A stretch of DNA of 64,000 bases from Torpedo marmorata (taxonomy: Eukaryota): assembly GCA_977017645.1 (NCBI GenBank), contig OZ360229.1:25110001-25174000 (forward strand). The letters run 5' to 3'. Below are positions 1 through 64,000 of the stretch, piece by piece (the first letter of the stretch is position 1; each line of letters begins with the position of its first letter). Both the position numbers and the translations under genes were made by a program. A model generated the notes under the pieces. The model made no database searches. It worked only from the letters and a program-made list of their open reading frames with translations, and was not told the origin of the DNA.

Positions 1-1174
1 TGTGAATGTTACATGATTCCACCAAAGAACTATATGACCAAAAATTGGCAAGGGGAATTTTGTTGCCAAAATTCCCAGAAAATGTTTTCATCAAAGAAAT
101 TTAAATCCACTTGAACAGGATTTGTTCTTTGACTTGTGGTTGAATATGAAAAGTGATGTCCAATATTACACTGCACAAATGAGATGATCTTGAATTTAGT
201 CATTGAGTACGTCTTTCTAAAATGCTTGATGGAGACAAACTATTTTGAGGTCTCATGAAGCTTCAAATGAATCTTGCTAATTATTCTTAGGTAATCATAT
301 CCTTAGTGCACTTCCTGGTCTGCTTCTCTGGGGTAAATGTTGAGCTCTAATTTATTTTGAATTACCGGGTAACTATCAGTTTCAGAATGCAAGAGCCCAG
401 TAAGCAGACCAGCTAATTTTTGTAGTTTTTGACAAACCTTGGTATAACTTTTGTGGTGTTTGGTTGTGGTTGAATCTGAAAAGTTTTGTGTTGAAAATTA
501 GTTGCAGTCCGCCTCTTCCATGAAAGGTCTTTCAGCTTGTCTGTCAATCTGTTTGTTGAAAGGTGGTAAACTAATCAAGGAGGAGGAAAGCAATATTGTA
601 TTTGCTGGTATCTTATGAAACACAAGCCTGGCAGGGCAGGAAGGGTTGGTTTTCATTATTTTTTTTATTGGTTTGTTCATCTGTGTATTTAAATAGTGTA
701 TTTAAATAGGGCATTTGAATCCCCACCCAGATGCTTGAAATATCTTTCTCAAAATGTCTCCAGCTAGTGCAATTGTGGTTGCCTGAATGGAATTCAAAGG
801 TAAAACAAAGCATCTGGCTGCTGGCAGATGATTAATGCTTCAAAGCTTCAGTGTTATAGAAGCTGAGATAAAGAAGCAGACCATTCCATTTTTGAAATAC
901 TTTCTAAAAGTTCTCGCCTCAGTAGTTCAGTTAATACCTAGTGATCGTAACTTAATGGGGTTGGTGAATTTGCTGGTTTTAGTCTGAATGTTGTGATAGG
1001 GATTAAAATGGGCCTAAAATGGAATTACAAAGCACAGGATATTTTTCATAGATGTGACCACATTTGTGAAGTGATAGTTAATGTCACTGACATTTTTATT
1101 TCAGGTTTTCAGTGTCTGCATTGTTTTTTTAACTTTAAAAATTGGCATCTTCCTGTCAGGGAGCAAAAAAAATG

Positions 1175-1310
1175 TCAGACTCTGGAAAGCTGAATTAAAA
1201 CAACAGGCTGGAAATACTAGTGATGAAGGGCTGCTTGCCTGAAATGTTAATTCTTTTTCTACAGGTGAGGCCTCACCTGATGAGTATCTCCAGCATTTTC
1301 TGTTTTCAAT
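1175..1310. mobile_element. Degenerate fold-back Penelope-derived element with a decayed hammerhead-like core
   Basis: gctggaaatact / agtatctccagc arms around gtgatgaagggctgcttgcctgaaatgt. Confidence 0.55.
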
Positions 1311-1609
1311 AAGAATGAGGAGAATATGAAGTGGTACTGATTCCTTTTCAATAAAGCCTATCCCTGCTGCTTAGTGAGAATATGGTTGAGTTTGTGATCT
1401 TTAGAAAGTACAGGGTAAGCTTCCATATGTCTGTAGTATTTGTACTTGCTTTAATGCTGTATCCATTCACACTCTCTAATTTTGGACAAGATTGTACATC
1501 AGATGTATAGTCTAGGGTGCTTCACAACTGGGAATATTAAACACAATCTATTTGCTTGTCACCAACTGTCAATCTAAATGGATCCCTGTCCCTATTGCCA
1601 TTTGGGCCA

Positions 1610-1850
1610 CAGAATGTTACAGCACAGAAACTGACCTTTTGGCCCATCCTGTCCGCGCCAAATCATTCTGCCTAATCCCTGCACTCAGACCATAGCCCGC
1701 CATGTTCCTTCCATCCATGTTCCTATTCAAATTTCTCTTAAATGTTGAAATTGAACCTGTAGCCACCGCTTCTGCTGGAAGCTTGATCTACACTCTGACC
1801 ACCCACCCTCTTGAGTGAAAAAGTTGCCCCAAGTATTCCCCTTCAACGTT
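1610..1850 (-). mobile_element. CR1 LINE 3' end fragment
   Basis: acagcacagaaac...ttggccc... motif similar to the CR1 3' ends at 18691, 35905 and 44320. Confidence 0.6.
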
Positions 1851-2210
1851 AATTTAAAGATCCTTCTTTTTTTTTTAGTTCCATCATGATCCCATACAAA
1901 CATCTTTCTTGAGCTTTCTCCAGTCCTAAAGTCTGTGTTTCCTGCACCCTCTACTATCCTTCCATGTTTTAGCTGTCTTCAGGCTCTGGCTTTCTGTACA
2001 TGGATGGAAAAACTAGTCTGTTTGTGCCTTTTGAATTCCCTGTTTAATCTTGGTTGTTTTTTTCTATCTTTTCCACGTCTTCTGTTCCATTTCAGATATG
2101 TCATTGATACCTTGGATTACGTTGGTTAGTCACTAAAGGGAGAATTTCTCACTTTTATGTGTTGCAGAAGAACTTGTGGAGCCCAATATGTATCCATATA
2201 ATAGCATAAT

Positions 2211-2364
2211 AGTTAAACTAGAAAGTCTGCAGATTCTGGGGTCGAGTGCAATACACAAATGTGCTGGAGAAACTGCAGCATCCATAGAAAAGTAAAGGTT
2301 AACCAACATTCGGGCCCCTTTACGTCCTCTGGATGCTGAGTTTCTCCAGCACGTTTGTGTATTG
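2211..2364. mobile_element. Short fold-back Penelope-derived element
   Basis: Inverted arms (caatacacaaatgtgctggagaaact / agtttctccagcacgtttgtgtattg). 12-bp TSD TAATAGCATAAT at 2199-2210 and 2365-2376. Confidence 0.75.
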
Positions 2365-4076
2365 TAATAGCATAATCATGATATTCTTTGGTTGTCTGAT
2401 TTGCATCTATTCCAGTCCAACATGAGAAAAACAAAGTGTGAATTGTTCACTTAAAGCCAAGTGATCACAACTAGTTTGCAGTATAATGCAAAATACTCAA
2501 GTAAATTATTTTTCAAACCATTAAAATCCTTATCAAAAATATTTCCATCTTCCTCTAGCCATAAATTCTCTTTGACCTCCCTCGTCCCCACCACACCCAA
2601 GTTTAATTTTTCTTTTGACTAAGTTTCTATTTAAAATTTGACTGACCTCCACATTCACAGGATCTAAGTGGGATCTGTTTTGTTCTTTTCCTGTCCCATG
2701 ACAAGTCACTTTATTTATGATTCATTCTTTGCAAAATATTACTTATTGGGCCTCTTGCCATCTTTCCCCATACTACTCCTTTTATGCTTCCAAACCACTC
2801 ATTTTTGCTTCCAGCGTGAAGTTCAACATGAAGTTTACCTTTCTCAGAGTACTGTACCCAAGGTGAGGTATTGATTGTTAATCATAGATGGTAGCTTCCT
2901 ATAAGCGTATTCTGAAGGTGCAAGCTGTTGTAACATTTTGTTTCTGAGGCAGTATATATTTTGTTATATGGAGTTTCATGCACTTCTTTAGATTAAGCAA
3001 TTTCATGTAAGTTGATGAAGCTCGCCCACGCTGCAAGAATTCACTGGGGTTGTGTCAGATGACTGATTTTTAGTGCCCATCTTTGTTATGCTTTTAAAGA
3101 AGAAATGGGGGGAAATCGCTGATGCCTCTTCCTAGTTAGATATCTGAATGTGATAAGAGTGGGATAGTGCAAGAACATCTTTGAAGGATGGTTACAGGTG
3201 CCATTTTTTCTTAACTGTCTAATGATATCATTTGGCAAGTTGTTTGTACAATCAGTTGATAGCTGGAAAACCCGTCCAAATAAAGTACGAGTTCCATCTT
3301 GCTAAAAGTGATGTAATGGCTCATCCTTTTGTGTTTTCAACTTTCCAAAGAATGCTTCTTGGGAGTTGTTACAGCAGAATTAAATAATAAACTGTGGCAT
3401 TTCTCCTTTATGCTCTCGTAATTATAATACAGTATAAATGTGCATATACTTTGGGCGTCAGTGATTAGAATAAAGATTACTTTTATGTGCTTCCATGGAG
3501 ATGCTTGTAGTTCATTGCTTTGCTGAATCCGAACTGGATCGAAGTACTTCAAAGCTGTATTACAGAGGGAAAATTATAATCGGTCTGGCTTGATGAAGAG
3601 TCATCCATTCATTGTTTTACCATTTTCTAATTTTGACTCGTTTGTTTCTGTTTGCTGTTTACCTTGTAGCTACCGGTAGTTCTGAGATCTTGAGGTGTGT
3701 AGAGTGAAGGAAGGATTTCACAAGCTTATTAAAAAATTTTACTTGTGTTTGTGAGGGATATTACTGCAAAGGAATGGTGGGAGCAGCCAGTATTTCCAGG
3801 TTACCAGGCCATAAGCAAAACTGAAGTTTCTTCGACCCATGTACCTTACCTTGAGCAATGTCATGTGCTGGTAGTACTTCCAACTTAAGAACTGTCATCC
3901 TGCTGTTAGACTAATATTGAAACTCTTCAGTTTCGAAATGTTTTGTGCTGGATTTGGATATTCAAACTAGCATTCACAAAAAGTGGAATGTTATCAAAGA
4001 ATCTTTAATCCATCAATTTGTGCAAAGCTTCACTCTTTCTGCCCTTAGTGACCAGCATTAATATGTAGAATTTCCT

Positions 4077-6459
4077 TTTTTTTAAAATAATTTTATTTAG
4101 TTTTTAAAATCACAAAATACATAATCAAAAATAGTATATTATTCAAAATACATGTGATACATTTACCACCCCCCCTCCCTCCCTTCCCCAACCCTCCCAC
4201 ACTATTCTAATAAAAAAAAAGAAAAATAAGAATATATAAAAATGTTAGTTAAAAGAAAAGAAATAGAATGAGAAATAAAGTTAAGAGAGTTAGTATGAGG
4301 AGAAAACTATTTCATACTAACTCTATTTATATATTGGAGGTTACTTTTGTCAGCGGTACTAACTTTTAGAGAATTAATTCATACCCATAATTCTCATGTA
4401 TGGGCTCCAAATTTTCAAAAAGAAATGATATTTGTCTCTTAAGTTATACGTAATTTTTTCCAGTGGAACACAAGAACGTAACTCTGCATGTAATCTATCT
4501 AAATTCAAATCTAAGTCTGATTTCCAAGTAATAGCAATACATTTTTTTGAAATTGCTAACACGATTCGTAAAAATTCTATTTGGTACATATTTAATCTAT
4601 TTCTAATACTAATTTTTTTAATATCTCCAAACAAAAATATCATAGGATCCATTGGAATCGTAATATTAAAAATTCTATCTAAAAAATCTTTGACTTTAGA
4701 CCAAAAATTTTTAATTTTCAAACATGACCATGTACAATGTACAAAAGAACCTATTTCATCTTTACATCTAAAACACATATCTGACAATGCCGGATTGAAT
4801 TTCTTTAATTTTTTGGGTGTTATATATAATTGATGAAAAAAGTTATACTGTACTAATCTATATCTAACATTAATAATCTTAGTCATACTCAATTTACACA
4901 ATTCTTTCCAATGTTGTTCATCTATACTAGTATTTAGATCTAATTCCCAATTTAATCTAGATTTATGCAGTCCTACTTTAGGTATCTTTTTCTGAAATAA
5001 TTTATACATTTGCGATATAAATTTATTAACATTTCCATTAGTAATTAATAACTCTAACCCATCCTGTCTAGGAGATATTAATTGATTCCCTAATTTCTCA
5101 ACTAAAAATCCTTTAACTTGATAATAAGCCAAAATTGTATTATCCACTATTCCAAATTTTTCTTTCAATCTAGAAAAAGTAACAAATCTTCCTGCCTCAA
5201 AACAATCTTTAATCTTCTTCTTAATTCCTTTTTGATACCATAATTTTAAAAATTGATTATCCATAGAAAATGGTAGTAATAAATTCTGATATAATGGCAT
5301 ATTTAAAGAAATTAATCCTTTTCGCCCTATTTCATTATCTAATTGATTCCAAATCTCTAATAAATGTCTAATAATCGGTGACTTTTTCTTTTTAATCAAT
5401 AATAATTTAGAATTCCATTTATAAATAATATCTTCCTTATTTCTTTCTCCTATATTACTTAATTCTATATTAATCCAAGCCGTATTTTTAGTTAAATCAA
5501 ATAGTTCATTTATAAATTTTAATTGTGCTGCCTTATAATAATATTGAAAATTAGGAAGTTGTAATCCACCCATTTCATATTCCCAAGTTAATTTATCCAT
5601 ACTTACTCTTGCCAATTTTCCTTTCCATAAAAACTTTCTAATAATATTTTTTAAATCTTTAAAAAATTTTTGAGGAATACCAAAAGGTATAGATTGAAAA
5701 AGATATTGAACTCTTGGAAAAATATTCATTTTAATACAATTCACTCTTCCCATTAAAGTTATAGGTAAATCTTTCCAATTATCCAAATCCTTCTTTATTT
5801 TCTGAAATAAAGGTATGTAATTTAATTTATATAAATTTTCTAACTTTGTATCCACTTTAACTCCCAAATATTTAATAGCTTCTTTAGCCCATTTAAATTT
5901 TGTAACTTCTTTACATTTAGTATAGTCTCCTTGAGATAAAGCCATTATCTCACTTTTATCCGAATTTATTTTATATCCAGATATTTCACCATAATCCCTC
6001 AATATTTTATCTAATTGTTGAAGTGATTCAATAGACTTTGTCATATATATTAATACATCATCTGCAAACAAACTAATTTTATGCTCTTCTGCACCTACTT
6101 TTATCCCATTTATATTCATATCTTTCCTAATCATTTCCGCCAACGGTTCTATTGCCAATACAAATAAAGCAGGTGACAATGGACATCCTTGTCTTGTTGA
6201 CCGTGTCAAAGAAAATTTAGATGATATTTGACCATTTGTAATTACTTTAGCTGTAGGTTCCTTATATATAGTTTTAATCCAATTTATAAACGTGTTTCCA
6301 AATCCATATTTCTCTAAAACCTTAAATAAAAACTTCCACTCTAATCTATCAAACGCTTTTTCTGCATCTAATGCTATCACTAACGGTAAATCCTGTTTCT
6401 TTTTTTGTAAATTAATCAAACTTATTAATCTTGCTATATTATCCTTTGAATATCTATTT
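4077..6459 (-). mobile_element. 5'-truncated L1-clade LINE with uninterrupted RT and C-terminal Cys/His region; young insertion
   Basis: ORF 4374-6515 contains LDAEKAFDRLEW, RQGCPLSP, LFADD, YLG and CxxC..H...C. A-tail on the minus strand at ~4076-4083. Perfect 16-bp TSD ATATGTAGAATTTCCT at 4061-4076 and 6460-6475. Confidence 0.92.
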
Positions 6460-6978
6460 ATATGTAGAATTTCCTGATGTAATTGTATATGCAATGTTTT
6501 TGGAATTGTCATCAAAATGACTGGGATGTGGAAGGCAGATTGTGTGAAAGCTGGAGAAAATGCAAGGTAACATAAACCCAGGAATCCTAAATTTGTGATT
6601 TTATTCTAATTCTTGCATTTTTTTTTATACATAGCTCTTAAGTTCCATATTTTGGAATCTTCAGCCAAAAATGCCTTGTATCAAGCAATTCCCAGTCACA
6701 ACTGCAGTAGAGTTTTATAATCATGGGGCAGTACTGTACCCTGCAGTTATGGCCCTGAGATCCCGTTGGATGTTTCTTTCTATTTCTAGTTGTAGTGATG
6801 TTTAAATTGGTGTGATAACTTTGTAGTTATATCAGTGATATTGTGAAGATTCCAGTGAAAGCTTTACATATTTCTGCTGTTTTCTAGCAATTAAACTGAA
6901 TTTTTAAATGTTACTTTTATTCTTAAAAGTACTCATTCTGTGTAACGTCTTTCATTCCTGAATATTTTTGTTTTACAG

Positions 6979-8541
6979 AACAATACCTATACTGCCATGT
7001 CTGACTCCTACCTACCAAGTTACTATAGCCCATCCATAGGGTTCCAGTATTCATTGAGTGAAGCTGCTTGGTCTACAGCAGGGGATCCACCTATGCCCTA
7101 TCTGACATCGTATGGACAGCTCAGTAATGGAGAGCATCATTTTCTACCTGATGCTATGTTTGGACAGCCAGGGACTTTGGGGAATACTCCTTTCTTGAGC
7201 CAGCACGGGTTTAACTTCTTTCCTAGTGGTGTGGACTTCTCAGCTTGGGGGACCAACAGTTCTCAGGGACAGTCCACTCAAAGCTCAGGCTATAGCCCCA
7301 GCAGCTATGCCTATCCTCCTAGCTCTCTGGGCGGAGCTATGATGGATGGACAGTCAACTTTTGCCAACGACACACTGAATAAAGCACCAGGTATGAACAG
7401 TATTGACCAAGGAATGGCAGGACTGAAAATAAGTGGTGGTGAGGTCGCTAGTAATGTATCTAAAATGGTAGGTTCTGCTGTTGGGAGCAATCCTATATCG
7501 ACTATTTCAAATAATGCGATACCTTCTAATCCCATGCCACCAACTACAATTGCTCCCCCCAAGCCAGCTTCATGGGCGGACATTGCAAGCAAGCCTGCAA
7601 AACCCCAACCCAAGAAAGCAAAAGGTGGGTCCAGTGGGCCATCTCTTCCACCACCTCCAATTAAACATAATATGGACATTGGTACCTGGGATAACAAAGG
7701 GACGGTGGCCAAAACCGCTCCTCAGCCATCAACTCAAGCCAGTGGCCAGCAACAAGGCCAGCCGCCTCCACTGCCGGTGAACCAACAGGTGGTCAATATG
7801 CAGCCTCAGCAAGTATCCTCGGGCCAACAGCAGCAAGTGGCCCCGCAGCCAGTGCAGCAGCCACAGCCAAATCGCTGGATTGCACCCCGCAACCGTGCAG
7901 CCGGCTTTGGCCAAAATGGAGTGGATGCTGGAGGAATTGGGCTGGCACATGGGAATTCAAATTCTGCCTCTGTGGAAGCACACCCAGTTTTGGAGAAATT
8001 GCGTTCTGTCAACAACTACAATCCCAAGGATTTTGACTGGAACCCCAAACATGGACGAGTTTTTATCATTAAGAGCTACTCTGAGGATGACATCCATCGT
8101 TCTATTAAATATTCCATTTGGTGTAGTACAGAACATGGCAACAAGAGACTGGATGCAGCCTACCGTACCATGAACGGCAAAGGCCCTGTGTACCTCTTGT
8201 TTAGTGTCAATGGGAGTGGTCACTTTTGTGGTGTTGCCGAGATGAAGTCGACTGTAGACTACAACACTTGTGCTGGGGTGTGGTCTCAGGACAAGTGGAA
8301 GGGACGGTTTGACGTCAGGTGGATATTTGTGAAGGACGTGCCCAATAGTCAACTGCGGCACATTCGCCTGGAAAACAATGAAAATAAACCTGTCACCAAC
8401 TCCCGAGACACTCAGGAGGTGCCCTTGGAAAAGGCCAAGCAGGTTCTGAAAATTATTGCCAGTTACAAGCATACGACCTCCATCTTTGATGACTTTTCTC
8501 ATTACGAAAAACGTCAAGAGGAGGAGGAGTGTGTTAAAAAG
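6979..8541 (+). CDS. YTHDF2: YTHDF2 large internal (penultimate) coding exon: low-complexity P/Q/S region plus the complete YTH m6A-binding domain
   Basis: Acceptor ttttgttttacag|AAC at 6978/6979 in phase 0 ([22 protein letters not shown]...). Donor AAG|gttggt at 8541/8542. The translation closely follows human YTHDF2 ([70 protein letters not shown]). The aromatic-cage Trp residues are present. Confidence 0.97.
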
Positions 8542-10514
8542 GTTGGTCATACTAAAAAATGTTAATTGGAAAGTTGTAATATGGTGAAAACTGTCAACTT
8601 TTGAAAGTTGATTGAAGTTTTTGAGTATTACCTGTTAAGTTTTTTTATATGCATATAAAATCTGTTAACTTAAAACCGGGTAATCCTAATTTTGTCTGGA
8701 TTTGATAGCATAAATATCACTAGATTTTCAGAAAATGTTGAGGGATGTGAAATGTTCAGTGTACTCTTGCACTGTAACCCCTCACCCTGTGATTATCAAC
8801 CTTTTAGATTTTGTCCTTCTCAGCTTGGTTAGAGTCTGGAAAATATTTTGAGTTGTATTGCAATAGGATGAAGCATTGAAAATTTCAGGTGATTAATTCA
8901 GGGTGTCGCACAAGTATATCATAAAATAAAAGTGTATTGGCTCAAATGTGATTTCTCTTTTCACTTCTGGGTTGAAAAATAAAACTTGTACTGACAGCAT
9001 TGGCCACATTGATCTGAGCATGAATGTAGCTACTTGTATGGTTGAAGGAATTATATGGTAAATTGGAAAAATTAGTGCCGCCACTGAACAAGCATGGTGA
9101 TAATTACCCATAATTCTTTCCAAACCCATACTTTCATTTTGATCTGTCAACATCTGTAGAAAAAAAAACTCAACACTGTACATCAGTTTGCAGTGGAAAT
9201 TAATAAGAAACAATTCTGAGTCCCCCCCCCAATCCAAAAGTGATCATCTATTTTCATTGTGTGTTATGGTGATAGGTGAATGAAGTGGAGTGTTAAATTT
9301 TTCATTTTAATGGGCTTCATAATAACCACAAAAGAAAGCCAAACATAGATATCTGGAGTTGTTGATTAACAGCAGATAATTGCACCATTACATGTCAGAC
9401 ATTATTGTTTTATATCAAATTAACAATAGAAAACGGCATATCAAATAATGTACAGTATACTACACTGAGCAAGACAGCCCATTTGATTTTTAGATTTCAG
9501 CATCTCTGTCATTCAGGCATAGTGGCTACAATAGTTATCTGAAGATTGTATAGTGCCTCTCAACCTTGTATCATTTGGAAGATCAAGGGAACGGGTTGAT
9601 GGAAACATGGGTATCCCTCACCATCTAAGTTGGACATCTACAAACATTTATTGGTGGTCAAATTTCTTGAACTCAATTATTTGAATAGTTTGTAGACCAC
9701 CAAGCACTGAAGGGCAGCTAGAGATTTACTTGCAAATGGGTATATAATTAGTGAACAATTAACCTCCAGTGGGCTACAATAGATCAGAATTCTTCTCAAA
9801 ATGTAAGTATGACCAATTTGAAGTTCAGGATCCAGCATGGTTATCAGAAATTACAAATTAAGCTCCAACTTTCTAAATTGTAGGTAGGTGAACAGATTTT
9901 CAGCTCAAAATATTTAAATCTTCAAAAATTGTTTTACTCAATTTCCAATAACTACAAAATATAATTATTTTGGAATATACATTTAATCTTGATAATCAGA
10001 ATAGATGAAAAGTAAATATTGAGGCTAGCTCCTTTCTTCCACCTGATCTGACTAGAAAAGTTGGCCTGTGCCTATTGAATTGATGTTGATTTCTGCTGTA
10101 GAATCACTTATTCTCTAGCTGGGCAATTGTTACAAAAATGTGCTGGTCACTTTCAGATTAAAATTTGTATTAATCTACCTGTAGTTTGAAACGTGTTGTT
10201 GGTAAATGATTTGTCAAGCTTAGATATTGCATGCTGCTCTTCCAAAGTTAGGGGCAAAAAGGGTGGGAACTTTTATGAATCCTCTATTTGATGGTGGCCA
10301 AAGGTTGTGTGTTGGTCCAAGGCTTGAGCGCACAGTTTTGGCTGTCATTTAGGGTTGGGACTAAGAGTGTTGCATTGGAAATGATAGTCCTTAGAGCAAT
10401 AAGTTAAACCTTGAGATTGTGTTTTGTAATTGGCTTTGAGAAACAGTGCCCCAGTTGATTTCTAGGAAATTTTCACTTGGTGTTAGTAAAAGCTTGGTAA
10501 CAAATTAATGAGTA

Positions 10515-10945
10515 TTCATAGAATCACATAGCACAGAAGGGAGACCCTGCTTGTCAGTGCTTGCCTGCATTCAAGCTGCATCCCTTTCCTACGCAAGTAT
10601 CTATCCAAAGTTTTTTAAACTTTCTACTTTTATTTGCCACCAGATAACCATGACCTTCTGTGTGGAAAAACCTACCTGTGTGATCTTTAAATTTCTTCTC
10701 TCTTCCCCTTGAACCTGTGCTCTCTCGTTCTAAAATTCCCAACTAGGGTTGGGGTGGTCTGAGACTATCTATGCCCCTTATAATTTTATAAATCTCTATC
10801 AGGTCTCCTCTCATTCTGCAGTGAGAATAAACCCAACCTATCCAATCCTTCCTCATAACTGCAGCCCTCCTGGTGAATCTCTTCTACACTCTTTTGCTAC
10901 CAAATCCTTTCTATATTGAGGCAACAAGAACTTTGCACAAATATT
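10515..10945 (-). mobile_element. Degenerate CR1 3' fragment
   Basis: Similar to the other CR1 3' ends (ctatctatgcccc..taattttata..ctctatcaggtc). Confidence 0.6.
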
Positions 10946-11104
10946 TTGTAAGATGGGTTGAAGGTGTGAGACCTTGTATAAATACAAGTTCTTAATGGTC
11001 AGGATTTCTATTTAGCCATGATGCCAATATGCACGAACAAGCTATAGCTGTGCTGGATATTATTGGTAAGGTTTGGCTGCTGCAGCAAGTGAGGTTAGAG
11101 CAAG

Positions 11105-11400
11105 CTGGACAGTAATGTAGCTTGTAGAGATGCTGTCATGTAGCTCCAGGGACTTAGGTTCAATCTTGATTTCAAGTGCTCTTTATGTGGGGTTTACACA
11201 ATGTCCCTGTTACCACATGGGTTTCTTCTGGACACTTTGGTTTCCTCCCACATTCCAAAGGCATGCATGTTGGTTATTTAATCAGCAGTATGACTGGTAA
11301 AATATCTTGGGGGGGGGAGAGGGTTGTGTGTGGTTGATGGGGATGAGGGATTAGAGTAGATGGTGCGTCAACGGGTCTAATTCCATGCTGTTGTGACTCT
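11105..11400 (+). mobile_element. Degenerate tRNA-derived V-SINE
   Basis: B-box-like ggttcaatc and V-domain-like tgggtttc...ggtttcctcccacattccaaag. Confidence 0.6.
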
Positions 11401-11418
11401 GATTGTATAATGTGGTAT

Positions 11419-12221
11419 TAGAATCAGAATCTATTGTCATGAACAAGTCATGAAATTCGGTGTTTTGCGGCAGCATCATAGTGCAATTAAAATTCATATT
11501 AACCATCTAACGACATTACTATAAAAAATTATAAACAATAGTGCACGAAAAGTAAGGCAGTGTCTTTGGTTCATTGATTATTCAGGAATCTGATGGCAGC
11601 GGGGAAGAAGCTGTCCTTGTGCCGTTGAGTGCTCGTCTTTAGGCTCCTGTACCTTTTTCCCGATGGAAGCAGAGTGAAGAGGGCATGGCCTGTGTGGTGG
11701 GGGTCCTTGAGGATAGAGGCTGCTTTTTTAAGACACCGCCTCATGTAGATGTCCTCGATGGAGTGAAGTTTGGTGCCTGTGATGTCACAGGCCGAGTTAA
11801 CAACCTTCTGGAGTTTACTCTTGTCCTGGGAGTTGGCGCCTCCATACCAGGCAGTGATGCAACCAGCCAGAATGCTCTCCACGGTACACCTGTAGAGGTT
11901 TACGAGAGTCTTTGGTGACATACCGAATCTCCGCAGACACCTCACAAAGTATAGCCGCTGACGAGCCGCCTTTGTGATAGCATCAACGTGGATGCTCCAG
12001 GACAGATCCTCGGAGATGTTGACACCCAGGAATTTGAAGTTCTTGACCCTCTCCACAACTGAGCCCTCGATGAGGACTGGGTCGTGTTCCCCTGACTTCC
12101 TCCTGAAGTCCACAATCATCTCCTTGGTTTTGCTGACGTTGAGCTCAAGGTTGTTGCCATTACACCATTCAATGAGCTGATCTGTCTCCCTCCTGTACAC
12201 TTCCTCATTGCCGTTTGTGAT
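11419..12221 (-). mobile_element. Rex1/Babar LINE 3' fragment
   Basis: ORF 11571-12200 (ELNVSKTKEMIVDFRR, FKFLG, ARQRLYFVRCLRRFG) is near-identical to 30479-31280. Confidence 0.9.
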
Positions 12222-12687
12222 GAAGCAGAGAAATTGAATAGTATGGATATATTTAATGGGAAGCTGGGTGAGAACATGAAGAAATGAAATGTGAGGATTA
12301 GATTGTACTAAGAGTATGACACTGACACACCGGTTGAACCAAGTACCCGGTATACAATAAATTGTGCATCAGTCCAAGCTAAATCAATATAAAAGGTAAC
12401 ATTTTGTTCAGTGTCTTGATGTGCTACACTGATGTCTAGATTAAAACAGTTTGAATTAAATGGTTTGAATTGCTAAGCTAAGTAAGATACTTCAGCCTAA
12501 AATGGTTGATTAAAAGCTTTGCTCAACCCAATAAATTTATTGATGTTGTTTTTAAGACAGCGTTTAATATTATATTGGGGATGGGTGATATCTATGTTTG
12601 TTTTTCATTGGTTCACTTTTTTTTACAGATTTGTTCTAATTAAGGGATTTATGACTGGACAGGCAGTGGCAGTTTTAAGATTAAAAA

Positions 12688-12896
12688 GTAAAAATGCAAT
12701 GCTGGAGAAACTCAGCTGGTCAAATGGTGTACTTTATGTAGCAAAGATCAAGGTAAGTGATGAAAGGCTCAAGCCCGAAACATTGGTGATGTATCTTTAT
12801 CTTTGCGATTATAAAGTACACTGTTTGACCCGCTGAGTTTCTCCAGCATTGTGTTTTTAACTTCACCCACTGCGTCTACAGACTTTCATGTTTTGC
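12688..12896. mobile_element. Fold-back Penelope-derived element with a sense-strand degenerate hammerhead core
   Basis: Arms aatgctggagaaactcagc.ggtcaaa / tttgacc.gctgagtttctccagcatt. Loop contains gtgatgaaaggctcaagcccgaaacatt. Imperfect TSD ggcagttt(t)aagat.aaaa on both sides. Confidence 0.8.
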
Positions 12897-13082
12897 GGCA
12901 GTTTAAGATGAAAATATTTGCTATTGAGTTGTTTAAGAATGGCATGCTATCCCTTTTTACACTTGTAAATGCAGTGCATTACAAATGGAATGTAATCTAA
13001 AACTGATACTTTGCATGTCAGCATATAGCTGTCGTCCAACTTGTGTTCCCATCTGAGAGCTGTTTTCTGTGCAATCCAACTA

Positions 13083-13281
13083 CAGTAAAACCCCTTTTAT
13101 CTCGACACTGGCAAAAAAAATCGCGGAAAATAAATAGGTTAAAAAAAATATGGAAGTTTAAAATTTGCACACCTCGCCATCAGTTCGCCAATCACGCAAC
13201 ATGCAATCTCAAGCAACAAGAAAATTCACTTATCCGGCATCGACCAATCCCCACAGGTGCCGGATACCAGGGGTTTTACTG
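13083..13281. mobile_element. pogo/Tigger-like (Tc1/mariner superfamily) MITE
   Basis: TIR CAGTAAAACCCCT ... AGGGGTTTTACTG with TA on both sides. Confidence 0.85.
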
Positions 13282-13289
13282 TATTATGT

Positions 13290-13800
13290 TTTCAGACCTA
13301 TCTACATTCAGGTCATTCCTCAGCCTCTTCACAGGAAAAACAAATCCATTCTCCTTGTAACCATAACGATCCAATCCAGCCACCATCCTGTTGAGCCTCC
13401 ACACATCACAATTGCATCCTTTCTATTATATGGAAACCAAAACTTTATATGTGGCTGAACTAATCTTTTATAAGGCTGTAACATGAAATCCCTGCTCTTC
13501 TATTTTATGCCAAGGCTAATGAAGGCAGTTATCCCATATGCCTCCTTTTCTACCTGGTAATTTCAGGGATCTTTGGACTTGAAACCCAAGATCCCTCTTC
13601 ATCAATGCTCGATGGCACCCTGCAATTTAGTTTGTGCATCATACCCTTGATTGCTTATCCAAAAGCATCCCCTTGTATTTGTCAGGATTAAATTCTATTT
13701 ATTATTGCTTCGCCCAACTTTCTAGCTAAACTGTATCACGTTTTAACAATCTTCCTTGCTATCTACAACAGTTTTCATATTATCTGCAAACTTATACCTC
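13290..13800 (-). mobile_element. Old CR1 fragment
   Basis: Degenerate similarity to the CR1 RT/3' region (ctaatgaaggca..atcccatatgcct). Confidence 0.5.
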
Positions 13801-15961
13801 GTATATTCAATCCAAGATGAATTGACTGAGCAATTAAGGGAAGCAGTGGCATTTGTTTGTGTTTTGTTCATGCACAGTCTTTTTTGGACTGAGAATCTTC
13901 GATGGAGAACTAAAACTGCATTATTTCATGTCCTCTGGATGAGTCATACAGCACAAGTTTTTTTAAGTTTAACATTTCTATACTGACTGTCAAGCACTAA
14001 TCTATATTAATCCTTTTTATCTGCTCTTGGTCTGTTCACTATTTTTGCTGAGCAATTGAAGTGCCTGAAGTGAATTTCTTTGTTTTTTGATTGTTTCCAA
14101 ATATAACTTGAGAGATTAAATACCAAAGGGGTGTGTGTGCTTGTGGCCTGATGTGCGCATGATATTCGAGGTAAGATCTAATGCTAAGCCTAGGTAGTTG
14201 GGTGTCGGGCATGTAAAAGGCTATGAAGACTTCCAAGGAACTGCCAAGTAAATGTGCAAAGACAGGTGGAATGTTTCCGCTACAACTGAGAAAGGGTGCT
14301 TGATTTAAAAAAAAAAAAAAAAATCAATGATGAGATGAATGTACAGTGAATCCAGCAGTCCTGAGATTCATTATCATTAAAGTAAGATGGAGATGGTACA
14401 GATACTGAATATTTTCTGTGCCTCAAAAGAACCTGAAATCCTAACAAATTAATGTAGTACATTGAGTTCCTGTGAATCCTGGTTGGTGTTGCACTCGTAT
14501 TACTTTTTATTTTAAGCACTAGAAACTAAAGTCATATTTTAAGGTGGTAGAGAAATTTGCAAGGTAATTTAGTGTAATGCCAGTTTTAGTTGTGGGGAAA
14601 AAAATGTTCTTCACAATTTTGTTCGTACAGCACCAATGGGTGGAAGAAACAAATATGATCCAGGAGGAAAATAATATTCTCAGTCAATCAGTTTGGTGAA
14701 AACTTAAGGCTGAGTTGGAGTGCAGTTTAAGGCAAGAGGTTGGTAAGAATTTGTGGAATTAGGAAGAGTTTTATCACTGTTTTAAATAAAGTTCTATAAA
14801 TATTAATGATTATTGAAGGATACTGATTGGATTAATGTGCAGTAATAATCCAAGCTAATGTGAAGCTGGATATGATTATACATGATGTCACACCTCTTGT
14901 GCAAAAAATGACTCAGTAAATTACATTGTCATCGATGATGGATCTTTTTTGTAAAGGCATGTACTTTTCTCCATTGTTTGGACTGAAGTTGCTAAGAACT
15001 GCAACTCTACCCAAAGTCAATTCTAGTTTATTATTGAATGAGCCAGGAACTTCTAAGAATGTTAAAGGTACTGAGCTCTGCGCTGCAAACAGTTTGTCAT
15101 TGAAGAGCAAACTGGAAGATCTCCAAGGTACCTCTTAGGAGGCATTCTTGCTGCAAATAAAACTTAATGAATTATTTCCTGTGAATATTAACCATGCTGA
15201 AAATGTAAGTACTTAAAGAAGGCAGGAAATAAATGTATTGAAATCTAAAATGAAAATAAGTCTAATTTCACAGCAAATGCTGGAAACTCAGCAAGTCTCA
15301 ATACAAAACATCCAAGAATAAAATCATAGACCCTTTATTAGAACATGCATGTCCAAATTTAAAGTACCCCATTACATCCACTCCACTCTCAACCCTCTAC
15401 TCAATAGTAATGCAAGCCTATTCTATTCATCCTCTTTAATTTATTCACTCTATACAACATTCAATGTCATCTTCAACTCGACATTTACAACTGAGGTGCA
15501 TGTACATGTTGTAATTTGTGAAAGTGACAAACATCTTGTAACTCTCCCTTCTAATTATCCTCAAGACTTAACTGCTTTCCAGTGAATCTGAATTCGAAGT
15601 TCAAATGTAATAGGATGGGAATACTGAAAATATTTCCAATTGTGATCACAATCAAAACTGAGGGTTGTGAATACAGTAATAAATAATAGTTCCATTGGGA
15701 ATTTGGGTTTGTCTTTATTCAGAGGTGATAAGAAAATGAAATTTATTGTCACATGGTGTAGTTGAGATGAACAACATAGATGGTTTTAAGGGGAAACTAG
15801 ATAAATCACAGGAGAAAACAGTGGAAGGGTATGCTGAAGAGTAGGCAATGTGGGATTGGAGTTGTGCTGTATAAACCAGCATGGAGCGTGTGAGTAATAG
15901 ACGCAGGATGATCAATAAAACATTGTATCATTAATTTCTTGAATACTTTGTGCATCTGGAT

Positions 15962-16203
15962 CAGCCATTCTCAACCTTTTTTGGCTATGACACCCCCCAC
16001 CACCCCCCCCCCCCAGACTCTGCTCAAAGATTGAGCCCCTTCCATGTGAAGGAGTCAAGTTTTGTTTACTTCTGTACTTCTTTCCTACTGACTACATAAA
16101 AAACAAAAAATATTTGTTACATGGGGTGAAAAGAAAACAAGGCTTTTACTTAAATGTGCTGTAGCCCCTAGAGGTGCTGTAGGGACCCTGTTGAGAATGA
16201 CTG
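15962..16203. mobile_element. hAT (Charlie-like) MITE
   Basis: TIR CAGCCATTCTCAAC ... GTTGAGAATGACTG (13/14). Only a partial 8-bp TSD (ATCTGGAT / ATCTA...). Confidence 0.7.
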
Positions 16204-16208
16204 ATCTA

Positions 16209-16623
16209 CCGTATATACTCGTAATAGTCGATTTCGTGTAATAGTTGAACCTCCTTTTTTGCCCCAAAAAATCGCTTGTTTTCCGTATGACCTGTGTAAA
16301 AATCGACCCCCATATTTTTTTGGCCCCAACTGCCCGCCCATCGGAGCTCCCGAAACGCGAACCCTTGCCTTGGCCGCCTGCCCATTCGAGCTCCCGAATC
16401 CTGGCCACAGACTCTCCTAGGCCCCGGCCGCCTGCCCATCCGAGCTGCCGACGCCCTGAACGCGGAGTTACCACCCGGTCCCGGCCATCCGAGCTCCCAA
16501 TGCCTTGAACGACACAGGTACTTACTGCAGTCAAAAGTATGACCCGTGTAAAAGTCGACCCCCTCCCAAATTTGATCTGAAAAATTGTTCCAAAAAACTC
16601 AACTATTACACGAGTGCATACGG
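16209..16623. mobile_element. Tc2/pogo-like MITE with internal GC-rich repeats
   Basis: TA|CCGTATATACTCG ... CGAGTGCATACGG|TA. Four copies of a gcccatccgagctccc-like unit and a duplicated gtatgacc.gtgtaaaa.tcgacccc. Confidence 0.8.
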
Positions 16624-17231
16624 TATCTCTGCCTGTATGAATATAATCTACAATTTAGTTGTTTTAAAAAGTAGATTTTTGAGAGAGGCTTGCACTTGAT
16701 GGCACTGTTTATTATCTGTCACTTTCCTATAGCCAATAAATCATTGTTTAATGTGGGAAAGGTAGTTACCAATTTGTGCACGAGTTCCATGAAGAATCAG
16801 TTTTAGGATGGTGTTGGTATGACTCTGGGGAGGAGTCACATGCTCTTCAAAATTGTGCCATGGGTATATCTACTTGATAGTAGAAAACACTTACTTTAAG
16901 ACCCCACCTAAAAAAATAAATGTATGCATGTTCATGTTACTACTGCAAGACCCAGAATAACTTTAAAATTGCCTTGTCCTCTGAACTGTTGAGTTGTAAA
17001 CAAATACTTCCTTACAATAAAGTCTGAGCTGTTAGTTTTCAGGATTTATTGATTCTCTTTTAAAGGTGTGATAAATATTGTAAAACATTTAAAAATATTA
17101 TTTAGAAGTCTGGAACCTTTGATCCATGGTAACCTGTCCGAAAACAATTAATCCTGTTGAGTGGTTAAATTGTGAGATTCTTGTTCAGTATTTGGGTAAG
17201 ATGTATTTTTAAAATGGACCATATTTGGAGC

Positions 17232-17264
<33 letters not shown>

Positions 17265-17811
17265 TTAAAAAACCTAATTGCCTACAAAGGAATAAATAAT
17301 CTAAACCCACACCTGGGCTTGAAAATCAAATGTTGGTTTCTTCTGGTTTCATCTCTGATGCTGCCCTGCATTTTGTCTGGTGTTCCTTGCTTTGAAAACC
17401 CAATAATCAAGCTCGGAGAGTCAGTGGAGGATCCAGGAAAATACTGGTTTGGCTGTCATGAATGTGGCATGTTGAATGTGGTGAAATAGATGAGAGGGTT
17501 GCATCCAAACAGGAATTAGAAAATTGGTTACAAATGAAGTAATGCAGTTAATGTGCAAGGAAAGAACTAGAATGCAGGAAGTAGTCAAAAAGCAATTCCT
17601 TTAACTCTTTGCAAATACCCAGTTTGCTTGCAGTACATTGTGTTGTATTTTGCCTTTTATTCTGGTCTACTCAATCCTTCATTTCACCCATTTTTCTCTG
17701 ATTTTCCTTCTGTGCTTTATCGAGTTCTGTGTATATTTTGTATCTGCTGCTAATTTTGGTTGCATACGAACAGTTTGGATTTGTATGATTTCTCCCCCCT
17801 CCCCCCCCTAG

Positions 17812-17831
17812 AAATAGAAAGAAGACCTATG
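17812..17831 (+). other. Candidate 20-nt alternative micro-exon of YTHDF2
   Basis: tttctcccccctcccccccctag|AAATAGAAAGAAGACCTATG|gtaagt: a pure pyrimidine tract, AG, and a consensus donor. Confidence 0.45.
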
Positions 17832-18120
17832 GTAAGTCTTGCAGTATCTTCAAAGGACCTTGGAACAAGTTAGGAAGAAACTCCAGCCAATGTTTGATTT
17901 AATATTTTGCTCTTTAATCTAAATTTAACATGAGTGTGTTTATAGAATCCATGATTTTTCAAATGAAAATGCACTTGTCATGCTAGAATCCATTTGTTTC
18001 CGCCACCTGATAATCAAGCTAATGAATTTCTGACAACAGGTCTCTGATCTGAAGCATTAATGCTGTTTTTAGTTTCTAACCTGCTCAGTGTTTGCAACAC
18101 TTTCTGTCTTCAGAGTCTTA

Positions 18121-18374
18121 ATTTTTAATTTAGACATACAGCACGGTAACAGGCCATTTGGCCCACGAATCCATGCCGCCCAATTTACACCCAATTAACC
18201 TACACCCCCGGTACGTTTTGAAGGGTGAGAGAAAACCGGAGCCCCCGGGGAATACCTGCGCAGACATGGGGAGAACGTACAAACTCCTTACAGACAGCGT
18301 GGGATTCGAACCCAAGTCCCGATCGCTGGCGCTGTAAAGGCATTGCGTTAACCGCTAAGCCAACTGTGCCGCCC
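18121..18374 (-). mobile_element. tRNA-derived HE1-like V-SINE
   Basis: Reverse complement of the 22485 copy: GGGCGGCACAGTTGGC..., B box GGTTCGAATCC and V-domain. Confidence 0.85.
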
Positions 18375-18690
18375 TTCTCAGGCAGTCTGTTCCAAATCCT
18401 GCCCCGTTCCTTTACCAGTCAACTTAAATATATTATGGAGCTTCCTCCTTGCTGGATAGAAAGTATGTCGTCATCACCCAAAAAGACAAGCCCAATTCTT
18501 TGGTCCTGAATTCACGAGATAGTTATAACCTCAAATAGAACTTTGTTCTGCGTTACTGTAATACAGTTGGAGTTGATTGTTATAACTATACAGAGCAATT
18601 AACTACTTATTTAACCAGTCCACATTGGTTGTAGTGTTATAATTGTCTTGTTGGCCAAAACAGTATAATTCTGGCCCAGTTGAGTACTTT

Positions 18691-18909
18691 TAGAACGTAG
18701 AACACTACAGCACAGTACAGGCCCTTCGGCCCTCGATGTTGTGCCGACCCATATATTCCTTTTTTTTAAAAAGTACTAAACCCTCCCTACCCCATAATCC
18801 TCTTTTTTCATTCATCCATGTGTCTGTCTAAGAGTGTCTCAAATGCCCCCAATGTTTCAGCCTCCACCACCATCCCTGGCAAGGCATTCCAAGCACCCAC
18901 AACTCTTGT

Positions 18910-18951
<42 letters not shown>

Positions 18952-20800
18952 CCCCTGATGTCTCCCCTAAACTTCCCTCCCTTAACTTTGTACATATGTC
19001 CTCTGGTGTTTGCTGATCCTGCCCTGGGAAACAGGTGCTGGCTGTCCACCCTATCTATGCCTCTCATAATCTTGTAGACCTCTATCAAGTCTCCTCTCAT
19101 CCTTCTACGCTCCAAAGAGAAAAGTTCCAGATCTGCTAACCTTGCCTCATAAGACTTGTTTTCCAATCCAGGCAACATCCTGGTAAATCTCCTCTGTACC
19201 CTCTCCATACCTTCCACATCCTTCCTATAATGAGGTGACCAGAACTGAACACAATACACCAAGTGTGGTCTTACCAGAGATTTGTAGAGTTGCAACATGA
19301 CCTCTCTACTCCTGAATTCAATCCCTCTATTAATGAAGCCTAGCATCCCATAGGCCTTCTTAACTATCCTATCAACCTGTGCAGCGACCTTGAGGGATGT
19401 ATGGATTTGAACGCCAAGGTCCCTCACTCTTAAGTAACTGACCATTAACCCTGTACTCAGCCTTCTGGTTTGTCCTTCCAAAATGCATCACCTCACACTT
19501 ACCTGGTTTGAAATCCATCTGCCACTTTTCTGCCCAACTCTGCATCCTGTCTATATCCTCTTGTAACCTTCGACAACCTTTAGCTCCATCCACAACTCCT
19601 CCAACCTTCGTGTCATCTGCAAACTTACTGACCCATCCTTCCACCTCTTCATCCAGGTCATTTATAAAAATCACAAAGAGCAGGGGTCCCAGAACACATC
19701 CTTGCAGCACTCCATTAGTCACCGACCTCCAGGCAGAATACTTTCCTTCCACTACTACTCTCTGCTTTCTTCCTACAAGCCAATTTTTTATACACACAGC
19801 CAAGGTTCCACTGATCCTGTGCTTCATGACTTTCTGGATGAGTCTCTCGTGGGGGACTTTGTCAAATGCCTTGCTAAAATTCATGTAGACCACATCTACT
19901 GCCCTACCCTCATCATTTTCTTTTGTTACCTCCTCAGAAAACTCAATTAGACTCATGAGGCACAACCTTCCCTTCACAAAGCCATGCTGACTATCCTTGA
20001 GTAGACTGTACTTATCCAAATGCTCATCCTATCCTTAAGAGTCCTCTCCATTAGTTTGCACACCGGTCTATAATTCCCAGGATTCTCCCTATTAAGTTTT
20101 TTAAACAAGGGGACTACATTTGCCATTCTCCAATCCTCTAGCACCTCCCCTGCGGCCAAAGAGGATTCAAAGATCATAGCTACTGCCCCAGCTATCTCTT
20201 CTCTCACTTCCCACAGCAGCATGGGGTATATCGCGTCCGGCCCCGGGGACTTATCGATCTTGATGTTTTTAAGAAGATCCAACACTTCCACTTCCTTAAT
20301 CTCCACATTGTCCAGCACACAGGCCTGTTCAACTTCGACCTCACTGTGATCAAGGTCCTTTTCTCTTGTGAATACTGACACCAAGTATTCATTTAGGAGT
20401 AAACACGAAAATCTGTAGACACTGTGGTTGAAGTAAAAAACACAAATGCTGGAGAACTCAGCAGGTCAAACAGTGTCTTTTATGTAGCAAAGGTAGAAAT
20501 ATATAACCGACGTTTCGGGCTTGAGCCCTTATAACCGTTTAGGACCTCCTCTGCCTCCAGGCACATGTTGCCTCCTTTATCCTTTAGTGGCCCCACCTTC
20601 ATTCTCGTCATCCTCCTGTTCACATACGCATAGAACGCCTTGGGGTTCTCCTTAATCCTACATGCCAAGGGCTTCTCATGCCCCCTTCGATTTCTCCTAA
20701 GTCCTTTCTTATAAGCTCCTTCATGGCTACCATATATTTCACGTTTCCTGCTTCCTATATCTAATGTATGCTTCCTTCTTCCTCTTGATTTGCTCTTCCT
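18691..20800 (-). mobile_element. 5'-truncated CR1 LINE with frameshifts, interrupted by a Penelope fragment
   Basis: ORF pieces with KSPGPD, PGNYRPV, SQHGF, FSKAFDKVPH, QGCVLGPLLF, KFADD and LVRPHL..CVQFWSP. Confidence 0.92.
20399..20537 (-). mobile_element. Penelope terminal fragment nested in CR1
   Basis: Matches the 23250 element end. 7-bp duplication TTTAGGA at 20392-20398 and 20538-20544. Confidence 0.8.
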
Positions 20801-20934
20801 CTTTGGTTGGTGGGCTAGGTTATTTAATTCAGTGGTTTGCTTTAGATCTGCTGGCCGAAATGACATTAGATTATTTTATTGCCACGAAACCAGAATACTA
20901 GAGAGATTCAGCCTACCAAGCCTGTGCTGACCAT

Positions 20935-21190
20935 CAGCCATCAATTCACACTAATCCTGCATTAACCCTTTTTTTATTCTTATCAAATCCCCTCCCCTGC
21001 ACACATGGCAATTTAGTGGCCAAATCACTACTGACCCATGTGCTTTGGGTTGTGGGAGGAAGCCGGGACACCCAGAGGAAACCCGTGAGGTCACCGGGAA
21101 CCTACAAACTCCACGCAAACAGCATCCTAGGCCAGGATTGAATTTTGGCTCTCTGAAACAGCAGCTCTACTGTTAGCCACTGTGCTGCTC
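20935..21190 (-). mobile_element. Degenerate V-SINE
   Basis: tgtgggagga.gccgg...cacccagaggaaacc...acaaactccac.ca.acagc. Confidence 0.6.
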
Positions 21191-22484
21191 GAGTTGAGTT
21201 TACAAAATTGTGCATGATTGATACAGCTTCATTCCCTTTTATGCTACTCCTTGTCAACATTATCAAGGAAGAAATGTCTTTACCTGACATTTTTAATGGA
21301 GTTAGATGACCTTAGATACAACTGGTATCCAATACTCATACAAGTTTAGTTGCAGCATTCAAAGTCAAATTTGCCTCTTCTTGACTCTTGCAAGAGTATA
21401 AACAATTGCACTATTATTGCTTTATGAAATGGGCATGGTTTTTGGGTGAGTTATAGCTAAACCTGAACCTATTGGCTGATAATCCAGAACTGATCAAAGG
21501 ATAGTGATCAAGGTATGACATTTTGTCTATTTAATTGTAAAGTGGGGAGTATTTTTCATTGATAATTTCCTGGATCCAATCTGCAAAGTCTAGGTGCTAC
21601 ATAACAAGTAAAAATCCAATTTAATCCAAATTTCCAAGACAGCAATAATCAAAAAATATGAAGCAGCAAATGTAATGTAGAATTATGATTTTTAAGGGCG
21701 AATTATCAGAGCTTGGTTGCCACATTATAGTGGATATGAAGGTTAAACAGCGCCAGCATGTACGACTGAATTATTGACTCAAACTCCCTTTACAGTTATA
21801 TTACTAGATACTATTTTAAACTTCATTTTATAGGTTGGCTCTTCAATGCCTCTTGTCATCAGGGATTAGTGTTTTCCCCTTAAGTTCTAAAACGTGTCAG
21901 AGGAATTTCATTCACAAATTCATAATGCGTTCTTGCAGCTTGGAGAAGGATGTGTCAATGGATCGGAGATGCCTGATGCTTGCCACTGGGCAAATAATTG
22001 TTAGGATTCTCCTAAACTGTCTTTTTCCAGTGGTCAAAGTGCTGCTCCCTAAGTTACATTGTGGATTCTATCCATGTAGAAGGGTAATAAATATGATCTT
22101 CATTACATCAACTCTGGAAGTACAGGGAGCTTTGTATGACCTCTGATTCTCAGTTGAAAGGAATCTTGTCCATGGTTGGCTACTGAAATTCACCCCATCT
22201 AACCATGATCTTGATCAGCGTGTCCACAACTGAATATGTACAAACTACTGTCAAGAAAGGACATTGTTGCCTCAATCCTGATTCAGCATTTTGCCACATA
22301 GCTGCACCTTCTCTTGAGTCAATCTACAGGGCAAACAGGAAGCCATTTAATCTCTTATTACTACCTCCACCCAAGCAAAGTTTACCTCGATGTCAGTCAG
22401 AGCAGCTGACATATTTGCAGACGTGCTCGTTTAGAGGATGAACTCTGAGTCACATTGATTCATTCACGAAACATGCGAGAGAAT

Positions 22485-22750
22485 GGGCGGCACGGTTGGC
22501 GTAGCGGTTAGCGCAGCGCCTTTACAGCGCCAGCGATTGGGACCGGACCTGGGTTCGAATGCTGCGCTGTCTGTAAGGAGTTTGTACATTCTCCCCGTGT
22601 CTGCATGGGTTTTCTCCAGGGGCTCTGGTTTCCTCCCACCCTTCAAAACGCACCGGGCGTGTAGGTTAAATGGGGTGTAAATTGGGCGGCACGAACACGG
22701 GCCGAATTGGCCTGTTACAGTGTCTAAATGTCTAAATTTGAAATAAAAAT
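22485..22750 (+). mobile_element. tRNA-derived HE1-like V-SINE
   Basis: A box TGGCGTAGCGG, B box GGTTCGAATGC, V-domain tgtctgtaaggagtttgtacattctccccgtg and an A/T-rich tail. Confidence 0.88.
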
Positions 22751-22804
22751 TTAAGAATAGGCCTTGCACTTCCACAGAGGTTTGTTACCAGCCTCACCCA
22801 CTGT

Positions 22805-23249
22805 ACAAGATCATAAGATATAGGAGCAGAAATAGGCCATTCAGCAAATTGAGTTTGCCCCGCCATTTAATCATGAGCTGATCCATTTAACCACTCTGCC
22901 CCACTGCCTGGTCTTCTCCCCATTACCTTCGATGCCCTGGCTAATCAAGAACCTATCAATCTCTGCCTTAAATACACCCAATGACTTGGCCTCCACAACT
23001 GCCTGTGGCAACCAATTCCACAGATTTTCCACCCTCTGGCTGAAGAAATTCCTCCGCATCTGTTCTAAGCAGGTGCCCTTCAATCCTGAAGTTGTGCCCT
23101 CTTGTCCTAGACTCTCCCGCCATGGGAAACAACCTTTCTGCATCTACTGTCCATGCCTTTCAACATTCAAAATGTTTCAATGATAGCCCCCTCATTCTCC
23201 TAAATTCCAGCGAATGCAGGCAAGTGCTGTCAAACGCTCCTCGTATGAT
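22805..23249 (-). mobile_element. CR1 3' fragment (continues briefly at 25527 after the Penelope insertion)
   Basis: ORF 22871-23143 has RRNFFSQRVENLWNWLPQAVVEA..FKAEIDRFL. Confidence 0.85.
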
Positions 23250-25516
23250 GTAAAAACACAAATGCTGGAGAAGCTCAGCAGGTCAAACTGTGTCCTTTAT
23301 GTAGCAAAGGTAGAAATACATAACCGACGTTTCGGGCTTGAGCCCTTCATCAAAGTATGAGAAAATGCCGGCAGGCGCCCGATCAAAAGAGTTGGAGGGG
23401 GGTGGCAAAGGCAGGAGGTGATAGTGGAGAAAGGAGGGAGGGGACAGCAGCAATGAGGGGGAGGAGGGATGGCTGGGTGGGTGGAAGAACTGGAAGGACA
23501 GGGAAGGGGGGAGGTGAAGGAAAAGGCGAGCAGGTTAAGTGGAAAGCATATAAGTCTATGTTAATGCCATCTGGCTGGAGAGTGCCCAGACGGAAAATAA
23601 GGTGTTGTTCCTCCAATTTGTGGGTGGTCTGGATGGGATAGTACATAAGGCCATGGACAGACATGTGAGTGTGGGAGTGTGACTCGGAATTGAAATGGTT
23701 GGCTACTGAGAGGTCACTTGTTGTGGACGGAGAGGAGTGATCTCCCAATCTACGACCGGTTTCTCCGATGTAGAGAATGCCACAAAGGGAGCACCGGATG
23801 CAGTAAATAAGTTCTCTGGATGTACAAGTGAAGTGTTGCTTCACTTGGAAGGCCTATTTGGGGCCGTGGTGAGGGAGGAGGTGTGGGCGCAAGTGTTGCA
23901 CCTCCTGCAGGCACAGGGGAAGGTGCGGTGGGTGGGGAGGGATGAATGCACGAGGGAATCGAGGAGGGAGCGGTCCCTGCGGAAGGCCGAGAGGGGAGGA
24001 GAAGTAAAAATGTGTCTCGTGGTGGGATCCTGTAGTAAGTGCCAGAATTTCTGGCGGATAATGTGTTGGATGCGGAGGCTGGTGGGGTGGTAGGTGAGGA
24101 TGAGGGGGTTTCTATGTTTCTTGCGTCTGGGGGCAGAGGGGGCCAGGGCAGATGAGCGGGAAATGGAGGAGATGTGTGTGAGGGCTGAATTGATGGTGGT
24201 GGAGGGGAAGCCACGTTTGTGGAAGAAGGCAGACATTTCGGAAGATCTGGACTGGAAGACCTCATCTTGGGAACAGATGCGGCGGAGATGGAGAAATTGA
24301 GAGAAGGGGATGGAATCCTTGCAGGGGACAGGGTGTGAGGAAGTGTAGTCCAGGTAGTTGTGGGAGTTGGAGGGTTTGTAGTATACGTCGGTGGAAAGCT
24401 TGTCTCCCGCGATGGAGACAGATCCAGGAAGGGGAGAGTGTTATCGGAGATGGACCAGGTGAGTTTGAGATTGGGGTGGAAGTTGGACACGAAGTGGATG
24501 AAGTTGACAAGTTCATCGCGGGTGCATGAGGCAGCCCCGATGTTGTCGTCGATATACCGGAGGAAGAGATGAGGGGTCATGTCCTGTGTAGGCTTGCAGC
24601 ATGATTGCTCCACAAAGCCCACAAACAGGCAGGCGTAGCTGGGACCCATGTGGGTACTCATGGCTACTCCTTTGATTTGGAGGAAGTGGGATAAAGGAGG
24701 TTATTTATGGTGAGTTCAAGTTCTGCCAGGCGAAGGAGGGTGGTGGAAGAGGGTGACTGGTCGGGTCTTTGGTCCAGGAAGAAGCGAAGTGCTTTCAGAC
24801 ATGTGTGGGGGATAGAGGTATAAAGGGATTGGACATCCATTGTGAAGATGATGCAGTCTGGTTCAGGGAATCTGAAGTCATTGAGGAGATGGAGGGCATG
24901 TGAGGTGTCGCGGATGTAGGTGGGGAGGGATTGGACCAGGAGAGAAAAGATAGTCAAGGTAAGATGAAACTAGTTTGGTGGAGCAGGCAGAAGCAATGGG
25001 TCTGCCCGGATAGTTGGGTTTGTGTATCTTGGGTAGAAGGTAGAAACGGGCAGTGCGGCGGTGGGAGAGAATGAGGTTGGTGGCCATGGAGGGGAGGTGA
25101 CCAAAGCTGATGAGGTTGGAGATGGTGTTGGAGACAGTGACTTGATGTGTGGTGGTGGGGTCCTGTGGGAGGGGTCGATAGGAGGAGGTGTCTGAGAGCT
25201 GTCGACTGGCCTCGGCAAGGTAGAGGTCAGTGCGCCAGACTACAACCGCACCCCCCTTGTCTGCGGGTTTGATGGTGAGGTTGGAATTGTTGCGGAGAGA
25301 GTGGAGGGCAGAGCGTTCTGAGGAGGTGAGGTTGGAATACGAGACGGGAGTGGTAAAGTTGAGACGGTTGATGTCTCGGCGGCAGTTGGAAATAGAAAGG
25401 TCCAGAGCGGGCAGCTGGCCAGGACAAGGTGTCCAGGAAGAGGAAGAAGGCTTGAAGCGGGAGAAAGGGTCTTGGGTGGAGAGTCACGGTCATGGAAGTG
25501 AGCCCGGAGGCGGTGA
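23250..25516 (-). mobile_element. Penelope-like retroelement (Neptune-type): RT, Cys linker and GIY-YIG endonuclease; frameshifted and 5'-truncated
   Basis: FYLLPKIHK..GRPI, TMDVQSLYTSIPH, MGPSYACLF, RYIDD, linker CACRRCNTC, IYCIRC..C..LYIGET.R.L and EQHLIFRLGTLQPDGIN. 10-bp TSD CTCGTATGAT at 23240-23249 and 25517-25526. Confidence 0.92.
23319..23359 (-). ncRNA. Minimal type I hammerhead ribozyme motif (U3 variant) in the Penelope terminal repeat
   Basis: Minus strand: CAUACU-UUGAUGA-A-GGGC(UCAA)GCCC-GAAACGUC-GGUUAUG, giving stem I, stem II and a palindromic ACGU stem III. Confidence 0.65.
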
Positions 25517-27294
25517 CTCGTATGATAACCCTTTCATTCCCGGTCAATGATGAGACCCTGAAAGCCTCCAGATTATAGGGATCCAGTTGTCAAACCTAGC
25601 ACCAAACAGCAGTGATCTGTAAGTTCCTGTACATTTCTGAGATGTGGGGTACCACTAATATTTTCTCTGCAAATCGTCCACATCCAATGGCAAAATGAAC
25701 TAACAACACCTGAGCCCTCTCCTCAGTATTGAGGCCTTAATTAAACTCCATTGGCTTCAATGGACAGGCTACATGCACAGCACCATACTCTTTCACAAGC
25801 TCCATCTCAGCAAGGGAGCAGACAGAAAAAGATTTGAAGACATTTTCAAAGCTGTAAAGGGAAAGGGTGACATTCCCACTGCTTAAAGTGGAGGAGGTGC
25901 ATTTGGGTGCCATTGAGATCCTTGAGTTCATTCTTCAGGAGCACACAAACCCACTATAAATGATCGATGAAGGTCTTTGCCACCCAGACTGCCCACTTTG
26001 TCCAACCTGTCATGTCTATCCTGCTCTACCAGTGGCAGAAGCTATTAGGTCCCATGTTGCCTCATCAGGCGCCACAGTCCACAAATAAATAGTTAAACAA
26101 GAAAGTCTCCAGACACTGATTGTAGCTCAATACACAAAAGTGATGGAGAAACTCAAAGTCACGCAGTATTCCTTATGGATGCAAGCCAACCATGATCCCA
26201 AAGTAGGTGATCATTTTACAGAATAAACAAATATTCAAGTTGATGACAAGTCATTAAAATTATTAATTTTTAAAATTCCTTTTCTACCTGAAGGTTAAGA
26301 TGAGTTGAAATACTATTTTGTGGGGACCATTGTGCTGTTTTTATTCATGTACAGCTATTGAGCATGTTATTTTAATAGAAAGCACTGCAACTGAGTCTGT
26401 GCAAAGAACTAGAATCATAGGTTTCCTTTCTCCGTCCTTCCATTCTACATCAGGACAGTTGAAAAGTTTCAACTGTAGGTTTGAGCCAGGCTTAGATTTT
26501 TGACTTCAATAAGAAAGAATTTGACCAGTGTGAAAACCCTAATTGCAAACACCAGTAAGGACAGATAATTTGACTCTTGAGTAGTTTCAGCAAAAGTGAC
26601 TATAGTTGGGCTGGTTGTGAAGGGAAAATGGAAAGAAAATCTGGATCAAATCCAGAAATGTTTATTTTCTATAATTTGTTATCTCCATTTCTTTTCTGCT
26701 GTGATTATACTCTGCTGCAAACGTAGGGATTCAGGGAATGTCTTAGTCTATGTGTAGTAATGCATGTGAAGTTTAGCAAATGAGGAAAATCATTTTTTGT
26801 TTTTACTTTTTCTTGAGATTTAAGCTGTAAATGCTAAATGTTACAAAATTAAGTAACCACAATCATCTACAGGCCATCATTACAAAGTTGCAACATAAAA
26901 ATTAAAGCTCTCTTCTCTCCCCCTCCCCTACATTAGCCATGATGCCCAAACTGCTATTATCTGAATTTCTCCTTTGAAATAAGAGGATAAATCTCACCCC
27001 TTAGAAACTATTCCATGATTGTTAGTGCTAGAAGCATGTAGGAGTGTCATTATACAATTGTATATGCTTGTTCAGAACCAAAAACTAATTTCTTTTTCTA
27101 AAATCGTGAATGTGTGGGGGCCGGGGGGGGGGGGGGAAGCGTTTATGGGAATGTAGATTTTTTTTGGGGCTAAAAATCCAACCTATCCTCTCATAACTTC
27201 TGAAGCCAAGAAGTTCTGGCCTAGTTTTATAACTACCAGCTGAATTTTTTTTGGTTTTCAGAAGTAAACTCATAAATCACAAATTAAAGTAACA

Positions 27295-27492
27295 TCAACA
27301 GAAATGCTCAACAAGTCAGGAAGAATCTATGGGAAGAGAAAGGGTTACCACTTCAGGTCGGAGACCCTTCATCAGATTGGGATCTGGGATTTTCACTTCT
27401 CAGATGACAGTGATAGAATGGAAAATTTTGCTGACTGCATTACATTTTTTCTTACATTTATTACAGTTACTCCAGCATTGTGTTTTTATTAC
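27295..27492. mobile_element. Degenerate Penelope-derived short element
   Basis: The minus strand has ctgatgaagggtctccgacctgaag. The element ends in ctccagcattgtgtttttat. Confidence 0.55.
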
Positions 27493-28009
27493 ATTTTTCT
27501 TGGAGTGCAAAGGTCAATATAGAATTTGCAGTTTGTCGAATGCAGTTACGGTATAAAAATGAAGTGTAAATCTGCCTCCCATAATAACCTATTGAACTGA
27601 TGAAGCTAATGTTAAATTGTCACTGGCTTGTGGTTTTCACATGTGAAAGTGGCAGTTTGCAATCCTCAGATCTGTGGCTCTGTGAATAATCTACAGTGCA
27701 GACATAAATTAACAATCTAATATAAGAAACAATTCATGTGCCCTACAAGGGATCAAGTGTTGGGATAACAGGAGATTATAGACTTGATCACAACTATATT
27801 ATAACTTCTCTGAGTCATTACTTCTCAGTTTTGATCTAAAACCATCATGGTATTTATCTGTTAAGCACAGGACACTTTCAAAGGTATAACTCAATGGAAA
27901 GGGTGTATAAAGTTTCCCAAAAAAATGTTACACCAAAGGACTGGAAAATGTCAAAATTTAACAAAGAAGGACCAATGCATTGAAAGGAAAGGGAAAGTTG
28001 ACTTCTGAT

Positions 28010-29140
28010 TATGAGAGTTCCTTACAGACTAAGACAGGAGAAAGTATACAGGGGAATAAGGAAATGGCAGAGAAATACAACAAATATTTTGCCTGTCTTC
28101 ATTGAAGGCACAAAAACTAATGGAAATAATAGTGAACTAAAGGCTTAGACTGAATTTTTTAAAATGAAAATAATTTGCATTACTAAAAATTCGTATGGGA
28201 GAATGAGACTGGAAAATGATGATCCTTAATGTTTGGCTATGGAGGATTCCAGAGTCTCTAGAACTGTTTCTAGAGATTAGAAGATGGCATTATCACTACT
28301 ATTTAAGAAATAAGGAAGAGAAAACAAGGAATTACAGATCAGTTAACGATGTCAGTAGGAAGAGTAATGCAAGAACCTGTAATTAAGAAGTCATGGTCAT
28401 ACAGCATGGATCCAGGCCCATCAGCCCGATCAAGGTGCCTACCTGAATTGGTCTCATTTGCCTGTGTTTGGCCTTTTCTATCTTCCCTATCCATGTACCT
28501 GTCAAAATGTTTTGGTTTTTAAAAATGTTATAACAGCATAGATATAAAATAATAGGATTAGGCTGGCAACATGGGATTATGAAAGGAATAGTTTGACATT
28601 GAGTTTTTTGAGGTTTTAATTTGCAGAATGGTTAAGAACAAAACAGTTGATGTGTATTTGGACTTTAGGAAGGCTTTATGATTCCACATGAGATTATTAA
28701 AATATAATTGCTTAAAAGACAAAGAAAAGTGGGAATAAAATAATTTTCACTGGGGAGCAGTGAATAATGAATTCTCGAGGGGTTGGTTAAAATTTCCATT
28801 GATAGTTTGGACCGGAGATCCAGCGCAACATTTAAGTTTGCTGATGGTACAAAGCCAGGTGACCATCTGATTGTGAGGCAGATGCAAAGAAACTTCAAGG
28901 CAATACAGATGGGTTAAGTGAATGGGTAAGGACGTGGCGGATAGAAAATAATGTGGACAAATTTGAGGTCCTCCCTTTCATTAGAAAAATGTAGAAAGAC
29001 AGTTTAAAAAAAAAAAAAAAAAAAAATTTAAATGTTGAGATTGAAAGTCATGAGGGACTTGAGTATCCTTAAAAATTATTCATTGAAAATTAACACGCAA
29101 ATACAGCACGTGGTTAAGAATGCCTTTTATTGCAAGAGAA
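28010..29140 (+). mobile_element. Old degenerate CR1, interrupted by Rex1 and resuming at ~31281-31650
   Basis: Similar to the CR1 at 51969-53782 (gggaataaggaaatggcagag, ggactttaggaaggcttt, aagtttgctgatg). Confidence 0.6.
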
Positions 29141-31280
29141 CCGAGCCATACCACGACTGCACTTCGGCAAGTCTGATCACCTGGCTGTACATCTACTCCC
29201 GGCGTACAAGCAGAGACTGAAGACCACAGCACCAGTGGTGAGGATGGCGAAAGTATGGTCGAGGGAGGCGGAGGAGTGTCTGCAGGACTGCTTTGAATCG
29301 GTGGACTGGAACATATTCAAGCACTCATCCATAGACCTGAATGAATATGCAACAGGTGTCACCGACTTCATCAAGACCTGCGTGGATGAGTGTGTGCCCA
29401 CGCACAAATACCGGGTGTTCCCCAACCAGAAGCCCTGGATGAATCAGAGAATTTGCAACCTGCTGAGGGCGAGAACAAGGGCGTTTAAGGCCGGGGACCG
29501 GGATCTTTACAAGAAGTCCAGGCACGACCTGCGGATGGCCATCTCTGAAGCAAAGTGGCAATTCCGGAGGAAGCTAGAGACAGATACACGCCAGCTATGG
29601 CAGGGAGTGCAGGCCATTACAGCCTACAAAGCAGGGGCGAACACTATAGACGGCTGTGATGCTTCACTACCCTATGAGCTGAACACCTTCCATGCCCGCT
29701 TTGAGAAGAACCAAACAGTGCCTACTAGAATCCATGAAAAGGCTGAAGACCCTATGAGGGTGATGTCAGAACATCATTCAAGAGGGTGAACCCCCGCAAG
29801 GCGTCAGGCCCTGACGGTGTACCCGGTAGGGTACTGCAAATCTGCGCCAACCAACTAGCCGGAGTGTTCACGGACATTTTCAACCTCTCATTGCGGCAGT
29901 CAGAGGTTCCCACCTGCTTCAAAAGGGCATCAATCATCCCGGTACCCAAGAAGAATAGTGTGGGCTGCCTCAACGACTACCGCTCAGTAGCACTAACTTC
30001 TACTGTGATGAAATGCTTTGAGAGGCTGGTCATGGCCAGAACTAACACGTACCTAAGCAAAGATCTGGACCCACTGCAATTCGCCAATCGTCGCAATCGC
30101 TCCACAGCAGATGCAATATCGCTGGCTCTCCACTCAGCTCTGGATCACCTCGAAAACAGCAATTCATACATACGGCTGCTCTTCATCGACTACAGTTCGG
30201 CCTTTAATACCATTATTCCCTCAGTGCTAGTCAAGAAGCTGCAAACTCTAGGCCTCTGTACCCCACTCTGCAACTGGATCCTTGACTTTCTCATCGGAAG
30301 ACCACAGTCAGTATGAATTGGAAACAACGTCTCCTCCTCACTGATTATCAACACAGGCGCACCCCAAGGATGCGTGCTTAGTCCACTGCTCTACTCGTTA
30401 TACACCCATGACTGTGTGGCCAGGCACAATTCCAATGCCATCAACAAGTTTGCCGATGACACCACAGTTGTCGGCAGAATCACAAACGGCAATGAGGAAG
30501 CGTACAGGAGGGAGATAGATCAGCTCGTTGAATGGTGTAACGACAACGACCTTGAGCTCAACGTCAACAAAACCAAGGAGATGATTGTGGACTTCAGGAG
30601 GAAGTCAGGGGAACAAGACCCAGTCCTCATCAAGGGCTCAGTAGTGGAGAGGGTCAAGAACTTCAAATTCCTGGGTGTCAACATCTCCGAGGATCTGTCC
30701 TGGGGCATCCACGTTGATGCAATCACAAAGAAGGCTTGTCAGCGGCTATACTTTGTGAGGTGTCTGAGGAGATTCGGTATGTCACCGAAGACTCTTGTAA
30801 ACTTCTACAGGTGTACTGTGGAGAGGATTCTGGCTGGTTGCATCACTGCCTGGTATGGAGGCGCCAACTCTCAGGACAAGAGTAAACTCCAGAGGGTTGT
30901 TAACTCGGCCTGTGACACCACAGGCACCAAACGTCACTCCATCGAGGACATCTACATGAGGCGCTGTCTTAAAAAAGCAGCCTCTGTCCTCAAAGAGCCC
31001 CACCACCCAGGCCATGCCCTCTTCACTCTGCTTCCATCGGGAAAAAGGTACAGGAGCCTAAAGACGAGCACACAACGGCACAAGGACAACTTCTTCCCCG
31101 ATACCATCAGATTCCTGAATAACCAATGAACCAAAGTCACTGCCTTACTTTTCGTGCACTATTATTTATAATTTTTTATAGTAATGTAGTAAGATGGTTA
31201 TAATATGAATGTTAATTGCACTGTGATGCTGCCACAAAACACCGAATTTCGTGACTTGTTCATGACAATAAATTCTGATT
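29141..31280 (+). mobile_element. 5'-truncated Rex1/Babar LINE with few disablements
   Basis: [72 protein letters not shown]. 3' end aataaattctgatt. Confidence 0.92.
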
Positions 31281-31764
31281 ATAAAAAAAATTAGAAATGT
31301 CCTGTTCAATTGCATAAAAAGCCCCTTGTGAAATCATAACTGGAATTTAAACGAAAGGGAATATTTTTGTTAGTGCTTCAATTGTTCAGCATATTACGTC
31401 CTGGTATAGTGGGTCTGAGGAGAGATTATCTTTGCTCTCTGTGTGACCTGCTGAGTTTCTCCAGCGATGTGTTTTTACTGCTATCACTGCATCAGCAGAC
31501 TGTTATGTGGTAAGAATTTCATACAGGAGATATGTGCAGTTAAAGTTTCCCCTGGGTGAGTTATCTAGAACTAGCTGTGAAATAAGGGGTCGACATTCAG
31601 AATGGAGATGAGAAAAAACTTCATCTTGAGGATAGTGAATCTTCAATGCACTTGTGGTTTACCAATGCATACAGGGAATGGATGAAGAGCTTCATTTTAC
31701 TCTGCAAGTTGTCACGGACTGAATTGCCTGAAAGGAAATTGAAAGGTGATTCAATAACTACTTT

Positions 31765-31960
31765 TTTTAAAATTTAGACATACAGCGTGGTTACAGGCCA
31801 CCCAATTACACCCAATTGTCCTGCAACCCCGGTACGTTTTGGAGGAAACCCACGCAGATCACGGGGAGAATGTACAAACTCTTTACAGACAGTGCTGTAT
31901 TCGTACCCCAGTCACTGTTACTGTAACAGCGTTGCGCTAACCACTGCTAACCGTGCCATC
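31765..31960 (-). mobile_element. V-SINE copy with an internal deletion
   Basis: Similar to 18121-18374. Confidence 0.75.
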
Positions 31961-34281
31961 CTTTTGAAAGGGAATTTGATATATCCTTGGAAAATAATTT
32001 TGCAAGAATTGGAAAGAGCAAAGATTTCTGATCAATTGGTAGCTCCTCTAGAGAAGCCACAAAGGCATGATAGATGGAATACCTACTTCCTCTGCTTATT
32101 CTATATATCCTTGCCAGTTTCCTCCTTTCCCTATTGGAACCTGTTGAGTCCTATTTGGGTACAGTTTGGGAACATTTATCCCCTAGGTTTACATTCTTGA
32201 GGTATAGAATTGCAGTAGTGTGCGTAAAAGTCTAGAACAGTTAGGCTATGTATATGTGTAATAAATGTAAAAACTGAAACTTATCTTCAAAGTTTGTGCC
32301 CGTTGTCACTCTGTGTCCCAAAGTTTTTCATCGGACCATGCCAATCAGAGAAGTATTGTCTTAAACAAGATTTGGAAATACCAATTAATTGTTGTATGAT
32401 TTGGTATTGTGCATTTGTCTGAATGTTGGGCATTCTTTGCATCCTGAAACCTTTAGATGACCACAGTTAAAGTTATGAAATGAGCCACAATAAAACAAAT
32501 GATTGATTTTTAGTGCAACCCAGTGTAAATACCTCAGGATCAGAGGTTACACAGTTTGATCACAATTTGTGTTGAATACATGTGTCAAAGATGAGCAGGA
32601 TTCCTTTTGTCTGCAAGTCACATTGTCAAGTTATTTTCTAAATAGATGGTGGAAGGGAAGGACCGAAAAATAGAAGTGAAAGTTTCCTTTTTAATGCTTC
32701 ATAATTTTAAAAAAAATTGATGTTGGGGGAAAAAATTAAGTTTGAAAGACGTTGGGTAAAGTGAGAGGACCAGCAAATTTAAAATAGTGATACAGAATGA
32801 AATGTACAGATCTTGCTTGCAGATGTCCTCAATTGGGGTTAAAGTTCTAAATTATTCTTGATTTAGTGGTAGTATTTGCTGTAAGCTTATTTTTATTTTC
32901 AGCATAAAGGCATGCTAAACTGTTTAGACTGAGGACAAAAGTAATTTTCCTGAGCTTGGCTTCACGAAGAGATAATTAGAAAATCAAGCATTTAGAAATG
33001 CTCTTTATTTTCTTGCATATTTGCCCAACCTGTGGCTCTTTTTAGTCATGGGAGGTGATGTTTGGGATATAAGGTACTGTGATCTTCTGCTTGAGTCAGA
33101 AACAGGTTTAACTTGGATTAAAAGGAATTGATTGAATCGATTTTCATTGTATGAGCAGGTAACTGATTTCGCAGGGCCAGTACTTTGGGGCACTAATATT
33201 TCATTGTTCTCAACCCCTAATGTTTCTGTCCTTTCTTAGCTTGCATGAAGGGTTCATTACCATTGCTGTAGTTAAACATAAGTAGTGAATGAGACCCAAA
33301 TTATGCTTCTATACAAAATTTGTATTTGATCTGGTGCTCTACCAACAGATACTTACAGCATGGGCCATTGATGGTAACAAGGATTTTAAGACTTGGTTAA
33401 TTTTTTCTCAAGGTTCCTCTTGTCCTCATGATCATATTCTCTAATTTGTTTGCCCCATACAACAAGTTCAGGGCCCAAAAGGAAATTATTATTGTGGCCA
33501 ACATTTCTTCCCTTATTTGAGACATTGTAAAATAGAAAAATTGGGTGCCAGTGTTGATTGGTGGTGTGTACAAATTTTCTTCATAATTTCCTAGAACCAA
33601 GGCTGTCCTTCGGACGTAATTCATCAGGTGTGAAATGTTTCAGCGTTCTGACAACAGGGAACATTGTCTCAGTACAACTTGTTCATTGTTTCTCACGTAA
33701 CCCACATAATATAAGACATGCTGCACTGCGAATCTGGGATATTGCAGATCTGGAAATCTTATTTGTACATTCCTTTTATCAGTTGGGCCATTGACAGATT
33801 GTAATTGACTGCCAGGGATCAAAAAATGTTTTTGGCTTTGTCAAGATTTTATTGATGATCTACACTACCAACACAGACACAATCTGTTCAAGTGTTTATT
33901 CTCCAGGAGCACAACATAATTAAATTACTGTTTCTTCACAGTCAATAAATAAACCCCATTCTCATTTTGTCTGTGTTTTGGTGGTTCCAATTAAGGAAGA
34001 AATGCAAACCAATGATGCAGTAGTAGTTGCTTTTGGGTCTTGTTTCTCCTGTACTTTAAAACTGGTCTTTTTCAAGCTGTCAACTTAAAAGTTAAGATTG
34101 TTTTATAAGATGCTCAAGCAACATTTTTGTAGCAGATTCTACATTCTAATTCCCCACAGCCTTTGATACAAGGGACTGACATAACCAAAATCTCAATTCA
34201 TTTAAGTGGCACTATTTTGTTGTTACTGAAATTGAAGCAATCTTGAGAATTGTACATTGAACCTTTTCCTTGCTTTTACAG

Positions 34282-34305
34282 GAGCGCCAAGGTCGTGTCA
34301 AATAA
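34282..34305 (+). CDS. YTHDF2: YTHDF2 terminal coding exon (ERQGRVK*)
   Basis: Acceptor ccttttccttgcttttacag|GAG CGC CAA GGT CGT GTC AAA TAA. It matches the human C-terminus ...VKKERQGRGK and joins 8541 in phase 0. Confidence 0.93.
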   Translation, partial: ERQGRVK

Positions 34306-35160
34306 TACTGCAGTCTCTGGAAGGGTGACGTCGACCTAAATGTCATAACCTGAATTTTCTTCAAGAAATTGAATGATAATGAAGATTCCCTTCTCCTCCC
34401 CTTCCTTCCCACCCACCCTCCTTCATTTTCAGTGAATTCTACGACTTTCAGCCTTGTAGTTGTCAAACTTAATCCTCTTCTGTAGAACAATGGTAACAAT
34501 AGCAAGAACTAGGTGGGGAAAAAACATTTTAAGGATCCCTTTTTCAATGGTCAGTTAGGACTTTATAAAGTGATAGATTTGTTTTCTTTCTGTTGGTAGA
34601 AAAATAATTAAAACAATGAATCACTTTGATTTTTATGGTCCGTGGGCTGCATTTAAGTGCACTTCCACGTGGAAGCAACCAGTTGCCTTGCAACATCTGA
34701 ATTCCACTGGCTCAGCATGGACGGATTCCTTTTCAACTCGGTTTAATTTATGGAGCCTAAATTGTTTCATTCAGGCCTTTAAGGACTGCCAACCACCTCG
34801 CCCTCCATTTTACTGAAAATGCTGCTTGTTTTGTTTTTAAAAGGCTCCTGGAAAGAGCAGTTACTTTTGTGTTTGTCCTCCCTTTCGTTCCAAAATATTA
34901 AAAGCAAGTTACTCTTGACAAAAGTTAAAGTGAGCAAGTTTAAAACAAAAAAAAATTGCCACCAATTAAGTCTAAATCCTTGAAAGAGAAGACTGGACTA
35001 AAGGAATACTGTAAGGAATTTTTTTGAACAGTGAACTTTGAGAAACAAAAACTGCTTAGAATCTTTTTTCAATCCTCGTCAACAGTGGAAAAACTGGGAA
35101 TTTACCCTTTCTTCATTATTAATCACTTCTCAATAATAAATGTGATATCCTGTTCAGCAG
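34306..35160 (+). other. YTHDF2: YTHDF2 3' UTR (end approximate)
   Basis: Repeat-free sequence after the stop codon, ending in AATAAA (35135-35140) followed by a U/GU-rich tract at ~35180-35215. Confidence 0.75.
35135..35140 (+). terminator. Polyadenylation signal AATAAA of YTHDF2
   Basis: AATAAA with a downstream element tttttgtttggtctttcattcttgttatttt. Confidence 0.7.
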
Positions 35161-35459
35161 AATGGATGCGTTAAATGCATTTTTGTTTGGTCTTTCATTC
35201 TTGTTATTTTAATGTGTCCTGGTTAGAAACTGTTAAGGAAGGTTAGGGATTAATATTTCAGAGCTTAATTGAGAGAGTACTGCATTGTTGGATATGCAAT
35301 CTTTCAGATGTTAAACAAAGGCTCTCTATTTTCTCATTTGAATGTTAAAAAATCCTGAGACACTACTTGAAGTAAAGGAGGGTGATACATTTCTTCTTTC
35401 TATCAGAGCAAGTTCTGTATAGCTGATGGATTCAGTAGCAAAATGCTGTTGCGGTAGAA

Positions 35460-35670
35460 AAGTGTGGCACAGCAAAGAGACCTGCTGCCTCACAGCTCCA
35501 ACGACCTGGGTTCGATCCTGACCTCTGCTATCTAGAGTTTGCTTGTTTTCCCTGTGATTGTGTGGTTTTCCTTCTGGTGCTCCAGTTGCTTCCCACAGTC
35601 TAAAGATGTGTGGATTGGTAATTCACCACTGTAAATTGCCCCTTGTGTGTGGGTCAAGAGTAGAATCTGG
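35460..35670 (+). mobile_element. Degenerate V-SINE
   Basis: gctgcctcacagctcca..gacctgggttcgatcctgacc and a V-domain. Confidence 0.7.
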
Positions 35671-35899
35671 GGGAACATAATGGTGAGGGTGTTGGCATTG
35701 TTCAGTGAACAATACAATAACAAAGGGAATCAACCTTGTGGGCCGAGTATTTCTAGTACCTCCAATACCATTGAAGGGATCTCTTCATGTGAGTACATGA
35801 GGTATTATTTTTCTGAGAACATTTTATTTCCTATTGGTGTTTAACAGACAGATGTTCAGAAACTGATCCACTGGAACTGCTGCTTGTCTTTATTTAAGA

Positions 35900-36090
35900 A
35901 CCATAGAGCCACAGAACATTACAGCACAGAAACAGGCCCCTTCGGCCCTTTTAATCTGTGCCGAACCATTTTTCTGCCTAGTCCCACTGACCTGCACCCA
36001 GTCTATAGCCCTCCATACCTCTCCCATCCATGTATCTGTCCAAATTCTTCTTAAATGTTAAAATTGAGCCCGCATTTACCACTTCAGCTG
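35900..36090 (-). mobile_element. CR1 3' end
   Basis: acagcacagaaacaggcccc ttcggccc...ccatccatgtatctgtccaaa. Confidence 0.65.
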
Positions 36091-38214
36091 TGGGGAATTA
36101 GCTGGATTGAGCGGAAAATTGAGAATTAAAACTCATTGAATGAGGAATTGTATATTGGATCCACTAAGTTGTATGGGTGGAAACATATTGCTCCCACAAA
36201 TGGTAGGAAAGCTTCAGAATGGAACTTACTCAGCCTTTAAAATTTAAGTGATGACTTTCCTCACACTGGACATGAAGCCTGATGGTGCATGTATTTGGTA
36301 TTGATCCTTTAGCTAAATTTGGGTCCATCCAAAGTCCCCACCAGTTTTTGCATGACCAAACTCATTGTCATCAAATTTGTGGTTTACAGGAAAGAATGGA
36401 CAACTGTTTCATTACATAACAACAATCTGATGTTTGTGGTCCATTGTGTTATGAATTCCAGTGTAAGCATTTAAAATGGAAATTCTCCACATTGTAATCA
36501 ATGCAACCTACCATGTGATTGGATTTTCATTTTTGTGACTTGCGTCAGACTGTGCTGCTCTTCAGCCAGTTTCACTTTGCTCTATAAATGGTTGCAAGGT
36601 TTGCAGCTTAACTTAAAATGCAATATAAAATCAAGCTTTTTTTCAGAAGCCAAGAGTGTATGATTTAAAATAGGAGATATAACTCGCCCTGCGCTGTTCT
36701 AATTAACTCCTGCCCTGTAACTCCAATACACCTGAAGCCTACATTTGTTTTCAAGTCCCTGGATGCAATATCATGGGAGATGGACTACTTAGTAAAGTTA
36801 ACTAGGTTACAAACTGATTTTCTTCAAACTGGTGCTGTTTGAAATCTGATGACAGTACTACGTTTATCTCCCATGTGTTACGATTGCAAATTTCTTTATT
36901 TACTAATCGCTCATTTACTGACATCAATTACAGCCGATCACATTGTAAAGTTGTATGCTGCCACATCAGTACACGTTGCAGTTGTGACAATGGGTGATTT
37001 TTAACATGACTCCGTGTGGGTTCTGTTTCTCGGGACTTTTTATTGTAGAGTGTAGTGGATTTATACTATGTGCCACCTAGTTTCTGGCTAGAATTGTACA
37101 CAATGCTCCCCTTTTGGACCAGGGTTGCCGGCCACTTATCCATGCTGGTGTTAATGCTCTTCACTTGTATCCTCTCACTTATTTCATCTTTCCATAGTCC
37201 ATTGTTCACACTGTCAACCACTGACCACAATGGACTACTGTGGCTGGTTGCAGAGGCTGTAGGCAGCCATGCTCTGTGACCTCCACAACTGCCTCCATAA
37301 GTGAATTTAACATGCTGCGCTCCCTGGTTTCTCCTGAATTTCTCATTGGATTGCAGGTCATTGCAGGTGTTCCTTAATTTATGAGCATTCAATTTGATTT
37401 TTCCTTAACGCCACTGCATCTGAGGGCAGAGACCTTTGATTTGTAAAGTTAATTTTTGCTACAACAAATAGACCTCCACAGAAATGCACTCCACCAAGAG
37501 ACTTACATTGACTTTTAATTCATGAAATTTTACTTAAAGCATTTTTAAGGAAGTATCCCTTTTGTGAATCAAGATGCTACTCTTGGCTTCCTGTTTTGAA
37601 TTCTTCCAGCAGTGAAGATGTTTACATTTAACCCTATCAGACTCTTTTATGGGTTGGGTTAAATAGCCTGTTTCAGTGTTGTAAATGCATAAATAATTTA
37701 AGATTATTCCTTAACTTCCTTTCTAGTGAAAAGAACCTCAGCTGGTTCAGTCTTTGGCAATGATTCTAAAATATCAGTTCTGGAATCAACCTGGATTTTA
37801 TTTAAAAAAAACTACAATAAAAACTAAAAATGCTGGAAATATTCAGGTGGTCAGGCTGCAGCTGTAGAAAGAGCAACAGAATCAACGTTTGAAGACTAAG
37901 AACTGGGAAGGAGAGAAAAGAATCTTGATCATCTGCAGGGAGGGTGAGGAATGTCTCTGATTAAACCAGGATGGACAGGGGGAGAAGTTGTCAACGAGAT
38001 TATCTGGTCACTGAACGAAAGGGAGCAATAGTAAAGTGAGGACATAGACACAAGAATGTGGAAATTGCAAAATGCAGATTAGGGTGACATACCTGGCAAG
38101 TCTGGCTGGGCATATCCTCCATTCTTGGGAGGGGGGTGGGGGGGGAAAGGAGGGATAAACAAGCAGAGCTGATATCAAGTTGGATGACTGATGCAAACTG
38201 AAATCAAGTTACCC

Positions 38215-38417
38215 GAACATAGAACATTAGAGCACAGTACAGGCCCTTCGGCCCACGATGTTGTGCCGACCTGTATATACCTACAAAAAATATTAAATCC
38301 TCACTACCTCATAACCCTCTATTTTTCTTTTATCCTGTCTAGGAGTTTATTAAATGCCCCAATTGTTCCAGCTTCCACCACAACCCTTGGCAAGGCATTC
38401 CAGGCACCCACAACTCT

Positions 38418-38457
<40 letters not shown>

Positions 38458-38742
38458 AGAAACACCCCTGATGTCTCCCCTAAACTTTCCTCCCTTCACT
38501 TATGTGAAGATATCCTCTGGTGTTTACTACTCCCACCCTGGGAAAAAGGAGCTGGGTGTCTACCTTATCTATGCCTCTCAGAATCTTGTAGACCTTTATC
38601 AAGTCACCTCTTCTCCTTTGCTCCAAAGAGAAAAGCCCCAGCTCTGCTAACCTTGCCTCATAAGACATTTTCCATTCCAGGCAACATCTTGTTAAAACTC
38701 CTTTGTATCCTCTCCATAGCCTCCCCATCCTTCCTATAATGA
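38215..38742 (-). mobile_element. CR1 3' fragment (same family as 18691)
   Basis: High similarity to 18691-19230; ORF SYEARLAELGLFSLEQRRRGDLI. Confidence 0.85.
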
Positions 38743-39419
38743 AGTTGTAGAATAAATATTAAATTCACAAGGTTGCAACATGCCCAGATAAATGATGAGG
38801 CACTGTTCCTCAAGCTTGTGTTGTCCCTCATTGTAATATGCAACTGCCAATAAAATTCGTTCACATTGGGGAATTAGCTCGAATGAGAATAACGAGTTTA
38901 TATTATGGGTAATGGATTCAACAGATGGGTGATGGATTGAACAGAATTCAACCACTTGCCTGATTTTGTAAATTTCAAGAGCTGAAATTAAATGTGCACA
39001 ATGAAATGTGCTGAAGGTTTTGGACATTAATCATGATCTGCTTTGATGAAGCATGACTAATTGCTGGATTACTTTAAAGACAAATGACCTGTACCTGAAA
39101 GTGAAATTGGTGCTTTTGAGGGAAATGAGTCCCTTTATTTTCCATCTTTGCTGATCCTGAGTGGATCTCCACTAATGAATGATGCCTTCTGGCCAAGCAT
39201 CGATGTTGTGCGTTGAGGTTTGGTGGTTCTCTGGAGGCATTACTGGATAATAAACAGAGCTGAGGCTAATTTTTTGGTTCTTTGCCTATCCCTCCAAGAT
39301 GTCCTGCTCTCTCCTGTTCCCTGCAGAGATTCTGAAGAACTGTTGTATTTTCACAGTCCAGTTGGAAACCATGCTGGTATCTTTACGTGAACCCTGGCAG
39401 CAATATGGGCTATATGGTA

Positions 39420-39588
39420 GTAAAACACAAAAGTCTGCAGACACCATGATTGAAGCAAAAGCACAATGATGGAGAAACTCAGCAGGTCAAACTGTACTTT
39501 ATATAGCAAAGATACATGACCAATGTTTCGGGCTTGAGCCCTTCATCACTGTTTGACCTGCTGAGTTTCTCCCGCATTGTGTTTTTAT
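39420..39588. mobile_element. Fold-back Penelope-derived element
   Basis: gagaaactcagcaggtcaaac / gtttgacctgctgagtttctc arms. Hammerhead-like core on the minus strand. Flanks tgggcta(ta)tggta repeated. Confidence 0.8.
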
Positions 39589-39664
39589 TTGGGCTATGGT
39601 ATTTCATTTATCCACCAAGTCATTGAAAGGAAAAATAAGACATTTCACTTTGCATCCATTGAAG

Positions 39665-40275
39665 TAGATTTAGATTCAGATTTATTGTCAGAGTACATAC
39701 ATGACATCACGTACAGCCCTGAGATTCTTTCCTGTGGGTGAGGCAGAATTACCACTTATTGGCAGTGCAAAAAAAATGACAACATACACATGCAAACAAA
39801 TAAATATAAACAAACTGCAATACAGAGAAAATCCATAAAGTGCAAAAGTAAGAGTCCTTAAATAAGTCCCTGATTGAGTTTGTTGTTGAGGATCTGATGG
39901 TGGAGGGGTAGCAGCTGTTCCTGAACCTGGTGGTGCGAGTTTTGAGGCACCTATACCTCTTTCCTGATGGTAGCAGTGAAAACAGAGCATGTGCTGGATG
40001 ATGTGGACCCTTGATGGTTGCAGTGCTCCCTATAGATGTTCTCAATGGTGGGGAGGGTTTTACCGTGATGTCCTGGGCTGTGTCCACTATCTTTTGCAGG
40101 GCTTTTTGCTCGGGCATTGAAGTCCCCATACCAGACCATGATGCAGCCGGTCAGCACACTTTCCACCACACATCTGTAGAATTTTGCCAGGGTTTCCGAT
40201 GTCATGCCAAACCTCTGCAAACTCCTGAGGAAGTAGAGGCGCTGACGTGCTTGCTTCACAATGTCATTTGTGTGT
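39665..40275 (-). mobile_element. Older Rex1/Babar 3' fragment
   Basis: ARQRLYFLRSLQRFGM...FYRCVVESVLTGCI, and HPAHALFSLLPSGKRYR. Confidence 0.85.
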
Positions 40276-40885
40276 TGGCAATTTGTGCTTTGACAATAAC
40301 TGGTAATATAGGATGTTCACCGTGTGCTCTCCACCAGCCTGGTGACCACATATTCTTTTTATGTTGGCTGAAGGATGACTATTGACTGGGAGTTGATGTA
40401 TACTCTTTCTATTAATTGAAATAATCTCAGATTGTATATATCAACCCGACCAAACAGATGGGTCTAAGTTTAATGTTTTAATGATGGCAAAAATGGAGTG
40501 TGGGTTTAGATGATTTCGTTCAACCTGTGGAGTATAACCTGAGCCATGACCTAACTCTGAATGGAAATCAACACTCACTAACACTTTTTGAGCAGGTGAG
40601 GAGCCTGCTTCTTCCTATTGACTATCCAGCAGTAAGGTGATAGACAACGCAGTTATCTCATTGACGGCTTCAAATGTTCCAGCTCTAACATTTAATAATC
40701 TGGTCTCTTACCTATGAGGAGGCCACGGTTTTATGCATTATATTGGGAGAACAGGATTGATGACAGAGGATTTGGTCAGGTGGACTTCTATTTGAGGCCA
40801 CTTGAGATCCTTAGGTAAGAACAATTTGCACTATCATAGTACCTTTTATGTACCAAGGTGTTTTGCATTGGGATCAAACCAAACC

Positions 40886-41015
40886 ACATAAAAACATGAA
40901 CAATGGTCGGTTTGGTACTTCTTACAGGAGGAGAGGTGGGAATTCTTCAACCATTAAAAACATGAACAATGGTTTGGTGTTTCTTAAAGGAGGAGAGACA
41001 GGAATTCTTTAACCA
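40886..41015. repeat. Imperfect tandem duplication of a ~65-bp unit
   Basis: aaaaacatgaacaatggt...cttctta.aggaggagag..ggaattctt.aacca occurs twice. Confidence 0.7.
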
Positions 41016-41099
41016 ATGAATTGTTAATTATATAATGAGATATTATTAAGGGCATTTCATGGACTTTTTAAACGTGTAAACCCATCCACCAAAACATCA

Positions 41100-41530
41100 A
41101 CAGTGGGTGTAACAAAAGAAGGTATGACAGTTCGTCTGAGGATATCTTTGATTAGGCCTTACTTGGAGCTCTGGCAACCACATTACAGAACGTAGGTCGA
41201 GGCCTTTGACAGGATGCAGATTAGAGACTATTAGCTATAAGGAGAGTTTGGACAAACCTGGGTTGTTTTCTCTGGAGCATCACAGGCTGAGAGGCGACCT
41301 GATAGAAGTTTATGACATTTAGAGAGGCACAGATAAGGTCTTTTTCCCATGGTGGAAATGTCAAATACCAGAGAGCATAGCTTGAATGTGAAAGGAGAAA
41401 GCTTAAAATAGATTTCCAAGACGTCTTTTTTTAAACACAGAATGGTAGGTGCTGGAACACACGGGGAGAAGTAGTGAAAGCAGATACAATAGTCGCTTTT
41501 AAACAAGCAAATGAAAGGGCAGGGATGAAG
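41100..41530 (+). mobile_element. Degenerate CR1 fragment
   Basis: gggttgttttctctggagc...aggctgagaggcgacctgatagaagt. Confidence 0.6.
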
Positions 41531-41829
41531 GGATGTCACGTGTATCAAGATGCAGTGATCGAGGTTGTTTTGGGAGCAGACCAGTAGATATACATAGTGC
41601 AACAAGTAGAAATGTGAAGTCATGGAGAGAGATTAGTTGGGATGGAGCAAAGGCAAGATCATTTTACTATTTTACCTTCATTTTGGAGTCTGGTAACTAA
41701 ACTGTCCTTGAGGCTGGTTGTGTGTGGTCTCGCACTTGCGAATCTTCCTGACCACATGTAGGCAGATATTTTATTCTATATATGCATATGTAGAGTATAT
41801 ATATATAAAATACACACGCACATATTATG

Positions 41830-42195
41830 GCACGCAAAATCATTGAGGACCTCTTCCACCCCACGCACAGCATCTTTCAGCTGCTGGCGTTGGAAACAAT
41901 ATACAGGAGTATCAGAGCCAGCACCACCAGGCAGAGGAATAGTTTCTTCCTCCGGGCAGTGAGAATGTTGAACGGCCAAAGGAGCTGCTCACACTAACCA
42001 TCCGAAACTCTCATATTTACAAAACTTTATTTATATATATGAATATTTGTCCTGCATACCTATTGTTTGTGTGTTGTCTGTTTGTGTTTTGCACCGAAGA
42101 CCGGCTAACGCTGTTTCCTGGGTTGTACCTGTGCAATCAGATGACAATAAACTTGACTTGACACACACACACACACACAATAAACTTGACTTCAC
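41830..42195 (+). mobile_element. Rex1-type 3' end with a duplicated aataaacttgactt tail and microsatellites
   Basis: Degenerate HP..IF.LL..G..YRS coding remnant, then tgacaataaacttgacttga. Confidence 0.6.
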
Positions 42196-42265
42196 GCACA
42201 CACACACAGTCATATATATGTATATGTTTATATATATACTGTGTGCATATATATATATACTCTTT

Positions 42266-42302
<37 letters not shown>

Positions 42303-43689
42303 TTTAGGTGAGTGGCCATTTCGAGCTCTGATTAAACAGGAAATATTGTGGTCAGAATCAATAATGTCAAGAACACTGATGGCTTATAGGGTTATTTTCA
42401 CTATTAGGTAAAAGCAAGTTCTAAGTGCGTTCTATGCCACTTTCATGTAGGTGCGTTAGCAGAAAAGCAATGCTTGATCATGGCAACTTTTCATGAGGAA
42501 TGGGAGGAGGGTGGAGAAGTATCAGCTGCCACACTAGAGAGGGGCGAGATGCGTTCCCTCCTCCCCTGCCGATAAAGGGTCTGTGTTCTCCTCTGGACTT
42601 CAGAGTCACTGATGCATCTTTCTTAGCCATAATCCCTGGTGTCACATCTAAGAATCTAGTCACTGTCTCCTTTGCTTCCTGAAATGAATTGAGCTGTTTC
42701 ACCACCTGTACCGAGGTACAGTTAAAAACTCTTGTGTTGTGTGCTATCCAGGCAAGTCAACCTATCCGTATTACAACAGATTCCTGAGGAGTACAGTTGG
42801 GTGACACCCAGCACTCCCCACATTCTCAAGGACTCCACATACTGAACACTGCTCTAAGGAAATCGTTTTTCAGGGACTTTTTCTAAGGAGTGTTAAGATC
42901 CAAATGTGAATTAGATGCATTCTTAATAAGAAAAATCGTGGGAAAGGAACAGAGTAGGTTCAACTACTTGAATAGATCTGTTGCAGGCAGGGTCGACCTC
43001 TAAAAATCTTTAGTTGCGAAGCCACCAAATGAAGGACATAACGATATAAAAGCACATGACGACTCTTGAAGTACTTTATTTCTGTCACCAGAGGGAGCCG
43101 CATCCCAACGTTCTGATTTGTAACTGCGAGACTATTAACACATCTCCCACCCTCTGACAATAACAACAGCTGAATATCAGCGCTGGTGTGGGGGAGCATG
43201 ACGGAAAATAATACTGACGAAGCAATAATTGTACAACTTTTACATGCACACAAAATTGAAATTATTAAGAGATCCCTCCACTCGATACTATTTTAAAATA
43301 AATTGGTTATGTATCCATTACATATAGGATATATTGATGAGGCATTCTTCCAGAGCGTTTCTTAAGAACGTAAGCATTTAATACACCATTCCCTTCATGC
43401 ACCATTTTGCTTCAACATTAAACTCTTTGTTGTGCCCAACAACTTTATATGGTTAAAATGTTTAAATGAAATTTCTTCTCTCAGACGGTTGTGGATCTTG
43501 GTATTATCCGTCCCAGCAGTTGCGGATACTGAGTCTAAATTTATTCAGGACTGAGATTTTGGATTTTCAGGGAATTGAGTTTAAATTTTCTTATTTTCAA
43601 TCTATGACCCATAGTTTTATATTCCCCTATGCTAGGGGAAAATGTGTGCCTTATATATGCACCTCATGATTTTATAACCCTCTATAAGC

Positions 43690-43778
43690 ACACACCCCCC
43701 CCCGCACTTAACCCCCCCCTCCCCCCCCCGCACTTAACCCCCCCTCCCCCCCCCCGCACTTAAACCCCCCCCCCCCGT
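43690..43778. repeat. C-rich tandem repeat (cccccccgcacttaa x3) within old CR1 sequence
   Basis: Seen directly in the sequence. Confidence 0.75.
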
Positions 43779-44319
43779 GCTCCAGGGAGAAAAGCCCAAG
43801 GCCACTCAGACGCTTTATATTTCAAGCCTGCTGTGAATCTTTTCTGCACCCTTTCTTTTAATGACTTCTTTCCTATGGCTGGGTGACCATACATATACTC
43901 AATACTTCGAGTGTGGTCTCAAGAGTGTATGGTACAGTTGTAACATGACTTCCCTGCTCCTGTACTCATTACCCTGACATGTGAAGGCAAGCGTGTCAAA
44001 TTCCTTCTTACTTCACCACCCTGTGTAATGTGGCGCCACTTTCATGGAACACTGTATCTGTACCCTCAAGTCTCTCTGTTCTCCAATAGTCTCTAGGCCC
44101 CAGCATTCACCATGTTATCATGGTTTAATTTAGCAAAGTATAACACCTCGCACTCATCCAAGTTAAATTCCATCTTCCGTGGCTTCACACATAAATGACC
44201 TGTGATCTTTAAGGGGCCTATTCTTTCCCTAGTTAATATACTTGTCGAATCTCCAAGGACATTCCTTAACCGTCTTGGCTAGAACCATCCCACACCCATC
44301 TTTGCCCTCCTTATTTAAA

Positions 44320-44972
44320 ACGTAGAACATTACAGAACAGTTCAGGCCCTTCAGCCCACGATGTTGTGCAGACCTGTATATACCTACCAAAAAAAAAACT
44401 AAACCCTTCCTACCTCATGACCCTCTATTTTCTTCCATCCATGTGCCTGTCTAAGAGTCTCTTAATTGCCCCTATGTTTCAGCCTCCACGACCATCCCTG
44501 GCAAGGCATTCCAGGCACCCACAACTCTCTGTGTAAAAAAACTTACCCCTGATGTCTCCCCTAAACTTTCCTCCCTTCACATTGTACTGATGTCCACTGG
44601 TGTTTGCTACTCCTGCCCTGGGAAAAAGACACTGCCTGTCTACCTTATCTATGCCTCTCAGAATCTTGTAGACCTCTATTAAAAAGTAAAGTTTCCATTA
44701 TGTGTCACCTCTCATCCTTCTTCACTCCAAAGAGAAAAACCCTAGCTCTGTTAACCTTGCCTCATAAAACATATTTTCGAATCCAAGCAACATCCAACTA
44801 AATCTCCTCTGCACCCTCTCCATAGCTTCCACATCCTTCCTGTAATGAGGTGACCAGAACTGAACACAACATTCTAAGTGTGGTCTCACCAGAGATTAAA
44901 AGAGCTGCAACATCACCTCACTACTCCTGAACTCAATCCCCCGACGAAAAGCCCAGCACCCCATAGGCCTTC
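44320..44972 (-). mobile_element. CR1 3' fragment (same family as 18691), nested in older CR1 sequence at ~43600-45200
   Basis: High similarity to 18691-19360. Confidence 0.85.
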
Positions 44973-45329
44973 TCTTGGAGTATACTCCTACAATTCTCTA
45001 TATTGCTCGTTCGCTTGGTTTTAAATGTCTATAACTGACACGGGCCTCTTTTTTTCTTGAGCAGAACCTCAATATCTTTGGTCATCCAGGGTTCCCTAAT
45101 CTTGCCAGCCTTCCCTTAGTTTTAACAGACACATACTGTCCCTGAACGTTCCCCATCTTTCCTTTAAAAGCCTCTCACTTCTCCGGTATCTTTCCCCTGC
45201 AACATAGCGTCTCCCAATCAATCTTTGCAAGTCCGTTTATTGCCCATCCCTTAATGCTTTTCAGAAAGTAGTGCCAATTCACCTTCTTGCAATCCTTCTG
45301 GTAAAAGTACTTCCACAAGGCTGTTGGGT

Positions 45330-46750
45330 GGGGAGTTCCAGGAGTTAGATCCCGCGACCAGGAAGGAATGAGGATGGAACCCGCCGCATCGTCGGTTTCT
45401 GTCTGTTAATAAGGCAGCAAGATTGTAGATGTAAGTACTGTATCCGTCTCCACGTCCGAACTTACACGCTGGGGGAATGGGGGGAGGGGTGGTGGGAGGC
45501 AGGGGTGGAGTAGTCCTGGGAAAATGACCTTGGAAAGAATGGGGCGAGATGGGAAAGGAAAGGGGGATGCGGTGGGAGAAGGGGAATTGTCTATTGCCTT
45601 TTCCTTTGGATGCGGGTTCAGTTAATCCCACACTCCAGCTGCCCTTTTTTTAAAAAAGTTAACCAGAAGAGTTCCGGCTAAGGTGGCAAACGATTTCCCG
45701 GAGAATGCAAAATTGCCCTGGAGTTTCCCCAAATGCAATTCCTTCCCTACATTTGGGGACCACTGACTTATTGGGAGGAACAAAACCAAAGTCACGAACG
45801 ACGGGGAAACAGTTTCTGTCTGTTGTCGTTCAAGTTAGTTTAAAAAAAAACCCATGCTGCCAATATTTCCTTCTGGTTTCGCCGTCAGACTCCGTTGTGT
45901 TGAGTGTGGATCAGCCGTTGTCCTGGCGATGGCAGCGAAGCGCCCCCTTTTACTCTCTGGGACAGAGAGAAGGCCGAGAGAAGTTTGCAGAAAAAATCTT
46001 GGTGGTTCAAAGGAATATATATGTATATTTGGGGGGGGGGGGATATCTGATCTTCGTGGGAATGAACCGAAAACCTCCGCTTAACCCACCCACTCCCTGG
46101 AAGATGTGGGGCGTGTTGGTGGGGAGAGTTAAGAGAAGCAACACTGTCGACATCGCTGAGATTAACTCAACTGGAAGTCCTGTCCGGTAAGAGCCATAAA
46201 CTGTGGACCAAACGAGTCGAGACTACGGTTAATATTTCTGGCGTCCGGACAGCTCGCTCGCGTTTATTAAACGTCCTAGTTATTAATTTTCTGAATGAAC
46301 TTCCTGCTCTCCCCGCCAACCCACCCACTACCTCCCGCCAGCAACCTCCTTGCACATAAAATGTAGCGTTTCAATGGTTTATCCCTCTAATGATGTGCAT
46401 TGAAAGACACACAAAAAGTTCAGGAATTTGTTTGATGCTTTAATTTGAACGGAGGAAGATAATTAGGGTATTAGCTGGTAGAAAATAGGAAGTATTTTTT
46501 GTGTGCGCGCGTATGTGTGTGTGTGCTCCGGATGCGGGAACATGTTCTGGGGGAATGGGAGAGTGGATCATTTCAGCGCTCTCTGTCCACACCGTCCTCT
46601 GCTGAAATTAAACGTGCAATTGACATCCCAGGGCGATCGCTGTCCTCCGTCACACAAAAAAAATCAGAAACTGGTGTAAACGTTCAGCAGGTCACGGCAG
46701 CATCTGTGAAAAAAATAAACAGAGAGATAACGTTTCAGATCGTGAGATGT
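45330..46750. promoter_or_regulatory. Local CpG-enriched island-like segment
   Basis: Frequent CpG in non-repeat sequence and G-runs at 45471-45505. Confidence 0.4.
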
Positions 46751-46799
46751 TGTCAGGTGCATTCACTTGACCTCAAACTGTCCTTAGTTTCAGGAGCTC

Positions 46800-47790
46800 C
46801 AAAGATCACTTCACTGTCCACTGTACCAACAATGTTGGTGTCACCTGCAAATTTACTCATCATGCACCCTACATTCTCATTGAAATCATTAATGCCAAAC
46901 AACAGAGGACCCAGCGGTGATCCCTACAGCATGGCCACATGCCTCCGATCTGAAAACAACTCTCCACTACCACGCTCTGCTCCTTACTACCAAGCCAATT
47001 TTGTGTCCAACTCACCCCTTGATCCAACTTGCTCAAACCTTCATGGAAGACCTTGTCAAAGTCCATGTTCATCTCTCATCAATCTTCTTGGTCACCTTTT
47101 CAAAAAACTCAATCAAATTAGTGAGACACAATGTTCCTCTTGCAGAGCAATACTGACTATCCCTAGTCGGGCTTTAACTTTCCAAATGCAATTAAATCCC
47201 TTCCAATAACTTTCCACCATTGATGTAAGGCTCTTCAGCCTGTAGTTCTCTGACTGATCCCTGCTGTCTTTTGAAAGAAAAGGCACAACATTAGCTATAC
47301 TCCAATCTTTTGGTACAGTACCCATGGCTAACAAAGATACAAAATTCTCTGCCAGGGCTCCAGCAATCTCCTCTCATGCTTCCCATAACATTCTCGGATA
47401 CACTTGGTGAAGCCCCTTGGATTTACCTAATTTTATACGTTGGAATGTTGAAATGTTCCAGGATATCACTGTTCTCTCCGTGGACTCACCAGTTTCCAAG
47501 TCATTCTCCACAGTAAATACAGACAAGAAGACCCCACCATTTCCCATGGTTCTACACATAGGCAACCAGACTGATCCTTAAGGGGATCCACTCTCTCCCT
47601 CGCTACCCTTTTGCTTTTAATATCCTTTTCAAATCTATTAGGATTCTCCTTTATCTTGGCTGCCAAGGATATCTTATGCCCTCTTCTTGCCTTCCAAATT
47701 TCCTTCTTAAGTGTACTCCTTCACCCTTTATACTTCTCAAGGCATCAGCTTGATCCCAAGTGCCTACACCAGTCATATGCCTCCTTTGAC
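46800..47790 (-). mobile_element. Degenerate CR1 RT fragment
   Basis: VPKDWSIANVVP..NYR..SLTS, MDFDKVFH and KIKENPNRF..IKSKR. Confidence 0.8.
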
Positions 47791-48130
47791 CAGTTTACCA
47801 CTGGAATCAGCAATGTTTTCATCAGTTGCTGTGTTTATGGTTAACATTATAATATTACAACATAATGCAACATCATTATCAGCATCTTTAATAAAACAAC
47901 AACAGAATTAAGACCTCTAAGCACTTAAAATTAGTTGCAATTAATTGTGCATTTATAAAAATGACAAGTAAATTATGGATTTAATTTAATTGTAATACTA
48001 TATCATACTATTTTAACAGTATAGATGGAAAATGTTTTGTCTTTGATAGGAAGAGAATGGGAGGTAGAGTGAAAGGGAATAGGTTAAGGGGGTGTACAAA
48101 GAGGAGTAGAATAGGATTGGGGTACAAAGT

Positions 48131-48310
48131 GTAAAAACGCAATGCTGGAGAAACTCAGCTGGTCAAACAGTGTACTTTATGTAGCAAAGATAAAGATACA
48201 TATCTTTATTTTTATCTTTGCTACATAAAGTACACTGTTTGACCATCTGAGTTTCTCCAGCATTGTGTTTTTACTTCAACCACGGTGTCTGCAGACTTTA
48301 GTGTTTTACT
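48131..48310. mobile_element. Penelope-derived near-perfect hairpin with 64-bp arms
   Basis: Arms 48131-48194 and 48211-48274 are complementary at 62/64 positions, with a 16-nt loop. Confidence 0.88.
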
Positions 48311-48379
48311 TTTGGGGAGAAAGAGAATGCCCAGGAGAGCTGAGGCTACTGCATCACCCCTCCTGCAGTATACCTTTCC

Positions 48380-49116
48380 AATCTCTGAACCCTCTCTTTC
48401 CTCTCTCTCTCTGCTACCCTCATCTCTCTCACCTCAAAGCATTTCACGTCTCACTCCAACCTCTTGTTTCCAAAAAACAAAATCCCTTCTCCTCTCTCTC
48501 TCTCTCTCTCTCGCTCTCTCTCCCCATCTCATTTCTCTCCCCTCCTTTATTTTCCTCTTCCCTCTACTAATACTTCCCCAGTCTTCTTTCTTCCCCTCCC
48601 TTTCTTTTTCCCTTTCTCTTTCTCCACTTCTCTCCCATAGCTCTCCAAGCCCTCCCTCTCCCCTCTCAATTCAACTGGCTACCTTTCCCTTTCCCTTACT
48701 CTCCACCTCCCTCTCCTCTGCCTCCCTCCTGTTGCCCTGCCTGTTCCTTTCTCTTCATTCTTCCCTTGCTTCTCTTATCTCCTCTCCTCTCTTCTCTTAG
48801 TTGTCTCACTTCTTCCTTTCCCTCATTTCTCCTTTCCTCCTGTTCCCCTCTCCATTCTCCTTTCTCCCCACTTTCCTTCACTCCTCTTCTTTCCATCTTT
48901 CTCCTAACCTGTTATTCCCTCCCCTCTCCCTCTACCCTGTCCTTCACCCTTTCCCTTCACCTTTTCCCTTCTCCATTCTTCCTCACTTTTCTCTCTATCC
49001 ATTCCCTCACTCTCCCACTTCCCTCCATCCTTCACACTCTCTCTCCTCTCCCCTCTTTCCCAATCTCATCATCTCTCCATATCCCTACCATCTCTCTCTC
49101 TCTCTCTCTCTCTCTC
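48380..49116. repeat. ~740-bp CT-rich low-complexity polypyrimidine tract
   Basis: The + strand is almost devoid of G and contains (CT)n runs. Confidence 0.9.
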
Positions 49117-51391
49117 GTACCGCTGCTTTCTAGAAACAAGAGTTGGTGCTGGGACCTGCTACCTGCACTTAGATGTTAGCAGTTCAGCCCCGGGTAAATT
49201 CTACCTTTGTCTGTCCAATCCCACCCTCCCCCACTTGGCCTGTGGAGCAACAGGAAGCGAAGTGAGGGAGACCAGCACCAGTGGGAGACTTACTGGAACC
49301 ATCCTGCTACAAGACTGCAAAGCTTAAAATGCCCAGTCAGAAATGTAAGCAGCCATAGCAACCATATATTGTCATGCAAGGAAAAGTTAGGAATGGGTGG
49401 CCAGTGTTGGTCTTGCTTCATTCTGTGAAGAAATTAAATACACTCAGCGACTGACAGCCATGGGTTCTGAGGTGGGAATTCCAAAGACTCTTATTTAAAG
49501 TCTCATCTTGACTTTAAGCCTCAAGATGGTTGACCTTGTCTTCTGAGACTATATTGCAGATGTTTTCCTCCTTTGAACAGAGAAATAAAATATTGTACAT
49601 AATTGCAAATGATGGGATGGAGTTATTGCAACATGAATTTGGATTCAACAGAAATCAATACTTAGTTGGCACATGGAATTTGAGTACAGAACCAGTTGGG
49701 TTTATTTGCATTGGGAGATATGTCAATGTGTTCTAGAATCGTGGAGTTGTACAGTCAGACAGCACTAAACAGGCCCTTTGGCTCAACACATCTATTCCAA
49801 TCAAGTTTGCATTCTGGGCTACTCCCAGTTGGTTGATTTTGGCCCATATCCTCCTAAACCCTTCCTATCCATATATCTGTGCAAATATATTTTGAAACAC
49901 TGTTCTTGGAACAATATTCTTCTCACTTATTTCGAGCGTTGATGTTAACATACAGAAATTGCATTGTCCCGTTTCAATATTTGCACTGTTTCCAATAGAT
50001 GTCATGAAGTTGGCCCATTGGGTTGAATAGCTAACTCATGTTCATTTGCTGTTGGCATTCCCACAGAATGAATAGAATTATCAACTGCAGGTAAAGATTC
50101 ATCATTAAACATCAGAAGAATGGGAACGGCTATGTTGATGACTCACAGTGTAGCCCTCCTTGATGTCCCTTTAGTATACAGTAACCATGTCCCTTCCCTG
50201 CTAGGACAGTGTACTGCTAGAAAGTCTCCTGTGGTGGGTTTTGGAGGGAATGTCATTGGATCAGGAGCAGAAATCCTGAATTATTTACTCCTCTCTATTC
50301 CAGAAACGTGAATGTGCAGAATTAAAGTCACACAGGCGATTGGCTAATTCAACACAGCACAAGGAGCAAAGCCAGAACTGATGCAATGCAGGACTTCCAG
50401 TTTAAAATATTCAGGAGACATTTCACTAGTTGCAGTACACTGAACAGGTAATGGGTGGTTTGCGTGTTCTAGCAGCGAAAGGGCACTACTGATTACTGTG
50501 TACGGAGGGGATATTATCTCTCTTTAGGGCATTGAGCTAACTCTCTTTAGGACTGTGAGATATTAATAAAGATGCTCCCATTCTCCTAGTGCTTATGATG
50601 GCTCTTTGTCCACAGTTGACAATGATATTCACTATGTGAGGGATACCAACTGCAACTAATGAAAATGTGTCAGCTATTCGACCCATTGAGTCTGATTCAC
50701 AACATTACAACGATGGAAACAGGAGAATGTAATTTCTATGTTAGCATCTTGACTTGAAATGGATGTGAAGAATATCATAGTTTTCCATCTTAAGATTGAC
50801 TCATTGTTAACTTCATACATGGAGAGTGGTCCAATTACAAGAGGTTCTCGAGACTCTGTATACCCAAAGAGCCACATAGCTGGATTAGTACACTCCTTCA
50901 GGATAGAAAGGGGAATGGAGCATTATGGGGGGGAATTCTTGATTTTTTTATTCTATTATTCTACAAGGGTAAAAAGCAATGTAAATTCAAAGTTAAAATA
51001 AATGATGAAATTTTGGAAGTGAACAATAGATCTGTGAGCAAGTCAGAAAGAAAGGTGGCATGAAGTTTATCTGAGGCCGTCATTATCATTGTAAAAGTAT
51101 AGCTGGTGTCTTCCGATATGACCATAATATGGTAAGTTTTAATCTACAATTTGAGAGGGAGAAGGGAAAATCGGAAGTGTCAATATTACAGGTGAACAAA
51201 GGGGACTATGGAGCCATGAGAGGAGCTGGCCAAAGTTGACTAGAAAGATGCCCTTGCAGGGATGACAGTGGAACAACAATGGCAGGTATTTCTGGGAATA
51301 ATACAGAAGGTGCAGGATCAGTTCATTCCAAAGAGGAAGAAAGATTTTAAGTGGAGTCAGGGGCGACCGTGGCTGACAAGTGAAGTCAAGG

Positions 51392-51846
51392 TAAAAAACA
51401 CAAATGCTGGAGAAACTCAGCAGGTCAAACAGTGTCTTTTATGTAGCAAAGGTAGAAATACATAACCGACGTTTCGGGCTTGAGCCCTTCATCAAAGTAT
51501 GAGAAAATGCCGGTAGGCGTCCGAACAAAAGAGTGAGGGGGGAAGGGGGATGGCAAAGGCAGGAGATGATGGGTGGAGAAAGGAGGAAGGGGACAACAGC
51601 AAAGAGGGGGAGGAGGGATGGCTGGGTAGCTGGAGAAAAACAGGAAGGACAGGTGAGGGGGGAGGGGAAGGGAACGACAAGCAGGTTTAGTGGAAAGCAG
51701 AAAAGTCAATGTTAATGCCATCTGGCTGGAGAGTGCCCAGACGGAAAATGAGATGTTGTTCCTCCAATTTGCGGGTAGTCTGGGTGGGATAGTACATGAG
51801 GCCATGGACAGACATGTGAGTGTGGGAGTGTGACAACAAGTGTGAT
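51392..51846 (-). mobile_element. Penelope 3' fragment nested in CR1
   Basis: Closely matches 23250-23685. 16-bp TSD ACAAGTGAAGTCAAGG at 51376-51391 and 51847-51862. Confidence 0.9.
51461..51501 (-). ncRNA. Second copy of the minimal hammerhead motif
   Basis: 41 nt identical to 23319-23359. Confidence 0.65.
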
Positions 51847-54759
51847 ACAAGTGAAGTCAAGGACAGTATAAAAATAAAAGAGAAGAAGTATAACTTAGCA
51901 AAGATGAGCGGGAAGCCGGAGGATTGGGAAACTTTTAAAGAGCAACAGAAGATAACTAAAAAGGCAATATGGGAGAAAAGATGAGGTACGAAGGTAGGCT
52001 AGCCAAGAATATAAAGGAGGAGAGTAAAAGCTTCTTTAGGTATGTGAAGAGGAAAAAATTAGTTAAGATCAATGTTGGACCCTTGAAGACAGAAATGGGT
52101 GAAATTATTATGGGGAACAAGGAAATGGCAGATGAGTTGAACAGGTACTTTGGATCTGTCTTCACTAGGGAAGACACAAACAACCTCCCAGATGTAATAG
52201 TGGACAGAGGACCTAGGGTAATGGAGGAACTGAAGGAAATTCACATTAGGCAGAAAATGGTGTTGGGTAGACTGATGGGACTGAAGGCTGATAAATCCCC
52301 AGGGCATGATGGTCTGCATCCCAGGGTACTTAAGGCGGTGGCTCTAGAAATCGTGGACGCATTGGTAATCATTTTCCAATGTTCTATAGATTCAGGATCA
52401 GTTCCTGCGGATTGGAGGGTAGCTAATGTTATCCCACTTTATAAGAAAGGAGGGAGAGGGAAAACAAGGAAATATAGACCAGTTTGCCTGACATCAATGG
52501 TGGAGAAGATGCTGGAGTCAATTATAAAAAATGAATAAGCGGCACATTTGGATAGCAGTAACAGGATCAGACCGAGTCAGCATGGATTTACGAAGGGGAA
52601 ATCATGCTTGACTAATCTTCTAGAATTTTTTGAGGATGTAACTATGAAAATGGATAAGGGAGAGCCAGTGGATGTAGTGTACCTGGACTTTCAGAAAGCC
52701 TTTGATAAGGTCCCACATAGGAGATTAGTGGGAAAAATTAGAGCACATGGTATTGGGGGTAGGGTACTGACATGGATAGAAAATTGGTTGGCAGACAAGA
52801 AACAAAGAGTAGGGATTCACGGGTCCCTTTCAGAATGGCAGGCAGTGACTAGTGGGGTACTGCAAGGCTCGGTGCTGGGACTGCAGCTGCTTACAATATA
52901 TATTAATGATTTAGATGAAGGGATTAAAAGTAACATTAGCAAATTTGCAGATGACACAAAACTGGGTGGCAGTGTGAAATGTGAGAAGATGTTATGAGAA
53001 TGCAGGGTGACTTGGACATGTTGGGTGAGTGGGCAGATGCATGGCAGATGCAGTTTAATGTGGATAAATGTGAGGTTATCCACTTTGGTGGCAAGAACAG
53101 GAAGGAAGATTACTATCTGAATGGTGTCAAGTTAGGAAAAGGGAAAGTACAACGAGATCTAGGTGTCCTTGTTCATCAGTCACTGAAAGTAAGCATGCAG
53201 GTACAGCAGGCAGTGATGAAAGCTAATGGCATGTTGGCCTTCATAACAAGGGGAGTTGAGTATAGGAGCAAAGAGGTCCTTTTGCAGTTGTACAGGGCCC
53301 TGGTGAGACCACACCTGGAGTATTATGTGCAGTTTTGGTCTCCATGTTTGAGGAAGGACATTCTTGCTATTGAGGGAGTGCAGCGTAGGTTCACAAGGTT
53401 AATTCCCGGGATGGCGGGACTGTCATATGTTGAAAGATTGGAGCGACAGGGCTTGTATACATGGGAATTTAGAAGGATGAGAGGGGATCTGATTGAAACA
53501 TATAAGATTATTAAGGGATTGGACACGCAAGAGGCAGGAAACATGTTCCCGATGTTGGGGGAGTCCAAAACCAAAGGCCACAGTTTAAGAATAAGGGATA
53601 GGCCATTTAGAATGGAGTTGAGGAAAAACTTTTTCACCCAGAGAGTTGTGGATCTGTGGAATGCTCTGCCTCAGAAGGCAGTGGAGGCCAATTCTCTGGA
53701 TGCTTTCAAGAAAGAGTTAGATAGAGCTCTTAAAGATAGCGGTGTCAAGGGATATGGGGAGAAGGCAGGAACAGGGTACTGATAGTGGATGATCAGCCAT
53801 AATCACAGTGAATGGCGGTGCTGGCTCGAAGGGCCGAATGGCCTACTCCTGCACCTATTGTCTATTGTCTATTTTCTTGTTACTTTATATTTTGTTTTCA
53901 AAACCAAACAAACTGGCTTCTCAGTGGGACATATTATTTGCAAATTGTGTGCAAAATGTGGCTAAGTTGTTAACTACAGCAACTTTACCTAAGCTAAGTC
54001 AGTGTTTTGTTCCTGTAAAGGTAACTCATTCTAATTAGACTAAGGGTAAAGTAATCTGGAGCTTGATTTCTGAGATCAAATCAAAATCATTTATGGATTT
54101 CTTCTTAACAATTTTCCTTTCCATTTATAAGAAAAGCCAAAACCAATTCATGAAAACTCCATGCCAAAACATTACATAAATAAGTTGATAATGTGCAACA
54201 CACTTGAAGGACAAGTGTGACATGTGTGAATGACAGCTCATGTCCTCCCACTTTCAGATGTTCAGCCAGAATCCAGCCATTGATCACACATATCAATTAA
54301 TCAACAATGGCTGCTGAAATACCCACAGTGCTCTCTGTTCCAGAACCTACCTTATCCACAGTATGATTTTGGTGCTGCGAGGTGGGACTTTATCTATGGA
54401 TGTTGTAGACCTGTATTTTCTTTTTGTACTGAGTACTACTAGAGCAGAAGTATCAAAGAACAATGAGCTCAAGTACTGCTTGGAGGTGTACCTAGGAAAT
54501 TAATCTTTGATTCTGAGATACTCCAGGTCCTCTTCAGCTTATGGGCCGGACTGTTTGGATGGTCACATTGAATTCCTGCAAAGGCACACTGAAAGTAGGA
54601 GTCATTTTGATCCATTTTCATTAATGCTCATTTGAACTGGCAAGAATTTAATTTATCAATTTTCTGTAAAGTTTCAGCAGGCCAAAGCAAAGGCCTCGAA
54701 CTACAATGTCATACCTGTTTTCCTACTGGCTTCAGAAGTTGGCTCTAATAGTGGTATCA

Positions 54760-54980
54760 TTATTATGGAACTCCCTACCGCAGAAAGTGGTTGAGGCTAG
54801 TTGGTTAGATCTATTCAAAGGGGAGTTGGATGTGGCACTTATGTCTCAAGGGATCAAGGAGTATGGAGGGAAAGCAGGAAGAGAGTACTGAGGTCTTTAA
54901 ATTAGCCATGATCCTATTGAATGGTAGTGCAGGCTAGAAGGGCTGAACGGCCTACTTTCTCTGATTCTCTGATTCTATTG
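54760..54980 (+). mobile_element. CR1 3' end
   Basis: LWNSLPQKVVEA..FKGELDVAL..QGIKEYG, followed by a 3' UTR like 53780-53870. Confidence 0.75.
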
Positions 54981-57900
54981 TAACTTGAAAGGCAGTCGTG
55001 ATTGATGAGCAGGACAAGGTTCGGGATCTGCCCACTCCTGTTCTCTAAGAGTATTATTCTGCAGTAATACCCTTCCATTCAATTCAATGGAATGGAGAGT
55101 GTACTCCTTCGAGTAGATAAGTTAAAGGGGAAATTCATAAGCATTTCAATGACTTTAGACGGAATAAATGGGTTCGATAACTAGATGGGAAGGTACCCAA
55201 AGAGTAAAAAGCTATGGCCAAAAATGCGCATGCGTCGAGTTCGCCGCGGAATGGGACAGGTTGGCGGTGTTGAGGGTTATTGATGTTCCAAGAATTGTGG
55301 CCTTGAGTACAAGACCTGAATGGGTGAAGGGGACCTCAAAATTCAAAGGATGAACCTAAAGGCGTAACTAAACGCGTGGCTGCAGAGGGAGATGGAGGGG
55401 AAGGACAAAGCGCGTTTTAAAGTGATCATGGCACAGACACGAATGGCCGAGCGGTCTCTTTCTGAGTGCAGTGAAACATGAAAGTCTGCAGACGTTGTGA
55501 TTCTCAGTGTCATCTCCTTATGATTCCATAGTTGTGCCATTGATGTAGTTACTTATTATATTAACACGTCGAATGTAGAATTAAACGCACTCGGCACCTT
55601 AAGGTTCGAAATCTTTATTCCCGCAATATAGTTACATTTCAAACGGAGTTTTTTGGTGATTTCATAAGCTTACATGCTTTCAGTGCCGCGTTATATATTT
55701 TAATTAACTGAGGCCCAAACGCAGCTGTTTTTTTTTAATGTGACTCTGGGTTCAAACCTCCAACTGAGCCCAGGGGACAGTTATTTCCCCAGGAGAGCGA
55801 GCAGAGAGATACGCTCCATCAAACCCCAGGACACATCCGCTGATATAAATATGGATAACCCCAGCGAGGAGAATAAGCTTTGAAAGGAAATTTCGAAAAC
55901 GCCTGGCGTTTTGTGGTCTGCACCTGTTTGTGTGTGTTTTTAAAAAAAATACTGCGATCCCTTTGGACCTGAATGTGGTGGAATAAAACTCTAATGAGGA
56001 GGGAAAAATGAGGGAGAAATATAGAGTCCCCCCTCCTCCTGGCACTGATGAATATGCAAATGTTAGAACAAGCGAGTTACGTATCCACTGCCTGTAAACT
56101 GACTTCGACTGGTTGGGAACTCCTCCGAGAGCTCTTTCTATCGAGAGGCCCAGACATGTACACATTGACTTAATTCCTGATGAAAATATCTGTTCAGAAC
56201 AAGAGGGGAAACGGGCTCGGGGTGGGGGAGAGAAAAAAACACTTAGTTATACCATTTAACTTTTTCTTTGGCCACGGCAAGTGTTTGAAAACCGTGCTGA
56301 GAAAACTCACGTTCATTCTGCTGACCTGGGCTTTACCCAAAATAATTTCCCTTCCACTCCGATTATTGATCATTGCAAAAGGGGGAAAAATCCGGGGAAA
56401 TGAGGAAAGGTGGTTTTCATAGTTTACTTTATCTCATTGCGTTCTTTGCGTATGACTAATATTTAAGTGAAACAACGTTGGAGGATGATGGGGGTGGGGG
56501 ATTGAGAATAGAACAATTCCTACTTTACATTCGTGCTCTTTCAGAGCTCTTCAGTTTCTCTTGTGGAAACTGTTCATGCCAAGCTGTCACGCCGTACTTG
56601 AACCCTCCCACCTGCGGTGGCGCTGCTTTGCCTCTTGGGAGGGAAGTGCCACATTTATTTTATTTCCTCATAAATATGTACATCATCGCTTATAATGGAA
56701 AACGTGCACTGAATATACACGTATACATAAATCTGTATTACATTAATGTGACATCAATAGCATACGTCCAGGGAAGTGTTATAGCAAATATATTAATGGC
56801 AGTAAATTTGCTAGTTACATAAGCGCATGATATATACAAGACATTGCTAATCTGCATTGCTCCAGCTTCTATATGTATGGGGTGATCACACAACACAGAT
56901 ACCAGCTATTCGGTCCCGCCAAACCTCCTGTGTATATGGAGTTTATGTTCGATGTAAACCTTTATTCCCTCATATTTATCATCAAACGCCTTTCAACCCC
57001 TTTTCTCTCTCGTCCTCCGCCCATCTTCCCTTAAATGCATTTCTGCTGTTTACAGAAGTAAATTAATTGAGCATTTCCATATGCACTATTCATGTTCTGG
57101 AGGGTCTTTAGTATTTCTCCGTTTTGTTTTGGCTTGCTCCCTGTAATGTATTATAACCCTCTTCCCAACCTGGTTAAGTGGCGGTGATTGCTTTTTACTG
57201 GCGAGGAGGTAACCTCTCGACAGACATCTCTCAACCGTAGAATCTCCCCTGAAATGTTATCCAAAGACCTCTGACGCGGGTTCTTGTCTGGGCAGCCGGC
57301 GAATAGTTCTAATAGTTTGATGTTATCACAACTCAATATATTTAAGTGATGCGAATTTGCTTCGATGCCCACTCTGGTGTCAGTGGGTCTGAACCCGATT
57401 TTGCTCTCGTTTGTCCACGACGCTATTAAAAAATGAGTCGACTTACTCGGTTTAAGGTCAGCAAGAATGAGGAAGGGTGATTTGAAGAAACGATATTCAA
57501 GACCTTAGATAATGGTGCACATAAAGGAATTCTTTGTACAACTATGTTTGTCTATTTTGCAGAGTAGAATGATATCAGAAACAGTTTGCTTTGAGAAAAA
57601 ATCTGGAGTGCGGAACAAGTAGAAAAGAGGCGCGACCCCTGAAAGGAAAGTCTTTGCAGAAGGAAGGATACCATGGAAGGAAACATGGTCGCGAAACAGG
57701 CCAACCATCCAATGGGGGGAAATCCATTACGGATTAAAGGTAAACGACCCAGTCCCGGATTGCTGATACGCAAGTGTGTATAAATATACTTCGTGATCGT
57801 GAATGAGGCCCAAGAGCTCAGGGATCCGTTAGTTCCACTGGTGCGAAATGGTCTGAGGGGCCATATGGTCTTATGGCCACAAAGAAAAACTGCATCAAAC

Positions 57901-58029
57901 TGGCCGTGCCCAGGAGCAGTCGGCAAACTCTGCTGGGTAACACTCTGACCGCCAAAAGTACAAGAGTAGGTGAACAGGGAGAAATGTAATGCCTCGCTTT
58001 TGAAGAAAGGGCTGGTTACAATAACAAAT

Positions 58030-58275
58030 AAAAACAGAAAATTCTGGAAATGCCTCGGTATTCGTACAGGATCTTATGGAGGGAGAGACAGTTAATCTTT
58101 CATTATAGTGAAATAGACCAGTCAGTTGGATGAAAGGCCATCAATCTGAAACGTCATCTCTCTCCTTACCCCTCTCTCTCTCTCACTCACTCACTCTCTC
58201 ACTCTCTCTCCCTCTCTCTCTCTCGATGCTGCCCGACTTGTCGAGCATTTCCAGCTATTCCAATTTTATTTCCAA
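58030..58275. mobile_element. Degenerate fold-back Penelope-derived element
   Basis: ctggaaatgc / gcatttccagc arms; gatgaaagg....atctgaaacgt core. Confidence 0.5.
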
Positions 58276-59296
58276 ATTCCAATTTCATCATCTACGTTTT
58301 GGGGATTTTGAATATTGTTTGCCAGTTCAATAAGTCTTGAAGAATGTGTAACATTGGAGGAGTCTAGGAAATGAAAACATTTGTAAATGAGAACAGTGCG
58401 TCTTCAAGTGGTGCATCTAACACATTGAACTATAAATATATCGCGATCACTAATGAATAAGATTCAGCATAAAATGCTCCCCGAAAATAAAACTAGTTAG
58501 AATATACAATGGGCTCCCCACAAAACGAAAAATAAGTGTATTAGGAGTTAAATGAAGAAGAACTCGGCGTCCACCCCCCCCCCCCACCCCTCTCTCTCGG
58601 CATGATGGTCTGTATCGTGAGTACTTTACTGTATAGTATTTTGAATGTAGGTGAGGTTTTGGATGCATTTTCCAAGTATACTTGCTGCGGGTGAATTCTG
58701 GCTCTATATATTGCAGGCCCGCGTTGAGGTTTGTGTTCGGATCATATGTAAGGTTTAGGTTAGTAAAATGAGCTAGGTTAAGTGATGAGGTCGGGGCGGT
58801 CGATGGAGCAGGACTTGGCCAGTGCTGAAAGCAAGAGCGTTCCAGGAGTCACCGAATTGGAAATTATTGATAGGGATTGGGGTTAAGTTTGGGGATCAAT
58901 CTAAGGCAAATTATTAAAACAAAATGCCAGTCAAATTAATAGCAATCCCAGAACGGAACCGGTGTCATCCCCTGAATGGGCCGGCTATTGTCTTTACATC
59001 CCTGCTCCGCGCTTTATCTCTACTATTCTTATGACGAATATCAATCTATGCGAAAACGCGGCAAAACAAAACAATGATCTAAAATCAAACTCCATTTAAG
59101 ATCTACGCTGATCTTTAAACCAAAACCTTCATGTCCAATAATTTGGCCATTAAAGCCTAGATACTAATAATGTCCAGTGGAAGGCAGTTTCGTAAGATAC
59201 TTTTTCATCGAAAGCGACTTACGCCTTGAATCCGTCGTTTTAATCAGGACCTGCCGACCTCTGGCGAAACATAACCGATTACTAAATTCCAAGCGA

Positions 59297-59515
59297 GACC
59301 CAGGAGACTCTGCAGATGCTGGAATCTGCAGCAAAAAATAAAAACTGCTGGACGAACTCAGCGGGTCGAGCAGCATCTGTGGAGCAAAGGGAATTGTCGA
59401 CGCTTCGGGTCGAGACCCTGCGTCAAGGACCTGCCACAATTCCTTTCACCCGACAGACGCTGCTCGACCCGATGAGTCCTCCAGGTCGAGTCCTCCAGCG
59501 GCTTTCTTGTTGTTT
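59297..59515. mobile_element. Fold-back Penelope-derived element (different subfamily, CpGs retained)
   Basis: ctgcagatgctggaatc...gctggacgaactcagcgggtcgagcagc / gctgctcgacccgatgagtcctccag. Minus-strand core ttgacgcagggtctcgacccgaagcgtc. Confidence 0.75.
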
Positions 59516-60106
59516 GCATTAATTTGCAAACACTTGCAGCATGCCGACAGTTTCCACGTGTTTAAATAAATGTTTCCAGTTTAAAAATCTTGTTTAGTGT
59601 TAATTTCTTCGTTGTGTTTAAATTCACGGATTGAAGAAGCAATCTCGAAAATTTTCATTTTTCATTCAATTGGTCCAGCGATTTGGCCATTCCCATACAC
59701 AGTTCGTCCAGAACGTCGCGTTATCTATACAAGCACACACACATTCCTTGAACATGAATTGCTTGAACGTTTATTCAATATAATTGAAATTCTAAAGTAG
59801 TGTGAATCCATGAATTCTTTCTCGTTGTTTCTAATTTATTTCTTCCGAGGGGCACAGTCTGACAACCCATATTGTATCCTACGCCAACCAGTGCAAGACC
59901 CGACTGTTCTCGGGGTCACATTGAGTCCGCTGTGTGAAGTTTCTGTTTGTCTTTTTGAGAACCCTACTCTTCCAAAGCTCCAATAGACTCTGTGAGGTGA
60001 CGATAACAATTGGAAGCAATTTATGTCCAATTTGTAACCACCCTTGGCCTGGGAGCATGTAATTGCCGCGCACAATTTTACCTGCTAGTCCTATATAATC
60101 ATCTGG

Positions 60107-60241
60107 NNNNNNNNNNNNNNNNNNNNNNNNNNNNNNNNNNNNNNNNNNNNNNNNNNNNNNNNNNNNNNNNNNNNNNNNNNNNNNNNNNNNNNNNNNNNNN
60201 NNNNNNNNNNNNNNNNNNNNNNNNNNNNNNNNNNNNNNNNN
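60107..60241. other. Assembly gap (135 N)
   Basis: Run of N. Confidence 1.
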
Positions 60242-60518
60242 AAATAAAGGATCTGCTTTTAAGACACAAGGCACGGTCAGAGTTTCGGTTGTCGTTTTGC
60301 TGCCTCTACTTTCCAGCAGTTGAAATGTATTAATTATCAAAATCTTAAAGTAATATATTATTCCAAATACATTTTTGCACCCTCTACCCCCAATCCAAGA
60401 TACTAAGTGGCGATGGTGAGTGGTATCTATGACTGGAGCAGCGGGTGCACGACTCAGAATTAAACCAACACATTCATTAAATCTACTCAGATGGTAGTTT
60501 ACCCTTACGCCTTTGAGC

Positions 60519-60520
<2 letters not shown>

Positions 60521-60580
<60 letters not shown>

Positions 60581-60595
60581 AGCGTGTGTGTGTAT
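60521..60595. repeat. (GT)n(GA)n compound microsatellite
   Basis: Seen directly in the sequence. Confidence 0.95.
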
Positions 60596-61841
60596 GAGCG
60601 TGTGTCTGAGAAGGTCACTGATGCGCCCCCGTCTGTAACTGACTGAGGACAAATCTCTTACACGGGAACACAAAGCTTTCAAGTAAAATGAACTTTGAAA
60701 GACTCCGCTCCCGATTATTACCCTGGTTCACGTTTTCCGTTATATATCCCCCCCCAAAATAAAATCCACACAAATAAATAACTGGGTTCAAAATTCATCC
60801 GAACTATATTTTCCTTAGTAGTTTTAATTTTAAATCCCCGCTGGACATAAAAGGTGAATTAGTGCAATTCATCCCGACAGGAATGTAACTCGAATAGGGT
60901 TATAGGGATATGACATATGCATGTCAATTTAACATTGTCCCAGAAATTCCCGCTAGGGTCCCAAGATTCCGACTGGGGATGTGGTGCAATATCGTGCTCC
61001 CGACTCTGGACCACCCTCTGAATCCTTGTAAGAAAGGCTGCAGCAAACAGATACAAACAGGCTGCGACTAAGGCAAGCGCTGTCCAATGCATAGAGCCAG
61101 CCTGAGCGGCGAACCTCAGGAACCCGTTGTTTCGCGGTGTGATGGTTGAAACCCCTCTCGTTTAGCGAGGGACGGGGCTTAACCGGCACCAGGGTTTGCA
61201 AAACAGACAGTCCACGCCAGTTAATATAATTAAAAGTTAACCCAGACAGTACAACATTTATCCATAGTTTATTTATCTCCGCACATTCTATGCACCAATA
61301 CATTTAATGTACATCATACACCCTCTCCTCTTGAAATATTTCGCAACATGTTACATTTCATTTACCTACCAGATACCGAGAGTTTTATTTAAAGAAATAT
61401 ATTAAGGTCGCTTTTTCGATTCCTCCCTTGGCATTCACCGCGTGCCTTAATTGTATGATATTAAATCAAGGTCCGCCGTGAACACGGAGAGCGAGACCGC
61501 TGCCCTTCTCCCATCCCGGTTTCCGCCGGTGCAGTGTACATTAAGCTTCTTGCTCCGTTTTATCTGCGCGCTTGTTACCTGTGCAGCTGAACAGCTCCTC
61601 CTCCGCATCCTCACTGTACATTTCTCCTGCTTTGGGCTGCTTTGCAATAATTATATGCTAAGATTTCGGTGTCTTTTTGTTTTCGGATGAACCACTTTTC
61701 TGTTCGGGCGAGAGGAGCTCTATATTGCTGGTCCTTCGTGCCTCTCTTTTATTAAAGGGAGGGCGTTCAAAGTAGGGCAGTGTCCCATGTGGCTCCTGGG
61801 TCCATCTGGTCGTTTAGGATCCGCAAAATCCTGGAGAGAGA

Positions 61842-61844
<3 letters not shown>

Positions 61845-61913
<69 letters not shown>
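61845..61913. repeat. (CA)n microsatellite
   Basis: Seen directly in the sequence. Confidence 0.95.
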
Positions 61914-61918
<5 letters not shown>

Positions 61919-63284
61919 AGGGACAGTGACTAGCATGGCTCAGTCGGTGACCGACGAGTGCATCCAAAAAAAAGCCAGTCCCACGAACAGTGACCGGTCT
62001 CTCAACCTCGCTCCAAAAATTACACTGAGAAATGCCCCTTTATCAGTCTGCAGCTCTCCAAAAACGCGCCTTTCCCACCCAAATCGATAACGAACCAATG
62101 CGACGGGGATGGTGGGGTTGGCAGAAGGAGAAGGGATGTTTGTTGTTAGACAATGTGGATCTGAAGAGGAATGTTGTTATTTTTTTTTTTGGAGAGGTTT
62201 GCTTTTGTGAGAAGGTAACTTCAGCATCCGTTGCCTTTCCTCCTTTCGACCGGAGAAGAGGTGCGCTCGCAGTTCCACTGCGCACTCCGGCGCAGATTAT
62301 ACATCCACTGCAGCCTGAGCCTTGCCTCAGGACCACAGCTGGTGGGATCAGACTCTACCCCAACGGATTACTGGCCGCTTATGACGTCGGCACAAGTGCT
62401 GCCTCTCGCAGTTCAACCCAACAGACACGCTTTCCTCTCTATCCCGGGACTGCGGCGGGCACAGATGAAACGTTAGCAACCGCATTGACACAAAAATAAA
62501 TATTTTGCGACACAAGCCTCCACCAGATCGGCAATGATCAACCGGGTTGATTGCCTCAAATTTCAGCTCACCCCCGAGTTAAGGGCCAAAGCTTCAAGAA
62601 CACAATTGTTTTGAGGCAGGGATTGCCGAATCCACGTTTATAACCAATGGTTAGAAGTTTTATTCATGAGATGGAAAGAAAATGTGCATCTTTTATTAAA
62701 GCTTCTAAATCGCCCTTGCTGCTGAATCTTGGTATCTCATCGCTTCAACTTCTTCCTGCCCAGTTGAATTATATGGCCAGCCTTCGTCGCGCACCCAAAT
62801 TAAGATTAACTGATGCGCTATAATAAACTGCAAGATGTTCTTTAGCATTTTGCAGCCAATGATGAAAAATCAAATTTTATCCAAACAAACATTCAACAAC
62901 AACCCTCCAGTTTAGTATTTAACGAGGCCCAAGTTCTGGGTCTGCAGAATGCGCATGTGTTCCTTTGCTCATTCAACTCGCATGTGTTTGTGTGCGTTCG
63001 CGCTATCGGATATATAGATATAAAACAATGTGTCAGGATCTTGAGTGATTGGGATCTGAATGGACCTGACGTCAATTAATTTTATAAATTAACTATCTAT
63101 CCTGCGGCCCTGGGAGAGTTCAAAAAGGCAGATGAAGCCGGGATCGATATATACAATTAATTTCTTTAACTCTATTCTCCTGCTGAAGACACACATCCAT
63201 CTTTACGACGTGATTATCAAATGTAAAATTTGCTCCCGTTTATCATAATTGTATAATCCAGTAAAGGACCATTGCCCGGGATTT

Positions 63285-63305
63285 ATAATATATACATATA
63301 TAATG

Positions 63306-63351
<46 letters not shown>

Positions 63352-63400
63352 TGTGTGTGTGTACTGTACAAACACACACACACGCGCGTGTATATATTTA
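63285..63400. repeat. (TA)n/(GT)n/(CA)n compound microsatellite
   Basis: Seen directly in the sequence. Confidence 0.9.
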
Positions 63401-63429
63401 TATCTTCAGAACGGGTACCAATTATGAGA

Positions 63430-63450
63430 TGCGCTGTCCGTGGTACTGAT
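63430..63450 (-). promoter_or_regulatory. RE1/NRSE (REST-binding) element
   Basis: Minus strand ATCAGTACCACGGACAGCGCA versus consensus TTCAGCACCACGGACAGCGCC (18/21, canonical spacing). Confidence 0.75.
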
Positions 63451-64000
63451 GAGCCCCAATTGGAATAGAGAGGTGGAATAAAACCTCCCGCGACTGTGAG
63501 GTTATTTACCAGCTTCACTAACAGGATAATTTGAAAACAAAAAGCACAGCACTGATAACCATCACCTCCTCAATCAACGCGGATGAACAGCAATTGCCAG
63601 CGATACCAACGATGCCCATTTCCGAAGAATGAACAACACATTACCTCGTTGAATTAATAGCGTAACAACATTTTAAATGTATGATTTAAATCCACGAAAC
63701 TAATCTAAAAAGAAAGAATATAGAGCGAAGTACCCAGAATATATCTGGGAATAGATGCTTTTGTACGTATACAAATATGAGAAAATAGGGCAATGAATTT
63801 TTCGCCCTTTTTAATTTGCCGAAATAAGAAACAATTCTCCCGCCCACCTATGTCCCAAGAACACAATTAGTGTATTAAAATAGCACGGACCAAGGCCCTG
63901 TTAAAGATTCCTTGTCATTTGATGAAGATATTGAGTATCTATTGACCGACCACGCACCACAGTAATGTAATAAAGTCGTCTCTCCAATTTGCATGAGCTC

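What the first reader, a model, noticed from the sequence alone, without database searches (positions are those of the whole stretch)
23319..23359. Minimal hammerhead ribozyme motif in the Penelope terminal repeat, antisense within the YTHDF2 intron
Seen on the minus strand: CAUACU / UUGAUGA / A-GGGC-UCAA-GCCC / GAAACGUC / GGUUAUG. Stem I pairs CAUACU with GGU(U)AUG and stem II is a 4-bp hairpin. Stem III is reduced to the palindrome ACGU with no loop, with predicted cleavage after GUC. The core has C3>U and an extra A after A9. Known: Penelope-like elements carry minimal type I hammerheads thought to act as dimers through palindromic stem III. An identical 41-nt copy lies at 51461-51501. Activity of this variant is inferred, not shown.
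Basis: partly seen in the sequence, partly recalled or inferred. Interest (0 to 1): 0.7.

Follow-up and report, generated by a model that had tools for sequence, protein, structure and literature searches.

The report
Penelope-element minimal hammerhead, U3 variant
This is a real copy of the small hammerhead-shaped RNA motif that Penelope-like jumping genes are already known to carry, here at the end of a broken element facing backwards in the last intron of a YTHDF2 gene, likely of a ray or shark, where it is likely an inactive passenger.

Summary
Confirmed but ordinary. The 41-nt motif is at 23319-23359 (-), with an exact copy at 51461-51501; 2 of 200 shuffles gave any such motif. It lies 183 nt after the GIY-YIG end of a 5'-truncated, frameshifted Penelope-like element (23250-25516), antisense in the last YTHDF2 intron. 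Copy 2 lies outside that gene. The extra base after A9, the CGU palindrome and a short helix I are the published norm (PMC4209133). The one oddity, U3 against G8, looks family-wide rather than private: it dominates contigs from three organisms (inferred from truncated tables) and fails the published CUGANGA descriptor, but 1 of 56 published motifs has it too. Core CpGs, catalytic G12 included, decay about as fast as flanking CpGs in 3 of 4 runs, so inserted copies are likely unselected. This copy has no tandem partner and is absent from the YTHDF2 pre-mRNA strand, so cleavage here is unlikely. Cleavage was not tested. The scan found this kind six times before in other shark and ray DNA.

The parts
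23319..23359 (-). Minimal type I hammerhead motif with U3 against G8; predicted scissile bond after C17 (23326)
   Evidence: Sequence; chance control
23250..25516 (-). 5'-truncated, decayed Penelope-like element between 10-bp target-site duplications (25526-25517 and 23249-23240)
   Evidence: TSD search and tblastn in 5 pieces with frame changes against a 904-aa relative, residues 241-898; one in-frame stop
23862..25477 (-). Reverse transcriptase remains: DKG motif, YIDD, thumb region, then CX4CxxC linker near 23880-23910
   Evidence: closest named proteins from Mobula, Hypanus and Rhincodon at 53-66%
23536..23865 (-). GIY-YIG endonuclease remains; the stop seen in copy 2 reads TTA in this copy (23538-23536)
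   Evidence: 52% identity over 122 aa to P0005
23250..23318 (-). 3' end of the terminal repeat after the motif; this copy lacks the optional extension of about 38 nt seen in 5 of 7 forward copies
   Evidence: Alignment A1
51392..51846 (-). Second, shorter copy of the same family (endonuclease end, 3' region, identical motif at 51461-51501) with a 16-bp target-site duplication, inserted in another retroelement, outside YTHDF2's coding span
20399..20537 (-). Short copy of the same subfamily truncated inside the core (lacks UGAUG box), 7-bp duplication
12688..12896 (+). Short copy with inverted arm; core starts at U4, G10.1 and G16.2 changed; junction holds an inverted TACCTTGAT (12747-12755) that shows the C2.1-U3 state
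39414..39589 (-). Short copy with inverted arm; core starts at U4, G16.2 changed
48130..48312 (+). Tail-only palindromic copy (two inverted arms, no core)
6978..8541 (+). Large YTH-domain exon of YTHDF2 (host gene)
   Evidence: Pfam YTH; PDB ranking; splice sites read from sequence
34282..34305 (+). Last coding exon of YTHDF2 (ERQGRVK*), which closes the intron holding copy 1
   Evidence: inferred from sequence

Best explanation
The motif is the minimal hammerhead of the 3' terminal repeat of a broken Penelope-like element of a very abundant family, and at this locus it is likely an inactive passenger that does nothing for YTHDF2. In the parent element the motif would sit in both repeats of a tandem transcript, would stay shut as a monomer, and would cut slowly after position 17 only when two motifs pair through ACGU, likely with help from the element's own protein; U3 against G8 is predicted to slow it further. 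Shown here: the motif, its place 183 nt after the endonuclease end, target-site duplications, the optional tail, the family's abundance, and decay of core CpGs among copies. Inferred: family-wide U3, selection on parent elements only, the dimer mechanism (taken from papers on other species). Untested: any cleavage.
For: Element identity. In 13 of 121 metagenome loci picked by the same core pattern, the motif lies 73-690 nt after the C-terminus of a related protein (21 of 121 had any protein hit; flanks were at most 1.5 kb). Abundance: 61,120, 29,462 and 29,556 contigs laid on 240 bases in runs of three organisms; 10 segments in this window. Decay: mean change at 4 core CpG positions against 6 flanking ones is 10.6/9.8 (X1), 29.4/29.6 (X2), 8.4/16.3 (X6), 33.3/29.8% (X15); G12 itself changes in 8.7-27.7%. 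Parent-level constraint: the large non-CpG or asymmetric differences in the motif are U/C at 2.1 (both pair with G1.1), C/U at 17 and U/C at 7, all allowed by the fold. Monomer shut: the lowest-energy fold pairs the UGAUG box with CGUC (-11.8 against -7.7 kcal/mol), as in 68 of 85 distinct metagenome motifs. No partner: one motif in the element, the nearest intact one 28 kb away. Papers: monomer inactive and dimer weak (PMC4209133); protein-dependent and not needed for insertion in vitro (PMC11167929); 8 of 9 Xenopus dimers did not cleave (bioRxiv 10.64898/2026.07.22.740005).
Against: The two intact copies share 76 identical bases with 4 CpGs inside an alignment with 39 differences in 442 columns; permutation P is about 0.02, a weak sign of constraint or of mosaic origin. 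In run X6 core CpGs changed about half as often as flanking ones. Flank rows came from a table cut to the most variable 40 of 121 rows, and depth is per contig, so the comparison is rough. Two helix I changes do not fit the fold: G1.2>A (36% in X15, at most 3.4% elsewhere) and A1.5>C (13% and 21% in X2 and X15). No full-length tandem copy of this family was seen, so the 5' repeat is assumed. No cleavage or RNA-end data.
Confidence: 0.8

Rival explanations
1. The whole family's motif is catalytically dead or nearly so: U3 became fixed in a parent element because cleavage is not needed to transpose, and the shape is kept as a protein-binding or promoter-region structure.
For: C3 stands in 115 of 123 motifs of the same architecture from other sources and in 53 of 56 in Fig. 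S3 of PMC4209133. In one saturation study all changes in the CUGA/G8 region except the C3-G8 swap gave low activity (PMC9901934, passages; a type III ribozyme; no C3U value seen). Ribozyme mutants did not affect insertion in vitro (PMC11167929). No compensating A8 appears among the 40 rows shown of 121.
Against: Other core letters show no high-share change across three organisms, while positions 7, 17 and 2.1 vary in allowed ways. That pattern fits kept catalysis or a short time since C3 was lost.
Confidence: 0.3
2. This copy has been co-opted to regulate YTHDF2, by cutting an antisense RNA or by acting on the pre-mRNA.
For: It lies in the last intron; 76 identical bases are shared with copy 2; co-opted intronic hammerheads exist in amniotes (PMC6155905, passages).
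Against: It is antisense, so the pre-mRNA has no ribozyme. It is one of very many dispersed copies, the identical copy is outside the gene, the host element is frameshifted, and the motif lacks the stable stem III needed to act alone (ACGU duplex -1.7 kcal/mol).
Confidence: 0.03
3. The motif is a chance match to a loose pattern.
For: No Rfam hit; it fails the published descriptor at position 3; the lowest-energy fold is not the hammerhead fold.
Against: 2 of 200 shuffles gave any hit. It sits exactly where the class puts it. Motifs of the same architecture show helix I covariation: 148 of 207 cells Watson-Crick against a shuffle mean of 92 and maximum of 109 (shuffles ignore relatedness).
Confidence: 0.02

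Closest known systems
Minimal hammerheads (min-HHR) in the terminal repeats of metazoan Penelope-like elements (Cervera and De la Pena 2014, PMC4209133)
   Same: Type I layout, no stem III loop, palindromic 15.2-16.2 (CG), extra base after position 9, G10.1-C11.1, short helix I, U-rich 5' flank, position at the 3' end of mostly 5'-truncated copies, very high copy number.
   Different: U3 against G8 instead of C3 (3 of 56 listed motifs have U3; 1, Saccoglossus(1), has it without A8). Stem II has 4 pairs. Helix I starts with a U-G wobble in this subfamily and has a bulge. None of the 56 listed motifs is from a cartilaginous fish.
Hammerhead of the Anolis Poseidon element PAc (Frangieh et al. 2024, PMC11167929)
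   Same: Hammerhead in the pseudo-LTR, followed by a 3' end with an optional 30-40-nt tail; the same two-ended tail is seen here.
   Different: PAc has C3-G8 and was shown to cleave with protein. This element has the CX4CxxC linker that marks Neptune and Nematis, not Penelope/Poseidon (bioRxiv 10.1101/2021.04.23.441226, passages).
Non-LTR retrozymes of vertebrates (Li et al. 2026, bioRxiv 10.64898/2026.07.22.740005)
   Same: Type I hammerhead derived from Penelope-like terminal repeats; found in the one chondrichthyan sampled; monomers dispersed, about 44% in introns in Xenopus tropicalis.
   Different: Retrozymes are tandem units each with a motif; the copies here are single and one is still joined to the element's reading frame.
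Ultraconserved intronic hammerheads of amniotes (RECK and others; PMC6155905, passages)
   Same: Type I hammerhead inside an intron.
   Different: Those are canonical motifs conserved across amniotes; this is antisense to its host gene, minimal, repetitive and inside a decayed element.

Membership tests
PLE min-HHR (Cervera and De la Pena 2014) | Located in the terminal repeat of a Penelope-like element | tested here: met
   183 nt after the GIY-YIG end, 69 nt before the 3' target-site duplication
PLE min-HHR (Cervera and De la Pena 2014) | Search descriptor box 1 'cuganga' (C at position 3) | tested here: not met
   UUGAUGA. The authors' own list includes 3 of 56 motifs with U3, one of them without A8, so C3 bounds their search, not the set as they drew it
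PLE min-HHR (Cervera and De la Pena 2014) | Box 2 GAAA-N-N'-U-H with palindromic 15.2-16.2 and no stem III loop | tested here: met
   GAAA-C-G-U-C
PLE min-HHR (Cervera and De la Pena 2014) | Stem II of 3-7 pairs opened by G10.1-C11.1, extra base after position 9 | tested here: met
   A, then GGGC/UCAA/GCCC, pair probability above 0.99
PLE min-HHR (Cervera and De la Pena 2014) | Helix I of at least 3 pairs next to the core, G-U allowed | tested here: met
   U-G, C-G, A-U, bulge, 3 more pairs; C at 2.1 in 19-78% of depth restores C-G. Predicted occupancy is low in the monomer (0.08-0.14)
PLE min-HHR (Cervera and De la Pena 2014) | Covariation across subfamilies | tested here: inconclusive
   One-sided compatible change at 2.1 and a variable bulge in this family; no two-sided change seen. 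Two-sided changes are seen among other families of the same architecture
Active hammerhead ribozyme | Watson-Crick pair between positions 3 and 8 | tested here: not met
   U3 against G8; no A8 row among the 40 shown of 121
Active hammerhead ribozyme | Self-cleavage after position 17 | not testable with these tools
   All 4 runs laid were contigs and show no RNA ends
Active hammerhead ribozyme | Rfam hammerhead model score | tested here: not met
   No hit
EN+ Penelope-like element | Reverse transcriptase with DKG motif followed by C-terminal GIY-YIG endonuclease in one frame | tested here: met
   Colinear in 5 pieces, broken by frame changes; Pfam scan of the pieces gave no hit, relatives carry PF00078, PF26215 and PF01541
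EN+ Penelope-like element | 5' truncation, inverted segments, optional 30-40-nt tail | tested here: met
Neptune or Nematis clade | CX2-5CxxC linker before the endonuclease | tested here: met
   CACRRCNTC
Neptune or Nematis clade | Placement on an RT tree with named references | not tested
   No clade-labelled reference sequences were fetched
Non-LTR retrozyme | At least two tandem units, each with a full motif | tested here: not met
   Only 2 full motifs in the window, 28 kb apart

The most novel reading that the evidence does not exclude
A hugely amplified Penelope-like family of rays or sharks fixed an uncompensated U3-G8 core, which CUGANGA-based genome searches miss, and went on transposing. 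Either U3 is a tuned state that keeps C3 from slipping onto G1.2 and shutting helix I, or the family shows in nature that the hammerhead shape is kept for something other than cleavage. Natural C3 and U3 families side by side in one genome (a C3 relic lies at 27374) would make the open question of what these motifs do directly testable.
Probability: 0.12. Interest if true: 0.45.

Novelty: new member of a known kind. Interest (0 to 1): 0.13.

Why it matters
As it stands it adds one more lineage and one under-sampled core state to a class described in 2014. It would matter only if the U3 family were assayed: the role of hammerheads in Penelope-like elements is still open (PMC11167929; bioRxiv 10.1101/2021.04.23.441226), and a successful family with a weakened core is a natural test case. 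It also shows that strict CUGANGA searches undercount these motifs. There is no sign that it matters for YTHDF2.

Tried and rejected
No whole genome is held, so there is no genome-wide copy count, no full-length tandem copy and no direct count of C3 against U3. Rfam: no hammerhead hit. Pfam on the 5 element pieces among 7 proteins: no hit. No RNA holder listed; X15 is only a guessed RNA run held as contigs, so nothing is said about expression or ends. The viral-contig scan gave 28 loci that read as chance matches by eye, with no consistent CUGANGA box; they were dropped before the counts. The idea that U3 prevents slip pairing: in folding, helix I occupancy falls from 0.93 to 0.22 when U3 is read as C3 in the C2.1/U7/U17 state, but it is post hoc, the window's own state has only 0.14, just 32 of 85 comparison motifs exceed 0.5, and Fig. 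S3 lists C3 motifs with the same G1.1-G1.2 and a pyrimidine at 7 (Ciona, Xenopus(2)); kept as a weak lead only. An alternative register with C as position 3 and an inserted U was rejected because it breaks helix I at the second pair. The 76-nt identity as proof of selection was rejected as weak: P about 0.02, chosen after the fact, and 26 of 39 differences lie in one pyrimidine-rich tract. PMC1986816 on exchanges of the 3-8 pair is not held, so no measured U3-G8 rate was seen. Literature searches for a description of this family or of C3U activity found no paper on a shark or ray hammerhead family; subscription papers, Repbase and the supplements of the 2026 preprint were not seen and may list it. 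Look-ups of earlier findings by sequence, by genome and for U3 gave nothing.

Full report
Observation. The motif is present exactly as described at 23319-23359 on the minus strand and again at 51461-51501; identity between the two runs for 76 bases. A descriptor of the minimal hammerhead that allows C or U at position 3 finds only these 2 sites in 64 kb; 2 of 200 shuffles gave one hit and none gave two. Rfam has no matching model hit. The host gene is YTHDF2: on the same 172 residues YTHDF2 scores 385 bits, YTHDF3 362 and YTHDF1 351. The large exon ends at 8541 and a short last coding exon ERQGRVK* begins at 34282 (read from sequence). Copy 1 is therefore antisense in the last intron, and copy 2 lies about 17 kb beyond the last coding exon.

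The element. Copy 1 is the 3' end of a 2,267-bp insertion (23250-25516) flanked by a 10-bp duplication. It matches residues 241-898 of a 904-aa relative in 5 colinear pieces with frame changes and one in-frame stop. It has the DKG motif, YIDD, a CX4CxxC linker and a GIY-YIG domain, which points to the Neptune or Nematis type (bioRxiv 10.1101/2021.04.23.441226, 12 of 24 passages seen); no tree was made. The 8 closest of 20 protein hits are from Mobula, Hypanus and Rhincodon at 53-66% identity, so the host is likely a ray or shark. Position 3 lies 183 nt after the natural stop, read from copy 2. The window holds 10 segments of this family's end: 2 with the full motif, 3 cut inside the core, 5 tail only, of which 3 are inverted arms. 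Five of the 7 forward copies carry an extension of about 38 nt that copies 1 and 2 lack. This is the optional tail described for these elements (PMC11167929, parts 1-2 of 4 read). The element has no 5' repeat, so there is one motif and no tandem partner.

What is and is not unusual. PMC4209133 (main text parts 1-2 of 4; supplementary PDF read as text, all 3 parts) names the extra base after position 9, G10.1-C11.1 and the palindromic 15.2-16.2 as standing features. Its descriptor demands CUGANGA, which this motif fails. Its list of 56 motifs, counted by eye, has 3 with U3: two with A8 and one (Saccoglossus(1)) with G8. None is from a cartilaginous fish. In 123 matches with full flanks from a metagenome scan that left position 3 free, 115 have C3 and 2 have U3. 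These come from other families, likely animal host DNA, and show helix I covariation (148 of 207 cells Watson-Crick among 69 distinct strings; shuffle mean 92, maximum 109; relatedness not controlled).

Is U3 private or family-wide? I laid 4 of the 23 listed runs on 23225-23464. Tens of thousands of contigs map in runs of three organisms. No row for position 3 (23353) or 8 (23348) appears among the 40 shown of 121; every row shown reaches at least 21% in some run, so C3 and A8 are likely below about that share. This rests on how the table was cut and is an inference. Loose ends at 23353 in X2, X6 and X15 (422, 136 and 88 contigs) begin GGTAT on the plus strand, that is AUACC before U3. An inverted junction in the window (12747-12755) shows the same C2.1-U3 state. 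The large differences inside the motif that CpG decay alone does not explain are U/C at 2.1 (19, 66, 76, 78%), C/U at 17 (18, 63, 58, 83%) and U/C at 7 (41% in X6 only); the fold allows all three. Against this, G1.2>A reaches 36% in X15 and A1.5>C 13-21% in two runs.

Are inserted copies under selection? Mean change at 4 core CpG positions against 6 flanking ones is 10.6/9.8, 29.4/29.6, 8.4/16.3 and 33.3/29.8% in the four runs; the general base G12 changes in 8.7-27.7%, about as often as its CpG partner. Three of 4 runs show no protection of the core; X6 shows some. Depth is per contig and the flank rows are from the cut table, so this is rough. The 76-nt identity between copies 1 and 2 has P about 0.02 against 39 differences in 442 columns, but it was chosen after the fact and most differences sit in one pyrimidine tract.

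Mechanism. As a monomer the 41-mer is predicted to fold shut, the UGAUG box pairing with CGUC (-11.8 against -7.7 kcal/mol for the hammerhead-like form). The same holds for 68 of 85 comparison motifs, so it is a class trait, not a defect of this copy. The ACGU duplex alone gives -1.7 kcal/mol. In print, a minimal monomer did not cleave and dimers cleaved weakly (PMC4209133); the Anolis motif cleaved only with the element's protein, and dead mutants still inserted in vitro (PMC11167929); 8 of 9 Xenopus dimers did not cleave (bioRxiv 10.64898/2026.07.22.740005, parts 1-3 of 5; supplements not seen). Natural changes at position 3 usually come with A8 (PMC3088659, section 8 and passages), and unpaired changes in this box gave low activity in a saturation study (PMC9901934, passages). 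I saw no measured rate for U3-G8. The most likely picture: in a parent element with two repeats the motif would cut slowly after position 17 as a dimer, with protein help; at this locus it is a single, antisense, unselected leftover. The main rival is that the whole family no longer cleaves.

Novelty. The class, its position and every feature flagged are in print, U3-G8 once. Searches found no paper describing this family, but the 2026 preprint reports retrozymes in one chondrichthyan, and Repbase and subscription papers were not seen. The scan has noted this kind in six other shark or ray windows (unchecked notes). PMC7151607 and PMC6155905 were seen as passages only. Verdict: real, new member of a known kind, interest 0.13. 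The one open thread is the apparently family-wide uncompensated U3, worth an assay only alongside C3 families.

Noticed in passing
window 61423-61493 (-): A mir-124 precursor (Rfam, 81.9 bits) lies 27 kb past YTHDF2, convergent with it. From recall, human MIR124-3 lies convergent with YTHDF1 and MIR124-2 near YTHDF3, so this may be the retained copy of the YTHDF2 paralogon. Copy 2 of the motif is in sense with it, 10 kb downstream.
   Followed up: no
window 12758, 39556, 20530 and 1221: Four short copies (three of this family, one of another) start inside the hammerhead core, three of them at U4, and three follow an inverted arm. Contig depth in X2, X6 and X15 also falls steeply upstream of 23353, which sequence divergence could equally explain.
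   Followed up: partly
window 20537-20531 (-): The 5' junction of this copy begins with a 7-base repeat of the sequence that starts at position 17 and runs into the predicted 3' cleavage product; a single event, possibly a locally templated repair insertion.
   Followed up: partly
window 27320-27380 (-), 59334-59430 (-), 1180-1310 (+), 58130-58160 (+), 46690-46745 (-), 37818-37890 (-): Decayed ends of other families with related tails and partial cores; the one at 27374 has C3, the one at 59426 has U3.
   Followed up: partly
window 4374-6605 (-): An unbroken 743-aa reverse-transcriptase frame (Pfam RVT_1) lies about 370 bases upstream of the large YTHDF2 exon, antisense; possibly a young LINE.
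   Followed up: no
window 20399-20537 and 51392-51846: These two Penelope-family copies are inserted into older reverse-transcriptase-bearing repeats (frames at 18828-20875 and 51960-53782), which gives a relative age order.
   Followed up: no
L036, L049, L081, L094: Metagenome loci with two motifs on opposite strands close together (28 to about 450 bases apart), the inverted arrangement noted in PMC4209133.
   Followed up: no
P0002, P0004: Two ray proteins named by their source as host genes (chitinase domain-containing 1, divergent protein kinase domain 1C) consist largely of Penelope-like RT and endonuclease sequence, likely gene models that absorbed an element.
   Followed up: no
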